Source: Promethearchaeota archaeon
GTDB taxonomy: Archaea; Asgardarchaeota; Lokiarchaeia; Sigyniarchaeales; SOKP01
DNA length: 57,555 bases
NCBI GenBank assembly: GCA_019894715.1
Contig: JAGXOA010000169.1
Location: 1 to 57,555, forward strand
Direction: 5' to 3'
Part shown: positions 1-57,555 of the stretch, in pieces
Position numbering within the stretch: position 1 is the stretch's first letter
Layout: every line of letters starts with the position of its first letter
The notes under the pieces: model-generated
Databases searched by the model: none
Seen by the model: only the letters and a program-made list of their open reading frames with translations
What the model was told of the DNA's origin: nothing
Program-made: the position numbers and the translations under genes

Positions 1-129
1 GTGGCTTCCTACGAGTACACAACCACTTCTACTACGGGTTGGCCTGTTTATCGTAGAAAACCATTCCATCATATTTGGAATGATTCCTCGTTCACTGAGG
101 ATTCATGCGATAAGAAATTGAATTTTTAA
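1..129 (+). other. Open reading frame entering from the left edge (42 codons, stop TAA at 127-129), or a structured RNA; unassigned
   Basis: Frame 1 is open from base 1 and reads ...VASYEYTTTSTTGWPVYRRKPFHHIWNDSSFTEDSCDKKLNF*. The segment is clearly more GC-rich than its surroundings. It contains an imperfect 12-bp hairpin (78-89 / 98-109). Confidence 0.25.
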
Positions 130-218
130 CTATAATCAATTTCCTTATTAAAATAGTAGTATAGAATTACATAAGAAAGGTGAGAATCTAATGATTTATT
201 TATTTTTTTTCAAACTCA

Positions 219-267
219 ATTCATCACCTCCCTAAAGGGAGGTGTTTTCTTGAGCAATCATGATAAA
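219..267 (-). repeat. IS200/IS605-like left-end-type hairpin repeat (copy A)
   Basis: Perfect 8-bp stem cacctccc/gggaggtg with a taaa loop (225-244), followed by ttttcttgagcaatcatgataa. The same module occurs at 19021-19066, 47391-47437 and, inverted, at 37907-37950. Confidence 0.6.
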
Positions 268-298
268 GTAATAAAAAAATAAGATAAAAACAGAATTT

Positions 299-1039
299 TT
301 ATTTTTTACACTCACTATATGAATATCCAATAAGGATAATACCAATCACAATCCCTATTGCGTTGATGATATAAAAAATCGTTCCAAATTCTGGTAATGT
401 GTAACTTAAAAAATTCATAGTAATTCCTAACGCCAGTGAGAAGTTGCCAATTATAAAGTAATTCCATTTTTTCATCAGTCTTAAATCATTATTTTTGAAA
501 AAAATACGTATTTTAAAGATATGATAAATAATAGGAATTATAACCATAACAGCAAATATTATATAGTAATAGAGAGCAAAAATCCCATCCCATTCTGGTT
601 TATTATCAGTTGCAGCCCCTATGTTAATCCCTTGGAATATAAAATAAGAAGGAATTGTCAATGTAAAAAAGATAATAATAAACAATATTTCCAATAATTT
701 TGAATCTCTTTCTTTTCCATTAAATTTTTCATATAAAAGAAAACAACCAACAGCAAGAAAGATACCCGCCCCATAAAGTAAAGTTATTGTAATATAGTAA
801 AGAATAATTATAATAAGATCAAATTCTCCTTCATTAAACAATCCAAATATAGCATAAATAATATTTAAACTCAATGATATAATTGCAGAGGTATAAAAAA
901 GACCCAATATAAAACTTATATACGTTTTATTCCTTGATAATATTTTTGCATATAAAATATATACAGCTACTATAATAAAGATGGGATTTCCTATAAAAAT
1001 GGACAATATTCGAGGATTAAAAGCCATATCAATCAACAC
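299..1039 (-). CDS. Polytopic integral membrane protein, function unknown
   Basis: 246-aa ORF made almost entirely of hydrophobic segments (about 7-8 predicted TM helices). No recognisable catalytic motif. Confidence 0.6.
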   Translation of the reverse strand: MLIDMAFNPRILSIFIGNPIFIIVAVYILYAKILSRNKTYISFILGLFYTSAIISLSLNIIYAIFGLFNEGEFDLIIIILYYITITLLYGAGIFLAVGCFLLYEKFNGKERDSKLLEILFIIIFFTLTIPSYFIFQGINIGAATDNKPEWDGIFALYYYIIFAVMVIIPIIYHIFKIRIFFKNNDLRLMKKWNYFIIGNFSLALGITMNFLSYTLPEFGTIFYIINAIGIVIGIILIGYSYSECKK

Positions 1040-1181
1040 TTATACAAATTTATCTTATTAATTAGGATAATTCCTACAAATAAATAATAATTTTTTTTAA
1101 TTTATAATAATTATTGATTACCATAATTTAATTCTTATCAATTTTAATCAAATTCATTAAAAAGAAATCATATAAGTATAT

Positions 1182-1814
1182 TTGATAATGGAAGAAAAAT
1201 CAGCTGAAAATTTAGAAAAAGTTCAGATAGAAGGTATTATTGAAAAAGATAAAGTGTTAGTAAGAAGTTTAGAAGGGATTGAGGAATTTTATAACACTTC
1301 CTATATTGGTAATTTAGAGGAGTCAGAAGATAAAAATCAAATTTTAATATTAGATCCTATAGAAGTACTTCTTTTATGTGAAAGACGTAGAATATTATTA
1401 TGGGAAGATAATGATAAAAACAAATCCCAACTCAATTTCGAAAAATTAATTACTTATTTCTCCAAGTATGAGGAAGAATTATGGCAAAAATATACCATTT
1501 ATATGGATCTTAGGAGAAGAGGTTATATAGTCAGGTCAGGCTATGGTGAAGGAATAGAATTTCGGGTGTTTAAACGTGGTGCCAACTTTAATGAAGATTC
1601 AGCAAAATTTCTTATATATCCTGTATTTGAGGGTTATCCTATTGAATTACGAGATTTAGACAAGATTTCTCGAGTAGCCTTGAGTTCTCGCAAAGATTTA
1701 ATTATAGCTACTGTGGATAGATTGAGCAGGCCAATATATTATAGTGTAAGAAAATTTGAAATTCTAAATAAAGATATAAGTGGAGATATTAGAAATCCTA
1801 CACCCCCTAAATAA
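1182..1814 (+). CDS. tRNA-splicing endonuclease (EndA) family protein, probably a non-catalytic/structural paralog
   Basis: The C-terminal domain motif YMDLRRRGYIVRSGYGEGIEFRVF...SAKFLIYPV...SSRKDLIIA matches the archaeal EndA pattern Y.DLR.RG..V..G.KFG..FRVY...HSKYLV...RK. The catalytic Tyr and His positions read F and S. A likely ATG start lies at 1188. Confidence 0.7.
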   Translation: MIMEEKSAENLEKVQIEGIIEKDKVLVRSLEGIEEFYNTSYIGNLEESEDKNQILILDPIEVLLLCERRRILLWEDNDKNKSQLNFEKLITYFSKYEEELWQKYTIYMDLRRRGYIVRSGYGEGIEFRVFKRGANFNEDSAKFLIYPVFEGYPIELRDLDKISRVALSSRKDLIIATVDRLSRPIYYSVRKFEILNKDISGDIRNPTPPK

Positions 1815-1995
1815 GGAGAAAGTTTATCTCTGAGATTCTAAATCATTCTATAGCAAAATTTCTTGCTAAATTTTTAAAAATAAGAAGTTAGATATATTTT
1901 TGTTATGCATACAGACAAAAAGATTTATTAACTTGACTTTCTATGTAATTTTTAAATATTTTCTATTTTCGGGCGATTTTGGGGATTAAAAAAAA

Positions 1996-4900
1996 ATGTT
2001 AAAAAAATACAACAATCGATTTCTAAATATTATTATTGTGTCATTCATCATTTTTGGTATTTTTATACCAAGTTTTTATCATACGATTTTTATTAATGAT
2101 TCTTACTCAAATCAATTTGTTGATAATATTAATGATATAAATATAAAAGCATCAAATAATCATATGTTTGAGGGGAATATAGACCCTTTAAACATAACAG
2201 ATTTTGGAAAATTATACAATAATAGTCAAAGTATATCATTAACTAACGAAGAAGAATATAATCTTCCCTATTTTATAGATACCGTACATGATTGGAATGC
2301 CTCTAAAATAGAGAATTCAATAACAAATATACAAGATACGAGAGATTGGGTTTATGAAAATGATTTTTATGAATTAGATGCTCCTTATATAAGATATGTA
2401 TCTATAGATAGCGCTCATAACTATAGTGCTGATTTGGATGACCTTCCCACAATTCCTGCAAATGTTCATGATAATATTACAGAGATTGGTGCTGCCGCCA
2501 TAAGAATACATTTTACACAAATTGAGTTTCAATTTAATATTGATTTATTATGCATATATGATGGAGTATTTGATCTTAAAACTGCTTTTACAGGTTCAGA
2601 TTCTGATTTTTATACTCCTTGGTTAGCTGCTGAAACATTATTATTAACAGTAACTTCAGATTCATCAATAGAATGGTATGGATATCAAATTGATTATTAT
2701 GAATTTTACAATGAAAGTACAAATTATTATAATTATCAAAGTTATTGGGATTTTAATAATGAAGACACTTGGAATCCAGCAAATTTTGGTCCTGGAGATA
2801 TTGGTGGCAATACAGCTATGTATGCAACATTATTAGCCTATCCATATAGAACTGAAGGTAAACTAGCGGCATATTATTGGGAAGGGGATTTTGCAGAAAT
2901 ATATCAAAATATAACCATCCCAAGAGGAGAAGTAATAGGTGGATATATTAGTTTTGATTATTATGCTGAATCTGCTATGAGATCTAATGAGAATTATATA
3001 TATTGTGAGATAAATAATGAGAAAATTTATTCAAAAGGATTACGTGATATTGTAAATGCAAATAGGACCACATGGCATAACACGGGTAAGATAAATATGG
3101 ATTTATGGATAAATAATACTGAAATATTTAATAATATTCAAAATAATCAAGATATTAATATTTCAATAGGTGTTATGAGTGGAGCTTCAGTCAGTTATAC
3201 TGGTTTTGAAGACAGATTTGAGCAAATTTTTTGGTTTGATAATATTTCATTAGAACTGACAACATTAGCGAATTCAAGCCAATCAGGAATTGATTTGAAA
3301 TTTGGAGCATCAGGATCATTAGTGGATTTAATAGAAGGTGCAGAGTGGGGAAATAGTAATAGAGATTTTGAAGGGCTTTGGGGGGAATTAAATCCATTAA
3401 TTCTTACTATAAATACAAGCTCTCCAAGCCTTTCTTTTGATTTAAACACATTTATATATGGATATCATAATGGAACTTCTAAGATAAATCAACAAAATAA
3501 TAAAGGTTTATTATATACAATTTTAAATAATGGAACAGTAATTTGGGATTTTTATCATAATTTTTATATGCCTCCATTATATACTGAATTTGAATTTAAA
3601 GTGGATAAACCATTAAATTGGGAAATTTTATCAATTTTAGATCCTACATTTCTCTCAGTTCCTTTTGAAGCGGGTAATATAGGGGATTCTTATGTAAAAA
3701 TTGGTTCTAGTGATGCAAAATATCCAGGATGGTGGAAAATTACAGCAACCTCTCCAAATTATATTGATATTGTAAATACAGAAGTTTCAAAAAATGGGGA
3801 CTGGGGAGAAAATGGATTTCTTACTGGAGATATAGCTCAGATAAGAACTCAAATAAATTATTCAGATGAAATTCCACCCAATTTAGATTCCACAATAGCA
3901 AATTTAACAATCTATGATATAGAAGGTAATATATGGCATCAAGAATCCCAAATACCTAATCTTGCCGATGGAATTGTATTATTTTCTGAAATTGATTTTT
4001 CAACAATGAATACTACGTATGGTGGAATTTATAATTATACTATTTTTTGGACAAATGGAACTGCAATAGGAGGTGTAAAATCTTCATTAACAATTGTTCA
4101 TGATAGTTATCTTACTCTTCTTGAACCAGATCATGCCCAAGAGGATCTTATTGCTAGTGGTAAAGTAGGAGATTATATTCCTGTAAGAATATTTGCAAGA
4201 GATTCTGAGAATAATAATTCACTATCACAAGGTATAGTATCATACAATTGGAGTATAGGATTGGGACCTATTATAAAGTATATGGACGAGACAGTTTCTG
4301 GTATCTATGATGCAATTTTGGATACAGATGATTTAGGTGCACGTGGTTTGTATCACATTGTGATTCAAATTAATCTAAGTGGATATGTATCAAGTAATTT
4401 AACTTTAGGGATAAATTTAGGTGAAGATACAAGTTTACAAAGATTACAATCAGATTCTCAAATCATTATCAATTCAAATAGTACTATCGAATTTTTCTAC
4501 GCTGGTTATGAGGAGGTCGGTATTACAGGAGCAACATTGACAATTAATATTTCAAATCCAATTTATTATTCTACGAGAGAATTAGGAGAAGGAAATTATG
4601 AAGTTGAAATAAATACAACTTTTATAGCTGCTACAGGAATATATATATTGGAATTCACTTTTAATGCTCCAGGATATGAAGAACAAATTCATCTTTATCA
4701 ATTTACAATAATCGATCCACCATCTACATCTGTAGGTCCAAATATTTTACTTTTATCTATTTTAGCTATAGCTGTAGCAATTATAGGAGGATTATCAATA
4801 TTAAGTTTAAGAACATATGTCCTTTTACCAAGAAGGAGGAGAAAAGAATCGGATATACTTGCTAAAACTCAGAGATTTAAAGATCTTAAAAATATACAAG

Positions 4901-5583
4901 CAATTGTTATAATTGATAAACTTAGTGGAGTTCCAATTTTATCAAAAAGCTATTCAATTCTAGAAACACATAAAAAAGAATTATTCTCAGGTTTCATTCA
5001 AGCAATAACTACAATTGGGGAACAAATTGCTGATAAAAAAACACTAAAAAGTTCAAAAGAAGCTAAAATGCAAACATCTAAGAGAGATAGACTTTTAGAG
5101 TTAGATTTCAAGTATTTCTATTGTCTAATTTGTGATATTGAAGATATTCGTGTTGTGTTAGTCCTTAAAGAAAAAGCTTCAGAAAGACTAAAAACTCAAA
5201 TAAGACGTCTTAGTGAAGCATTAACTCTTCAAATCTCAGAGCATCTACAAAATTGGGACGGATCAATAAATAAATTTGAAATCTTAATACCACCAATATT
5301 AGAAGACTATATCGAGATGTATTATAAAGAATCATTTAATCTCAACAATCCAAAACAAGTTGGAAAAATGAAGAGAGAAGGGCAGCTTAATTCAATGCAG
5401 ACCCGAGTTCTTAATGTTATTGATTCTATAGCAAAATATAGAAGTGATTTCTATTTAGAATATGTTCTGAATTCAATACATGAATCAAATAAGGATAAAG
5501 TAGTTATAGCATTAGAATCTCTAATCGAGAAAAAAATAATCATCCCAAAAAGTGTGGATAAAGATTATATGAAATATACTTAA
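1996..5583 (+). CDS. Large type-I membrane surface protein: signal anchor, ~880-aa N-glycosylation-rich ectodomain, one TM helix, ~270-aa cytosolic longin/roadblock-like domain
   Basis: N-terminal hydrophobic anchor (IIIVSFIIFGIFIPSF). About 28 N-x-S/T sequons counted by eye. TM helix ILLLSILAIAVAIIGGLSILSL followed by RRRRK (positive-inside). The cytosolic tail reads IQAIVIIDKLSGVPILSKSY...ELFSGFIQAITTIGEQ...FKYFYCLICDIEDIRVVLVL. Confidence 0.75.
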   Translation: MLKKYNNRFLNIIIVSFIIFGIFIPSFYHTIFINDSYSNQFVDNINDINIKASNNHMFEGNIDPLNITDFGKLYNNSQSISLTNEEEYNLPYFIDTVHDWNASKIENSITNIQDTRDWVYENDFYELDAPYIRYVSIDSAHNYSADLDDLPTIPANVHDNITEIGAAAIRIHFTQIEFQFNIDLLCIYDGVFDLKTAFTGSDSDFYTPWLAAETLLLTVTSDSSIEWYGYQIDYYEFYNESTNYYNYQSYWDFNNEDTWNPANFGPGDIGGNTAMYATLLAYPYRTEGKLAAYYWEGDFAEIYQNITIPRGEVIGGYISFDYYAESAMRSNENYIYCEINNEKIYSKGLRDIVNANRTTWHNTGKINMDLWINNTEIFNNIQNNQDINISIGVMSGASVSYTGFEDRFEQIFWFDNISLELTTLANSSQSGIDLKFGASGSLVDLIEGAEWGNSNRDFEGLWGELNPLILTINTSSPSLSFDLNTFIYGYHNGTSKINQQNNKGLLYTILNNGTVIWDFYHNFYMPPLYTEFEFKVDKPLNWEILSILDPTFLSVPFEAGNIGDSYVKIGSSDAKYPGWWKITATSPNYIDIVNTEVSKNGDWGENGFLTGDIAQIRTQINYSDEIPPNLDSTIANLTIYDIEGNIWHQESQIPNLADGIVLFSEIDFSTMNTTYGGIYNYTIFWTNGTAIGGVKSSLTIVHDSYLTLLEPDHAQEDLIASGKVGDYIPVRIFARDSENNNSLSQGIVSYNWSIGLGPIIKYMDETVSGIYDAILDTDDLGARGLYHIVIQINLSGYVSSNLTLGINLGEDTSLQRLQSDSQIIINSNSTIEFFYAGYEEVGITGATLTINISNPIYYSTRELGEGNYEVEINTTFIAATGIYILEFTFNAPGYEEQIHLYQFTIIDPPSTSVGPNILLLSILAIAVAIIGGLSILSLRTYVLLPRRRRKESDILAKTQRFKDLKNIQAIVIIDKLSGVPILSKSYSILETHKKELFSGFIQAITTIGEQIADKKTLKSSKEAKMQTSKRDRLLELDFKYFYCLICDIEDIRVVLVLKEKASERLKTQIRRLSEALTLQISEHLQNWDGSINKFEILIPPILEDYIEMYYKESFNLNNPKQVGKMKREGQLNSMQTRVLNVIDSIAKYRSDFYLEYVLNSIHESNKDKVVIALESLIEKKIIIPKSVDKDYMKYT

Positions 5584-5587
5584 ATTC

Positions 5588-5614
5588 TTCTTTTTTTTTA
5601 TCTTTTTCTTTTTA
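5588..5614 (+). terminator. Oligo-T archaeal terminator candidate
   Basis: T9 run (5591-5599) plus further T5/T4 runs begin 5 nt after the stop of 1996..5583. Confidence 0.45.
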
Positions 5615-5644
5615 AATAGAATAAATATTTATTTCGAATGGTCA

Positions 5645-5732
5645 TCTATGGGATAGGAAAAAAAAGGAATTTTAGTTATTTCCTTACCATTTGAATGCAA
5701 GAAGACACTCACTTTAGGTAGTGGTAGTTCAA
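5645..5732 (+). repeat. Degenerate IS200/IS605 right-end / omega-RNA-like remnant ending in GGTAGTTCAA
   Basis: The 3' end cactcactttaggtagtggtagttcaa matches the termini at 9455-9486, 20310-20342, 41748-41775 and 47157-47190 (inverted). An upstream small hairpin ctatgggatag resembles ccgtagggactacgg of the 20186 copy. Confidence 0.5.
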
Positions 5733-5871
5733 TAAAATTGGAACATAGAATAATGAGAATCAATAATTATTTATCTTTTCTAACACTAACTATGTTCAAT
5801 AAAAAATCCTAAAATTAAGAGTATTAAAAATTTAAGGATTAAAAATAAAGACTTTAAGAAAATCTAGAATT

Positions 5872-7530
5872 ATGAATAGTAAATTTGTGTGTGATACTTC
5901 TGTAATTTTTAATGGTCAGATACTTAGACTAATTGAGGATGGAGATCTAGGAGAAGTTCCAGAAATTTATATCCCCAATGTTGTTGTAGCAGAAATAGAA
6001 TATAGATCTAATATTCAAAAAGAAATTGGATTTTTTGGGATAAATGTTTTAAAGAAATTAAGAGATTATCATAAGACTAACGAAATTATTTTACATGTTT
6101 CTGGAGATAGACCAACAAGAGATGAAATTAAAATGTCTCCGGGTGGAGAGTTAGATGCCCTTATAAGGCAAGAAGCTACTAAAAATAATGCAACATTGAT
6201 CACTACTGATCGAATTCAAGGAGATATTGGTATTTTTGAAGGATTAGATGTGTTTTATGTAAAAGATTTAACAGAACCTCAACCTCAAGAACCTTTATCT
6301 TTAAAATTATTAGAATTTTTTGATGAAAATACCATGAGTGTTCATTTAAAGAGATATCTTCCACCTTATGCAAAAAAGGGGGCACCTGGAAATTGGCGTC
6401 TTGAAAAAATCTCCGATGACCCAATATCAAATCAATTGATAGAGGATATTGCTTTAGAAATTGTAGAATATGTTCGAGAAGATGAACATTCTTTTATTGA
6501 AATTGATAAATTGGGAGCTTTGGTTACACAAATGCGAGAGTTTAGAATAGTAATTACACGCCCTCCCTTTTCGAATGATATTGAAATTACAGCAGTAAGA
6601 CCTTTAGTTAATTTAGAATTATCAGATTATTCTATTGATATTAATCTAAAAGAGAATTTAGAGAAAGCAGAAGGAATATTAGTATGTGGTGCGCCTGGGG
6701 CGGGAAAGTCTACATTTGCAGCTGCTTTAGCAAATCATTATTTAGAAAGAGAAAAAGTGGTAAAAACATTAGAAAGTGTAAGAGATCTACAAGTAAGACC
6801 GGAAATAACACAATATACAAAACTAGAAGGAAACCTTGAAAATTCAGCAGATATTCTATTACTAGTAAGACCTGATTTTACAATCTATGACGAAGTGAGA
6901 ACCACTAAAGATTTTGAAATTTATACAGATTTTAGGTTATCTGGTGTGGGTATGGTTGGTGTTGTTCATAGTTCTTCTGCTATAGATGCGATTCAAAGAT
7001 TTATTGGTAGAGTGGAACTTGGGATGCTTCCTTCAATAATAGACACAATTATTTTTATTGAAGGGGGAGATATTCAGACGGTATTAGGAGTTAAAATGAC
7101 TGTTAAAGTTCCATCAGGATTTAAAGATAAAGATTTAGCTAGACCAGTCGTTGAAGTTAGAGATTTTAAAACAAATAATTTAGTTTTCGAAGTGTATTCC
7201 TTTGGACAAGATATTGTACTAATCCCAATAAATCCAACTAAATCAAGAAAAAATTATAATGAATATAAAAATTTCATAGAATCAGAATTTAAATTTCAAA
7301 GAGGAGAACGAATAAATTTAGATATCCAAGTTAAGAGTGACAAAATTCTTGTCATAGCACCTTTAAAATTTGCATCAACAAATATTCAAATTCTTGTTGA
7401 AGGAAAACTTCTTTTTACTGGTTCCTTGAGTAGAAATGCGGAAATTAAAATAGCCTTGTCAAATATAGAATCAAAGCATATCTTAAAAGCATTAAATCAA
7501 AATAAGAATATTTATGGATCACCAAAATAA
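5872..7530 (+). CDS. PIN domain + PilT-like P-loop ATPase (+ C-terminal KH-like region), COG1855-type
   Basis: N-terminal PIN-like VCDTSVIFNG...ADGE-type acidic residues. Walker A is GAPGAGKSTFAAALA and Walker B-like is FTIYDEVR. Overall length and domain order match archaeal PIN-PilT ATPases. Confidence 0.75.
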   Translation: MNSKFVCDTSVIFNGQILRLIEDGDLGEVPEIYIPNVVVAEIEYRSNIQKEIGFFGINVLKKLRDYHKTNEIILHVSGDRPTRDEIKMSPGGELDALIRQEATKNNATLITTDRIQGDIGIFEGLDVFYVKDLTEPQPQEPLSLKLLEFFDENTMSVHLKRYLPPYAKKGAPGNWRLEKISDDPISNQLIEDIALEIVEYVREDEHSFIEIDKLGALVTQMREFRIVITRPPFSNDIEITAVRPLVNLELSDYSIDINLKENLEKAEGILVCGAPGAGKSTFAAALANHYLEREKVVKTLESVRDLQVRPEITQYTKLEGNLENSADILLLVRPDFTIYDEVRTTKDFEIYTDFRLSGVGMVGVVHSSSAIDAIQRFIGRVELGMLPSIIDTIIFIEGGDIQTVLGVKMTVKVPSGFKDKDLARPVVEVRDFKTNNLVFEVYSFGQDIVLIPINPTKSRKNYNEYKNFIESEFKFQRGERINLDIQVKSDKILVIAPLKFASTNIQILVEGKLLFTGSLSRNAEIKIALSNIESKHILKALNQNKNIYGSPK

Positions 7531-7665
7531 GTATCATATGAACTAATTCAAAAATATTTCTTCTTTTCTCTTTTAACCAATAGATCTATGATTATATTTA
7601 TATCAATAAAAAATTCAGATGATTTTAATGATATTGTTTTTGCCTGAATTCTGAGATAAAAATTT

Positions 7666-7676
7666 AAAAAAAAAAA
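7666..7676 (-). terminator. Oligo-T (T11 on the minus strand) terminator candidate
   Basis: An A11 run on the plus strand lies 7-17 nt beyond the stop codon of the minus-strand gene 7683..8513. Confidence 0.45.
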
Positions 7677-7682
7677 GGATAA

Positions 7683-8513
7683 TTAGAAAGGAAATCTACC
7701 CGGACCTAGGATTCTTCCATGACGTCTTCTGCCTAACATAGCTCCTCCCATCATTCCATGATGATTATCATGTAAAACATTATCAATAGATAATACAAAA
7801 CCAACAAGAATACGTCTATCAGTCTCATTATCAAGGATTTTTAAAGCGTACGTATCTTGAAAATCAAATAAACCTCCAAGGAATACATCCCTCCAACGAT
7901 CTGCTTTTTCTATTTCAGCAACAATCTTTCCGCTGGAGATTTCTCTAATCTTAAATGACCATCCCATGAATTCTCCTTGCGCTTCATACCATCTATTTCC
8001 AAGAGGATCTTCTAGCCAAAATTTCGGTCGGAAAAAAGAAGTAATTTTTTTCTTAATACGAGCTATTCTATTACCTTGGGAATCCATTAGATCTTGGGCC
8101 CCTCGAGCAGACACAATTTTTGAATGAATAGATGCTGATATAGTCCCATTATTTTCTATTAGTTCAACTTTTTTTCTAATATTAAAAAATATTCTATGCA
8201 TCCTTCCTATAGTTCCACCAGTTTCATCATAGATCTCACCACTTCCAAAATCCCAATATTTTTCTTTTAACACATAATAATTTCTTCTTAAATCAAATAA
8301 ACTTATCTGTGAAGTATCAGATTGCTGAGGTTGCTGAGGTTGCTGAGGTTGCTGAGGTTGTATTGGTTGATTGATTTTCTCGGGTATAGATATTTTCTCT
8401 AATTTACTACCACAATTTTCACAAAATCTTTGTTTTAGATCAGTTATTTCATTTCCACATTCGTTACAATACATTTTTCTTTCATTAAAATTGGATAATT
8501 CATTATATTTCAT
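7683..8513 (-). CDS. Zinc-ribbon + PQQ-repeat linker + LURP-one-related / scramblase-like (tubby-fold) domain protein
   Basis: N-terminal CNECGN...CENCGS zinc ribbon, then a (QPQ)n linker. The body YYVLKEKYWDFGSGEIYDETGGTIGRMHRIFFNIRKKVEL...FWLEDPLGN...FKIREISSGKIVAEIEK resembles the DUF567/LOR family. Confidence 0.55.
   Translation of the reverse strand: MKYNELSNFNERKMYCNECGNEITDLKQRFCENCGSKLEKISIPEKINQPIQPQQPQQPQQPQQSDTSQISLFDLRRNYYVLKEKYWDFGSGEIYDETGGTIGRMHRIFFNIRKKVELIENNGTISASIHSKIVSARGAQDLMDSQGNRIARIKKKITSFFRPKFWLEDPLGNRWYEAQGEFMGWSFKIREISSGKIVAEIEKADRWRDVFLGGLFDFQDTYALKILDNETDRRILVGFVLSIDNVLHDNHHGMMGGAMLGRRRHGRILGPGRFPF
8322..8357. repeat. 4 x 9-bp perfect tandem repeat (ttgctgagg) inside a CDS
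   Basis: Direct reading: ttgctgagg repeated four times. It encodes the QPQQPQQPQQPQQ linker of 7683..8513 on the minus strand. Confidence 0.95.
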
Positions 8514-8605
8514 ATTATAATTTTAAAAAGTAAAGGACTATTTTTTTTTTTTATAGTCCAATTTTTGATAAGACGTTACAATTATTTAAATTTCATTTAT
8601 TTCTG

Positions 8606-9343
8606 TTACCATTCAATTTTTTCTAATTTGTCTAATAAGAGTTTGTAATTATTGTTCAATTCATAATATTCTATTATTGAAAGAGGCCCATCAATTTCAT
8701 CTAATTGACTTAAGTAATGAGAATCGCTACTAGTTGCAACAGGAATTCTAAATGGAATTAGTTTATCATAAAATATTTCTCTATACTTTGTTGAATAATA
8801 TTGTGGATAGTTAGAATTAAACTCGATATAAATATTATATTTTCTGAGAAAATCAAGTAGAATCTTAAAATCGTCATACAGAAAATTGGAAGGATCAAAA
8901 TGAGCTAATCCAAATATTAGTTGATAATCATCTAATTGATAATTATTTTTCCATTCTTTAATTATTTTCTGAATAAATGCTATTGATTCATAAGTCTCTA
9001 GATATTCAAATAAAATCAGATTAAATTCTTGAGGATTAACTAATCTCCTGACAATATTAAAAGAACTTCCCAAATCAATTTCAATTCCTTTTAAAGCTCT
9101 TAGTTTACTTCCAGATTTTTTCAAATAATTATTATAGAAATGAATTTCATCTAGATAATCTTGAATTTTTTCTTGAGAATCTAGTGTTTTTATGATATTT
9201 GATTTCCAAGAATCTGAAAAATGGTCTGTAATTGCAATAAAGTCATAATTCAATTTTTGGGCTTTTTTAATAATTTGCTCTATTGTATTTTTTCCATCAG
9301 AATAATAACTATGAATATGAAGATTAATTTTTGGAAAAATCAT
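8606..9343 (-). CDS. PHP-domain phosphoesterase (histidinol-phosphatase-like)
   Basis: N-terminal INLHIHSYYSDG ... FIAITDH ... SSDSH motifs are typical of PHP-family metal-dependent phosphoesterases. Confidence 0.8.
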   Translation of the reverse strand: MIFPKINLHIHSYYSDGKNTIEQIIKKAQKLNYDFIAITDHFSDSWKSNIIKTLDSQEKIQDYLDEIHFYNNYLKKSGSKLRALKGIEIDLGSSFNIVRRLVNPQEFNLILFEYLETYESIAFIQKIIKEWKNNYQLDDYQLIFGLAHFDPSNFLYDDFKILLDFLRKYNIYIEFNSNYPQYYSTKYREIFYDKLIPFRIPVATSSDSHYLSQLDEIDGPLSIIEYYELNNNYKLLLDKLEKIEW

Positions 9344-9407
9344 TTTATTTTTATTTCTGATTCATTCAATTTTACCTTTTATATCTCTATAATTCCAATA
9401 AATACAT

Positions 9408-9486
9408 AGGTTGGAGATCCATCCTGTATTGTCTAATATTATATTAGGAAGTACGAATCCACTACCTTTAGGTAATGGTAGTTCAA
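9408..9486 (+). repeat. Truncated omega-RNA-like / IS605 right-end module ending in GGTAGTTCAA
   Basis: ttggaga..cctgta...acgaatccactacctttaggtaatggtagttcaa aligns with the 3' two-thirds of the 20186-20342 and 47157-47297 copies. Confidence 0.6.
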
Positions 9487-9555
9487 TATCATATCAAATA
9501 GACTCATAATTTTGATTTTCAATAATTTTTAACATTATAATAAACATAGATTATT

Positions 9556-11442
9556 TTATAAGAACTTTAATTCTCTGTTGAAATATATTTGAACTACACT
9601 ACTAAAGACTAGTACAATCCCAAAGATCAATAAAGCCGTTGTAAAGATGAATTCACTTCCCGCATTATCAATATTGGATCCTCCAACTCCAATTCTTTCA
9701 ATAATAATTATATCTGTATTTACTAAAAATGTGAGTATGAATACGAATATTGCTCCTATTAATAAAAAAATACCCATAGTCAAATTTAAATAATATATAA
9801 TTCTCGTGTGTGTTTTTTTTAATTCAATTATACGCCCTTCTCCAATAGTTATTGCTATTTTATCCTTATCAATTCTCTTTAATAAAGAATAAACTATTTC
9901 TCTGATAGGAACTATATCAAATACAACAGTTATTATAACAAATATTCCAATAACAATTAGAATCCTAAGTAGAAAAAGATCAAAAATTTCTATCCCTAAA
10001 GGTATAGATGAATTTATTACACTTAAGTTTTTTAATATCCAAATAAAGAAACTAATAAGAATTACACTAAAGAACTTTAAACCCGCGATCGTTAAAAGAA
10101 TTGATGGGCGATCAGCTATGGTCAATAAATAATATAAAAGGCCAATAAGAAAGATTACAATTCCTATGAGTATAGCAATAGCACCATTATTAAAGATAAG
10201 ACTAAATGATAAAAATAAACAACTTGCTCCTACAATTATAGGTAGATAGGGAAAAAATGGTGCTTTATACGGGCGAGCTAATTCCTTTCTTTTATATCTT
10301 AGCCTAACTGCTGCAAAATTAACAAAGGCAAGTCCAAAGAAGTAGATAAAACTTGTCATCTGCGCAGCTAAATCTATATCAACTGATAAGACAATAATTA
10401 CACTAATAATTGTTGTAACCATTAAAGAATAGATAGGGACATTCCTTTCCTTATCTACTTTTTTTAATTTTGCAGTTACATAATTATCTCTTGCAAGAGC
10501 ATTAAGTACACTCATTGCAGATCCTAAAGCAGCATTCATAGCTATGAGTGTTGAAATTATAGCAGCAATGCCCATTAGATAAAATCCAAAATCCCCAAGA
10601 ACATCCTTGAGCACTTCTGCTAATAAAATAGAATCTTTACTTAATCCCTCAGGAATATTGATTAAAACAATTGTAGTTATCATTACATAAATTAGAGTAG
10701 TAAAAATAATGGCTAAAATATTCACTCGAGGAATATTCTTTGAACGGTTTTTAAGCATAGGATTTAGATATGCTAAGTTAGATGTAATGGAAGTAAAACA
10801 AATAAATAACAAAGAAAAAGTTTGCATTATCGCAAAAAAGTTAATATCCGTTAAAATATATGAGGGGTTGTAGTGAGGGTTTGTTGCAGGAGAAATCATA
10901 ATTCCTGAGAAAAAAAAGAAAGTAAAAATGCTTATTAAAATAATAGTGAGAAAGAGAAGATTTTTTAAAGCGATTTTTTGAGTTCTAAAAACAATCAAGC
11001 TGATAAATAATATTGAAGCTAAAGCAATTATAGTTTTTATTGATCCCAGAGCAGGAAATATTTGATCAATAACAATAGAAAAAGCTAAAGATGAAAATAC
11101 AACAGTTCCAATATTGGCAATCCATAAAAAAAACCCAATTGTAAATGCTAAAAATCCACCTAATCCTTCTTTACTAAAATTATATGCTCCACCTGAAATG
11201 GGGAGACTTATTGATAATTCTGAGTAATTAAGAGCAGTAAGAAAAATTAAAATTCCTCCTAATCCTAGGCTAATCAAAACACCTGGTCCAGCAATTTCAA
11301 TTGCCTTTCCCAGTAATATAAAAATTGAACCTCCAATACCACATCCAATACCATATAGAACACTATTCCATATTCCCAATGGCTTTCCTAATTTATTTTT
11401 ATCTCTTTCGCCATTTTCTTTTGTCAACGTTTGTTTCTTCAA
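9556..11442 (-). CDS. APC-superfamily amino acid/polyamine permease with an extra C-terminal membrane extension
   Basis: GIGCGIGGSIFILLGKAIEIAGPGVLISLGLGGILIFLTALNYSELS...SGGAYNF is typical of AA_permease_2. About 12 TM helices are followed by a further ~190-aa hydrophobic region. Confidence 0.8.
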   Translation of the reverse strand: MKKQTLTKENGERDKNKLGKPLGIWNSVLYGIGCGIGGSIFILLGKAIEIAGPGVLISLGLGGILIFLTALNYSELSISLPISGGAYNFSKEGLGGFLAFTIGFFLWIANIGTVVFSSLAFSIVIDQIFPALGSIKTIIALASILFISLIVFRTQKIALKNLLFLTIILISIFTFFFFSGIMISPATNPHYNPSYILTDINFFAIMQTFSLLFICFTSITSNLAYLNPMLKNRSKNIPRVNILAIIFTTLIYVMITTIVLINIPEGLSKDSILLAEVLKDVLGDFGFYLMGIAAIISTLIAMNAALGSAMSVLNALARDNYVTAKLKKVDKERNVPIYSLMVTTIISVIIVLSVDIDLAAQMTSFIYFFGLAFVNFAAVRLRYKRKELARPYKAPFFPYLPIIVGASCLFLSFSLIFNNGAIAILIGIVIFLIGLLYYLLTIADRPSILLTIAGLKFFSVILISFFIWILKNLSVINSSIPLGIEIFDLFLLRILIVIGIFVIITVVFDIVPIREIVYSLLKRIDKDKIAITIGEGRIIELKKTHTRIIYYLNLTMGIFLLIGAIFVFILTFLVNTDIIIIERIGVGGSNIDNAGSEFIFTTALLIFGIVLVFSSVVQIYFNRELKFL

Positions 11443-11531
11443 TTTTTAAAGCAACTTATTTCTTTTTAATAATAATTAGAAGTTGAGATATAAATATATT
11501 TTTTATTTATTGTTTTTTATTAAAAAAATAG

Positions 11532-12968
11532 TCAGGATTTCTCTAGGTGAAAGACACCAGAAATGATTGTTAAAATAGATCCTAATAAAATAATACCAAG
11601 TGTTATTTCAGATCCAATACCATCAATGTTTATAAATCCAAGGATAGAACCTATTGTCCACACTAAGAAAAAGATACCAAAACAGATTAAAATCCCACCA
11701 AAGAATTTTGATACTCTATAAATAAGAGACAATACCTCTAATCTATGAATACGACTTTCCTTATCTCTTATTTCTCCTTCTTGATTATTGAGTTCTATTT
11801 TAAGTTTCTGGAATATTTTACGAGATTCACCAATACTATTTTCAATTCTTTCATTTGCAGAGATTAGTCTATTGTGTTCATCATCCTCAGCTTTAAATTT
11901 TTCGTTAATTGCTCCCAATCTTTCTTCTCTTTCTTGATGTTCTTTAGTTGACCTTTCAATTGATTCTTTGAGTTCTCTTAATCTTATTTCATTTGCTTCA
12001 ATAAAAATTTCCTTATTAGCGATATCATCTTTAATTTTTGAAAATTTTATATTTGCTTCTTGTATACGAGATTCAAGATTAACTACATGTTGTTGTTTTT
12101 CTGTCATTTGATATTTATATTTTTCCAATAGTTCTTCATAGGTCTTTCTTTGTTCTTTCATTTCAGGAAAGCCTTCATTATATTGCTTGATTTGATTTAC
12201 AAAGTCCTCTAATTTTATCTCTTTTTTATCAATTTGTTCATTTAATAACTTTAATTCATCTTCTTTTGCAGCTATTAGATAATTTGAATGTTCTGACTCA
12301 ATTTTATTTTTATCTATAGAGACTTTAACAGAATCACTTTCAGCCTTAAGACTTATGAGTTTTTTCTCGAGGGCATCTGCTTCTTCTCTTTGTTTTTCAA
12401 TATTCTTTTCTTTTTGGCGAATTTCTTCATCTAACTTAGTAGACTGATTTCTAAGTTCATCTCTTTTTGCAACCTTTTCTTTAACATTATCTGAAAGAAC
12501 AATTAAATCAACTTGTCTTTGTTCATAATTTTTAACTAATTGTTCATTATTTCTTAGAAGTTCTTGATATTCTTCCTCAAGATTCTCTTTACTTTCCTTA
12601 ATAATACCTAATCTCTCTTCTAAATTTTCCAATTCTTTATTTTTACGAGTATATCTTTCTTCTAAGGCAGTTATCGTTTCTTGGAGAGCATCACGGTATT
12701 GTCCACGATTGTCTATTTTCTTTTCAATAGATTTAAGATTCTCTTCTGCTTCTTTAAATTCTTTTATTATTTCTTCTGCAGCCTTATCATTAGGGTCTTT
12801 TTTTTCAAGTTCTTTCTCAATTTCCTCAATGCTATCTTCAAATGTTCTCAAATTCTTGTCAATTATGTCTCTGGAATCTTTTGCTTTAGTCAAATATTCT
12901 TTATCTATCTTTTCAATTTCCTTATCAATTTTATTTCTCTTATCTTCTTCGTTAATTTCGTCAGTCAT
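11532..12968 (-). CDS. Tail-anchored long coiled-coil protein
   Basis: About 410 aa of E/K/L-rich heptad-like sequence, followed by two C-terminal hydrophobic helices (FFGGILICFGIFFLVWTIGSILGF; ITLGIILLGSILTIISGVF). Confidence 0.65.
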   Translation of the reverse strand: MTDEINEEDKRNKIDKEIEKIDKEYLTKAKDSRDIIDKNLRTFEDSIEEIEKELEKKDPNDKAAEEIIKEFKEAEENLKSIEKKIDNRGQYRDALQETITALEERYTRKNKELENLEERLGIIKESKENLEEEYQELLRNNEQLVKNYEQRQVDLIVLSDNVKEKVAKRDELRNQSTKLDEEIRQKEKNIEKQREEADALEKKLISLKAESDSVKVSIDKNKIESEHSNYLIAAKEDELKLLNEQIDKKEIKLEDFVNQIKQYNEGFPEMKEQRKTYEELLEKYKYQMTEKQQHVVNLESRIQEANIKFSKIKDDIANKEIFIEANEIRLRELKESIERSTKEHQEREERLGAINEKFKAEDDEHNRLISANERIENSIGESRKIFQKLKIELNNQEGEIRDKESRIHRLEVLSLIYRVSKFFGGILICFGIFFLVWTIGSILGFINIDGIGSEITLGIILLGSILTIISGVFHLEKS

Positions 12969-13518
12969 TTTATTAAGATTTTGGATTATTTAAATTTGAT
13001 ATATTTTTATCCCTATCATTAAATAGGGACATAAGTTTTTAATATTTATTCTTTATTTATAAAGGGATAATTTATTTCCATTTCTCTAGATGATTGTTTA
13101 TACAAAAAGTTATTGGAATTCATATTAAGGCTATTTCATTAAAACATATGAATTAAAAAATATTATAAAGAATATACCAATTTTTCTTATTTAACTTTTT
13201 ATTTTTTCTATACTTTCCTATTAAAATTATTAAAATGAGTTAAACTCTATACATCTTATTTTAAAAAAGAGTCTCAACGATATTTTGTTGCATTATCTGT
13301 GGTATTATTCCGAATATCTCTATCCCATCAACCGGAATAGAATTTAGGAAGATTTTTTTCATTATATTTAGAATAATTTCTTTTAGATAAAAAAAAAAAT
13401 TGACTTTAAATTTCTATAAAATATGTATATATGAAGTAAAAAAAGAAAAAAATATTATCCAAAGGTAACATTACAGTTTAAAATAATTTCAGAAATAATA
13501 TCTCATGACCTAAGAATT

Positions 13519-15498
13519 ATGCTTAATTTTAATTTTATAAATGAAATTAGTGAGGATTATCCAATTATTATAAAACCTAATCTAGGTAATCCCTCAATTT
13601 TTAACTTGAGAAATTACGAAAATAAGGATGAAAATGCTATTGAAGATATTGTATTAGACACTATTTTTTTAGGTAAACTAAATTTATCAATTGAAAAAGC
13701 GAGGAAAATAATATCTAAGAATATTTATATCCAACCTATTCTTAAAGAATTTGGTCCTTTTGAGGAAAGACGTGGAGAAAGATTTCAATTAGAATTAATT
13801 AGTCTCTCAAAAATAATAATTAATCCCAAAAAATTTGATTATAATGACAAGGAATTAGTAGAAATTAGAGATATATATAATACATTAAAGAAAAATAGAA
13901 AAGCGCTAAAAAAAAGAAAAAGGCTTTTTAAAATTACTTTTAGATTTAAAAATATCTCTTCAATTAGGATCCTCTTAGAAAAAACAAATACAACATTTAT
14001 ATTGTTTGATATAATTCAAAATTTTCCTATCGAGAATAAAAATAGAATTGCTTTTCATAGTTTAGCATTATATAATAAGAATTGGAAGGATTTTAATTTT
14101 ATACATGCAACAGATCCACATGTCGCAAGAAGGAATGATCATATTTTTCAATTCTTAAAACAAAAATCTCAAGGTAATAAAATAAAAAAAAAAAGAAAAA
14201 AAACTATAATTTATGACCCTCGTTTCCTCCAACGAGAATTTGAATTTAGAGAAGGATTTCAAAACAATAAATTTCAAGAACCACGTCATGGTATGTATAA
14301 TTTTAATAATAATCTACGGAATTTTATATCCTTTGTCAATGATAAAGTGAAAAAAAAAGAACTTGATTTTGTGTTACTTACAGGAGATCTTATTGATTAT
14401 GTAAATCTAGCCAATATTGATTCAATTTATAAAAATAATTACCAAGTATTTTTGGATATAATTTTGGGTATTGATAGAGAATCTAAAGAAAAGCAAGATC
14501 AGATTTTAAATAAAAAGGAAATCCTAGCACCTATTTTTACAATTTTAGGGAATCATGATTTTCGGTTAGGACATTATAGTATCCGTACAGGAAATATGTT
14601 TAGGATCTTTGGATTAATTAAAAAGGATATAAGGGGTTATAAAGATGATAAACTTTTTTATGGTATAAAAGCATTATATTCAAAAGTTAAATTCATACAC
14701 AATTATTTTTTATTCATAAATCCTAATCGTAATTTTCGCATAAATATAGGCTCAAAATATTCATTTATTTTTTTAGATTCGGGATCGGATTCTATAGCAA
14801 ATTTATTTGGATTAATAAGAGGAGCTCCTAGTACAAGAGGATTAAATAAAAGACAAATAAAATTATTAAAGCATAACATCAATCAATCCTCTGATAAACA
14901 TATTGTATTACTAATGCATGCTCCTCCAGTATCCCCTAAATTTACAAAAAAGAAGAAAAAGAAATTGAAAAAAAAATTTGGATTAGTACGAAATATTGAA
15001 TGGCATGACTTCTACGAAGAAAATTTGGAAAAACATACAGGTAGCAATAGATTAGAATCCCATTTAAATTTAAAAGATCAAACATTAATGTATCGATGGA
15101 GTAAATTGATGAGAATATTATCAGGTTCAGATAAAGATGTAGATAGAAAAATTGATCTAGTTTTATGTGGACATTCTCATACTCTAAAAGAATTTAGGTT
15201 AAAAGAAGCAAAAAAATCAGAGATGATAAGAGTTAATATGGGATTTTATTTTATTCCTATCTATATTCAAATTCCATGTCGAATTTACACAAATTGTTAT
15301 AGAAATATTATTAAACATTTTTGTAATGAATTAGATATTAAAGGTTGGTTTGATGCTAATAAACCTTTTGTGTTGCATACTCAAGGATTAGGTCCATTAT
15401 CCTACAAAATGAAAGCTAAAGCTCCTGGTTTCAGATACATAATTGTGAAAAATAATCAAATTACGGATTTTTCAGTATTTTCATTATATTTAAAATAG
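13519..15498 (+). CDS. Calcineurin-like metallophosphoesterase with a long N-terminal extension
   Basis: Motifs in the canonical MPE order: FIHATDPHV (DxH), LLTGDLIDY (GDxxD), LGNHDF (GNHD/E), LLMHAPP and CGHSH (GH). Lys-rich low-complexity inserts are present. Confidence 0.85.
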   Translation: MLNFNFINEISEDYPIIIKPNLGNPSIFNLRNYENKDENAIEDIVLDTIFLGKLNLSIEKARKIISKNIYIQPILKEFGPFEERRGERFQLELISLSKIIINPKKFDYNDKELVEIRDIYNTLKKNRKALKKRKRLFKITFRFKNISSIRILLEKTNTTFILFDIIQNFPIENKNRIAFHSLALYNKNWKDFNFIHATDPHVARRNDHIFQFLKQKSQGNKIKKKRKKTIIYDPRFLQREFEFREGFQNNKFQEPRHGMYNFNNNLRNFISFVNDKVKKKELDFVLLTGDLIDYVNLANIDSIYKNNYQVFLDIILGIDRESKEKQDQILNKKEILAPIFTILGNHDFRLGHYSIRTGNMFRIFGLIKKDIRGYKDDKLFYGIKALYSKVKFIHNYFLFINPNRNFRINIGSKYSFIFLDSGSDSIANLFGLIRGAPSTRGLNKRQIKLLKHNINQSSDKHIVLLMHAPPVSPKFTKKKKKKLKKKFGLVRNIEWHDFYEENLEKHTGSNRLESHLNLKDQTLMYRWSKLMRILSGSDKDVDRKIDLVLCGHSHTLKEFRLKEAKKSEMIRVNMGFYFIPIYIQIPCRIYTNCYRNIIKHFCNELDIKGWFDANKPFVLHTQGLGPLSYKMKAKAPGFRYIIVKNNQITDFSVFSLYLK

Positions 15499-15509
15499 TT
15501 TAATTAAAT

Positions 15510-15938
15510 TCATTCAATACATGAACATATTTTTGAATCTAATATTATTTCACCACAAGGAGATTTTTCAGGATGTTTGTATTTTTCACATATTTTATTT
15601 ATAACATTACATGAAAAAAGAAGATTAAATTTCTCACTCTCAAAATGAGCTTCTTGAGCAGTTAAGCCTAACTCTTCAAATAATAAAATTTCAAGTAATT
15701 GTGCATGACGTATTAATTCTTTAGCAATATTGACACCTTTATCAGTCAGACTAATATTTCTATATTTCTTCCAACTTACATGATCTTCCTTCTCTAATCT
15801 TTTAATACAACTATCTATCGTAGAATATCGAATATTGCTATAATTATCTAATCTTAAAGCATTTTTGATCTCTTTTATTTTTGCAATTCTTTTATTTCTA
15901 TATATGATCTTCAATATTTTATAATCTAAATCTGCCAC
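15510..15938 (-). CDS. DtxR/MntR-family metal-dependent transcriptional regulator
   Basis: N-terminal wHTH, then SLTDKGVNIAKELIRHAQLLEILLFEELG, which matches the DtxR dimerisation/metal-site helix pattern (LT.kG...A..l.rrHrllE.fL). Cys-rich C-terminus. Lies 44 bp downstream of a ZIP transporter on the same strand. Confidence 0.75.
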   Translation of the reverse strand: MADLDYKILKIIYRNKRIAKIKEIKNALRLDNYSNIRYSTIDSCIKRLEKEDHVSWKKYRNISLTDKGVNIAKELIRHAQLLEILLFEELGLTAQEAHFESEKFNLLFSCNVINKICEKYKHPEKSPCGEIILDSKICSCIE

Positions 15939-15982
15939 TTTTCACATTCCTTTTAAATTTCTTTTTCAATAGATAATCATAT

Positions 15983-16750
15983 TTAGTGAGTATGCGGTAA
16001 GAATAAACTCATAATATATATTACTGTAATTCCTAAAATAATTAGCGATAGTTGGGAAACTGTATGTCTTAGTCCCCATTTCTTATGAAGTTCAGGTGTT
16101 AGGTCAGAAAGGGCAATATAGAGAAAACTTGCTGCAGAAAGTGCTAACATATAAGGTACTATAAAATCAAGTGAGTCAAAAATAAAATATCCAACTATTG
16201 CTGCTGGTATTGTTGTTGAACCCGATAATAAGTTATAGAGATATGCTTTTTTTCTTGAATATCCACTATGTAATAAAATACCAAAATCACCAGTCTCTTG
16301 AGGAATCTCATGTAAAATAACTGCAATACCAGTTAAAAATCCAGTAGTTATATTTAGTAAAAATGCTGCTGCAATTATTAAACCATCGGTAAAATTATGT
16401 AGAGCATCACCAAGAAGAATCATAGGCCCTGCCACTTCATGACCATGAATTTCACAATTATTATCTTGACATTTTCTCCAAATTATAATTTTCTCCAGGA
16501 AAAATAGAATAATAATACCACCCAGCACTACAAACATTACTAATTTTTCGTTATCATGACCCGCATCATTTAACGCTTCAGGTATTAATCCAATTAAAGC
16601 AGATGTAAGTAAAGTTCCTATAGCAAAAGAAATTAAAGATGTAATTAATTTTTTTTGACGATCTTCATTGAATATTGTAAATATAGCTGCTGCACTAATA
16701 GCACCTATACTCCCCAAAATACTAAATAATAATATAAACCAAAATTCCAT
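15983..16750 (-). CDS. ZIP-family divalent metal (Zn/Fe/Mn) transporter
   Basis: ZupT-like signatures HNFTDGL and HEIPQETGDF, a His-rich loop (CEIHGHE) and about 8 TM helices. Confidence 0.9.
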   Translation of the reverse strand: MEFWFILLFSILGSIGAISAAAIFTIFNEDRQKKLITSLISFAIGTLLTSALIGLIPEALNDAGHDNEKLVMFVVLGGIIILFFLEKIIIWRKCQDNNCEIHGHEVAGPMILLGDALHNFTDGLIIAAAFLLNITTGFLTGIAVILHEIPQETGDFGILLHSGYSRKKAYLYNLLSGSTTIPAAIVGYFIFDSLDFIVPYMLALSAASFLYIALSDLTPELHKKWGLRHTVSQLSLIILGITVIYIMSLFLPHTH

Positions 16751-16775
16751 TTTTTTATCTTTTATATTTTTAGTA

Positions 16776-16795
16776 AATTACGATGTAACGTAATT
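16776..16795 (-). promoter_or_regulatory. Candidate operator 1: AATTACG-N6-CGTAATT inverted repeat, -26 to -45 from the ZIP start codon
   Basis: Perfect 7+7 inverted repeat aattacg atgtaa cgtaatt, read directly. It lies between a TTTAAAT TATA-like box and the ATG. Confidence 0.55.
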
Positions 16796-16817
16796 CTATG
16801 GAATAAAAAATTTAAAT

Positions 16818-16835
16818 ATTACGAATGATCGTAAT
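16818..16835 (-). promoter_or_regulatory. Candidate operator 2: ATTACG-N6-CGTAAT inverted repeat, -68 to -85 from the ZIP start codon
   Basis: Perfect 6+6 inverted repeat attacg aatgat cgtaat with the same half-site and spacing as operator 1. The two centres are 41 bp apart. Confidence 0.55.
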
Positions 16836-16938
16836 CTTAAATTTAATAAATTAAAAAATAATATAAAAATCCCATTTCATTAAAGATATTAAATTTATTT
16901 AAGAATTTGGGTATATTCTTCAATAAAAATAAAAATTC

Positions 16939-17550
16939 TTAATTTTTATTTATCATTTCTAGGAAAAATTCATGAATTCTTGTATCATTACTTAATTCTG
17001 GATGAAAGGATAATGCTATAATATTATTTTGTTTTACAGCTATGATCTTATCATCAAATCGTGATAAAATTTCTACACCAGAATTCACTTCTTTTATTGT
17101 TGGAGCTCTTATGAAAACACCTTTAAAAGGTATATCACTAAAACCAGAAATTTTCACATCTGCTTCAAAACTCTCTTTTTGACCACCAAATGTGTTTCTT
17201 TCAGTAGTTACATTGAGTACTTTTAAGATAGGTTGATTAACTTGCTTAACTATTCTATCTGATACTTGATTTGAAAGAAATATCAATCCCGCACAAGATC
17301 CTAATGTAGGTAATCCATTTGTAATCTTATCCTTTAAATCATCAAATAATCCAATTTTTTTAGTAAGTACACCAATAACAGTTGATTCTCCACCAGGTAT
17401 AATGATTCCATCAATATTTTCCATGTCTTTTGATTTTTTTACAATTACAATTTCTCCATCTTTAATATCAAGTTTATGAAACATTGTTTTTAAGATATCT
17501 TCATGAAATCTAATATCTCCTTGCAAACCTAAAATTCCAATTACAACCAT
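16939..17550 (-). CDS. pdxT: Pyridoxal 5'-phosphate synthase, glutaminase subunit PdxT
   Basis: MVVIGILGLQGD..., GGESTV, catalytic GSCAGLIFL, FHPEL. The ORF track begins at 17577, but the internal ATG at 17550 gives the canonical N-terminus and a TAATG stop/start overlap with pdxS. Confidence 0.92.
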   Translation of the reverse strand: MVVIGILGLQGDIRFHEDILKTMFHKLDIKDGEIVIVKKSKDMENIDGIIIPGGESTVIGVLTKKIGLFDDLKDKITNGLPTLGSCAGLIFLSNQVSDRIVKQVNQPILKVLNVTTERNTFGGQKESFEADVKISGFSDIPFKGVFIRAPTIKEVNSGVEILSRFDDKIIAVKQNNIIALSFHPELSNDTRIHEFFLEMINKN

Positions 17551-18497
17551 TATATATCTGAGCCCCTTGTATCCCAACGTTCACTAGATGGTTTTGTTTC
17601 CATATCAATACCACCCATTGCATTATCTTCTGATACCATTTTCTGAGCTTTCAAAACAATTTCAGGGTCATCCCAAAAACTAGTTGCTAAAACAACACTT
17701 TCAGCACGAACTTGAGGATCAGTAGCTTTAAATATGCCAGAACCAACAAAAATACCATCGCAACCTAAACTCATCATAAAAGCCGCATCTGCTGGTGATG
17801 AAATTCCCCCAGCAGCAAATATAGTAATTGGTAATCTCCCCATATTTGCTGTTAACTGAATAATATCATAACTTACTTTAAATTCTCTTGAGTATTTGAT
17901 TAGTTCAGATGGTTCATCCTTTGAAGCAGTTATAAGTCTTAATTGTTCTTTGATTTTATTAAAATGAACAATTGCATGTTTTACATCACCAGTACCAGGC
18001 TCCCCTTTGGAGCGTAACATACTTGCTCCTTCTTCTATTCTTCTTAAAGCACTTCCAAGATCCGTACATCCACATACAAAAGGAATTTTAAAATCATGCT
18101 TCCAGATATGATGTTCTGTATCTGCAGGTGTTAATACTTCACTTTCATCTATAGTATCTACTCCAGCAGCTTCTAATATACGAGCTTCACCTATGTGACC
18201 TATTCTACATTTCATCATAATAGGTATTGAAATGTGTTCCCTAATTTCATCATATAAATTTACCGAAGCTGTTCGAGCAATACCGCCGCTTTGCCTTATA
18301 TCATATGGCAGCTTATCCAATAACATTACAGCAACAGCTCCAGCCTGTTCAGCAATTTGAGCTTGCGCTTCATTAGTTACATCCATGATTACCCCTTTTT
18401 CTTGCATATGAGGGAAACTCTTTTTGATTAACCATGTACTTTGGATCCTATCTATTAATTTTAGTTGTCCTGCATTATAATCTAACATCTTAATCAT
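17550..18497 (-). CDS. pdxS: Pyridoxal 5'-phosphate synthase, lyase subunit PdxS
   Basis: Highly conserved PdxS/SNZ blocks: KGVIMDVTNEAQAQIAEQAGAVAVM, DESEVLTPAD, GEPGTGDV, AAGGISSPADAA. Confidence 0.95.
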   Translation of the reverse strand: MIKMLDYNAGQLKLIDRIQSTWLIKKSFPHMQEKGVIMDVTNEAQAQIAEQAGAVAVMLLDKLPYDIRQSGGIARTASVNLYDEIREHISIPIMMKCRIGHIGEARILEAAGVDTIDESEVLTPADTEHHIWKHDFKIPFVCGCTDLGSALRRIEEGASMLRSKGEPGTGDVKHAIVHFNKIKEQLRLITASKDEPSELIKYSREFKVSYDIIQLTANMGRLPITIFAAGGISSPADAAFMMSLGCDGIFVGSGIFKATDPQVRAESVVLATSFWDDPEIVLKAQKMVSEDNAMGGIDMETKPSSERWDTRGSDI

Positions 18498-18642
18498 TCT
18501 CTTTTTAAATGCCTTATTATGAATAGAAAAGATAATATTATTGTTATATTTATCGATGATATTATCTTTTACAAAAAAGGTAATTAAGGATAGTATTTAA
18601 TTTTTAATGCAATTGGAGCGTATTATTTGATTATAAGAATTT

Positions 18643-19066
18643 CCCTACCACTACCTAAAGATAGTAGATTCATAATCCCTAAGCTCCAATAAGAATCTTA
18701 GATACTACAAGATAGTTCTCTACCCTTATCTATCTGATGATCGTGAATATGTCTCTTTAAGATATTAATGCTTCCTACCACATCTCTATCTTGTTCATAT
18801 CCCCAATGAGAGCACCGAAAGATCCTATCATTAGGAGTTTCGTTCTTATTACAGATTTGATAAGTAGAAAAGGTATGGGATTCAACAGTCAAGATTAAGT
18901 CGATTTTAAATTCCTCACATTTATATTGAATTTTTTTAAAAAAAAGATTATAAGACCAGAAATATCCCTACTATATTTATAAATAAGGATTGAGAAGAAT
19001 TAACAAAATAATATATGTAATTCATCCCTTCCCTAAAGGGTGTGGCCTTCTCGCATTTTATGGTAA
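18643..19066 (-). mobile_element. Decayed IS200/IS605-family (tnpB-type) element: left-end hairpin, TnpB C-terminal fragment, right-end hairpin
   Basis: Left-end-type hairpin at 19021-19066, a TnpB RuvC-III/Zn-finger remnant at 18698-18892, and right-end-type sequence ccctaccactacctaaagatagtagattcataat at 18643-18675. The low-coordinate ~160 nt (18643-~18800, i.e. the right end plus the 3' part of the TnpB remnant) aligns with the 47157 copy. Confidence 0.65.
18698..18892 (-). pseudogene. TnpB (IS605 OrfB / RNA-guided nuclease) C-terminal fragment
   Basis: TYQIC...RIFRCSHWGYEQDRDVVGSINILKR matches the TnpB pattern TSQ.C..CG...R.F.C..CG...DRD.NAA.NI. The zinc-finger cysteines are partly lost and about 1 kb of upstream coding sequence is absent. 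Confidence 0.7.
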
Positions 19067-19074
19067 ATTTGAGT

Positions 19075-19584
19075 CTAATCAAATTCTAGAACAAAACCAA
19101 ATTTCTTATTTTTATTAAATCCGAGTTTTTCATAGAATATATGAGCACTCTCTCTATTTTTCGAAGATAATAACATAATCTTATAACAATTTTTCTTTTT
19201 AGAATATTCAATAACATAATTAATAATTGATTTTGCAAAACCTTGCTTTCTATAATTTGGATGAGTAATTACATTTTCAATCAGACCATAAGGTCTAGCA
19301 CCCCTAGTTAAATTTGGAACTATCGCAAGGACACACGAAGATATGATCTTATTATCATATTCACCAATAAAAATATCAACTAGAGAATTTTGTAAGAACT
19401 CATTCCAGATATTTAATATTGTATTATTTAAGGGTAAAGAGATATCATTTGGATGCAGATGTTTATATAAATCTAATATCTCATGTAAATCATCTTCTTT
19501 TATTTTTCTAATATTCAATCTAATTCCACTTTTTCTATTTATCTCATTCTTATAATTGTCTGGTAATAATATTAATATCATCAA
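19075..19584 (-). CDS. GNAT-family N-acetyltransferase
   Basis: Acetyl-CoA-binding motif A-like RKQGFAKSIINYVIEYSKK (R/Q-x-x-G-x-A/G), and a C-terminal FYEKLGF typical of GNAT. Confidence 0.85.
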   Translation of the reverse strand: MMILILLPDNYKNEINRKSGIRLNIRKIKEDDLHEILDLYKHLHPNDISLPLNNTILNIWNEFLQNSLVDIFIGEYDNKIISSCVLAIVPNLTRGARPYGLIENVITHPNYRKQGFAKSIINYVIEYSKKKNCYKIMLLSSKNRESAHIFYEKLGFNKNKKFGFVLEFD

Positions 19585-20185
19585 AAAAGATAATAAAAAT
19601 ATTAATGTTTGTTATAAATTTTTATTAAAAATCATTCATCGTAATAAATAGACCAAGAATTAAATTACTAACAATTCTTAACACACCATCTCTTTATATA
19701 AGATCTTCTCTCTTTTCAATATATCTAATAAAACATCATATTCAAAGTATATTAAAAAGATAATATTAAATAAAGACTAGCATTGGAATTTTGATATTAT
19801 TGTAAGAGGATTTCCTTCATTTGTGAAATAATATTCTCATTTCGAGAAAAATGATCATGAGCTCTCATCTATCATAGTTAGACTGAGACGACCTCATGAA
19901 TGGTAAAGTAGTCGGAGATGATTCCTTTGGGAATTTATTCGATAGAGGTAACTGGTTTTGGCCTGTAAGAATAAGGGACAAGATCCAAACTTCGTATGAA
20001 CAAATTTTAGTAAAAAAGTTAATATTATTTAACATTTTTACTATTTTTGAAACCTGAACTAAAATAAAAAAATTATTTCTTTTATTTCAGAATTATCAAA
20101 TATATCACATAAAAAAGCCTTTAGATATTTTTTTTTTGGATTCAATTCATAGATGAATCAATTATCACTATTTGATTTTAAAATT

Positions 20186-20342
20186 TGTATCATATAAACA
20201 AAAGGTAACCAATAATTCATCATAATACTACCGTAGGGACTACGGGACGTCAATCATTTGGAGAAACTGTAAGACTCAAGTAATACATTGAGCTCTTTTC
20301 GATGAATTATGAATCCAACACCTTTAGGTGATGGTAGTCCAA
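20186..20342 (+). ncRNA. TnpB-less omega-RNA-like module (IS200/IS605 right-end derivative, MITE-like)
   Basis: About 83% identical by eye over ~138 nt to the reverse complement of 47157-47297. Conserved hairpins are ccgtag-gga-ctacgg, ctcaa-N9-ttgag and ccaacacc-ttta-ggtgatgg, and it ends ggtagtccaa. No adjacent tnpB. The left-end hairpin is deleted relative to the 47157 copy. Confidence 0.55.
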
Positions 20343-20396
20343 GAAAATACTAACTAAGAAGAATATAGACTATAAAAAAAGAGGGAAAAATAAAAA

Positions 20397-21350
20397 TTAA
20401 AAATTTGAATAAACAATAAATTTCTTATCTGAACCAATGGAATAGATTTCAAAAGATTTACCTTTTTTGGTTTCACAGAACATCTGAATCATTGGAAATA
20501 AAAAGATTTTTGTCTCTATTTTTGTATCCATATCTTTTTCATAGGTTTTATAATCAGATCCAGCATTGTTAATAGTTTTCTTAATATTTTTATTCCAGTA
20601 TCCTAATGATGCTTCCGCTTTGTTTGACATTTCCTTGAAATCATTAAATCTTATTCCTTCTACTTGGTCAATAAGTTGATGGAGGTCTTTTTCTATTTCT
20701 TTTTCATATTTAGTTTTTGCACTGCTATTTAGTACAGGTTGACCAGAAACAACTCGTTTAAACGGAACTGCCTTAATATTATAAGTATAAAGATTTTTAT
20801 TACCATTACATTCTTTACATTTTTCTTTGAATTTCCCTATTCCATAACAATTATCACAAGGATATCCAAAGTCTTTCTTTACTTTATTTTTTTCCTCATC
20901 CTCGAGTACTGTTATTTTTGTAGAGATTTTTCCTTTTCCATCACAAGCCTTACATTTTGATTCATGATAACCTTGACCATTACATTTTTGACAAGGTTTA
21001 GTTTTTATTGTGTTGTAAAATGGGACTAAATCTTCTCCATCCCAATTATCTTTAATAACATCTTTCTTAAATGTATAAAAGATAATTCTACTAACTCGAT
21101 CTGCTTTTACAGTTTCTTCTTTTTCTCCTTCCTTTACAGGTTCTATAGATCTTTTAATTGCAAAATAGATTGCTGCTTCTTTCATTGTGTCTTTTACTGT
21201 TTCTGCAGCAGATATGATATCAGTAGAAAAAACTGCACCTTTAGTTCCAAATTCTTTTTCTAATCTTTTTCGATTTTTTCGATTTGTTTCTTGTTTCCAT
21301 TTTTCAAAAATAGTATCCGAATTTGGAGTTTTTATAACAACATCAGGCAT
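20397..21350 (-). CDS. Protein with a DnaJ-type CxxCxGxG x4 zinc-finger domain and no J domain; function unknown
   Basis: CQKCNGQG, CKACDGKG, CDNCYGIG and CKECNGNK form four repeats in the spacing of the DnaJ cysteine-rich domain. Flanking regions are unrecognised. Confidence 0.6.
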   Translation of the reverse strand: MPDVVIKTPNSDTIFEKWKQETNRKNRKRLEKEFGTKGAVFSTDIISAAETVKDTMKEAAIYFAIKRSIEPVKEGEKEETVKADRVSRIIFYTFKKDVIKDNWDGEDLVPFYNTIKTKPCQKCNGQGYHESKCKACDGKGKISTKITVLEDEEKNKVKKDFGYPCDNCYGIGKFKEKCKECNGNKNLYTYNIKAVPFKRVVSGQPVLNSSAKTKYEKEIEKDLHQLIDQVEGIRFNDFKEMSNKAEASLGYWNKNIKKTINNAGSDYKTYEKDMDTKIETKIFLFPMIQMFCETKKGKSFEIYSIGSDKKFIVYSNF

Positions 21351-21512
21351 AATTCTTCAATTTTATAATTGTATTATTTTACTTTTATTAGTATTGTTAA
21401 AATTTAGCAATACATTTTAATTACATATATTTATTTTAAGATAAATAATTTTAAGTAGTTTAACTATATTTTTTATTATAAGAAAATAAAAATTTTGAAA
21501 TTAATTAAAATC

Positions 21513-21674
21513 ATGTCAGAAGAAGAAAAGCAATCAGTAGAATTTTTTTTACAATGGATTCAAAATGGAGGATTATCGCAATGGATAGAACATTATTTAA
21601 ATGAAGGAGACGAGGTAAAACTTAAAGAAATTAAAGGACTCTATGATCAAATAAAACAAATTTTTGGATTCTAA
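21513..21674 (+). CDS. Possible small protein (53 aa), below the ORF-track cutoff
   Basis: An ATG at 21513 opens MSEEEKQSVEFFLQWIQNGGLSQWIEHYLNEGDEVKLKEIKGLYDQIKQIFGF* (stop 21672-21674). It lies in a 500-bp gap, runs in the same direction as the downstream helicase, and has protein-like composition. Confidence 0.3.
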   Translation: MSEEEKQSVEFFLQWIQNGGLSQWIEHYLNEGDEVKLKEIKGLYDQIKQIFGF

Positions 21675-21853
21675 TAATATCTTTTCTTATTATATTGATT
21701 AATCTAATGTTCTAATTGAATTTATTTATATATTTTAATTTCAACTAAATCTAATATTGAAATATCTGTTTATAGTCGAGAGAAAATAAAATCTTTAACC
21801 AATATAACATTATAAAACTCAAGTAAATAGTTACTTTCGTAATTCTTTTAAGG

Positions 21854-24523
21854 ATGAAAGTTATTCAGAAGAATTTTTTTATAGTTATAAATAGGAACCT
21901 TAAAGATAAGGTAGAGTCAAAGTTTAATGTTAATTTCTTTTATATTAAATCTTTAAACAACGCAAAAAAAAAGTCCTTTTCTTATGTATCTAGACCATTT
22001 TTTAACGGAAGTGTTATTTTGGGATTAGATTTTAAAAATAAACTAAGTACACTAAAATTTGATAAAATCTCCCCAGATGGAACTATTAATCCTGTAGAAC
22101 CAAAATTATTTAAAAAATTTTTATTATCTGAATATAATATATATATAGCATTTTCAAGTATAGACTCTATTGAATTACAACCGATTTTTGAAATGCTTAA
22201 TAATTTGCAATTTCAAAAAGAAAAAATAATAAAATTAACTTTTTGCGAATCATGTTTAGAAAAAAGAGAATTTAAGATATTAAATAAAGGACATCAAATT
22301 AAAGCTTTAAACAATCAAATAATATGTTCAAAATGTGCTATGGATATAATTTTACATCGGGCAGAAATAAGAAATCTTTTTTCAGCGAATAAACTGAATC
22401 CAAAATTAAAGAATTTTTTTACACATCTTATTTTAAAATTTAAAGACGTAAAAAAAGTTTTAGAATCTTTTAAGCCTGATTTTAATCCAATTAAAAACAA
22501 TGAAATTACACTTTATGACATAGAAAAAGAAATACCTGTAAGTAAAAAATATCTAGAATTTAATATAAATGATCTTAATATCTCTAATTCATTTAAAAAA
22601 GTCTTAAATAAGAATAATATTATAAAACTTTTACCTATTCAAGCAATTTCTGTTGATAAAGGTCTTATCTCGGATAAAGTAAATCAATTAATTATGGCTC
22701 CAACTTCTGGTGGAAAGACATTAATTGGAGAATTAGCAGGAGTTAATAAATTAATTAAAAATCTTAATAAAAAGATGTTATATTTAGTCCCTATTGTAGC
22801 ATTAGCAAATATAAGAGAATTAGAATTTAAAAAAAAATATAGAACTCTAGACCTAAAAATAATTAAGAAAGTGGGAGAATCATTATTAGAAAAAAAGATT
22901 AGTAAAAATTTAGACAATTTAACTGGGGCAAATATCATTGTTGCTACTTATGAAGCAATTGATTATATTTTAAGAAGTGGAAATAAAGATATGTTAGGAG
23001 ATGTCTCAACTATAATAATTGATGAAATCCAAACCTTAATAGATCCCGAAAGAGGTTTTCTTGTAGATGGATTAATTGCCAGGTTAAAATCACTATATAA
23101 AGATGCTCAATACTTATATCTTAGTGCCACTATTGGAGAACCAGAAATTCTAGCAAAAAAATTGGATTGTAAATTAGTGCGTTATAGAAATCGTCCAGTT
23201 CCAATAGAAAGACATTTAATTTTATGTCAAAATGAGAATAAAAAATTGAATTATATTTACAATCTGATAAAAGCTGCATTTTCAAAAAAATCAAGATATG
23301 GATTTCGAGGACAATCAATAATATTTACTCATGCGAGAAAAAAATGTGAATCTATTACAATATATCTTAGAAATAAAGGATTAAACATGAGATCATATCA
23401 CTCAGGATTAACAAGTGAAGAAAGAAAAATTATAGAAATAGAATTTCAAACTCAAAAGATTGCTGGAGTTGTCGCTACAGCTGCTTTAGCCGCAGGTGTT
23501 GACCTTCCAGCTAGTCAAGTAATTTTTGAATCCCTTGCTATGGGTATAAAATGGTTATCTGTAGCTGATTTCGAACAAATGCTTGGTAGGGCAGGAAGAC
23601 TTAAAAAACATGAATTAGGTAAAGTATATTTACTTGTTCAACCAGAAAAGAAATATAATCCAAGAATGGACATTTCAGAAGAGAATATTGCAATAAGCCT
23701 TCTTAATGGAAAAATAAAGGACTTTGAATTAGAACCAAATGATAATAGATCTGTTACTGAATTATTAGCGTTTATTTCCACGTATTCTAAAGGAGTATCT
23801 AGAGAACAAATAGAAATGTTTTATAAGGATTTGATAAATGGAGATTATGAATTAAATTCTTTAATAAAAAAACTTCTTAATAAAAAATTGATTCATAAAA
23901 AAGAAAATTATAGTTTAAAATCAACTAAATTGGGAAATGCTATAACGAAATCATTTTTAACGATAGAGCAAGGTATTGAAATAATCGATATGATAAAAAA
24001 GAAAAAACACACACTGAAAGAAATTGTATTAAACCTAAGATCTTTAAGAAATGTATATCTATCTAAAAAAATTGCAGCAGATCTTTCCAGAAACGTGAAT
24101 ATGAAATATTTTTCAAATAATTTTTTTAGTGCAAGTGTTTTGTCACTGATGGATGCTGAATATGTAAAAAAAAGAAAGAAGTTTTCTCAAGAATTTATAA
24201 ATCTTATAATTAAATGGATAAATGATATTTTTACTTGCTCTTGTAAGGATAACCCTTATTGTGGATGTGGAATATTAAATCTTGAAAAAATAATTCTTGA
24301 TTTGAGAACTATTGATAATTTTTCAATTGAAGAAATTTATGAATATTTAGATGAAAATTATAGTATACTAATATTTAAAGGTGATTTAGTTGATTATCTT
24401 GAAAATTTAATATACTCTTTTGAAAGTATCAAAAATATTGCAGAAGGAATTACTAATTTAGATAATTCTTATAAAATTGAATTAATAGAGATTCCTAAGA
24501 TTATTGAAAAAATAAAAGGTTAG
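21854..24523 (+). CDS. Ski2/Hel308-like superfamily-2 DEAD/DEAH helicase with an N-terminal zinc-ribbon extension
   Basis: Motif I is MAPTSGGKTLIGELA, motif II is IIIDEIQ, motif III is SAT. Also YHSGLTSEERKIIEIEFQ, ATAALAAGVDLPA and motif VI QMLGRAGR. N-terminal CESC...CSKC and C-terminal CSCKDNPYCGCG clusters. Confidence 0.88.
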   Translation: MKVIQKNFFIVINRNLKDKVESKFNVNFFYIKSLNNAKKKSFSYVSRPFFNGSVILGLDFKNKLSTLKFDKISPDGTINPVEPKLFKKFLLSEYNIYIAFSSIDSIELQPIFEMLNNLQFQKEKIIKLTFCESCLEKREFKILNKGHQIKALNNQIICSKCAMDIILHRAEIRNLFSANKLNPKLKNFFTHLILKFKDVKKVLESFKPDFNPIKNNEITLYDIEKEIPVSKKYLEFNINDLNISNSFKKVLNKNNIIKLLPIQAISVDKGLISDKVNQLIMAPTSGGKTLIGELAGVNKLIKNLNKKMLYLVPIVALANIRELEFKKKYRTLDLKIIKKVGESLLEKKISKNLDNLTGANIIVATYEAIDYILRSGNKDMLGDVSTIIIDEIQTLIDPERGFLVDGLIARLKSLYKDAQYLYLSATIGEPEILAKKLDCKLVRYRNRPVPIERHLILCQNENKKLNYIYNLIKAAFSKKSRYGFRGQSIIFTHARKKCESITIYLRNKGLNMRSYHSGLTSEERKIIEIEFQTQKIAGVVATAALAAGVDLPASQVIFESLAMGIKWLSVADFEQMLGRAGRLKKHELGKVYLLVQPEKKYNPRMDISEENIAISLLNGKIKDFELEPNDNRSVTELLAFISTYSKGVSREQIEMFYKDLINGDYELNSLIKKLLNKKLIHKKENYSLKSTKLGNAITKSFLTIEQGIEIIDMIKKKKHTLKEIVLNLRSLRNVYLSKKIAADLSRNVNMKYFSNNFFSASVLSLMDAEYVKKRKKFSQEFINLIIKWINDIFTCSCKDNPYCGCGILNLEKIILDLRTIDNFSIEEIYEYLDENYSILIFKGDLVDYLENLIYSFESIKNIAEGITNLDNSYKIELIEIPKIIEKIKG

Positions 24524-24543
24524 AAGTTTTAGAATTACTCATA

Positions 24544-25728
24544 TTACATTGTATGTATTTCAATTATATCATTATCAATTATAGAATATTCTAATCCTAC
24601 TTTTTTACGATTTTGTCTAGCATTTTTTCTCATGACGATTGCAAAATCAAATAATTCAACAAAAGATCTATGGATTTTATGAGCTACATCTTTGATAATT
24701 GCTCCTTTATCTAAGATTAAAGGTCTCTCAGCTACTTTACCTGAATTCATAGTATAAACTCTTATTTTATTTAGTAGATTTAATACAAGTTCCCCAAAAT
24801 TAGGGGGAAAATTTTTTTTATGTATACTTGAAGCAATTAATTTGAAATCTTGAGAAAATTTAGACTTTAATATTTCAAATCTTTCTTCAGTGTGGGGAAG
24901 ATCTCCTTTTGTGCCTATAATAATTGCTTTTTTATAGACTATTGAAGGATTTAACCTATCAACAATTTGATCTAATGTAATTTTGCCATTTAGTTTTACA
25001 ATACAATTTTGAATTCCATTTTCTTGAATAATTTTTTTAATCTTGTCTGTTAAATCCATATTTTCTTTGGATTCTTTTGTCAAAAATAAGACCTGAATAT
25101 TATTTGAACCTGTTTTTTCAATATTAATTGTAGGTAAAGGTTCATTGATTTTAATATCAGCATTATTAAGTTCATAAAGTAGTAGTTCTATTTGCTCCTC
25201 AATACTTCTTGATAAATCAACACACATACAAATGAGATCACATGAGCGAATTTGTGATATTATTTCTTTACCATTTCCTACACCCTTAGAAGCATCTTTC
25301 ATAATAGAGGGCATATCAACAATTTGATATCTGATATTTTGGTAATTTAAAATCCCTATTTCAGGGAGAGCATTAAAACTCCCAATTTTACTCTTAGCAG
25401 CATTTGTTAAGAAATTTAATAGTGAAGTTTTTCCAACTCCTGGTGTATGATAATCACTGATTAGAATTATTTGGATCCCTTCCTTTTTAATTGAGAAAGG
25501 GCTGACAACTTTACTAATTGATTTTTGATTATTTTTATCTAATTGCCTTCTAAGTTTCGCAAGTTTAGATTTATTTAGTGCAACAATATTTTCTGTTGCT
25601 TTGTGTTTAGGTATTAAAGATATAAACTCTTCAAGATGTTTAATTTGTTCTTCTAGAGATTCGGCATCTAAATACTTTTGATATGCAGCTTGTGCTTCAG
25701 GGCCTATATTAGATGACAAAAAAATCAC
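24544..25728 (-). CDS. Divergent DRG/Rbg-family (Obg-like) GTPase with a C-terminal TGS domain
   Basis: KHKATENIVALNKSKLAKLRRQL resembles DRG KNKATE..LG.LKAKLAKLRREL. The P-loop is TPGVGKTSLLNFLT. G3 reads DMPS instead of DLPG. G4 is TKGD. TGS-like IRVYTMNSGKVAERPLILDKGAIIKDVAHKIH... Confidence 0.75.
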   Translation of the reverse strand: MIFLSSNIGPEAQAAYQKYLDAESLEEQIKHLEEFISLIPKHKATENIVALNKSKLAKLRRQLDKNNQKSISKVVSPFSIKKEGIQIILISDYHTPGVGKTSLLNFLTNAAKSKIGSFNALPEIGILNYQNIRYQIVDMPSIMKDASKGVGNGKEIISQIRSCDLICMCVDLSRSIEEQIELLLYELNNADIKINEPLPTINIEKTGSNNIQVLFLTKESKENMDLTDKIKKIIQENGIQNCIVKLNGKITLDQIVDRLNPSIVYKKAIIIGTKGDLPHTEERFEILKSKFSQDFKLIASSIHKKNFPPNFGELVLNLLNKIRVYTMNSGKVAERPLILDKGAIIKDVAHKIHRSFVELFDFAIVMRKNARQNRKKVGLEYSIIDNDIIEIHTM

Positions 25729-25737
25729 TCTTGGTAT

Positions 25738-26199
25738 CTAAAATATTGATCTAAATCTATCTTCTGTTTTTAGTTTTAAATCTCCTAAAATATTATCAAT
25801 TCTTTCTGTAAATTGTTTTTCAAAAAATTTCTTTTTTTTAGAAAAAATATCATTAATAGAAAATCGATTTAAGAAATGTTTATTGATTTCTATTAGATGT
25901 TTTTTAACAACATCAGTATCTGTTTCTTTTTCAATAATTGCATAATAAAGTAATGGTTGTTTGTCATCACTTTCATTATAAAGAGGTAATGAGATGGATT
26001 CTGAATAACATACCAATTTAAAGGATGCAAGTGATACGACGTTAATATCATCACCAAAAACTTCAGAAGTGAAACTTTCTAAAGCAGAAAGAAATCCTGC
26101 TCTTAAATCTGGATCTAATGGATTTTCTGAAGCGGAGTAATATTGAATTTCAAAGATATTCTTGTTTCCTAGATTAATTCCGATTTCGAGAACAGCCAT
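25738..26199 (-). CDS. Small longin/roadblock-like domain protein
   Basis: 153 aa. LRAGFLSALESFTSEVFGDDINVVSLASFKLVCY...LLYYAIIEKETD...VKKHLIEINKHF has the same beta-beta-alpha-beta-beta-alpha layout as the cytosolic domain of 1996..5583. It stops 9 nt upstream of the GTPase start. Confidence 0.5.
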   Translation of the reverse strand: MAVLEIGINLGNKNIFEIQYYSASENPLDPDLRAGFLSALESFTSEVFGDDINVVSLASFKLVCYSESISLPLYNESDDKQPLLYYAIIEKETDTDVVKKHLIEINKHFLNRFSINDIFSKKKKFFEKQFTERIDNILGDLKLKTEDRFRSIF

Positions 26200-26314
26200 A
26201 GTCGATGTAAATATTTTATTGAAAAATATAATTAATTTTTTTCTATAATTATAGAATCTATATAAGTTATAAGATAAAATTATGTTTAAAATTTTTTTTT
26301 TATGAATAATTTAC

Positions 26315-27175
26315 TTATTTAGTAGATTTTTGGTTTGCATATGCTATTAAAGTATTCTGCAATAATGAATTAATAGTCATTGGGCCTACACCACCAGGAG
26401 AGGGTGTAATTTTGCTACATTTATCCAAGACATCTTCAAAATCAACATCACCACATAATTTTCCATCAATTCTATTGGTACCAACATCAATAATAATTGC
26501 TCCTTCTTTTATTTTTTCTTTTGTTATATATTTAGGTTGTCCAACTGCTACAATAAGTACATCTGCTCTCCGTATATGTGATTCTATATCAATAGTAGAG
26601 GTATGACAAACTGTTACGGTTGCATTTCTTTTTAAGAGCATAAAAATTAATGGTTTACCAACAAGGATAGAACGATTCACTATTACCGCATTTTTCCCTT
26701 TTAACTCAACGTTATAATGTTCTAATAATCTAATAATTCCTTTAGGAGTACAAGCGACTAATTCTTCATTATAATCAAAAAGTTTTCCTCTATTTATTGG
26801 ATGAAAACCATCAACATCTTTGTAAGGATTAATAGTTTCTATAAATTCAGAAGTATATTTTCCTAATTCATGAGGTAATGGTAATTGTAGCAAAATACCA
26901 TGAATAGAATTATCATTATTTAAACTATCTATTTTATCCAATAATTCTTGTTTGGATATATCTGCTGGTAGGTGAATCATAACAGAGGAAATACCTACCT
27001 CAGCACAAGTCTTATGTTTAATATTTACATATACCTTTGAACCTGGATCGTCTCCAACTAAGATTGTAGCTAATTTTGGTCTTATTTTATTATTATCTAC
27101 TAATAGTTCAATTTTATCCTTTAGCTCTAAATTTAGTTCATTGGCAAGTTTCTTGCCATCAAGTATCTTATTCAT
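26315..27175 (-). CDS. folD: Bifunctional methylenetetrahydrofolate dehydrogenase / methenyl-THF cyclohydrolase
   Basis: ILDGKKLA..., LATILVGDDPGSKVYVNIKHKTCAEVGI, HGILLQLPLP, GVGPMT: canonical FolD blocks. Confidence 0.94.
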   Translation of the reverse strand: MNKILDGKKLANELNLELKDKIELLVDNNKIRPKLATILVGDDPGSKVYVNIKHKTCAEVGISSVMIHLPADISKQELLDKIDSLNNDNSIHGILLQLPLPHELGKYTSEFIETINPYKDVDGFHPINRGKLFDYNEELVACTPKGIIRLLEHYNVELKGKNAVIVNRSILVGKPLIFMLLKRNATVTVCHTSTIDIESHIRRADVLIVAVGQPKYITKEKIKEGAIIIDVGTNRIDGKLCGDVDFEDVLDKCSKITPSPGGVGPMTINSLLQNTLIAYANQKSTK

Positions 27176-27181
27176 CGCAAA

Positions 27182-28288
27182 TCAGATTTGTCTTCGTTTC
27201 CATAAAAAGAATAATAATCCAACAACAACGCCAATTACCACTAAAATAGCTAAGAGAATAACCCAATTAAATTCTACAATCCCAATTTCATTATTCAATG
27301 AACCAAGTGCATTAAGTACGCTAAGAATTCTATAAGCATTATATGAACTTATAATAGACGAGTTTTGAACACCACTCTCCGCAGAAGGATCAGAGAATCC
27401 ACCATCAAGTATGTTTTGGCGATCTAAAATCCAATTTATAGTTGAATCTCTGTCATTATATTCTGGATTTGGTATCATTGATATTAATTTAATACTATAA
27501 TAGGTACTCCAAATTACTGTTTGTGTTAGAGCAAGATCAGGTCTATACCCACCATTAGAAAGATAAAAATCCTTAGCATATTGAGTAATATTATCTTTGT
27601 TAGTAGATGTCAAATTATCATAACTATTCAAGTTATCAAGAGCAAGAGCAGCATAATATGTAGGTGATAAATCTGAAATACTAGTAGAATTTCCGCCAAA
27701 TCCACCATCAGAATTATTGCATGTTAATAACCAATTCACATGTATTAATTCATTATCCAATATCTCATTAATCAATTCATAATTTTTAATTCCATAAAAT
27801 GTTGATATAACAGTTGGAGTGGATGTTGTGTTTTTCATAGTAAATCCACCTGTGATTTGTGCTGTCTGGTTAATATAATCTATAATTTTTCCGTTTAAAC
27901 TACTATTTGATGTGATTATATCATCTATTTGTCCTAGGATATTTAATGAGCTTAATAGATAATATAAATCATGAAGATCAATTGTTTGATATTCAAATAA
28001 ATAATATATTGCTTTTCCAAGATTTTCTGCCAATAATACTGGATCTACATGGATATTCATTTGATTAAAATCACTAAGCATATCTAATGCATAATAGGTT
28101 GCTTCATAAGAAATAGAACCACTAAATTCGATAGCATTTGTAAATCCTTCAGATTCGGAAATCCTATTATTTGAGATAAAATCTATCAAATAATTACTCC
28201 TTAATTTTGCTGATGACAAAGGAGTTATTATAAATAATGATAATAATGTAAGGCATATCAATAATTTTTTAGTATGTGTCGTTTTCAA
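27182..28288 (-). CDS. Secreted, C-terminally membrane-anchored protein with prenyltransferase/terpene-cyclase-like (alpha-alpha toroid) repeats
   Basis: Signal peptide (LLICLTLLSLFIITPLSSA). Repeated GGF/DGGF motifs (TGGFTM, SDGGFGG, SNGGYRP, LDGGFSD). C-terminal TM WVILLAILVVIGVVVGLLFFLW followed by KRR. Confidence 0.6.
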   Translation of the reverse strand: MKTTHTKKLLICLTLLSLFIITPLSSAKLRSNYLIDFISNNRISESEGFTNAIEFSGSISYEATYYALDMLSDFNQMNIHVDPVLLAENLGKAIYYLFEYQTIDLHDLYYLLSSLNILGQIDDIITSNSSLNGKIIDYINQTAQITGGFTMKNTTSTPTVISTFYGIKNYELINEILDNELIHVNWLLTCNNSDGGFGGNSTSISDLSPTYYAALALDNLNSYDNLTSTNKDNITQYAKDFYLSNGGYRPDLALTQTVIWSTYYSIKLISMIPNPEYNDRDSTINWILDRQNILDGGFSDPSAESGVQNSSIISSYNAYRILSVLNALGSLNNEIGIVEFNWVILLAILVVIGVVVGLLFFLWKRRQI

Positions 28289-28429
28289 TCTAGTAAAACC
28301 TTATTTATCTTTCAAAAATTAATCTTTTTAAATTTAGCTTTAAATTAAAAATTAACTAATAAATAACCATCATGACAACTTATTGGTTTAATTTTAATTT
28401 ATAAAAAAGAAAAAATATCAAATAATGAT

Positions 28430-29968
28430 CTAATAATTAGCAAAAATTTGGGATATATCTGTATGGAGAATTTCATTATCTATCTTAAATTGTTCTCTGG
28501 TTATAAATAAATTTCTGAAAGAGGGTAAACTTCCCAATATTGTAGCACCATTATATATAGCTAATTGAAGATTATTAGGTATAAAGAATCTTATACCACT
28601 TTTAGAAGAATCTGTATATTCACTGAAACCTATATTTTTTAATGAAGCTTCTTTTGCTTTTTGAATTTCTTTTATTGGTATTTTAGGTGACTCAATCTTT
28701 AGATTATTACCACAATAAGGACAAAATACAGAATTTTTATCTGTAATTTCTTTTTTGCATTTAGAACAATTTATTGAGATATTGTTGTTATCTTGATTTA
28801 TTTCTATTTTAATTTGAGGAAACTCCATATTTGCACCACATTGTGGACAATTAGGTTGATCTTCTGCTAAATTAACTAGGATCCCACATTGAGGACAATT
28901 ATCTTGAACTTTTTTATTTCCTTCAATTGGTTTGAGAGCATCAACTTTTTCTTCTTTTTTATCATTCTTTATTTTAGTTTTAATTGATATTCCATATTGA
29001 GGTAATAATACATTTAATTCAGCTCTAAGTCTTTCCTCAAAACCGCTATGAGAAAGATTACCACCAGAAAGCACAATATGTGATAATAAATCTGTCCAAT
29101 ATTCTTGACCGACATTTTGCAAACAAGTAATTATAGAATGTTGGATTCCGGGAGAATTTGATCCAATCATAGAAGGTTGAAATAAAACCTCTGTTGAATT
29201 ATAGAGGACATGATCTGGTATTTGCACAGTCGAGCCATCAGGCATAGAATAAGCTATACTATCTCCACCTTTTTGAGGATTGTTAGGATCAATGATAAAA
29301 TAACAATTCTTTTCTTTTATTTCTTTAATAATTTCATCAACGGCAGAAGATGAAATATTGATTCCTTCTCTCATAAGAAGTGTTTTGAGATTATTACTTA
29401 CATCCATACCAGCTAAATTTAATCTTTGTACTGCTTGCAAAATTATTTGTCCATTAACTATTGGCACTATCCAAGTAATTCCATCACCACTTTCAATAAC
29501 CAAGCCCGTTGTTAGACCAACAGAGAAACATGAAAGAATAGGTGATGGCACCATAAGTAAATGATTAATTTGATGCGTTTCAAATAGCACTCTTGCAATA
29601 AATTCCTTAATATCTTTTGGTTGAAATGGATTCTCGATGTAAATGATTGGGTAATCTAATGGATTTTGAATCCTGAGAAGTGTGTAAAGAATGTGATTTA
29701 AGATTTGATAATAGCTATCCCAATCCACAATTGACCCCCGTTGGATAGGATGGGATATCTTTAGAACTCCCCTCATTTTCATAGCATCTTGTCCTACGTA
29801 CACATTTCTTGCATCTACATCAACCATAACAGAGTGATATTTCTCAGTCCCAGTTATACAAGGAAAAATATATCGAGGGTTTATCTCGCCAGCAAACCCC
29901 ACTTTTACATAAGCAGATCCAATATCAATTATGATTGGAGTTCCGGGTGTTGGTAATGACATTTTCAT
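28430..29968 (-). CDS. Actin-family protein (actin/Arp-like) with a ~130-aa double zinc-ribbon insertion
   Basis: Colinear with eukaryotic actin: IIIDIGSAYVKVGFAGEINPRYIFPCITG (cf. [29 protein letters not shown]), YVGQDAMKMRGVLKISHPIQRGSIVDWD, GLVIESGDGITWIVPIVNG, LNLAGMD, YSMPDGSTVQI, LFQPSMIG, IVLSGGN, IYNGATILGSL. The insertion carries CPQCG..CPQCG and CSKC..CPYCG. Confidence 0.85.
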   Translation of the reverse strand: MKMSLPTPGTPIIIDIGSAYVKVGFAGEINPRYIFPCITGTEKYHSVMVDVDARNVYVGQDAMKMRGVLKISHPIQRGSIVDWDSYYQILNHILYTLLRIQNPLDYPIIYIENPFQPKDIKEFIARVLFETHQINHLLMVPSPILSCFSVGLTTGLVIESGDGITWIVPIVNGQIILQAVQRLNLAGMDVSNNLKTLLMREGINISSSAVDEIIKEIKEKNCYFIIDPNNPQKGGDSIAYSMPDGSTVQIPDHVLYNSTEVLFQPSMIGSNSPGIQHSIITCLQNVGQEYWTDLLSHIVLSGGNLSHSGFEERLRAELNVLLPQYGISIKTKIKNDKKEEKVDALKPIEGNKKVQDNCPQCGILVNLAEDQPNCPQCGANMEFPQIKIEINQDNNNISINCSKCKKEITDKNSVFCPYCGNNLKIESPKIPIKEIQKAKEASLKNIGFSEYTDSSKSGIRFFIPNNLQLAIYNGATILGSLPSFRNLFITREQFKIDNEILHTDISQIFANY

Positions 29969-30078
29969 CGATTTTATTAGTTTATAGGAATTTAAAAATG
30001 TAAATATAATAACTATAAGAATTTACTTAATTAAATGTATTTTGGATCATTGAAATAATATTATAAATTTTGTATTTT

Positions 30079-30522
30079 TTATTCACAATCACTTATTAAA
30101 TATTTCATTAATTTTTCAAGAACAGTTTTTTCTAAAACTAATCCTATCAACTCATTTTTATCATTTACAACAGGGATCCTCTCAACATTGTTATCAAACA
30201 TCTTTTTAAGAGTATCTATCAATGTATCACTTTCCTTAATTATATAAGGTTCAGAGGTCATTAAATCACTAACAAGTGTATTTGGTTTATCTAAAGACAT
30301 AGCAAAACGTGCTAACCTTATGTCTCTCTGGGTAATAATACCAATAAGTTTCTTATTTTTGTTAGACTCGACAACAGGAAGACCTCCTATATTCTTCCTA
30401 ACCATTAAGAGTTCTGTTGCACTAATTTTCTCGTTAGGAGTTATATATAAAGGATCTTTTACCATAATCTCAGAAATTTTTAATAATCCAAATTGTTGAA
30501 TAGTTTTATTTTCTTCTCGCAT
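30079..30522 (-). CDS. CBS-domain pair protein
   Basis: Two CBS repeats: IMVKDPLYITPNEKISATELLMVRKNIGGLPVV...IGIITQRDI and LMTSEPYIIKESDTLIDTLKKMFDNNVERIPVVNDKNELIGLV. Confidence 0.88.
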   Translation of the reverse strand: MREENKTIQQFGLLKISEIMVKDPLYITPNEKISATELLMVRKNIGGLPVVESNKNKKLIGIITQRDIRLARFAMSLDKPNTLVSDLMTSEPYIIKESDTLIDTLKKMFDNNVERIPVVNDKNELIGLVLEKTVLEKLMKYLISDCE

Positions 30523-30584
30523 ATTTTTTTTCCAACCTTTTTTTATATAAAATAAAAAAAATCTCTATTTCAACTATAATAAAT

Positions 30585-30980
30585 TTAATAAAGTTTTTTT
30601 ATCTTTTGTTCTAGATTTTTTTTAAGATTATTTACTTCTTCTAGCATACTATTATAAACCATTAATAGGAAATTACCCCATTCATTTAATTCTACTGTCC
30701 CCCCTCCACCAGTACCTCCTTTATGTGTGATAACAGGGGACATTCCCGTCCTCTTTTCGATTCTTTTCAAAATATTCCATGCATATTTATACGAATAATT
30801 GCATTTTTCAGCAGCTTTTGATAAGGATTTTATTTGATCATTACTAATGGATTCTAATAATCTTGCCCAACCCTTACCTAATATACTATTTCCCTCAACT
30901 TGTAACCAAAATTTTAAACCAAAGTCAACTTTTTTTTTCAATTCTGCAATATTTTGATGATTGCTCATACTAATAATCAT
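30585..30980 (-). CDS. ModE N-terminal-domain-like wHTH regulator
   Basis: LGKGWARLLESISNDQIKSLSKAAEKCNYSYKYAWNILKRIE...GGTGGGGTVELNEWG matches the ModE/COG2005 HTH pattern (S.s.AA..lg.SY..aW..i...e...G......GG..GGG..LT..G). Confidence 0.7.
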   Translation of the reverse strand: MIISMSNHQNIAELKKKVDFGLKFWLQVEGNSILGKGWARLLESISNDQIKSLSKAAEKCNYSYKYAWNILKRIEKRTGMSPVITHKGGTGGGGTVELNEWGNFLLMVYNSMLEEVNNLKKNLEQKIKKLY

Positions 30981-31139
30981 AAATAGATAATTGATATTTA
31001 TGATCTTCGGAACAATAAAAAATAATTGAAATAATTACAAAAAGACACAATTAAATTATTGATATTATTATCATAAAGAGAAAAAAAAATAAAGAAACAT
31101 TATTTTACAAATATAAAAAAATAATATTAGGTAAGATAA

Positions 31140-31883
31140 TTGTTTTTCACTAATTCTGTTAAAATTGGTAAAGAAGTCATAGAAGACTTATTTTTTTTTC
31201 CTGAATCACAGATGTTGGATTGTAATCAATATTTGATTAATAATCGGGAAAATGATGAAATAATTTTATTTGATGCTGGAAATGGTAAATCTTTAAAAGC
31301 TCTTTTTGAAGGTATGAATAATATTGGTTTAGATTATAAAAAAATCACTAAAGTATACATAACACATGAGCATGTTGATCATGTTCTTGGATTATATGAA
31401 TTATTAGATGTAATGAAGAATAATCCTCCAGAAATATTTGCATATGAAAAGACAGCAAAGATCCTACAAGAAGGAAATGAATCAGAGATCATTCCAAGGG
31501 ATTTAGGAATATCCTCAAGTATGTTAGGTATAGAAATCAGACCAATTAAAGTTGTAAATATAAAAGAAAATGATCAATTTAGGTTGAATTCTGAATTTAC
31601 TTTTAAAATATTCTATACTCCAGGACATTCATTAGGTTCTATAATATACTATGAAATAAATAAAAAAATATTAATACCTGGAGATCTAGTATTTGCCGGT
31701 GGTAGTTTTGGTAGATATGATTTTCCAGGGGGTTCCCTTACTAAACTTCAAGATTCGATAGAATTTACTAACAAACTTGATGTTGAATATCTTTTACCAG
31801 GACATATGAACATAAGTGACAATGGAAATGAACAAATAGAATATTCTAATAAAATGGTTCATTCTATTAGAGATTATTTTTAA
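31140..31883 (+). CDS. Metallo-beta-lactamase-fold hydrolase
   Basis: THEHVDH (HxHxDH), a later TPGHS, and GDLVF...PGH. TTG start as given in the ORF track. Confidence 0.85.
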   Translation: MFFTNSVKIGKEVIEDLFFFPESQMLDCNQYLINNRENDEIILFDAGNGKSLKALFEGMNNIGLDYKKITKVYITHEHVDHVLGLYELLDVMKNNPPEIFAYEKTAKILQEGNESEIIPRDLGISSSMLGIEIRPIKVVNIKENDQFRLNSEFTFKIFYTPGHSLGSIIYYEINKKILIPGDLVFAGGSFGRYDFPGGSLTKLQDSIEFTNKLDVEYLLPGHMNISDNGNEQIEYSNKMVHSIRDYF

Positions 31884-32029
31884 ATTATTTATTTTTATTA
31901 TTTATAGTTAAATAGGATTTTAAAAGAATTTATATTTTAATTGAAAGCTATAACAAACATTTTATATAACTATATGTTTATATTATTTTAACAAATTCTA
32001 AATTAATCTTAATTTAAGGTAAAATTAAA

Positions 32030-32683
32030 ATGTCTAAATCAAAAAAAGAAGAAGCAGTGTATTTAAGAAATTATCCTAAAGTAATATTCTTTTGGCCTGT
32101 CTTATTTACATCTTTTGTATTATGGATAATACAATGGGTTATTGGAGGAGAACCAAATGATATATTGGGATACTTTTGGGCAGCTATGTTCTTTATTAAT
32201 ATATTTGTTGTTGCATTCGATTTTTCATCAACAAAATTCTTTATTCTTATATTAGTTCTTGTAATATTTTTAGTTGTAGTGATTTTTCTATTATTACCTA
32301 ATATAGAAATATCTGGTTTAAATTTTAATTTGATGCTAACTTGGCAATTTTATCTAGTTATGACCATAATGATAGGAATTCCTTTGGGTATGGTAGTTTT
32401 AAATTCATACTTTACATATTATAAAATTGAAAGGAATGAGATTTATCATAAAAGTGGAATCGTTAGTTCCGCCGAGAGATATCCAATATCAAATTTAAGA
32501 ATAAAGAAATCAATCCCCGATGTATTTGAATATTTATTTTTACGGGCTGGTTCAATTATATTAATACCAGGTAGATCAGAGGATGTTATTAACTTGCCTA
32601 CAGTACTTAATATTAATAAGAAAGCTAAACTGATTGATGAACTCTTAAGTCATGTTTCAGTTGAACCAGATGAGATTGATTAA
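32030..32683 (+). CDS. Membrane protein with a C-terminal bacterial-PH (YdbS/YdbT-like) domain
   Basis: Four hydrophobic helices, then YKIERNEIYHKSGIVSSAERYPISNLRIKK...GSIILIPG, resembling the bPH_2/DUF304 pattern. Confidence 0.5.
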   Translation: MSKSKKEEAVYLRNYPKVIFFWPVLFTSFVLWIIQWVIGGEPNDILGYFWAAMFFINIFVVAFDFSSTKFFILILVLVIFLVVVIFLLLPNIEISGLNFNLMLTWQFYLVMTIMIGIPLGMVVLNSYFTYYKIERNEIYHKSGIVSSAERYPISNLRIKKSIPDVFEYLFLRAGSIILIPGRSEDVINLPTVLNINKKAKLIDELLSHVSVEPDEID

Positions 32684-32717
32684 TTTTTTTTAGTTTTTTT
32701 TTTTAAAATTTTTTTTT
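32684..32717 (+). terminator. Triple oligo-T terminator candidate
   Basis: T8, T11 and T9 runs immediately follow the stop of 32030..32683. Confidence 0.45.
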
Positions 32718-32788
32718 AATTTTTAACAATGATCATTATACTAACAAAATTCTTATTTTATTTATGATTAAATAATCAAAAGTGTTAT

Positions 32789-35536
32789 ATGATAATTATG
32801 TTCGATATTGAAGATTTTCAAGATTATACTGCAATCATTCCAAATATAAAAAAAATCAATAAATTATTACAGAAAGAAAAATATACGAATATTTCTTCGC
32901 AAATCGAAGAATTAAAAATCTATTTGGATGATGAAACTTTAAAAGTTCCGATTACATATATATTTAGCATTTTAGCTGAAAATAATTCAGATTTATTTGA
33001 ATCAGAACTAATTGAAAAAATTGAACCTTTACTTTTTTCAGATAATATCAAATTAAAATTAAATTCGATATCTATCTTAGGTTTCTTTATTATAAATAAA
33101 CCCAACCTTATTGATATAAAGTATTTTTCCCTGTTTACTAAATTATTGATAAATGAAAAGAAGGATATAAGAGAAAATTGTTATTATTTTCTACAGAGAA
33201 TGTTTGATGTAAATCAAAAGGATATATGGCAATTTAAAGATAATCTACTTGAAGCTTTAGAATTAGAGATTTCTGATTCAAAACTAGAGAATATCACAAT
33301 TATCCTCAATTTTATTCAAAATTGTGATAATTTTAATTTTAAACAATTATATAAATTGAGAGAATTATCGATTAAAATTATTTCAGAATTTAATAGTACA
33401 ATTGATTTAAATTTAAAATCAATATTAAAAAATCTACTTAGAAAATTATATCCTGAATTAATGGAAGTTGATTTTGAAGATGATAATACAAAAGATCTAT
33501 TAAATTGCATAAAAAATACTTTTATCCAACGAAAGTATATTTTTGATGATAAGATAAAAAAAGAAAAAAATATAGAATTTAAGGATTATTTAGAAGAATT
33601 TAAAAAATATGTTTTGAAAGAAAAAGAGATTTATTTTTATTTTAAAGACCAGGAAAAGAAAAGTATAACTCTCTTTGAATTAGAAAAAATGAAGACAATT
33701 GAATTTTTTAATCAAAATCATAAGATTTCACATCAAAATATAATTGATAAATTTCAAAAGGTAATAGATGATTCTAATCTTCAATTATTTATAAAAACTC
33801 TAATAAAATTAAGACATATTAGGGGATTTCTTTCAGAATTCAATTTTTATCCTTCAAATTATATTGAATCAGAACTTATGAATTCTTTAAAAGAAGTTGG
33901 CTATATAAAATTAGAGGATTTTAACTATCTTCCTATAGATTTTATAATAGATCTAATTAAAAAAGTTTCAAATGAGGCAAATTATAAGATTTTAGTAGGT
34001 AAAGAAAAGAAAAAATTCTATGTTTTATCTAATATTACTGAGAAAATTAGAGAAATAGCTGCTAAGGAAAATTGTATTAATTTAAAAAACTATAGAGAGC
34101 AATTTACAGAAAATTCATTTGTTAAAATTCTGAAAACACTACCTAAAGATTATTTGACAGAATATCACAAAGGATCAAGTTGGTTAACTAATATTGGAAA
34201 ATATCGCTTTTCAAAAGAGTTAGGTAATTCTAAAATCATAGGGTTCTTTGATGTTGAGAAAATTAAAGAAAAAATAGATGTAAAAGAAGAATTGATTCTG
34301 GAGATATTTAGCACAGAAATTGATATTCGTAGTGGAATATGGAATAGGCCAAAAGATGTATTTTATTATTCGAGATATATCAAAGAAAAAATTGAGAATA
34401 TAAATCAAATAAAAGATCCTCAAGAAAGATCAGATAGAATAAATAAATTATCAAGAGAACTTAATATTGAAAAGGCAAAGATTATCGGAAAAATTGATGA
34501 AAATATCGAATTAATAGGAGAAGAAATTAGAAATCAAGAACAAATCAATATCTCTGAATATTTAGAAAAAATAGGGATGAATTATAATGTATTTTTTGAA
34601 TTTATAAATAATTTAAAATTAAATTACCTTAAAAGAGGAGATATACTCATATTTAATCCCTCAAAAATAGAAAATGCTAAGAAAGAAATAAAACAATTGA
34701 TAATAAGAGATAGTAAAACTATGGATTTTATTTCTTTAGATAATTTTGATATGAATTCAACAATAATAAAAGAGTTAATTGAAGAATTACAAAAATTAGG
34801 CGAGATTAAAGGTATTATATATAAAGAAATAGAAGAAAAATTTTATACTGAAATTGGTCTAAGGAATATAATGCTTTCAAATATATTTCTCTTTTCTTTC
34901 CATGATTTCTTTTATGGTAAAACATTAAATAAAGATGAAATATCAATTCTTTTAGACATTTTTTATGATATAAAAAAACAGGGAATACTAAAAGGCTCAT
35001 TTAATAAAGAGACTTTAACCTTTTCTAGTGATGAAATAGTATTTGCCAAGGATTATAATACTAATTTAGATCAATTCAGAATTATAGTTAATAATTATAT
35101 AAAACGATTTAAATCTGAGTTTAATAATATTAAACCTATTCTAAATAAAAAAACAGCCATTATTCCACAGGAAATAAAAATTATACAAGATGCTATTGAG
35201 AGGATAAATGATAACTATGTATTTTGGAAAAATAAATTAGATGCTTACATAACAAGAGTTAATAAGAAATTATTAGAAGACCAAGGTATTTCTGTAAAAA
35301 AATATAATTCTGTTTCATATACAGGTATGAATAAAAAGGATATAAAAGCTTTTGTAGAAGATAAAGAAGTTAAAGAACAAATGGAAAGATTCAATTTTTG
35401 GGTGAGTCTTTTTAATAAAATAGAATTGAAATATCAAAATGTGATTTTTTATCAAAAAAGATTTTTAACCAATCCAGATGATCAAGAATCTAAGCAAAAT
35501 CTGTTGGAATTAAGGGAAGAACTAAATCTAAATTAG
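32789..35536 (+). CDS. Large (915 aa) cytoplasmic protein: N-terminal HEAT/ARM-like helical repeats followed by repeated winged-helix-like modules; function unknown
   Basis: No TM helix or signal peptide. N-terminal units such as LLFSDNIKLKLNSISILGFF and LLINEKKDIRENCYYFLQRM look HEAT-like. Later segments repeat a pattern (...G.I.L.DF...L..DFI...I...) suggestive of WH modules. Confidence 0.45.
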   Translation: MIIMFDIEDFQDYTAIIPNIKKINKLLQKEKYTNISSQIEELKIYLDDETLKVPITYIFSILAENNSDLFESELIEKIEPLLFSDNIKLKLNSISILGFFIINKPNLIDIKYFSLFTKLLINEKKDIRENCYYFLQRMFDVNQKDIWQFKDNLLEALELEISDSKLENITIILNFIQNCDNFNFKQLYKLRELSIKIISEFNSTIDLNLKSILKNLLRKLYPELMEVDFEDDNTKDLLNCIKNTFIQRKYIFDDKIKKEKNIEFKDYLEEFKKYVLKEKEIYFYFKDQEKKSITLFELEKMKTIEFFNQNHKISHQNIIDKFQKVIDDSNLQLFIKTLIKLRHIRGFLSEFNFYPSNYIESELMNSLKEVGYIKLEDFNYLPIDFIIDLIKKVSNEANYKILVGKEKKKFYVLSNITEKIREIAAKENCINLKNYREQFTENSFVKILKTLPKDYLTEYHKGSSWLTNIGKYRFSKELGNSKIIGFFDVEKIKEKIDVKEELILEIFSTEIDIRSGIWNRPKDVFYYSRYIKEKIENINQIKDPQERSDRINKLSRELNIEKAKIIGKIDENIELIGEEIRNQEQINISEYLEKIGMNYNVFFEFINNLKLNYLKRGDILIFNPSKIENAKKEIKQLIIRDSKTMDFISLDNFDMNSTIIKELIEELQKLGEIKGIIYKEIEEKFYTEIGLRNIMLSNIFLFSFHDFFYGKTLNKDEISILLDIFYDIKKQGILKGSFNKETLTFSSDEIVFAKDYNTNLDQFRIIVNNYIKRFKSEFNNIKPILNKKTAIIPQEIKIIQDAIERINDNYVFWKNKLDAYITRVNKKLLEDQGISVKKYNSVSYTGMNKKDIKAFVEDKEVKEQMERFNFWVSLFNKIELKYQNVIFYQKRFLTNPDDQESKQNLLELREELNLN

Positions 35537-35546
35537 GGATGAAAAA

Positions 35547-35831
35547 TTATTTTCTTTCTTTTTCTATTTTTCCTATAAACTCCTCAATATTAATTTTAGA
35601 ATTATGTTTAATTTTATAACACCTTGGACTTATTGATCCATTCATCTCTAAAACACCATTTTCCTCTAGGAAGGCCAGAGAACGCCAGATAAAATTAATC
35701 TTTGAGCGATTTGAAGGTTTTATTTTATTATATCTTCTTATACGTTTTGTATTAACCATATTTACATTATTGTCTATGAGTTTATTAATTGCTTCCAAAG
35801 TATCTCTTACATTTTTTAGGAAAAAATCCAT
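35547..35831 (-). CDS. Small basic protein, possibly winged-helix
   Basis: 94-aa ORF convergent with 32789..35536. FIWRSLAFLEENGVLEMNG is wHTH-wing-like. Weak evidence. Confidence 0.35.
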   Translation of the reverse strand: MDFFLKNVRDTLEAINKLIDNNVNMVNTKRIRRYNKIKPSNRSKINFIWRSLAFLEENGVLEMNGSISPRCYKIKHNSKINIEEFIGKIEKERK

Positions 35832-36150
35832 AGTTTAAAAAGCTCCTTTTTATAGAAGTAATCTTCTGATATTTATAAATGAATTATTGACAAACAATTT
35901 GAATTAATGCAATTTATAAGTATTATAAAATATCTTTTTTCAAATATAAATATTTTTGATTAAGAAATTGGATTTATTCTAATTTAAAAAATATTAGATT
36001 TCCTGAATGGAATTCATTATATATTAAATTTAATCTTAGATTTCATGTGTACATTAAATTAAATTAGATTATTATAAATCTTTAAAAATAAAAAATAGAA
36101 AATTATAAGCAAAATAGGTACTAAAAATTAGTATACAAATTTTTCTTTTT

Positions 36151-37755
36151 TTAATGTCTAAATACTCTCTTTCCACAAAAAATCAATGCGCAATTAAGTT
36201 CATTTGCTCGTTTAATAACCATTTTATCTCTTATAGATCCACCAGGATTGATAATTGCTTTAGCACCTGCTTCCACAGCAGCCTCTAATCCATCTGGAAA
36301 TGGAAAGAAGGAATCCGTCCCCATGAATGATTCTTTCATTGTTTCTTCATGTCCAAATTCACGTGCTTTTTGTATGGCTAGTTTTACTACATGAACTCTA
36401 CTTTGTTGACCCGCACCTATTCCAATAGAATATATACCAGAATTATAAGTTTGTGCAAAACAAGCCGAATTGGATTTTGTCCATTTTGATACTTTATATG
36501 CAAATATTAAAGCTTCTTTTTCAATTTCATTAACCTTTCTTTCACTAACAACATTCCATTCTTTAATAATTGGCTTGTGATCATATTCTTCTACGAGTAT
36601 TCCTCCTAAAGTAGATCTTAACTCAAGGTTTTTATAAATTTCATCTCTTTTAGTTAAAAAATCATCAAATTGTAGAATTCTCAAGTTTTCTTTAGTTTTT
36701 AGAATTTCAAGTGCTTCTGATTCAAAATAGGGTGCCATTAATACTTCTATGAAAATACTTTTTTTATTAACAATGAAGTCTGCAACTTCTGTTGTTAATG
36801 GTTGATTAACTCCCCAAATTCCACCAAAAGCAGAAAGAGGATCACAACTAAATGCCTTTTGTATAGAGTTTAATTGATTTTTCTTATCTAAAGCCATTCC
36901 ATTAGGGGATGTGTGTTTTAAAATAGCAGTAACATGATTTTCTACACCAAAATCTAGTAACATTTGAATACATGCATCAATGTCTAAATAATTATTAAAG
37001 GAAATTGCTTTTCCCCCAAGTTGTTTAAATGAATGTAATCCATATTTAGCAGAGATATCTCTATAATATCCTGCTTTTTGGTCCCAATTCTCTCCATATC
37101 TACAATTTTGAACTTTCTCATAAACTTTAACAATGGAATTTTGTAATTTAACATCAGGATTATAATATTCTTGAAGAAAATTTGCAATAGCAGCATTATA
37201 ATCAGCCATTATCGTAAAAACATCTTGGGCTAGGCTTGCTCTCATCTTATTAGATATTGTTCCATTACTTTCTCTTAACTCCTTAATAATAGAATCATAA
37301 TAATTTGAACTGGGGACAACTATCACATCAGGGAAGTTTTTTGCAGCTGCTCGAATCATAAGAGGCCCTCCAATATCTATCATCTCCAATGCTTCCTTTA
37401 GGGTAATATTTGGTTTTGAAATGGCTTCTTTAAATTGATATAAATTACAAACAATCATATCAATGGGGGGAATATTATATTTTTCGGCATCTTGCACATC
37501 TTTAATCAATCCTCTTCGATAGAGTATACCTCCTTCAATTTTAGGATGAATTGTTTTTACTCGACCATCAAACATTTCAGGAGATCCAGTATATTCTGAT
37601 ATTTTTCTAAAAGAAATGTTATTTTCAGCTAAAATATTTCCAGTTCCACCAGTTGATAGAATCTCAACATTAAATTCATTTGATAAAACTTTTGCAAATT
37701 CGATAATACCTGTTTTATCAAATACACTTATTATTACTTTTTTAATCTCTTTCAT
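36151..37755 (-). CDS. purH: Bifunctional AICAR transformylase / IMP cyclohydrolase
   Basis: MGS-like N-terminus (VIISVFDKTGIIEFAKVL...STGGT), GRVKTIHPKI, DMIVCNLYQF, and a C-terminal AICARFT block ...GAGQQSRVH.... Confidence 0.94.
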   Translation of the reverse strand: MKEIKKVIISVFDKTGIIEFAKVLSNEFNVEILSTGGTGNILAENNISFRKISEYTGSPEMFDGRVKTIHPKIEGGILYRRGLIKDVQDAEKYNIPPIDMIVCNLYQFKEAISKPNITLKEALEMIDIGGPLMIRAAAKNFPDVIVVPSSNYYDSIIKELRESNGTISNKMRASLAQDVFTIMADYNAAIANFLQEYYNPDVKLQNSIVKVYEKVQNCRYGENWDQKAGYYRDISAKYGLHSFKQLGGKAISFNNYLDIDACIQMLLDFGVENHVTAILKHTSPNGMALDKKNQLNSIQKAFSCDPLSAFGGIWGVNQPLTTEVADFIVNKKSIFIEVLMAPYFESEALEILKTKENLRILQFDDFLTKRDEIYKNLELRSTLGGILVEEYDHKPIIKEWNVVSERKVNEIEKEALIFAYKVSKWTKSNSACFAQTYNSGIYSIGIGAGQQSRVHVVKLAIQKAREFGHEETMKESFMGTDSFFPFPDGLEAAVEAGAKAIINPGGSIRDKMVIKRANELNCALIFCGKRVFRH

Positions 37756-37906
37756 ATTTATTTCAGAAATTATAATATTCTATTTATCTCTAAAAGCAGA
37801 TAATAATATAAAACGTAATATTTTGCTTTAAAGTTAATTGATACTTTTTTAATAAAAAAACAAATTAATAATAAGAGTCTTCTAAAGATCATAATCCTTA
37901 AAAATT

Positions 37907-37950
37907 TTATAATGATTGCTCAAGAAAACACCTCTATTAAGAGATCCATC
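37907..37950 (+). repeat. Left-end-type hairpin repeat (copy D, inverted relative to copy A)
   Basis: The reverse complement gatggatctcttaatagaggtgttttcttgagcaatcattataa shares an identical 23-nt block (gaggtgttttcttgagcaatcat) with 239-261. The stem sequence differs but still pairs (ctct/agag). Confidence 0.6.
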
Positions 37951-37979
37951 TAAAAAATATATTTCAAAAAAAAAATGAT

Positions 37980-39458
37980 CTAGTAGTAGGAGATATTATC
38001 TAATAAATCATGAGGTCTAGCTTCTCGTTGACCTGCATATGAAACAATACCAATTTTAACTTTTTTCATTTCTACGATTTTTGTTGCACCAGCATAAATC
38101 ATTCCATTTTTTAATCCTTGCACTAATGTTTGTATAACAGATGGTAATCCACCAACAAAAGGAAGATAACTTGAGACACCTTCAGGAAGTAGTTTTGATC
38201 CCTCTATATATCTATCAGCCACAAATCCAATATCTCTTGCATTTTGACTACCCATTCCCCTATATACTTTAACTTTACGTCCTTGAATTGTATCAATATA
38301 CCCAGGACTTTCACTACATCCAGCAAAGAAATGGCCTGACATAATTAGATTAGCTCCAACAGAGAATGCTTTAGGCAGATCCCCTGGATTTTTAAAACCT
38401 CCATCTGCAATTAAACTCATTTTTGGATTATAATCTTGAATTGCATCTGCAACTGCAGCAGTAGCATATAATGTGGGCGCTCCAACCCCAGTTTGAATAG
38501 AAGTAGAACATATAGAACCTGATCCCATGCCAACTTTAATTCCTATAAATTTATCCGAATCAAAATCACATTTAGTTAGGAGATGTTCTGCACCTTCATA
38601 GGTTCCAATATTACCTAATACGAAATCAGAATCAAGAAAATTCATTAATTCCTTCACACCGAGAATATCTTTTTCTTTATAAAATTCTGCAACATCTGTG
38701 AAAAAAATATCGACATATTTGTCTATATTTTTAAGCTTATTTTGAGCTTCACTTGATTCAGGTAATTTAGGGCTTATTGCTAAAGCGCATAATAACCTAC
38801 CTTCCTCATCTATAGAGGCATAAGGAAATTCAGGTTTTAAATCTTTTTTCGTTATAAGACCTTTAAGATATCCATTTTCTATTATAGGTAATTTTTCTAT
38901 TCGATTTTGATAAAGTATATCTAAAGCTTCTTCCCGAGAGGATTCACGTTCAATTGAAATGATATTTTTTGTAATATAATCTACTACTTTTCCTGACTTT
39001 ATTTTATCTTCTGTGAAAGGAATATCTCTCTTCGTTAAGATCCCATTTACTTTATTCTCTTTATCTACCACAACTAAACCACTTATTCCTTCTTGCTCCA
39101 TAAGTGATGTAGCTTCAATTAGAGTGGAATCTATATCAATTGTGGCAACATCTCTTATAACAAATGATCGTGCTCTTTTTACATTCTTACACATTTTTAA
39201 TTGTTTGTCATGGGAACAATTACGATGTAAAACACCCAAACCACCTAATAGGGCCATCTTTATTGCCATTTTATCCTCTGTAACTGTATCCATTGCTGCA
39301 GATATAATCGGAACATTGAATTGATATTTGCCTATTTTGGTGGAAATATCAATATCATATGTTTTTGTGAATCCAGGTAAAATTAGAACATCATCAAAGG
39401 TAGCAACTATCTCTTTATGGTGGACTTTATTACGAAAATAATCTGACATTTTTAACAC
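37980..39458 (-). CDS. guaB: IMP dehydrogenase (with CBS pair)
   Basis: FDDVLILPG, ISAAMDTVTE, an internal CBS pair, the catalytic loop GMGSGSICST, and GGFKNPGD. Confidence 0.94.
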   Translation of the reverse strand: MLKMSDYFRNKVHHKEIVATFDDVLILPGFTKTYDIDISTKIGKYQFNVPIISAAMDTVTEDKMAIKMALLGGLGVLHRNCSHDKQLKMCKNVKRARSFVIRDVATIDIDSTLIEATSLMEQEGISGLVVVDKENKVNGILTKRDIPFTEDKIKSGKVVDYITKNIISIERESSREEALDILYQNRIEKLPIIENGYLKGLITKKDLKPEFPYASIDEEGRLLCALAISPKLPESSEAQNKLKNIDKYVDIFFTDVAEFYKEKDILGVKELMNFLDSDFVLGNIGTYEGAEHLLTKCDFDSDKFIGIKVGMGSGSICSTSIQTGVGAPTLYATAAVADAIQDYNPKMSLIADGGFKNPGDLPKAFSVGANLIMSGHFFAGCSESPGYIDTIQGRKVKVYRGMGSQNARDIGFVADRYIEGSKLLPEGVSSYLPFVGGLPSVIQTLVQGLKNGMIYAGATKIVEMKKVKIGIVSYAGQREARPHDLLDNISYY

Positions 39459-39893
39459 GATTTAGGTTATTTTTAAAAATTATTTTAGATTAAAATGTTA
39501 TTATAAAAATATTTCTTATTATTCTATTAAAGTTTATTATATTTAGTCTTTTAAAAAAAAACTTTAACACAGTTAGATTTCCATTTCAAAAAAAATTTAC
39601 TGATTTTTAAGAGGATATTAGATAATTAATTAAAATTGATTTCTAAAGTTACACTATCACTAAAATAAACATCTCTAGTGTCTTCAATTGAATTGTTATG
39701 AGATTGATCATTTTTGAAGATAAAATTCTCGAAACAGATAATGTTATTAAAAGCTGGTAAATGATGGATTTTAAATTTTATTTTATATTTTTAATTGGGA
39801 TTTTTCAAAAAATTATATAATATGTTGATTTTTTATTTACTTATACTAGGATTTTTTATTTTTAACTAGTCTTAAAAAAATAACATATTAATT

Positions 39894-40973
39894 ATGAAAC
39901 TTTTAGGTCTTAATCTTGGAGGTTTTTTTTCTCAAGTAGATGATTTTACTCAAAATCATTTAGATAATTTTATTACAGAAGAGGATATTAGCAGAATTAA
40001 AGACTGGAATTTTAATTGCCTTAGATTACCTGTAGATTTTCATTTTTTCGAAAATCAAAAAGAACCATATGACTACATAGAAGAAAGATTAAAGAAAATT
40101 GAAATAGTACTATCATGGGCTCAAAAATATGATATGAAATTAATTTTAGATCTTCATAAAGCTCCAGGCCATACATTTGAAACAAGAGAAGACAATAAAA
40201 ATACAATCTGGAGAAATAATTCCCAAAATAGAAAGAGATTCTTAAAAATATGGGAATTTTTAGCAAATAGATTTAAAGATCAAGATAATATAATATATGA
40301 ATTATTAAATGAACCAGTTGCATTAAAAGATCATTTTTGGTATGATCTTGCTGAAGAAGCTATAAAGATCATAAGAAATATAGATGAAACCCACGAAATT
40401 ATAATAGAATCAAACTTATGGGGAAAGACGGATTGTTTTAATAATATGCCTCTTTTTAAAGATGATAAAATCATATATAGCTTTCATTATTATCAACCTC
40501 ATTGGGTCACTCATCAAATGGCCGAATGGATTTCTTTTTATGTGAAGAATATTCATAGAAAAAAAGAGTTTTATCCTGGTAAAATTGAACTACCCTCAGA
40601 AAAATATAATAAACTTGGAGATAATTTCTATCTAAAAAGATTTAAAGAAGAACTTGGTTATCATTGGGATATAGAAAAGATGAAATCAACAATACAACCA
40701 GTTATTGATTTTAAAGAAAAAAATAATGTACCAATATTATGTGGTGAATTTGGTGTCGTTGCTAAAGCGTCTCCAATAGTAAGAAAAAATTGGATTGAAG
40801 ATCTAATGTTCATTTTTAAAGAAAACAAGATATCATATACATATTGGACCTATAAAAATATGGATTTTGGATTGTTTGACTTTACTGAAAAATATGACAA
40901 TAATCCAAACTATCAAAATGAAAAAAGATTAGATGAACCGACACTAAAAGCACTTCAAGAAGGCGCTTTTTAA
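39894..40973 (+). CDS. Glycoside hydrolase family 5 (cellulase-like), no signal peptide
   Basis: GLNLGGFF at the N-terminus, the acid/base motif YELLNEP, the nucleophile motif CGEFG, and WTYK near the C-terminus. Confidence 0.82.
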   Translation: MKLLGLNLGGFFSQVDDFTQNHLDNFITEEDISRIKDWNFNCLRLPVDFHFFENQKEPYDYIEERLKKIEIVLSWAQKYDMKLILDLHKAPGHTFETREDNKNTIWRNNSQNRKRFLKIWEFLANRFKDQDNIIYELLNEPVALKDHFWYDLAEEAIKIIRNIDETHEIIIESNLWGKTDCFNNMPLFKDDKIIYSFHYYQPHWVTHQMAEWISFYVKNIHRKKEFYPGKIELPSEKYNKLGDNFYLKRFKEELGYHWDIEKMKSTIQPVIDFKEKNNVPILCGEFGVVAKASPIVRKNWIEDLMFIFKENKISYTYWTYKNMDFGLFDFTEKYDNNPNYQNEKRLDEPTLKALQEGAF

Positions 40974-41115
40974 AAATTTTATTTTTTTAAAACTCTCTTC
41001 GATATGTTGAATCTAAATAGAATAATATCAAATATTTTTTTTACAATGCAAGATTTTAATTTTCTGTAGGTTAAAATTAATTCTTTTTACCTAAATTATA
41101 TACATATAAAATATA

Positions 41116-41709
41116 ATGAGACCAAATAAAGAAGTAGTTTATTGTTTTAAGATTGTTATTCTCGGAGGCGGGGGTGCTGGTAAAACATCCCTTTTCAATA
41201 GATATTGTTTTAATTCATTCAATATGAATACAGAAATGACTATAGGCCTTAATTTTCATTCTACATATCTTAATATTAGATTTGAGGAAAATAAGCAATC
41301 TGATTCAGAGGAAAAGTGTATTGTAAACTCTATATTTGATTTTGGAGGTCAAGAAAGATTTAAATCCCTAATTCCACGATTGCTAAATGGAACAGATGGA
41401 GCGTTGTTAGTCTTTGATTTGGTTAATTATTCTTCATTTCAACAGTTAGAAAATTGGTATGATCTCCTAAAATCTAAAGTGGGGGAAAAAATCCCAATTT
41501 TACTAATAGGTAGTAAAAATGATTTATTGAGTACTTCTTCAAAAAATGAGATTGTTCAGAAAGAAATAATTCAAGAAATGATTAATAAATATGATATAGA
41601 TGGTTTTTTTAAAACATCATCATTAGAAAATTATAATGTTCTAAGTGCATTTAAAGAATTAAATAGACTAATGTTAAACTATCATAATATTGATGTAATT
41701 ATCAAATAG
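41116..41709 (+). CDS. Ras-superfamily (Rab/Ras-like) small GTPase
   Basis: G1 is ILGGGGAGKTSLFNRY, G3 is DFGGQERF, G4 is GSKNDL, G5 is TSSLEN. At 197 aa it has a typical small-GTPase size. Confidence 0.88.
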   Translation: MRPNKEVVYCFKIVILGGGGAGKTSLFNRYCFNSFNMNTEMTIGLNFHSTYLNIRFEENKQSDSEEKCIVNSIFDFGGQERFKSLIPRLLNGTDGALLVFDLVNYSSFQQLENWYDLLKSKVGEKIPILLIGSKNDLLSTSSKNEIVQKEIIQEMINKYDIDGFFKTSSLENYNVLSAFKELNRLMLNYHNIDVIIK

Positions 41710-41747
41710 ATTATTTAACTGTAATTTACCCGTCTTCCACCAGAAAG

Positions 41748-41775
41748 CCACGTCCTTTAGGGCGTGGTAGTTCAA
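41748..41775 (+). repeat. Solo right-end-type hairpin + GGTAGTTCAA
   Basis: ccacgtcc-ttta-gggcgtgg (8 bp including one G-U) followed by tagttcaa, 39 nt downstream of the GTPase stop on the same strand. Confidence 0.6.
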
Positions 41776-42002
41776 TTAGAGATTAATTTGAAAATTATTA
41801 CATACTTTAAACATAAGCCTATTCTTCATTAGATTAGATATTAAAAAAAAAAGAAAATCTATAAAAAAACCTCAGAAACATCACAAAAATGATATAATAT
41901 TGAAGAACTCTAGATAAAATAATTGATTTTCATTTCAATTTTAACAAATGGAATTGGAGGAGTTCTAAAAATTTAATAGAAAATTATAGAGTGTTCTTAT
42001 TA

Positions 42003-43067
42003 TTATTTAAAAAGATAATCTGTAAAATCATTAAAAAATTCTTTCTGTTCTCTATTTAAATCAGGATATATCTCTTTAAGTGAAAGATTAGCTTCATAAA
42101 CTAAGTTTTTTGCAAGTTGGTCTGCTATTTTTATAGCTTTAGTATCTTCAAAAATTTTACTCACGATGTTTATATCATCATTAGTTATATCATCTTTTCT
42201 ATAAATTTCATTCAAAATCTTGGATTGTTGTTCATCAGTGTTTTTAACTGCTAAAATATAGACAATTTTTTTCTTTTTTCCAGTTATATCTTCTTTAATA
42301 TCAATTATATCATCCCTGATTGCATATGCCTGTCCAATTTTTAGCATAGCATTAGATAGTGGTTTTATTTGATAATGAACATTACCATTTGCTAATATCG
42401 CTCCAATTCTTACAGCTTTATCAAAGGTTCTTGCACGTTCCAATTCAGCAATATTCAAATATTGTTCCAAAGACATAGTTATATGGTGATATTGCATATA
42501 CTCCTCAATAATTTGTCCTCGAATTAGACTATCCATTGCTTCAGAATATTCATTTATTGCCATTAATTTTAATTTCTGAGGAAAGTCTGAACTCTTAATG
42601 ATATCTAATCCTAATAGATATGCATAAGTACCACCTAGTATACCAATATCTTTTCCATATTGCTCCCAATTTTTAGATATTTGAGGAATTTCCTCATTTT
42701 TATAGAGATCTTTTATTTCTTTTTTAATTTGTTTATGAAATGTGAAATTTCCTCTCCTAATTATATCGTCATCTATTAAATCATCATGAATGAGATGAGC
42801 ATTATGTAAAAGTTCAATAGACATTGATACCTTTCTAATCTCTTCAATTTGTTCTTCCAAATACATCGGATTTATTATACCATTAAAGGCTTCAATTAGA
42901 AGGATTGAATGAAGGCGTTTAGCCTTTTTATTAAGTATAAAATTTTTGAATTCACTTAGAAAATCACCAAATAGAATATCATTTTTTTTTCTATTAAGTC
43001 TTCTAAAATATTTAGCTAATTCCCTATCTACTATTTTCTTTTTTGAATCTAATAATTTCCCTATCAA
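42003..43067 (-). CDS. trans-Polyprenyl diphosphate synthase (GGPP synthase family or longer chain)
   Basis: First Asp-rich motif LIHDDLIDDD and second Asp-rich motif IRDDIIDI. Ala sits at position -5 from the first motif. Confidence 0.88.
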   Translation of the reverse strand: MIGKLLDSKKKIVDRELAKYFRRLNRKKNDILFGDFLSEFKNFILNKKAKRLHSILLIEAFNGIINPMYLEEQIEEIRKVSMSIELLHNAHLIHDDLIDDDIIRRGNFTFHKQIKKEIKDLYKNEEIPQISKNWEQYGKDIGILGGTYAYLLGLDIIKSSDFPQKLKLMAINEYSEAMDSLIRGQIIEEYMQYHHITMSLEQYLNIAELERARTFDKAVRIGAILANGNVHYQIKPLSNAMLKIGQAYAIRDDIIDIKEDITGKKKKIVYILAVKNTDEQQSKILNEIYRKDDITNDDINIVSKIFEDTKAIKIADQLAKNLVYEANLSLKEIYPDLNREQKEFFNDFTDYLFK

Positions 43068-43351
43068 ATAATCACGATATTAAAAAAGATCCATCTATTC
43101 ATTATAAATGAAATAATTGATTTAAATATCTTTTTTATGATTTCTTAATGTTATGAAAATTCATTGAACAATTGAATTATATAATAATAAATCATATATA
43201 TTATATATTATTTCAAGTTTGGTAATTAGGAGATTGTAACAATAAAAAATTCTATATATAATTAAATAATTTAAAAAATAAGACCAAAAATTTTATTTAC
43301 AATAATTTTTTTGATTAATGTACTTTAATATAAAAATGTAAAGTCTTAATT

Positions 43352-43858
43352 ATGAAGATAGGTGTAATATCAGATACTCATGATCATTTAACGAATATTT
43401 CAAAAGCAGTAAAACTCTTTAATGAGAGAAATATTGATGTACTTATTCATTGTGGAGATTTTGTATCTCCGTTTACTTTTAGAGTCTTTGACGATTTAAT
43501 TCCATCAATTAAGAGTAATTTTTATGGTGTTTTTGGAAATAATGATGGAGATAGAGTTTTTTTAAAAGAAATTCTGGGTCAAATTTGCCATCTTGTTGGA
43601 ATGGAACTAATATCAGAATTTGATGGAATTAGAGTATATGCTACTCATATGCCAAATAAAGAAACAGTGGATTCTATTGCAAAATCGGGTAATTTTGAGA
43701 TTGTATTATATGGACATACCCATTCTTCAGAAGTAAAGAAATATGATAATGGTGTTTTGGTTGTTAATCCAGGTGAATGTTGTGGTTATTTAAGTGGAAG
43801 AGCAACTGTAGCAATCATTGATACTCATATTGTTGATGCTGAGATTATTGAAATTTAG
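43352..43858 (+). CDS. YfcE/MJ0936-family metallophosphoesterase
   Basis: MKIGVISDTHD, HCGDF, GNNDG, GHTH and NPGE in canonical order; 168 aa. Confidence 0.88.
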   Translation: MKIGVISDTHDHLTNISKAVKLFNERNIDVLIHCGDFVSPFTFRVFDDLIPSIKSNFYGVFGNNDGDRVFLKEILGQICHLVGMELISEFDGIRVYATHMPNKETVDSIAKSGNFEIVLYGHTHSSEVKKYDNGVLVVNPGECCGYLSGRATVAIIDTHIVDAEIIEI

Positions 43859-43906
43859 TTTTTTTTTAAAAGTTAATAATTTAGAGTTTCTTTAATAGAT
43901 AGTAAT

Positions 43907-45112
43907 ATGACTCTACCTTTAGATAATATTCGTGTGGTTGATCTTAGTAGGATGCTTCCCGGACCTTATTGTAGTATGATTTTGGGAGATTTAGGTGCAG
44001 AAATAATACACATTAAAAATCCTAATTATTCTGATTATGATATACCTGTGTTTTATAAAGAAAATGGAAAGGAAATTAATGCTTTTGATTCTATTATTAT
44101 GAGAAACAAGAAATCGATAACACTTAATTTTAGATTAAAAAAAGCAAGAGAAATTTTCTATAAATTAATAAAAAAAGTAGATGTAGTTTTAGAATCATTC
44201 AGACCGGGAATAGCTGAAAAATTAGGAATAGATTATAAAAATCTTGTTAATATTAATAAAGGGATAATTTATTGTTCTTTAACTGGGTTTGGACAAAATG
44301 GACCATATCATAACTTAGCTGGTCATAACCTAAATTATGTTGGTTTATCAGGTATTTTAGATATGAATAGGAAAAGAGAAATCTATGGCGATTATGATAA
44401 AGAAAGGCCCCCAATTACACCAGGATCTCACTCAGCAGCTACAAGTGGTGCATTTTTAGCAGGGATTGGTATTTTAAGCGCAATTATTGAGAGAGAAAGA
44501 AATCCAAAAAAAGTAGGACAATATATTGATATATCAATGCTAGATAGTGCATTCTCATTAATACCTATATTGGCAGCATTTAATTTCTCTAATAATAATA
44601 ATAATAATAATAACCCTCTTCATGGCTCAGCTCCTTATTATCAAATTTATAAAACAAAAGATAATAAATACTTGACAATAGCATCATTTGAACAAAAATT
44701 TTGGGTACGATTATGTGAAAAACTTGGACGTAAAGATTTAGAATCTAGTCAATTTGTCCAAAATGAAGAAAAAGAATACCTATTCAATGAACTACAAAAG
44801 GAAATATCGAAAAAAACTCAAAAAGAATGGATTGAAATTCTAACAAATAAAGATACATGTGTTTTTCCAATTAATAATTTCAATCAAGCATGTAATGATC
44901 CTCAAATTAAGGCTCGAAACATGATTATAGAAAAAATCCATTCAGATATTGGAAAAATAAAGATAATAAACTCTCCAATAAATTTATCCCGTACACCTAT
45001 AAAAATAAGAACTTTAGCTCCAAAATTAGGAGAGCACACAGAAGAAATATTAAAAGAACTAAATTACACAGATGAAGATATACTAAATTTTAGAAAAATG
45101 AATATTATCTGA
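43907..45112 (+). CDS. Family III CoA-transferase (CaiB/BaiF; alpha-methylacyl-CoA racemase-like)
   Basis: LDNIRVVDLSRMLPGPYCSMILGDLGAEIIHIK, ESFRPG, and a CSLTGFGQNGPY...GHNLNY block. Confidence 0.88.
   Translation: MTLPLDNIRVVDLSRMLPGPYCSMILGDLGAEIIHIKNPNYSDYDIPVFYKENGKEINAFDSIIMRNKKSITLNFRLKKAREIFYKLIKKVDVVLESFRPGIAEKLGIDYKNLVNINKGIIYCSLTGFGQNGPYHNLAGHNLNYVGLSGILDMNRKREIYGDYDKERPPITPGSHSAATSGAFLAGIGILSAIIERERNPKKVGQYIDISMLDSAFSLIPILAAFNFSNNNNNNNNPLHGSAPYYQIYKTKDNKYLTIASFEQKFWVRLCEKLGRKDLESSQFVQNEEKEYLFNELQKEISKKTQKEWIEILTNKDTCVFPINNFNQACNDPQIKARNMIIEKIHSDIGKIKIINSPINLSRTPIKIRTLAPKLGEHTEEILKELNYTDEDILNFRKMNII
44591..44611. repeat. (AAT)7 trinucleotide microsatellite inside a CDS
   Basis: aataataataataataataat read directly, in frame. 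It encodes the poly-Asn stretch (with the flanking aat/aac codons) in the CoA-transferase. Confidence 0.95.
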
Positions 45113-45264
45113 GAAAAAATCTTTTTAATAGATTATTTACCATTTTCTTGAAGAAAAGGTAAATTATTAAGATTAAAACATCTACTAATCAACCATAAAT
45201 TTATTTAATATTTCTATTATAATATCATAGAGTATTGCATATTAATAATCCTATATAATCATTC

Positions 45265-46851
45265 TTGAGTATTATGTCAGAAGAACTAAATAAAACAGAA
45301 ATAAAGAAAGAATTAGAAAATGAACAAAATGATGATCAAAAAGAAGGAATATTTGAAAATCAAAAATCTGAAAAGGCTGTAGTAATACAAGCTGAAGTAT
45401 ATAAAACAATTATACTTTATGCAAGTCGATATGCTAATAGTGCAATTCCTCCTTCAGAATGGAAGGAAATTTATGGTGTATTAATTGGACATATTGATGA
45501 TGATTTTGTTCATGTTGAGAGTGCAGAAGCTTTAACATTTGGACACGATACAGACGTGCATTTAGATAATAGACATTATACTTTTATTGCTCAATTGGAT
45601 GAAGAGTTATATAATGAGGATAAAAAACACCATATAGTTGGATGGTTTCATTCTCATCCTAATTTAGGTCTATTTTTTTCTGGTGTAGATCTTAGAAATC
45701 AATTATTTTTTCAGACTCATAAAGATGGAATAGGCTTAGTTTTTGATCATACTTTATTGGGTAAAAAAAAACAAGAAAAAATAGAAGGAACAGAACACAC
45801 AATTAGCAAATACGATACGGGATTTGAGATATACAGAATTAATGATGTAGAAATGGACCCAGATGATCCAAACTTTAACGATAATTATCATAGTGTTGAT
45901 TATATTGTCAAGGGACTAAATAAATTCTTCTTTGCAAATGTATTAAACGAATTATCGGCATTGGTTAGTGCAGGAAAGCCACTACAATCTGCTTATGGAG
46001 AGGACTTCAAACTAGAATCAAATTATACAGGCGATTTAGACTCCAGTTATCTAGATCCTAATAAAATATACAATAATATTTCATCATTTGATGAAAACAT
46101 ATTGGAAAATATTCCAATGGAAGAAAATATTTCTTTTAGTGGTGATGATCTGTTTTATAATAAATCCTCAAAAAGAGAAAATAAAAATTCAGATATTAGG
46201 CAACAAGCAGAACAATTAATATTTGAAGGAACACAATATTTTGAGAATAAAGATATTGTTGATGGAGTTGAAAAATTTGAAAAAGCAATACAAAAATATG
46301 AAAAAATTGGAGATCAAGAAAAAGTATTTGAACTCCTAAAAAAATTGTCTGAAAATTGTATATCAAGTAATCATTTATTTTTAGCTAAAGAATTTTCCAT
46401 TCGATTGAAGGATTTATCAGAAAAAGTAGATAATTTATTTTTTAGAGGAGAAGCCAATTATTTATTAGGATATTTATTACTTAAAAAAGGAGATAATGAA
46501 TTCTTAAGTGAGGGTCTTAATAAGATAAGAGATGCTGCAATATTATTTGAAAAGCAAGAAGATTATGTAGGAGCAGCAACTTGTTTTCATAAAATAGGTA
46601 GTACTTATCAAACAAGGTTAAATAAATTGGATAATAGTTGTCTATTTTACAGAGAAGCTATAGAGAACTATAATAAAGCAATACTTAAAAGCCACCCTAA
46701 TAGAAAATCTCTATGGTCCAAGCCTGAAATATTATCAAAAAAGATTCTTGAATTAAAAGATATTATTGAGGAAATACTCCCAAAATTAGATAATCTAAAT
46801 ATTCGAGATAAAATTAGAAATGATTTGGATTCTATCAATTATAATTTCTAA
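45265..46851 (+). CDS. JAB1/MPN/JAMM metalloprotease domain fused to a C-terminal TPR-like helical domain
   Basis: The JAMM motif is complete: E (EWKEIYGVLIG) ... GWFHSHPNLGLFFSGVD (HxHx7Sx2D). The C-terminal ~230 aa contains TPR-like units (AEQLIFEGTQYFENKDIVDGVEKFEKAIQKYEKIGD..., YLLGYLLLKKGDNEF...). Confidence 0.82.
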   Translation: MSIMSEELNKTEIKKELENEQNDDQKEGIFENQKSEKAVVIQAEVYKTIILYASRYANSAIPPSEWKEIYGVLIGHIDDDFVHVESAEALTFGHDTDVHLDNRHYTFIAQLDEELYNEDKKHHIVGWFHSHPNLGLFFSGVDLRNQLFFQTHKDGIGLVFDHTLLGKKKQEKIEGTEHTISKYDTGFEIYRINDVEMDPDDPNFNDNYHSVDYIVKGLNKFFFANVLNELSALVSAGKPLQSAYGEDFKLESNYTGDLDSSYLDPNKIYNNISSFDENILENIPMEENISFSGDDLFYNKSSKRENKNSDIRQQAEQLIFEGTQYFENKDIVDGVEKFEKAIQKYEKIGDQEKVFELLKKLSENCISSNHLFLAKEFSIRLKDLSEKVDNLFFRGEANYLLGYLLLKKGDNEFLSEGLNKIRDAAILFEKQEDYVGAATCFHKIGSTYQTRLNKLDNSCLFYREAIENYNKAILKSHPNRKSLWSKPEILSKKILELKDIIEEILPKLDNLNIRDKIRNDLDSINYNF

Positions 46852-47156
46852 AAAGAAAATTATTATTTCTATTTTTTGTTAGAATTTAACCAACCTATTA
46901 TTGAAGACAATTTTATAAAAGGAAGATTTCTAAAAAATTAAAAACTGATAAATAAATATGTTTCAGTTTATTTAATATTTGACTGACCTCAAATAGAAAA
47001 TTTAAAGATGTTCTTAAAACGAGCGATTGTAAACAACTTAAAAAAAAAAAGAAGAATAACTTGGATGTTTTTTAGATTGGATTTTAAATATAGAATGAAT
47101 TTTAGACATATAGATAATTTAGATATTGAATTATCTAAGAATTGGATTTTCCTCCA

Positions 47157-47437
47157 TTTGAACTACCATCATCTAAAGGTGTCGGATTCGTAATTTATCG
47201 AAACGAACTCAATAGATTACTTGAGTATTACAGGTTCTCCAAACTTTTGACATCCCGTAATCCCTAAAGTAGTATGATGATGAATTATTGGTTATCTAAT
47301 TAATCATCAATATTTAATATAGAGTTTTTCCTCTATTTGAAAATAGGGTGTGATATCGATTGGTGATTTTTTTATCATTTTATAATAAAATTCATCCAAT
47401 CCCTAAAGGAATGGGTTTTCTTTTGTTTATATGATAA
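47157..47437 (-). mobile_element. ~280-bp TnpB-less IS200/IS605 derivative (MITE/PATE-like) carrying right-end/omega-RNA-like and left-end hairpin modules
   Basis: On the minus strand, the left-end hairpin (47437-47391) is followed by a body and then an omega-RNA-like region (47297-47157) ending ggtagttcaa. It has the same architecture as the TnpB-remnant element at 18643-19066 and no coding capacity. Confidence 0.62.
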
Positions 47438-47710
47438 GATTTTAGAATTTCACTAAAATAAATCCTATTTTAAAAATAATTTAAAGATTTTAAGATACAT
47501 ACAATATTTAATCAAAAAAATTATATTTTATACTTAATTTTTTATACATACTATTTTTGGTGATAAATAATTCCTCGAAGAAAACAAAAATTAAAATTTT
47601 CAAGAAAATTTGCTTGTAAACATCTTGAACCAATAGGTAATATATCTACTAGCCTACAACCCTTATGTAATTGCTCAAAAAGAGAATTAGTACTTGGGAC
47701 GAAAGCATAT

Positions 47711-48277
47711 GTGTGTCAAGTTTGTGATCTTTATGATCAATCAAGTATAAAAATTGCTGAAGTATATCAAACAAGTAAATCAAAAGCAGAAAAAATAATA
47801 AAAGAAAAAGCGGCGGCGGAAGGTCTTAAGATTACTGATATAAACATAGATGATGATATTGATTTATCAGTAGAAGAATTTGAAGAAGAAGAAGAGGAAG
47901 TTGGTGAAAAATTTAAGAAAAAAGAGCCTGGAAAGAAAATTGAAGATGCAGAAGAATTTACTGAAGCAGAATGTCCATTTTGTGGAGATTTATTTGAAAA
48001 TCTTGGAACACATATTGTAAATTGTGAGCTTGCTCCTGATGATGTGGATCTAAAATCATATTTACCTTCAAAATCTAAAAGGAAAAAGAAGAAAAAAGAA
48101 ATTCCAGAATCTACAGAAAAAAAGGAACAAAACAAAAAAATATGTCCTTACTGTAAAAAAGGTTATGCGAGACTAGGTCGTCATTTACCTCATTGTGTAA
48201 AAAGACCTGATGATGTTGATGAAGAAAAAGAAAAACAGTATTCAGATGGAAAAATAGATATAAGTGAATTTGACTAA
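47711..48277 (+). CDS. Acidic/basic protein with two C-x2-C-x9-H-x3-C (CCHC) zinc-finger repeats
   Basis: CPFCGDLFENLGTHIVNCELAPDDVD and CPYCKKGYARLGRHLPHCVKRPDDVD are internal repeats. E-rich and K-rich linkers. GTG start in the track. The frame is open for 48 further codons upstream (from 47567) without a canonical start. Confidence 0.6.
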   Translation: MCQVCDLYDQSSIKIAEVYQTSKSKAEKIIKEKAAAEGLKITDINIDDDIDLSVEEFEEEEEEVGEKFKKKEPGKKIEDAEEFTEAECPFCGDLFENLGTHIVNCELAPDDVDLKSYLPSKSKRKKKKKEIPESTEKKEQNKKICPYCKKGYARLGRHLPHCVKRPDDVDEEKEKQYSDGKIDISEFD

Positions 48278-48288
48278 TATAAATTATC

Positions 48289-49212
48289 ATGTCTTCACAG
48301 GACAATATTTACTATTGTCACCCAATTTTTAGACCTCCTTCAGAAGCAAATTCTCTTTTAATCCAACTGACGGAAGGTTGTACTTATAAATGTTCTTTTT
48401 GTGTATCAAATTTAAGAAAGAATTTTAAAATAAGGGCATTTAATGATGTTAAAAAGGATTTGGAAATTGCAAGGAAAATTTATAGAGGAGAAATTAAAAG
48501 AATATTCTTTTTAGATGGAAATGCAATGGTAACACCTTTTCAAGAATTAATTAAAATCTTAGACTATGCAAATAAAATTTTTCCATATTTAGAAAGATGT
48601 TCTGTCTACGCTCATTCTAAAGATATTCTAAAAAAGACAAGTTCACAATTAGAAGAACTTTCAACATTAGGATTAAAGATGTTATATGTAGGTTTTGAAA
48701 CAGGAAACAATGAATTACTTGAGAGTATAAACAAGCAAACAACCAAAGATGACTATATTAAAACCACCCAGAAATTATTTAAAGCACATATCACTCTTTC
48801 AGCAACCTTTATCAATGGGTTAGGTGGTTCAGGAAATCAAGAACTTTCTAAAAACCATGCAATCGAATCTGCTGATTTAGTAAATAAAATTTGTCCTAAT
48901 GATGATCGAAAATGGTATATCGCATTTTTATCATTAATGATACCTTCAGGAACAGAAATTTCTAAGAGAAAAAAAGCAGGTAAATTTATAGAAATGACAC
49001 CGAAAGAGATTTTAGATGAATTAAAATTGTTTATCCAAAACATAAATTTTAAAAATCCAAATGCAAATTGTATATTTCGGGCAAATCATGCATCTAATTA
49101 CTTACCAATAAAGGGGATTCTAGAGAAAGATAAAGAAATTATTTTAAAAACAATTGAATTTGGTTTATCTCATAAAAATAACCTTAGACCTGATTACTAT
49201 CGCAGATTATAA
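48289..49212 (+). CDS. Radical SAM enzyme, unknown substrate
   Basis: CTYKCSFC (CxxxCxxC) after RPPSEANSLLIQLTEG, then FFLDGNAM and a GFETGN (GGE-like) block. The start lies 11 nt after the stop of 47711..48277. Confidence 0.88.
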   Translation: MSSQDNIYYCHPIFRPPSEANSLLIQLTEGCTYKCSFCVSNLRKNFKIRAFNDVKKDLEIARKIYRGEIKRIFFLDGNAMVTPFQELIKILDYANKIFPYLERCSVYAHSKDILKKTSSQLEELSTLGLKMLYVGFETGNNELLESINKQTTKDDYIKTTQKLFKAHITLSATFINGLGGSGNQELSKNHAIESADLVNKICPNDDRKWYIAFLSLMIPSGTEISKRKKAGKFIEMTPKEILDELKLFIQNINFKNPNANCIFRANHASNYLPIKGILEKDKEIILKTIEFGLSHKNNLRPDYYRRL

Positions 49213-49301
49213 GTGAAAATTACACAAGTCTTATATCTACAGTATTATCTTTAAAAAAAAAAGAGAAAAAAATACTGAATTTGTAGTTAAATAATAATTT
49301 A

Positions 49302-49586
49302 TTAGAGGATTTTTTCATTCTCGGTTGTAGTGAATTCCATTCCTTTATCCTTAAGATGCTTAGGTCTTTTATTCCCTGGCCAATAACAGTTTACAAATAC
49401 AGCTGTAGCGATTAATATTACACAAATTACAATATATACGATAAAATTTTCTCTAGGAAAGATAACTAGAACATATTCAATCCAAGTAACCATAAATTCA
49501 CCTATAGGCGTTACTATTGGTTTTAAAAATCCAATTATTGCACCAATAATATCAGCTAAACCTTGTAAGAAATCTTGATATATCAT
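49302..49586 (-). CDS. Small membrane protein (2 TM), third gene of a 3-gene operon
   Basis: 94 aa with two hydrophobic helices. Its start codon directly abuts the stop of 49587..50066. Confidence 0.55.
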   Translation of the reverse strand: MIYQDFLQGLADIIGAIIGFLKPIVTPIGEFMVTWIEYVLVIFPRENFIVYIVICVILIATAVFVNCYWPGNKRPKHLKDKGMEFTTTENEKIL

Positions 49587-50066
49587 TTAGTCTTGCCACC
49601 TCGCTTCTCTTATACTTTGTCTGTTTATTGAAAAATCTACAAGGTCATAGATTTTTATAGCAATTGTTAAGAAATATACACCCATATAAACTAAAACTAA
49701 TTGCGTTACTATTAATATAACGTAACCATAACCACCGATATCAATTCTTATATCAGTTGCCCCAGAAAATTTATAACTCCACATATACAAACAATTTATA
49801 AGCACTTGAATTAAAGCAAAAACACCTTTTCTTATTGATTGTTTTGGAGAAGAGTATGTAAAAAATGCACACCCGCTTATTAACAATCCAAATGCAATAA
49901 TCCAAAAGCTTATGCTCTCATATCCTTCTTGAGTTAATTCAATTGCAAATCCTTGTATTGATAATACTCTCATATAAGAAAAAGTGATAAGTGGAATAAC
50001 AATTGTAACAACTGTATAGATCCCCATAAAGATCAATCCTTTTACCATATTTTTTGGCGCGCCCAT
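49587..50066 (-). CDS. Membrane protein (4 TM), second gene of a 3-gene operon
   Basis: 159 aa with four hydrophobic helices. It lies 14 nt downstream of 50081..50602. Confidence 0.6.
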   Translation of the reverse strand: MGAPKNMVKGLIFMGIYTVVTIVIPLITFSYMRVLSIQGFAIELTQEGYESISFWIIAFGLLISGCAFFTYSSPKQSIRKGVFALIQVLINCLYMWSYKFSGATDIRIDIGGYGYVILIVTQLVLVYMGVYFLTIAIKIYDLVDFSINRQSIREARWQD

Positions 50067-50080
50067 TATAATATCACCTT

Positions 50081-50602
50081 TTAAGATATATCCAAATCTA
50101 TTATATGTATTTCAAATAATATAAGATCTAATGAATAATAAGCTGAGACGGTGATATTTGCTCTAAATTCATATGGCTCAAGGAAATGAAAAGATGGTAC
50201 CGTAAAACTTGTAGCATTAAATTCAAACACTCCAGAAGAGCCTCTTTGTAAGTTTCCAAAATTCTGAACATCATTATAGATAGTTGTATTATGTATGGAA
50301 TCATCACCTGTACTGTTAAATTCCATCTCAAGACTAAAATCTAGCTCCAAATTGTTTAAATCAAAATAACCAACGTTATTTATACCAATTGGTACATTAA
50401 CATACCAAGTATCATTTGGCCCAATAACATTAGAGGTAATTGAATACCCTTGAGCTGGAACTTGAATATTATTTGGATCTGATAATATATTTACAGCAGA
50501 AAGACCTCCTAAAATAGTAACAACGGATAAGGATGCAGTTAATAAAAGAATAAAAATTCTCATAATCCATCTAAATACCCTAGCGGTTCTCATATTCATC
50601 AA
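50081..50602 (-). CDS. N-terminally anchored extracytoplasmic beta-rich protein (LEA_2/WHy-like?), first gene of a 3-gene operon
   Basis: Signal anchor IFILLLTASLSVVTILGGL, then a ~130-aa beta-strand-rich, N-x-S/T-containing domain. The LEA_2 resemblance is weak. Confidence 0.5.
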   Translation of the reverse strand: MMNMRTARVFRWIMRIFILLLTASLSVVTILGGLSAVNILSDPNNIQVPAQGYSITSNVIGPNDTWYVNVPIGINNVGYFDLNNLELDFSLEMEFNSTGDDSIHNTTIYNDVQNFGNLQRGSSGVFEFNATSFTVPSFHFLEPYEFRANITVSAYYSLDLILFEIHIIDLDIS

Positions 50603-50750
50603 AATAAAATTTTTTTTTTTAGTAGATTAAATTTTATTAGTTAATTTTAAATTATCATTAAGAAGACTATATTTACTTATAAATTTTATATTTTTTAAAA
50701 CATTTTTTTTAATAGTTATTTCATTTTATCAAATAATCCCAAAATTAAAA

Positions 50751-52673
50751 ATGCAGAATATAACAGAAAAAATCTTAAAAGATCATCTAGTCGAGGGAGA
50801 TCTTAATAATAATAGAACGACCATTGGAATAAAAATAGATCAAACAATTACTCAAGACGCCACAGGTACAATGGCTTATTTAGAATTTGAAGCAATGGAA
50901 ATCCCATCAATAAAAACAGATTTATCTGTAAGCTATATAGATCACAATACACTTCAAACAGATTTTAGAAATATGGATGATCATAAATTCCTCCAAAGTG
51001 CAGCTGAGAAATATGGTTTATATTTTTCTCGCCCAGGGAATGGTATATGTCACCAAATACATTTAGAAAGATTTGCTAAACCAGGTAAAACCCTATTAGG
51101 GAGTGATAGTCATACCCCCACAGGAGGTGGTGTAGGAATGTTTGCTATTGGAGCAGGAGGTTTAGATGTCGCTGTTGCTATGGCTGGAGAGCCATTTTAC
51201 TTGAAGGTTCCAGATGTAATAAACATATATCTTACTGGAAAATTACGTTTGATGGTTTCAGCTAAAGATGTGATTTTAGAAGTTCTAAGAAGGATTGGTG
51301 TTAAAGGGGGATTAAATAAAGTTTTAGAATATTCTGGTCCAGGAGTGAAAACATTATCAATTCCTGAGAGAGGAACAATTACAAATATGGGTGCTGAAAC
51401 TGGAGCAACTACTTCAATTTTTCCATCAGATGAAATTACAAAACAATTTTTAGAAGCCCAAGATAGAGGTAACGATTGGAAATTGTTGGAACCAGATAAT
51501 GATGCAAGATATAAAAAAAAAATAGAAATTAATCTAAGTGAACTTGAACCTCTTGTAGCTTTACCCCATAGCCCCGGAAATATAAGAAAAGTGAAGGAAA
51601 TAGAGGGTTTACCTATTCAACAAGTTTGTATTGGTAGTTGTACAAATTCAAGTCTTAGAGATCTAAAATCAGTAGCGAGTATTCTTAGAGGGAATAAAAT
51701 AGATAACAAAATAAGTCTCACAATTTCTCCTGGCTCCAGACAAGTTGTTGAGCATCTTATAGAATCTAAAGAAATGACAGATCTAATTAAATCTGGAGCA
51801 AGAGTTCTTGAAAATACATGTGGGCCTTGTATAGGAATGGGACAAGCACCTTCATCAAAAGCTATATCACTTCGCACATTTAATAGAAACTTTTTGGGTA
51901 GAACTGGTACAAAAGATGCAGAAATATATCTTGTTAGTCCCGAAACAGCAGCTATATCTGCACTAAATGGTAAATTAACAGATCCAAGGTCTTTCAAAGG
52001 TAAATTTGAATTTAATATGCCTAAAAAATTCATTATAAATGATAATATGATAATTCCCCCATCCAAAGAAGACAATAAAAAAATAGAATTAATACGAGGA
52101 CCAAATATTAAACCTTTACCACCATTTTTACCATTGTATGAGATATTAAAAGGAGAAGTTCTTCTTAAGGTTGGAGATAATATTACAACAGATCATATTA
52201 TGCCAGCAGGAGCAAAAATACTTCCTCTAAGAAGTAATATCCCTGCAATAAGTGAATATGTATTTAGTGTGATTGATCCTGAATTTCCAAAGAGAGCTTT
52301 AGAGAAAAAAGGTGGATTTGTTATAGGGGGAGACGATTATGGTCAAGGATCAAGTAGAGAACATGCAGCAATAGCTCCAAAATATCTAGGTGTAAAAGCA
52401 ATAATAGCAAAATCTTTTGCACGGATTCATTTAGACAATTTAGTTAACTTTGGAATTGTACCTCTTATTTTTAAAGATCCGCAAGATTATAAACTGATCG
52501 AGGTAGGTGATAATATAGAGATTGAACTAAATGATTTTACATTTGAAAATATTAAAATTAAGAATATTACTAAAAATAATTCAATATCTTTAATTCATAG
52601 TATGAGTGAAAGACACATTGATATTTTAAAAGCTGGTGGAAAATTACCCTACATAAAAAATAAACAATTTTAA
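50751..52673 (+). CDS. Aconitase-family hydratase (fused large+small domains, ~640-aa Aquifex/archaeal type)
   Basis: DQTITQDATGTMA, GSDSHTPTGGG, Fe-S ligand motifs IGSCTNSS and CGPCIGMG, and a swivel-domain GGDDYGQGSSREHAA. Confidence 0.9.
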   Translation: MQNITEKILKDHLVEGDLNNNRTTIGIKIDQTITQDATGTMAYLEFEAMEIPSIKTDLSVSYIDHNTLQTDFRNMDDHKFLQSAAEKYGLYFSRPGNGICHQIHLERFAKPGKTLLGSDSHTPTGGGVGMFAIGAGGLDVAVAMAGEPFYLKVPDVINIYLTGKLRLMVSAKDVILEVLRRIGVKGGLNKVLEYSGPGVKTLSIPERGTITNMGAETGATTSIFPSDEITKQFLEAQDRGNDWKLLEPDNDARYKKKIEINLSELEPLVALPHSPGNIRKVKEIEGLPIQQVCIGSCTNSSLRDLKSVASILRGNKIDNKISLTISPGSRQVVEHLIESKEMTDLIKSGARVLENTCGPCIGMGQAPSSKAISLRTFNRNFLGRTGTKDAEIYLVSPETAAISALNGKLTDPRSFKGKFEFNMPKKFIINDNMIIPPSKEDNKKIELIRGPNIKPLPPFLPLYEILKGEVLLKVGDNITTDHIMPAGAKILPLRSNIPAISEYVFSVIDPEFPKRALEKKGGFVIGGDDYGQGSSREHAAIAPKYLGVKAIIAKSFARIHLDNLVNFGIVPLIFKDPQDYKLIEVGDNIEIELNDFTFENIKIKNITKNNSISLIHSMSERHIDILKAGGKLPYIKNKQF

Positions 52674-52836
52674 TACTTTAGATTATTATTTTTATTACCA
52701 TTTCTTGATTATATCTTTTTTTTTTATCTTTAAACAGATACATAAATAAAATTTATTATATTTATCTAGATAATTTCAAATTTTTTTAATTAAATTTAAA
52801 AAAATATTTATTAAAAAATCTAAATTTTGAATAAAA

Positions 52837-55725
52837 ATGGAATCTAAAGAATTAAATGCACATGTCTTAGAAGTGGATAGAATAGTAAAGGAAATAGATA
52901 CAAATATAGATTCTGGGCTCACAGATAAAGAAGTTGGAATACGCCTTGAAAAGTTTGGATTAAATGAACTGATACAGACAAAAAAGATTTCCGCTTGGGA
53001 AATTTTTATTGGTCAATTCAAGGATTTCCTTGTTTATTTACTATTGTTTGCTATAGGAGTTTCAATAGGATTAGGTATTTATGAATTATCTAGAGGAGAA
53101 TCCCCTACAGAGTTTATGGATGCTTTAGTTATACTTATTATTCTTGTAGTAAATGCTGTTCTTGGTTTTTATCAAGAATTTAAAGCCGAAAAAGCTGTAG
53201 AAAGCTTGAAAAAGATGGCGCCTCGCAACGCAAAGGTTAAACGCAATGGTAAAGTTAGGGAAATTGGAGTAAGTGAGGTTGTACCAGGAGATATTCTTAA
53301 GCTTGATGAAGGAGATAAGATCCCTGCAGATTCGCGTTTGATAAAAGCATATTCTATGTATGTAGATGAAGCAATTCTTACAGGAGAATCCCAACCAGTT
53401 GAGAAAGATCTCAAATTATATGAAGAGAAAACAATGTTGGCAGATAGAAAGAATATGGTTTTTAGCAATACAATTATTACTCGTGGAAATGGTGAAGCCA
53501 TTGTTGTAAGGACAGGAATGAAAACAGAAATAGGCAAAATTGCTGAAAAGATACAAGAAGAAGAACCTGAGAAGAGCCCTTTCCAAAAAGAAGTTGATCG
53601 ATTTGGAAAACAACTAGGAATTATTATATTGATTATTTGTGTGGCTGTTTTCCTTTTTGAATCGATTACTATTCTTGCTTTAGAAGGGCTTCCTCTCTCT
53701 GATGAGGAGATCAATCAAATCGCAGAAGCATTAGCCATGGCAATCAGTCTTGCAGTATCAGCCGTACCAGAGGGGCTGATTGTTGTTATTACAGTTGTTA
53801 TGAGTATTGGAATGCGTAAAATGGCTGAAAGAAATGCTTTAGTAAAAACTTTAACTGCTGTAGAAACACTAGGAAGAGTTAATATTATTTGCTCTGATAA
53901 AACTGGAACATTGACAAAAAATGAGATGACTGTTAAAAAAGTATTTCTTGGTGGTTTAGAATATGATGTTGAAGGTGTTGGATATATTCTCGAAGGAATG
54001 ATGATTAATAATTTAGGAGAGAAAATCAATTTTAAGGAAAATACATATCTTACAAAATACTTGGAAATATGTCAATTATGCAATAACTCAATTGTAAACC
54101 CTCAAGAAACTGATCCTAAAAAGACAGATGTAATTGGAGATCCAACGGAAATATCTTTGAAAGTATTAGCTCTAAAATTAGGTCTTAATGTAGAAGCAGA
54201 AAAACTTGATGAAATACCTTTTAATTCAGATCGTAAAATGATGTCTGTCATTGTTAAAATTAATGGAGAAATATTCGCTTTAATTAAAGGAGCTCCAGAT
54301 ATCTTGATGAAGAATGCAGGAAAAGCATTTTATGATGGAGGAATTAAACCATTTTCAGAAGTTAAGGATAAATTCTTAGATAAAAATACCGAATATGGAA
54401 CTAATGCATTGAGAGTATTAGGCCTAGCATATAAACCTTTGAATGAAAATTATAAAAAGGAAGATATTGAAAAAGATTACATATATCTTGGATTAGCAGG
54501 TATTATTGATCCAGCAAGAGATGAAGTCAAGGATTCAATAGAAGAAGCAAGAATGGCAGGTATTCGAACAATAATGATCACAGGAGATCATAAAATTACA
54601 GCAATTGCTATAGCAAAAGAGATTGGATTAACAGATAGAGAAGAAGCTGTTTCTGGTGCTGAACTGGAACTAATGTCTGAAGAAGATCTTATGAAAAAAG
54701 TTGAGGAAGTTGATGTTTTTGCACGAGTAACATCAGAACATAAACTTCGTATTCTTAAAGCACTTAAATCTCAAGAATATATTGTGTCAATGACCGGTGA
54801 TGGCGTTAATGATGCTCCAGCAGTAAAAGGTGCTCATGTTGGCGTTGCTATGGGTATAAAGGGAACAGAAGTAACACAAGAAGCAGCAGATATGATCTTA
54901 TTAGATGATGACTACTCCACGATTGTAAATGCTATAGAAGAAGGTAGAGGTATTTTTGAAACAACTAAATGTTTTTTTAGATACATGCTCAGTGCCAATT
55001 TCGATGAGATTGTTATGGTTTTGGTAGCGTTTATTTTAATGAAAGTAACAACCAATATCTTTCTAGCTGGACCCCTTCAACCAATTCAAATACTTTGGTT
55101 AAATATTGCTACTGATGGGATACCAGCCATGGTTCTAGGTTTAACTCCAACAGATCCTGATGTCATGAAGTTCAAACCGCGGAAAGGGTTTAGTATGATC
55201 TATGATATTAGAAAGATGATTATATATGCCGCTGTAATTGCCTCTGTGCTTGATGTAATGTTATATGTTGTTTCATGGACAGTTTTAATTCCAATGTTCA
55301 AGGATGCTAGCTCTATTTTTTATGATTCACGAATGGTATTGGGGAATGGAGTTTTAACTGCTCGACAATTCCAAATTGCCGTTGTCCAAACAATGATATT
55401 TACTAGTGTAGTCTTTTTTGAATTATTCTTTGTATTTGCTTGTACATCCTCTTATCGACCTTTCTGGGAATTCCGTAACAAACACTTATTCTGGGCAACA
55501 GGGCTTTCATTTTCATTACATATGATGGTTCTATTTGTTCCAGGTTTAAATACGGCATTTCATGCAATCCCTCTTGATAGGTGGTTCTATTGGGTGCCTA
55601 TATTTTTAGGATCGTCAATATGGATCTTGCCCGCGGAGGAAATAAGAAAATTCATTGCAAGACGAAAAATGCATAAAAGTGAAAAATTCCAAAGCAGTCT
55701 TGTTTCTTTCCACAGAAATAATTAA
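52837..55725 (+). CDS. P-type ATPase, type II (SERCA/PMCA-like cation, probably Ca2+, pump)
   Basis: TGES, VPEGL (TM4), CSDKTGTLT, KGAPD, MITGDHKITA and TGDGVNDAPAVK, with about 10 TM helices. Confidence 0.93.
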   Translation: MESKELNAHVLEVDRIVKEIDTNIDSGLTDKEVGIRLEKFGLNELIQTKKISAWEIFIGQFKDFLVYLLLFAIGVSIGLGIYELSRGESPTEFMDALVILIILVVNAVLGFYQEFKAEKAVESLKKMAPRNAKVKRNGKVREIGVSEVVPGDILKLDEGDKIPADSRLIKAYSMYVDEAILTGESQPVEKDLKLYEEKTMLADRKNMVFSNTIITRGNGEAIVVRTGMKTEIGKIAEKIQEEEPEKSPFQKEVDRFGKQLGIIILIICVAVFLFESITILALEGLPLSDEEINQIAEALAMAISLAVSAVPEGLIVVITVVMSIGMRKMAERNALVKTLTAVETLGRVNIICSDKTGTLTKNEMTVKKVFLGGLEYDVEGVGYILEGMMINNLGEKINFKENTYLTKYLEICQLCNNSIVNPQETDPKKTDVIGDPTEISLKVLALKLGLNVEAEKLDEIPFNSDRKMMSVIVKINGEIFALIKGAPDILMKNAGKAFYDGGIKPFSEVKDKFLDKNTEYGTNALRVLGLAYKPLNENYKKEDIEKDYIYLGLAGIIDPARDEVKDSIEEARMAGIRTIMITGDHKITAIAIAKEIGLTDREEAVSGAELELMSEEDLMKKVEEVDVFARVTSEHKLRILKALKSQEYIVSMTGDGVNDAPAVKGAHVGVAMGIKGTEVTQEAADMILLDDDYSTIVNAIEEGRGIFETTKCFFRYMLSANFDEIVMVLVAFILMKVTTNIFLAGPLQPIQILWLNIATDGIPAMVLGLTPTDPDVMKFKPRKGFSMIYDIRKMIIYAAVIASVLDVMLYVVSWTVLIPMFKDASSIFYDSRMVLGNGVLTARQFQIAVVQTMIFTSVVFFELFFVFACTSSYRPFWEFRNKHLFWATGLSFSLHMMVLFVPGLNTAFHAIPLDRWFYWVPIFLGSSIWILPAEEIRKFIARRKMHKSEKFQSSLVSFHRNN

Positions 55726-55790
55726 AATAAAACAAATTTTTCTTTATTTTTTTTTTCCTTTTAAATTAAAAAAAGTTATTTTATGAGCAA

Positions 55791-56888
55791 TTAAGATTCA
55801 TCAAGAACCTTGAAAAAATGTCCAATTCCTATTAATTTAAAAGTATCAATAACATTTTTATTGTATAGAGCAGAAGTTTCTATGAAAAAACTTCTCAGTT
55901 CTTCTGCTTTTTTTTTGCCTTCTTCTATTGATATTTGACGTTTACTTTCTAAATCTACTTTATTACCAATAATAACAAAAGGTATATCTCCTAATTCTTT
56001 CTTAGCATCCTTGAACCAAAAATCTATACTTTCATCAAAAGTCTCCCTTCTTGATATATCATATACTATGAATACACAATTTGCACCAGTGTAATATTCA
56101 TGCCTGACACGTTTAAAAAATTCTTGCCCAGCATAATCATAAATTAAGAAAGTGATAATTTCGTCTTTAAAACCTTGAATACAATATTTCTGCATTGAAA
56201 TATTCATCCCTATTGTAGGACGATAACCAAATTTTTGTTCTTTATTTAAAAAACTATTAACGAGTGTTGTCTTACCTACAGAAGCAGAGCCAAGTATAAT
56301 TAATTTAAAATTGACATCAACTTTTTTCTCTCTAGAAATGTGATGTTTTAAGATAACATCCTGAGCTAATGGTTCTGATTCTTTAACTTTGTATTTCTCC
56401 AAAAATATGTCAAATTCACGATAAATATTTAATTCTGGAATTTCAAGGGAATTAAATTTATAATCAAAAGTCCCTTCGAGTAATTGAGCTATTTTTTCAA
56501 CAACCAAATAAGCTATGGGAAAAACACTATTTAAATCTGCTTTATAATTACAGACACATACCATTACTGCTTCTGGACCCGCCTCAAGAAAAATTATCCG
56601 ATGATCTGGAGTATCAAATGAACCTGTACCAAAATTATTAAGATTATATTCCATTGATATTTTTTTAAAAAGATTTTCAACTAGTCCAGAAATAGCACCA
56701 TACACTTCTTCCATATTTTTTTTATTATTGCTATCGTCTGATAATTCAGTCATGTCAAATTTCGAAATAAGTAATCCTTCTCTGTTATAAAGGAAAACTA
56801 GTTCAACATCATACCCAGATTCCACAAAATTTTTTAATAGTGTAGATATATTTTGTTCTATATTAATACTCATGAAAATCCTTTCCAA
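55791..56888 (-). CDS. Roadblock/LC7-domain + Ras/Rab-like small GTPase fusion protein
   Basis: The N-terminal ~150 aa (VELVFLYNREGLLISKFD...VYGAISGLVENLF...HRIIFLEAGPEAVMVCVCN) is roadblock-like. The C-terminal GTPase has G1 ILGSASVGKTTLVNSF, G3 DYAGQEFF, G4 GNKVDL and G5 ETSALYN. Confidence 0.8.
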   Translation of the reverse strand: MERIFMSINIEQNISTLLKNFVESGYDVELVFLYNREGLLISKFDMTELSDDSNNKKNMEEVYGAISGLVENLFKKISMEYNLNNFGTGSFDTPDHRIIFLEAGPEAVMVCVCNYKADLNSVFPIAYLVVEKIAQLLEGTFDYKFNSLEIPELNIYREFDIFLEKYKVKESEPLAQDVILKHHISREKKVDVNFKLIILGSASVGKTTLVNSFLNKEQKFGYRPTIGMNISMQKYCIQGFKDEIITFLIYDYAGQEFFKRVRHEYYTGANCVFIVYDISRRETFDESIDFWFKDAKKELGDIPFVIIGNKVDLESKRQISIEEGKKKAEELRSFFIETSALYNKNVIDTFKLIGIGHFFKVLDES

Positions 56889-57210
56889 AAATCATTAAAA
56901 AATGAATTTTTATTTTTAAATTATTTCTTTCCTAAATAATAATAAGAGTCTTATTTAAATAATCAGATTGAGAATGTTTGAATTCTTTAATATCAATTAA
57001 AAATTATAGTTAAAGATTTGACAAAATTTGAAATAATTTTTAAATTCAGATTTTTTTTTTATCAATATTTTTATTCTTTTATAATACAAATGTCAATTTA
57101 ATTTTACAGAAAACTGAAATAATAAATAAAAAAAAAAATACATATAAGTTATTAAAGTACTACTTTTTAATTACAATTTAACAAAGTAACTATTATTATT
57201 TTTGATTAAT

Positions 57211-57555
57211 ATGTTAAAATCTTTAAAAAAAAAAAAAAATAGAATAATTCTTCTCACTATTCTTGTCTTTAGTATAATCTTTTCCGCAGGAGTTTCCAAT
57301 TTTGTACAATATCCTGGTGGAATGAATAGTGTAGAAAAAGACAATGAAACAGATGTAATAGACAAAGACAATACTAGTATATTGAAAACGTCTCAATTGG
57401 ATGATTTTGAAGGAAATGGAACTGAAGTAAATATTGCTCTTCAAGAATCACTTGTTGATACAACTACTAAAAATTTTGGAAATTTGGATGCTTCAAATTC
57501 CTTTACAGAACCATCTCCAATATTCTCAGGATTTAATACAACATTCACAAATATA
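57211..57555 (+). CDS. 5' part of a secreted/anchored surface protein running off the right edge (absent from the ORF track)
   Basis: An ATG at 57211 opens MLKSLKKKKNRIILLTILVFSIIFSAGVSNF..., which stays in frame for all 115 codons to the window end. It has a signal-anchor N-terminus, N-x-S/T sequons and an FEGN motif, like the N-terminus of 1996..5583. Confidence 0.6.
   Translation, partial: MLKSLKKKKNRIILLTILVFSIIFSAGVSNFVQYPGGMNSVEKDNETDVIDKDNTSILKTSQLDDFEGNGTEVNIALQESLVDTTTKNFGNLDASNSFTEPSPIFSGFNTTFTNI

Follow-up and report, generated by a model that had tools for sequence, protein, structure and literature searches.

Results

The window analyzed here, a stretch of 57,555 nucleotides from a Promethearchaeota archaeon (contig JAGXOA010000169.1), includes at positions 28430..29968 of the minus strand the whole gene of an actin-family paralogue that carries a double zinc ribbon inside one of its loops. 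The open reading frame is uninterrupted and codes for 512 amino acids; its true start is likely to be the second ATG, at 29962, which is the start used in the database models of the protein and gives a product of 510 amino acids. A conserved neighbor located downstream on the same strand (27182..28288) codes for a 368-aa type-I membrane protein whose ectodomain is a prenyltransferase-like alpha/alpha toroid; the protein also has a signal peptide, a transmembrane helix at the C-terminus and a basic tail of 6 aa (WKRRQI). Upstream, also on the minus strand (30585..30980), there is a gene for a small winged helix-turn-helix (wHTH) protein of 131 aa with a weak match to HTH_1. The membrane-protein gene is always found downstream of the actin gene, including in divergent lineages, and the wHTH gene is usually found upstream, with a homologue directly upstream in three divergent loci. 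In the main clade, a DEAD-box helicase gene is located at a distance of four genes. A linkage to this helicase, by analogy with nuclear Arps, was considered and rejected because it is not kept outside the main clade. Scanning for bacterial-type promoters and terminators is uninformative in archaeal DNA.

The first-pass annotation, made from the sequence alone, had described the product as colinear with actin apart from a single large insertion within the fold, and this description was borne out by Pfam, phmmer, AF2 and Foldseek. The Pfam Actin profile (PF00022; cut-off 27 bits) matched aa 10-335 with a score of 230.2 bits (E=4.3e-68), and the best phmmer matches in the PDB were actins (8e-70 to 1e-63). 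In the phmmer alignment aa 2-324 correspond to actin up to about residue 326 and aa 459-495 to actin from about residue 328. Since the alignment resumes at aa 459, the extra segment is aa 325-458 (nt 28595..28996), precisely the interval annotated before. It is located between actin residues P322 and I327 and is large, as claimed, with a length of 134 aa instead of about 130. The N-terminal part of the core (aa 1-324; 28997..29968, minus strand) comprises subdomains 1, 2, 4 and most of 3. The C-terminal part (aa 459-512; 28433..28594, minus strand; pLDDT ~85-93) corresponds to the actin segment that runs from I327 (KIIAPPERK...) through the C-terminal helices of subdomain 1 and closes the fold. 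The AF2 model has a pLDDT above 90 in the core, aa 459-512 included, and Foldseek gave TM scores of 0.85-0.92 to G- and F-actin over ~500 columns (normalized to the actin chains). The halves that flank the insert are therefore modeled as one actin fold, complete with all four subdomains. Other than the insert, the core has only two indels with respect to actin, one residue after actin position 97 and about four residues in subdomain 4.

An assembly or frameshift artefact was rejected: there is one uninterrupted reading frame, hundreds of independent assemblies have the same arrangement, and the last 54 aa complete the fold. An intein or other mobile insertion was also rejected, as there were no intein-type matches, the site and the cysteine pattern are kept across deep clades, and the base composition is unchanged.

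The insert begins and ends with linkers of opposite charge. The N-linker (aa 325-355; 28904..28996, minus strand; pLDDT <50) has a conserved base, (L/Y)G-x-IPKP, followed by a variable Lys-rich stretch with a conserved Leu at aa 345, and its mean net charge is +3.4. It leads to ribbon 1 (aa 356-380; 28829..28903, minus strand), with the pattern D-x-C358-P-x-C361-G ... C374-P-x-C377-G and a fixed x12 spacing. A variable linker (aa 381-398; 28775..28828, minus strand; 14-26 aa across the family, or 19-31 residues from the last Cys of ribbon 1 to the first Cys of ribbon 2) precedes ribbon 2 (aa 399-422; 28703..28774, minus strand), with the pattern C401-x2-C404-x-K406..D410..S413-x-F415-C416-P-x-C419-G and a fixed x11 spacing. 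The motifs read by the first-pass annotation, DNCPQCG-x12-CPQCG and CSKC-x11-CPYCG, were correct; both ribbons are of the C4 type (C-x2-C-x12-C-x2-C and C-x2-C-x11-C-x2-C). The C-linker (aa 423-458; 28595..28702, minus strand) is acidic, with a mean net charge of -3.7; aa 432-444 are weakly predicted to form a helix, and an acid-aromatic motif, x-E-[FY] (FSEY in this protein), is conserved.

Across 120 homologue clusters, conservation of the eight cysteines is 100%. The site of insertion and the Cys pattern recur in divergent clades. The insert goes beyond chance, because all eight cysteines are kept and the ribbons have constant spacings of 12 and 11 residues, in contrast to linkers of varying length. 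Both predicted ribbons are expected, from these patterns, to bind zinc, and both bear conserved surface residues. The Zn_ribbon_3 profile (PF13248) matched two stretches with 34.2 bits against a cut-off of 27, and DZR (PF12773), which is recorded for most relatives, fell just under its cut-off (23.7 bits versus 27.3). A word-index protein search with the insert alone recovered nothing, not even its own family, and an exhaustive profile search was used instead. This search produced 3416 matches at E<=0.001, with thousands of multi-ribbon proteins. Against the PDB, the profile of the insert found only generic, non-significant ribbons (eL43, Rpo12, NOB1, RanBP2-type), and Foldseek of the insert model gave no match at E<0.1, with local single-ribbon likeness to RanBP2/NZF, NOB1 and Nop10. 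Since the matches are generic and non-significant, they do not point to a specific ligand. The suggestion that the ribbons might pack as one independent domain was not upheld. In the insert-only AF2 model (pTM 0.27) the ribbons have pLDDT values of 77-85 and the linkers of 50-60, which describes two independently folded beads on disordered, variable linkers. Residues 426-455 have a pLDDT below 55 in the models of both the full protein and the insert alone, and AF2 gave no confident placement of the insert on the actin core.

The residues of the nucleotide site are well preserved. The core has the phosphate-1 motif D15-x-G17-S18..K22, the phosphate-2 motif E159-S-G161-D162-G163, and G302-G303, and 106-119 of 119 family sequences keep each of the positions D15, G17, S18, K22, G161, D162, G163, K218, E219, G302 and G303. 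In contrast, the canonical hydrolysis residues found in lokiactin, Q137 and H161, are replaced across the insert-bearing family: by S142 and W166 in the protein from the window and, each in 116 of the 119 sequences, by T or S and by W, respectively. The surfaces used by actin for self-association are also recognizable. The hydrophobic V47-M48-V49 of the D-loop is nearly invariant; K43, Y44, M48 and D50 do not vary, not even between clades with just 35% identity; and the hydrophobic plug (F-x-P-x-[ML]-[LI]-G), the barbed-end cleft (F148, G151, T153, G173, I477, L478, L481, S483) and the P243-D244-G245 contact of subdomain 4 are conserved. Two observations count against the filament-adaptor reading proposed below: the C-terminal F375 of actin is not conserved in the family, and AF2 confidence is low for aa 40-72.

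The insertion site had been placed on subdomain 3, near the barbed-end face. This was roughly right; the exact site is the 322-325 loop of subdomain 3, whose partner in the longitudinal contact is 243-245 in subdomain 4 of the next subunit, and it adjoins K326 and K328 on the filament surface. The base of the loop around the insert (LGPIP...I[KR]FF) is conserved. The insert takes the place of half of the longitudinal contact and could block assembly instead of being tolerated.

The same architecture was found in at least 120 protein clusters and in at least 128 species-representative genomes, with a single copy of one gene per locus. On the actin core, the insert-bearing proteins form one deep clade apart from all insert-less actins sampled. 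Their core is 33% identical to rabbit actin, a figure that reaches 44-68% in most of the insert-less actins. A single acquisition of the insert lies at the base of this clade, and a search for insert-less orthologues within the family found none. One family sequence (P0285) retains ribbon 1 and has lost ribbon 2, and another (P0286, 409 aa) is a truncated gene that stops after ribbon 1. Taxon labels would extend the family to "Hod-/Thor-/Odin-/Hermodarchaeota"; this was not accepted because the synteny of 11 genes, the GC content and the identity match Lokiarchaeia loci. Judged by profile scores, the protein has far more in common with eukaryote-type actin than with crenactin, MreB or MamK, which with ParM are also filament-forming members of the actin superfamily in prokaryotes: the crenactin model gave 21.3 bits against a cut-off of 630, MamK 24.9 against 400, and MreB_Mbl 16.6 against 27. 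The top 60 PDB sequence matches are all actins and none of them Arps.

Discussion

The gene codes for a real, widely conserved and apparently undescribed actin relative of Lokiarchaeia-type Asgard archaea. The proteins themselves are already in the public databases, where hundreds of relatives were automatically named "zinc ribbon domain-containing protein" or "actin-related protein". The claim of novelty stands for the architecture, as no description of a zinc module within an actin or Arp fold was found in the searchable literature, and not for the sequences. The protein resembles lokiactin and eukaryotic actin (PDB 9wc4, "HC1 actin"; rabbit alpha-actin) in its four-subdomain fold, order of motifs, D-loop, plug, cleft and PDG loop. 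It differs from them by the 134-aa zinc-ribbon loop at actin 322-327, a separate clade, a core identity of ~33% to rabbit actin, the changes Q137 to S/T, H161 to W, H73 to R and K336 to Q, and its C-terminus. Eukaryotic Arps with loop insertions (Arp3, Arp5, Arp8) likewise combine the actin scaffold with lineage-specific surface insertions for new binding, and some Arps are devoid of the canonical hydrolysis residues. The alphaK/beta15 insert of Arp3 may be a precedent at the same site, to which no weight is given here. We know of no eukaryotic Arp with a metal-binding module inside the fold, nor was one found in the searchable literature.

The ribbons resemble in sequence small archaeal modules of the DZR, Zn_ribbon_3 and DUF7575 families. 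Members of those families, to which no function is assigned, occur as terminal or free-standing domains, while here an actin surface loop harbors a pair of them. Another parallel is CdpC from Haloferax volcanii, in which a C4 ribbon binds FtsZ1 and the other ribbon region binds the membrane, and distant multi-ribbon relatives of CdpC were reported in Lokiarchaeia (bioRxiv 10.64898/2026.07.16.738847). Compared by architecture alone, CdpC and the insert both have two CPxCG-type zinc ribbons parted by a disordered linker. However, CdpC is a stand-alone adaptor, whereas the ribbons in the window are nested in the cytoskeletal protein.

We propose, with confidence somewhat short of even, that the protein is a lineage-specific, Arp-like actin paralogue of Lokiarchaeia-type Asgard archaea that is competent for filament formation, hydrolyzes ATP slowly and displays zinc-ribbon adaptors. 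The protein would bind nucleotide, since the phosphate-1, phosphate-2 and adenosine motifs are kept, and hydrolysis may be slow or absent, since both water-activating residues are replaced family-wide; the result would be a stable scaffold instead of a treadmilling polymer. The conserved contact surfaces suggest that the protein is polymerization-competent and would retain actin-type head-to-tail contacts, with itself or with lokiactin. Each protomer would then extend from the subdomain 3 loop of the 322-325/243-245 longitudinal contact a flexible tether of ~134 aa consisting, in order, of the basic linker, ribbon 1, the variable linker, ribbon 2 and the acidic linker with x-E-[FY]. By analogy with the dual CPxCG ribbons of CdpC, which on their disordered linker tether FtsZ1 to the membrane, the ribbons may serve as adaptors at the tip of the tether that bring a partner to the filament. 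Candidate partners are a protein, another cytoskeletal polymer, membrane or nucleic acid. Because two zinc-binding modules ride on a flexible loop at a site of filament contact, the protein probably links an actin-like filament to another cell component. Transcript levels of the three non-lokiactin homologues of L. ossiferum are several-fold below that of lokiactin; should one of the three be the counterpart of the protein in the window, this would speak against a bulk filament. Published trees place these three homologues among "ARPs".

That low transcription also suits a capping or terminal subunit, which would use its conserved D-loop or cleft to add itself to a lokiactin filament at one end. 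With the insert exactly in the subdomain 3 half of the longitudinal contact, further longitudinal growth would stop, so that the protein would serve to cap or nucleate the filament while its ribbons anchor that end to a target, a logic analogous to that of Arp1/Arp11 in dynactin or of Arp2/3. The conservation of both actin faces and a gene that occurs once per locus, without indications of a high copy number, are consistent with this role. Nonetheless, the conserved base of the loop suggests a contact that was remodeled and not destroyed, the lateral plug, needless for a pure capper, is conserved too, and no Arp2/3- or dynactin-type partner subunits were found in the gene neighborhood. We regard capping as unlikely, with an appreciable chance of being right. 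An inhibitory role for the insert was also considered, in which the ribbons or the acidic linker, which carries the helix and x-E-[FY], would fold onto the protein's own barbed-end or nucleotide cleft and block assembly until a signal (zinc, redox state or a partner) frees it. The idea that the insert gates polymerization draws on the closeness of the insert to the barbed-end cleft, the conserved basic-then-acidic polarity of the linkers, the occurrence of x-E-[FY] across all clades, and the precedent of ARPC1, in which an aromatic residue (F302) on an inserted helix plugs actin's barbed-end groove. Considering that x-E-[FY] is missing in 23 of 119 sequences and that AF2 did not dock the poorly modeled aa 426-455 segment with confidence, such a gate seems improbable.

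The remaining explanations concern what the ribbons bind, if anything. A non-polymerizing, nucleotide-bound Arp that works within a complex and binds DNA or RNA through its ribbons, as in the logic of nuclear Arp4/5/8, would account for the loss of the catalytic residues, as seen in several non-hydrolyzing Arps, the weak resemblance of the ribbons to those of ribosomal eL43 and RNA-polymerase Rpo12, the basic N-linker and, in the main clade, the nearby helicase gene. Yet this gene is unlinked in divergent lineages, the matches to the ribbons are generic and non-significant, on average ribbon 1 is acidic, and the core is colinear with actin save for the insert and the two small indels, whereas nuclear Arps bear several larger insertions. 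This role appears rather improbable. It is very unlikely, finally, that the insert is a neutral or purely structural decoration of the lineage with no ligand, such as a thermostabilizing metal clip. Archaeal proteins abound in generic DZR modules, as the number of profile matches illustrates, and P0285 does without ribbon 2; but the eight cysteines, D356, K406, F415 and the P and G positions are invariant in proteins whose cores are 35-50% identical between clades, and ribbons that are not packed on the core are unable to stabilize it.

The adaptor-bearing paralogue that we favor bears on how labor is divided among the several Asgard actin paralogues, of which, to our knowledge, only lokiactin has been visualized. 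It indicates that an archaeal lineage diversified actin as eukaryotes did with Arps, by putting a binding module into a surface loop, and that it drew for this on the CPxCG zinc ribbon, a building block typical of archaea. A more speculative extension, to which we give little credence at present, is that the actin with its ribbons, the downstream membrane protein and the upstream wHTH protein are a dedicated module, inherited together, in which a specialized, non-treadmilling actin-like filament is coupled via its tethers of zinc ribbons and acidic linker to a cell-surface structure. If so, it would be a prokaryotic forerunner of transmembrane linkages between cytoskeleton and surface, and would be relevant to the surface structures and protrusions of cultured Lokiarchaeia. 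Being conserved, single-copy, easily recognized and located in a fixed neighborhood, the gene offers a testable handle on actin-associated functions in Lokiarchaeia, among them anchoring, capping and cross-talk with other polymers, membrane or nucleic acid, and cultured strains could be used for its study if they encode it.

Results

The actin-ZnR gene, an actin-family gene with a double zinc ribbon nested in the actin fold, occupies 28430..29968 (-) as an unbroken ORF of 512 aa, in a window that is AT-rich throughout (GC 22-32%). The identical database protein has 510 aa and starts two codons downstream of the ORF start. Two in-frame ATG codons (MKMSL...) are present at 29962..29968, and we favour the second as the real start because it agrees with the family consensus MALPLPGTP and is the one used in the database entry. 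Pfam Actin matched aa 10-335 with E=4e-68, covering positions 5-365 of the 410-position profile, and several Pfam zinc-ribbon models matched aa 358-425, Zn_ribbon_3 above its curated cut-off and DZR slightly below it. A phmmer search of all PDB sequences returned actins as the best 60 matches, headed by 9wc4 'HC1 actin' (8e-70), from the cultured Hodarchaeales strain HC1; eukaryotic actins came next, with E-values of about 1e-64 to 1e-65. These alignments came in two pieces: aa 2-324 ran to about actin residue 326, and aa 459-495 picked up again at about residue 328. The protein was also aligned with the rabbit alpha-actin sequence, whose motifs were consistent with the PDB alignments. P323 corresponded to actin P322 and I459 to actin I327; therefore, the insert comprises aa 325-458, nucleotides 28595..28996. 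The first-pass annotation had placed it at the same coordinates, and the segment contains DNCPQCG-x12-CPQCG and CSKC-x11-CPYCG.

The insert is neither an artefact nor a chance occurrence. With an E-value limit of 1e-20, a homology search with actin-ZnR produced 310 clusters. Of these, the best 120 are all 494-523 aa long, carry Actin and zinc-ribbon domains, share 54-85% identity and conserve the eight cysteines without exception. Ribbon spacing is constant (x12 and x11), in contrast to the stretch between the last cysteine of ribbon 1 and the first of ribbon 2, which is 19-31 residues long. Mean column conservation in the same 120 clusters was 0.79 for the core, 0.71 and 0.66 for the ribbons and 0.43-0.53 for the three linkers. 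A scan of GTDB with a single genome for each species found relatives in 128 genomes, and the 80 relatives listed are all full length. In an AlphaFold2 model built from the family alignment, core pLDDT was mostly >90, including the C-terminal 54 aa beyond the insert. In Foldseek, G- and F-actin chains aligned with this model across about 500 columns, at TM-scores of 0.85-0.92 when normalised to the actin chain; therefore, the two halves form one contiguous actin fold, as had been proposed from the sequence.

The core was surveyed in 119 actin-ZnR sequences, using actin numbering. Insert aside, two small indels suffice to align the protein with actin, and core identity to rabbit actin is 33%. 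The nucleotide-binding residues D11, G13, S14, K18, G156, D157, G158, K213, E214, G301 and G302 are kept, and D154 is changed to E. Both water-activating residues are replaced, Q137 by T/S and H161 by W, each in 116/119 sequences; H73 is R in all 119, and K336 is Q. The D-loop has the length of actin's and nearly invariant hydrophobic residues; K43, Y44, M48 and D50 show no variation even in the most divergent clades, and the hydrophobic plug and the barbed-end cleft are conserved. From these residues we infer that actin-ZnR would bind ATP, hydrolyse it poorly and retain both faces of head-to-tail assembly.

The full-length AlphaFold2 model gave a pLDDT of about 70-76 for the ribbons and <50 for the linkers. 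When the insert was modelled alone with its own alignment, these values were 77-85 and 50-60, with a pTM of 0.27, so the insert is predicted to consist of two C4 ribbons that fold independently and are strung on flexible linkers, and not of a single compact domain. Packing of the ribbons as an independent domain, which the first-pass annotation had singled out for checking, was not borne out by these models. The N-linker, which is basic (mean charge +3.4), opens with a conserved (L/Y)G-x-IPKP. The C-linker is acidic (mean charge -3.7); a helix is weakly predicted in it, and it carries an x-E-[FY] motif found in 96/119 sequences and recognisable across all divergent clades. Several non-cysteine residues are invariant or nearly so even at 35% inter-clade identity, namely D356, P359, G362, P375 and G378 in ribbon 1 and K406, D410, S413, F415, P417 and G420 in ribbon 2, which argues for specific binding surfaces on the ribbons. 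Searching solved-structure sequences with the insert gave only weak matches to generic ribbons (eL43, RNA polymerase Rpo12/P, NOB1, YacG and Nop10), and the local fold match, also weak, was to a generic ribbon of RanBP2/NZF type.

K326 and K328 of actin are filament-surface residues at the tropomyosin-binding site; a solved K326/328Q actin-tropomyosin complex was among the Foldseek matches of the model. Actin residues 322-325 in subdomain 3 touch residues 243-245 in subdomain 4 of the next subunit along the filament (PMC7247010). From this contact and the surface position of the two lysines it follows that the insert leaves actin exactly at the longitudinal contact, on the outer face of subdomain 3. 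All 119 sequences keep the partner element P243-D244-G245 unchanged, and both loop ends are conserved (LPQ-LG-x-IP... and ...I-[KR]-F-F-[VI]-P).

A profile of the insert alone, searched exhaustively, matched 3416 proteins at E<=0.001, mostly unrelated multi-ribbon proteins, together with P0134, P0135 and P0160, actin-ZnR proteins <50% identical to the main clade (those close to the window protein). A further search added P0275-P0281 (524-597 aa). All these divergent proteins share the insertion site and the eight cysteines, and some have long K/E-rich extensions of the C-linker. The homologue P0285 (499 aa) keeps ribbon 1 and has lost ribbon 2; P0286 (409 aa) stops after ribbon 1, probably because of a frameshift or truncation of the gene. 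The searches turned up no insert-less orthologue. In a rough neighbour-joining tree of the insert-masked core, built without support values, all insert-bearing proteins grouped together, apart from all sampled insert-less actins, and split into at least three deep branches with 39-50% mutual identity. Because they all fall in one clade, the tree suggests that the insert was acquired once, long ago.

Thirteen loci from a batch of JBHL... MAGs are labelled Hod-, Thor-, Odin- or Hermodarchaeota (L008, L013, L020, L024, L030, L036, L037, L043, L050, L057, L070, L071 and L080). Where the flank suffices, their 11-gene synteny, GC (27-31%) and identities are those of the Lokiarchaeia loci; L013 is a 2.6-kb contig on which the actin gene alone is visible. 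The labels were therefore not accepted as evidence of a spread beyond Lokiarchaeia, and they look unreliable. P0284, a 378-aa partial protein labelled 'Firmicutes bacterium HGW-Firmicutes-12' with OB-fold Pfam matches, has an actin part 79% identical to P0160; mis-binning of an Asgard contig or a chimeric gene call is the probable explanation.

About ten neighbours of the main-clade gene are syntenic in 57-76 of 80 loci. The block holds a DRG-type GTPase (DRG/TGS-type in the window, 24544..25728), an adjoining 153-aa protein without a Pfam match (25738..26199 (-)), FolD, a prenyltransferase-like membrane protein (27182..28288 (-)), actin-ZnR itself, a CBS protein, a small wHTH protein (30585..30980 (-)), an MBL hydrolase and a membrane protein. 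The 153-aa ORF is the best conserved gene of the block (65-92% identity vs 54-85% for the actin) and may encode a small GTPase-partner protein. A 915-aa ORF without a Pfam match (32789..35536 (+)) belongs to the block in 42/80 loci. Elsewhere in the window are two genes of eukaryote-signature type, a 365-aa small GTPase of the Ras/Roc/Arf family that is extended by about 190 aa at its N-terminus (55791..56888 (-)) and a 528-aa JAB/MPN protein (45265..46851 (+)), as well as a 1195-aa ORF without a Pfam match (1996..5583 (+)).

At the five divergent-clade loci (L081, L083, L084, L085 and L086) the surroundings differ and three elements stay. A homologous membrane protein (25-41% identity) lies directly downstream of actin-ZnR in all five (the gene is split in L084, and the contig of L086 ends within it); FolD comes next in the three loci that extend far enough; and a wHTH homologue is directly upstream in 3/5. 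The downstream protein is a type-I membrane protein with a signal peptide and a prenyltransferase-like alpha/alpha-toroid ectodomain; a single TM helix at the C-terminus is followed by just 5-7 basic residues of cytoplasmic tail. Its persistent pairing with actin-ZnR is suggestive of a functional link, which the spacing of 75-325 bp between the genes and the shortness of the tail keep tentative.

Discussion

The best-supported reading is that actin-ZnR is a filament-competent, slowly hydrolysing actin paralogue with putative adaptor ribbons, in which every protomer would display a flexible double zinc-ribbon adaptor off the filament surface. An archaeal precedent for such a role is CdpC, a Haloferax volcanii adaptor with two CPxCG-type ribbons and a disordered linker between them; one ribbon binds FtsZ1 and the other end the membrane, and its authors noted distant multi-ribbon relatives in Lokiarchaeia (bioRxiv 10.64898/2026.07.16.738847). 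Rival explanations differ in what they assign to the protein or to its insert. Actin-ZnR could cap filament ends or anchor them as a specialised subunit, or it could be a non-polymerising Arp that binds nucleic acid; the insert, for its part, could act as an autoinhibitory gate or be a neutral decoration.

Public databases name these proteins automatically, as 'zinc ribbon domain-containing protein', 'actin-related protein', 'centractin' or 'actin-related protein/RNA polymerase subunit RPABC4...'. The L. ossiferum paper mentions three 'ARPs' besides lokiactin and gives no detail on their domains. The freely searchable full-text literature, the key Asgard cytoskeleton papers included, yielded no account of a zinc-binding module within the actin/Arp fold. 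Actin-ZnR is a real and conserved actin paralogue, apparently undescribed so far, of moderate to high interest to the Asgard cytoskeleton field.
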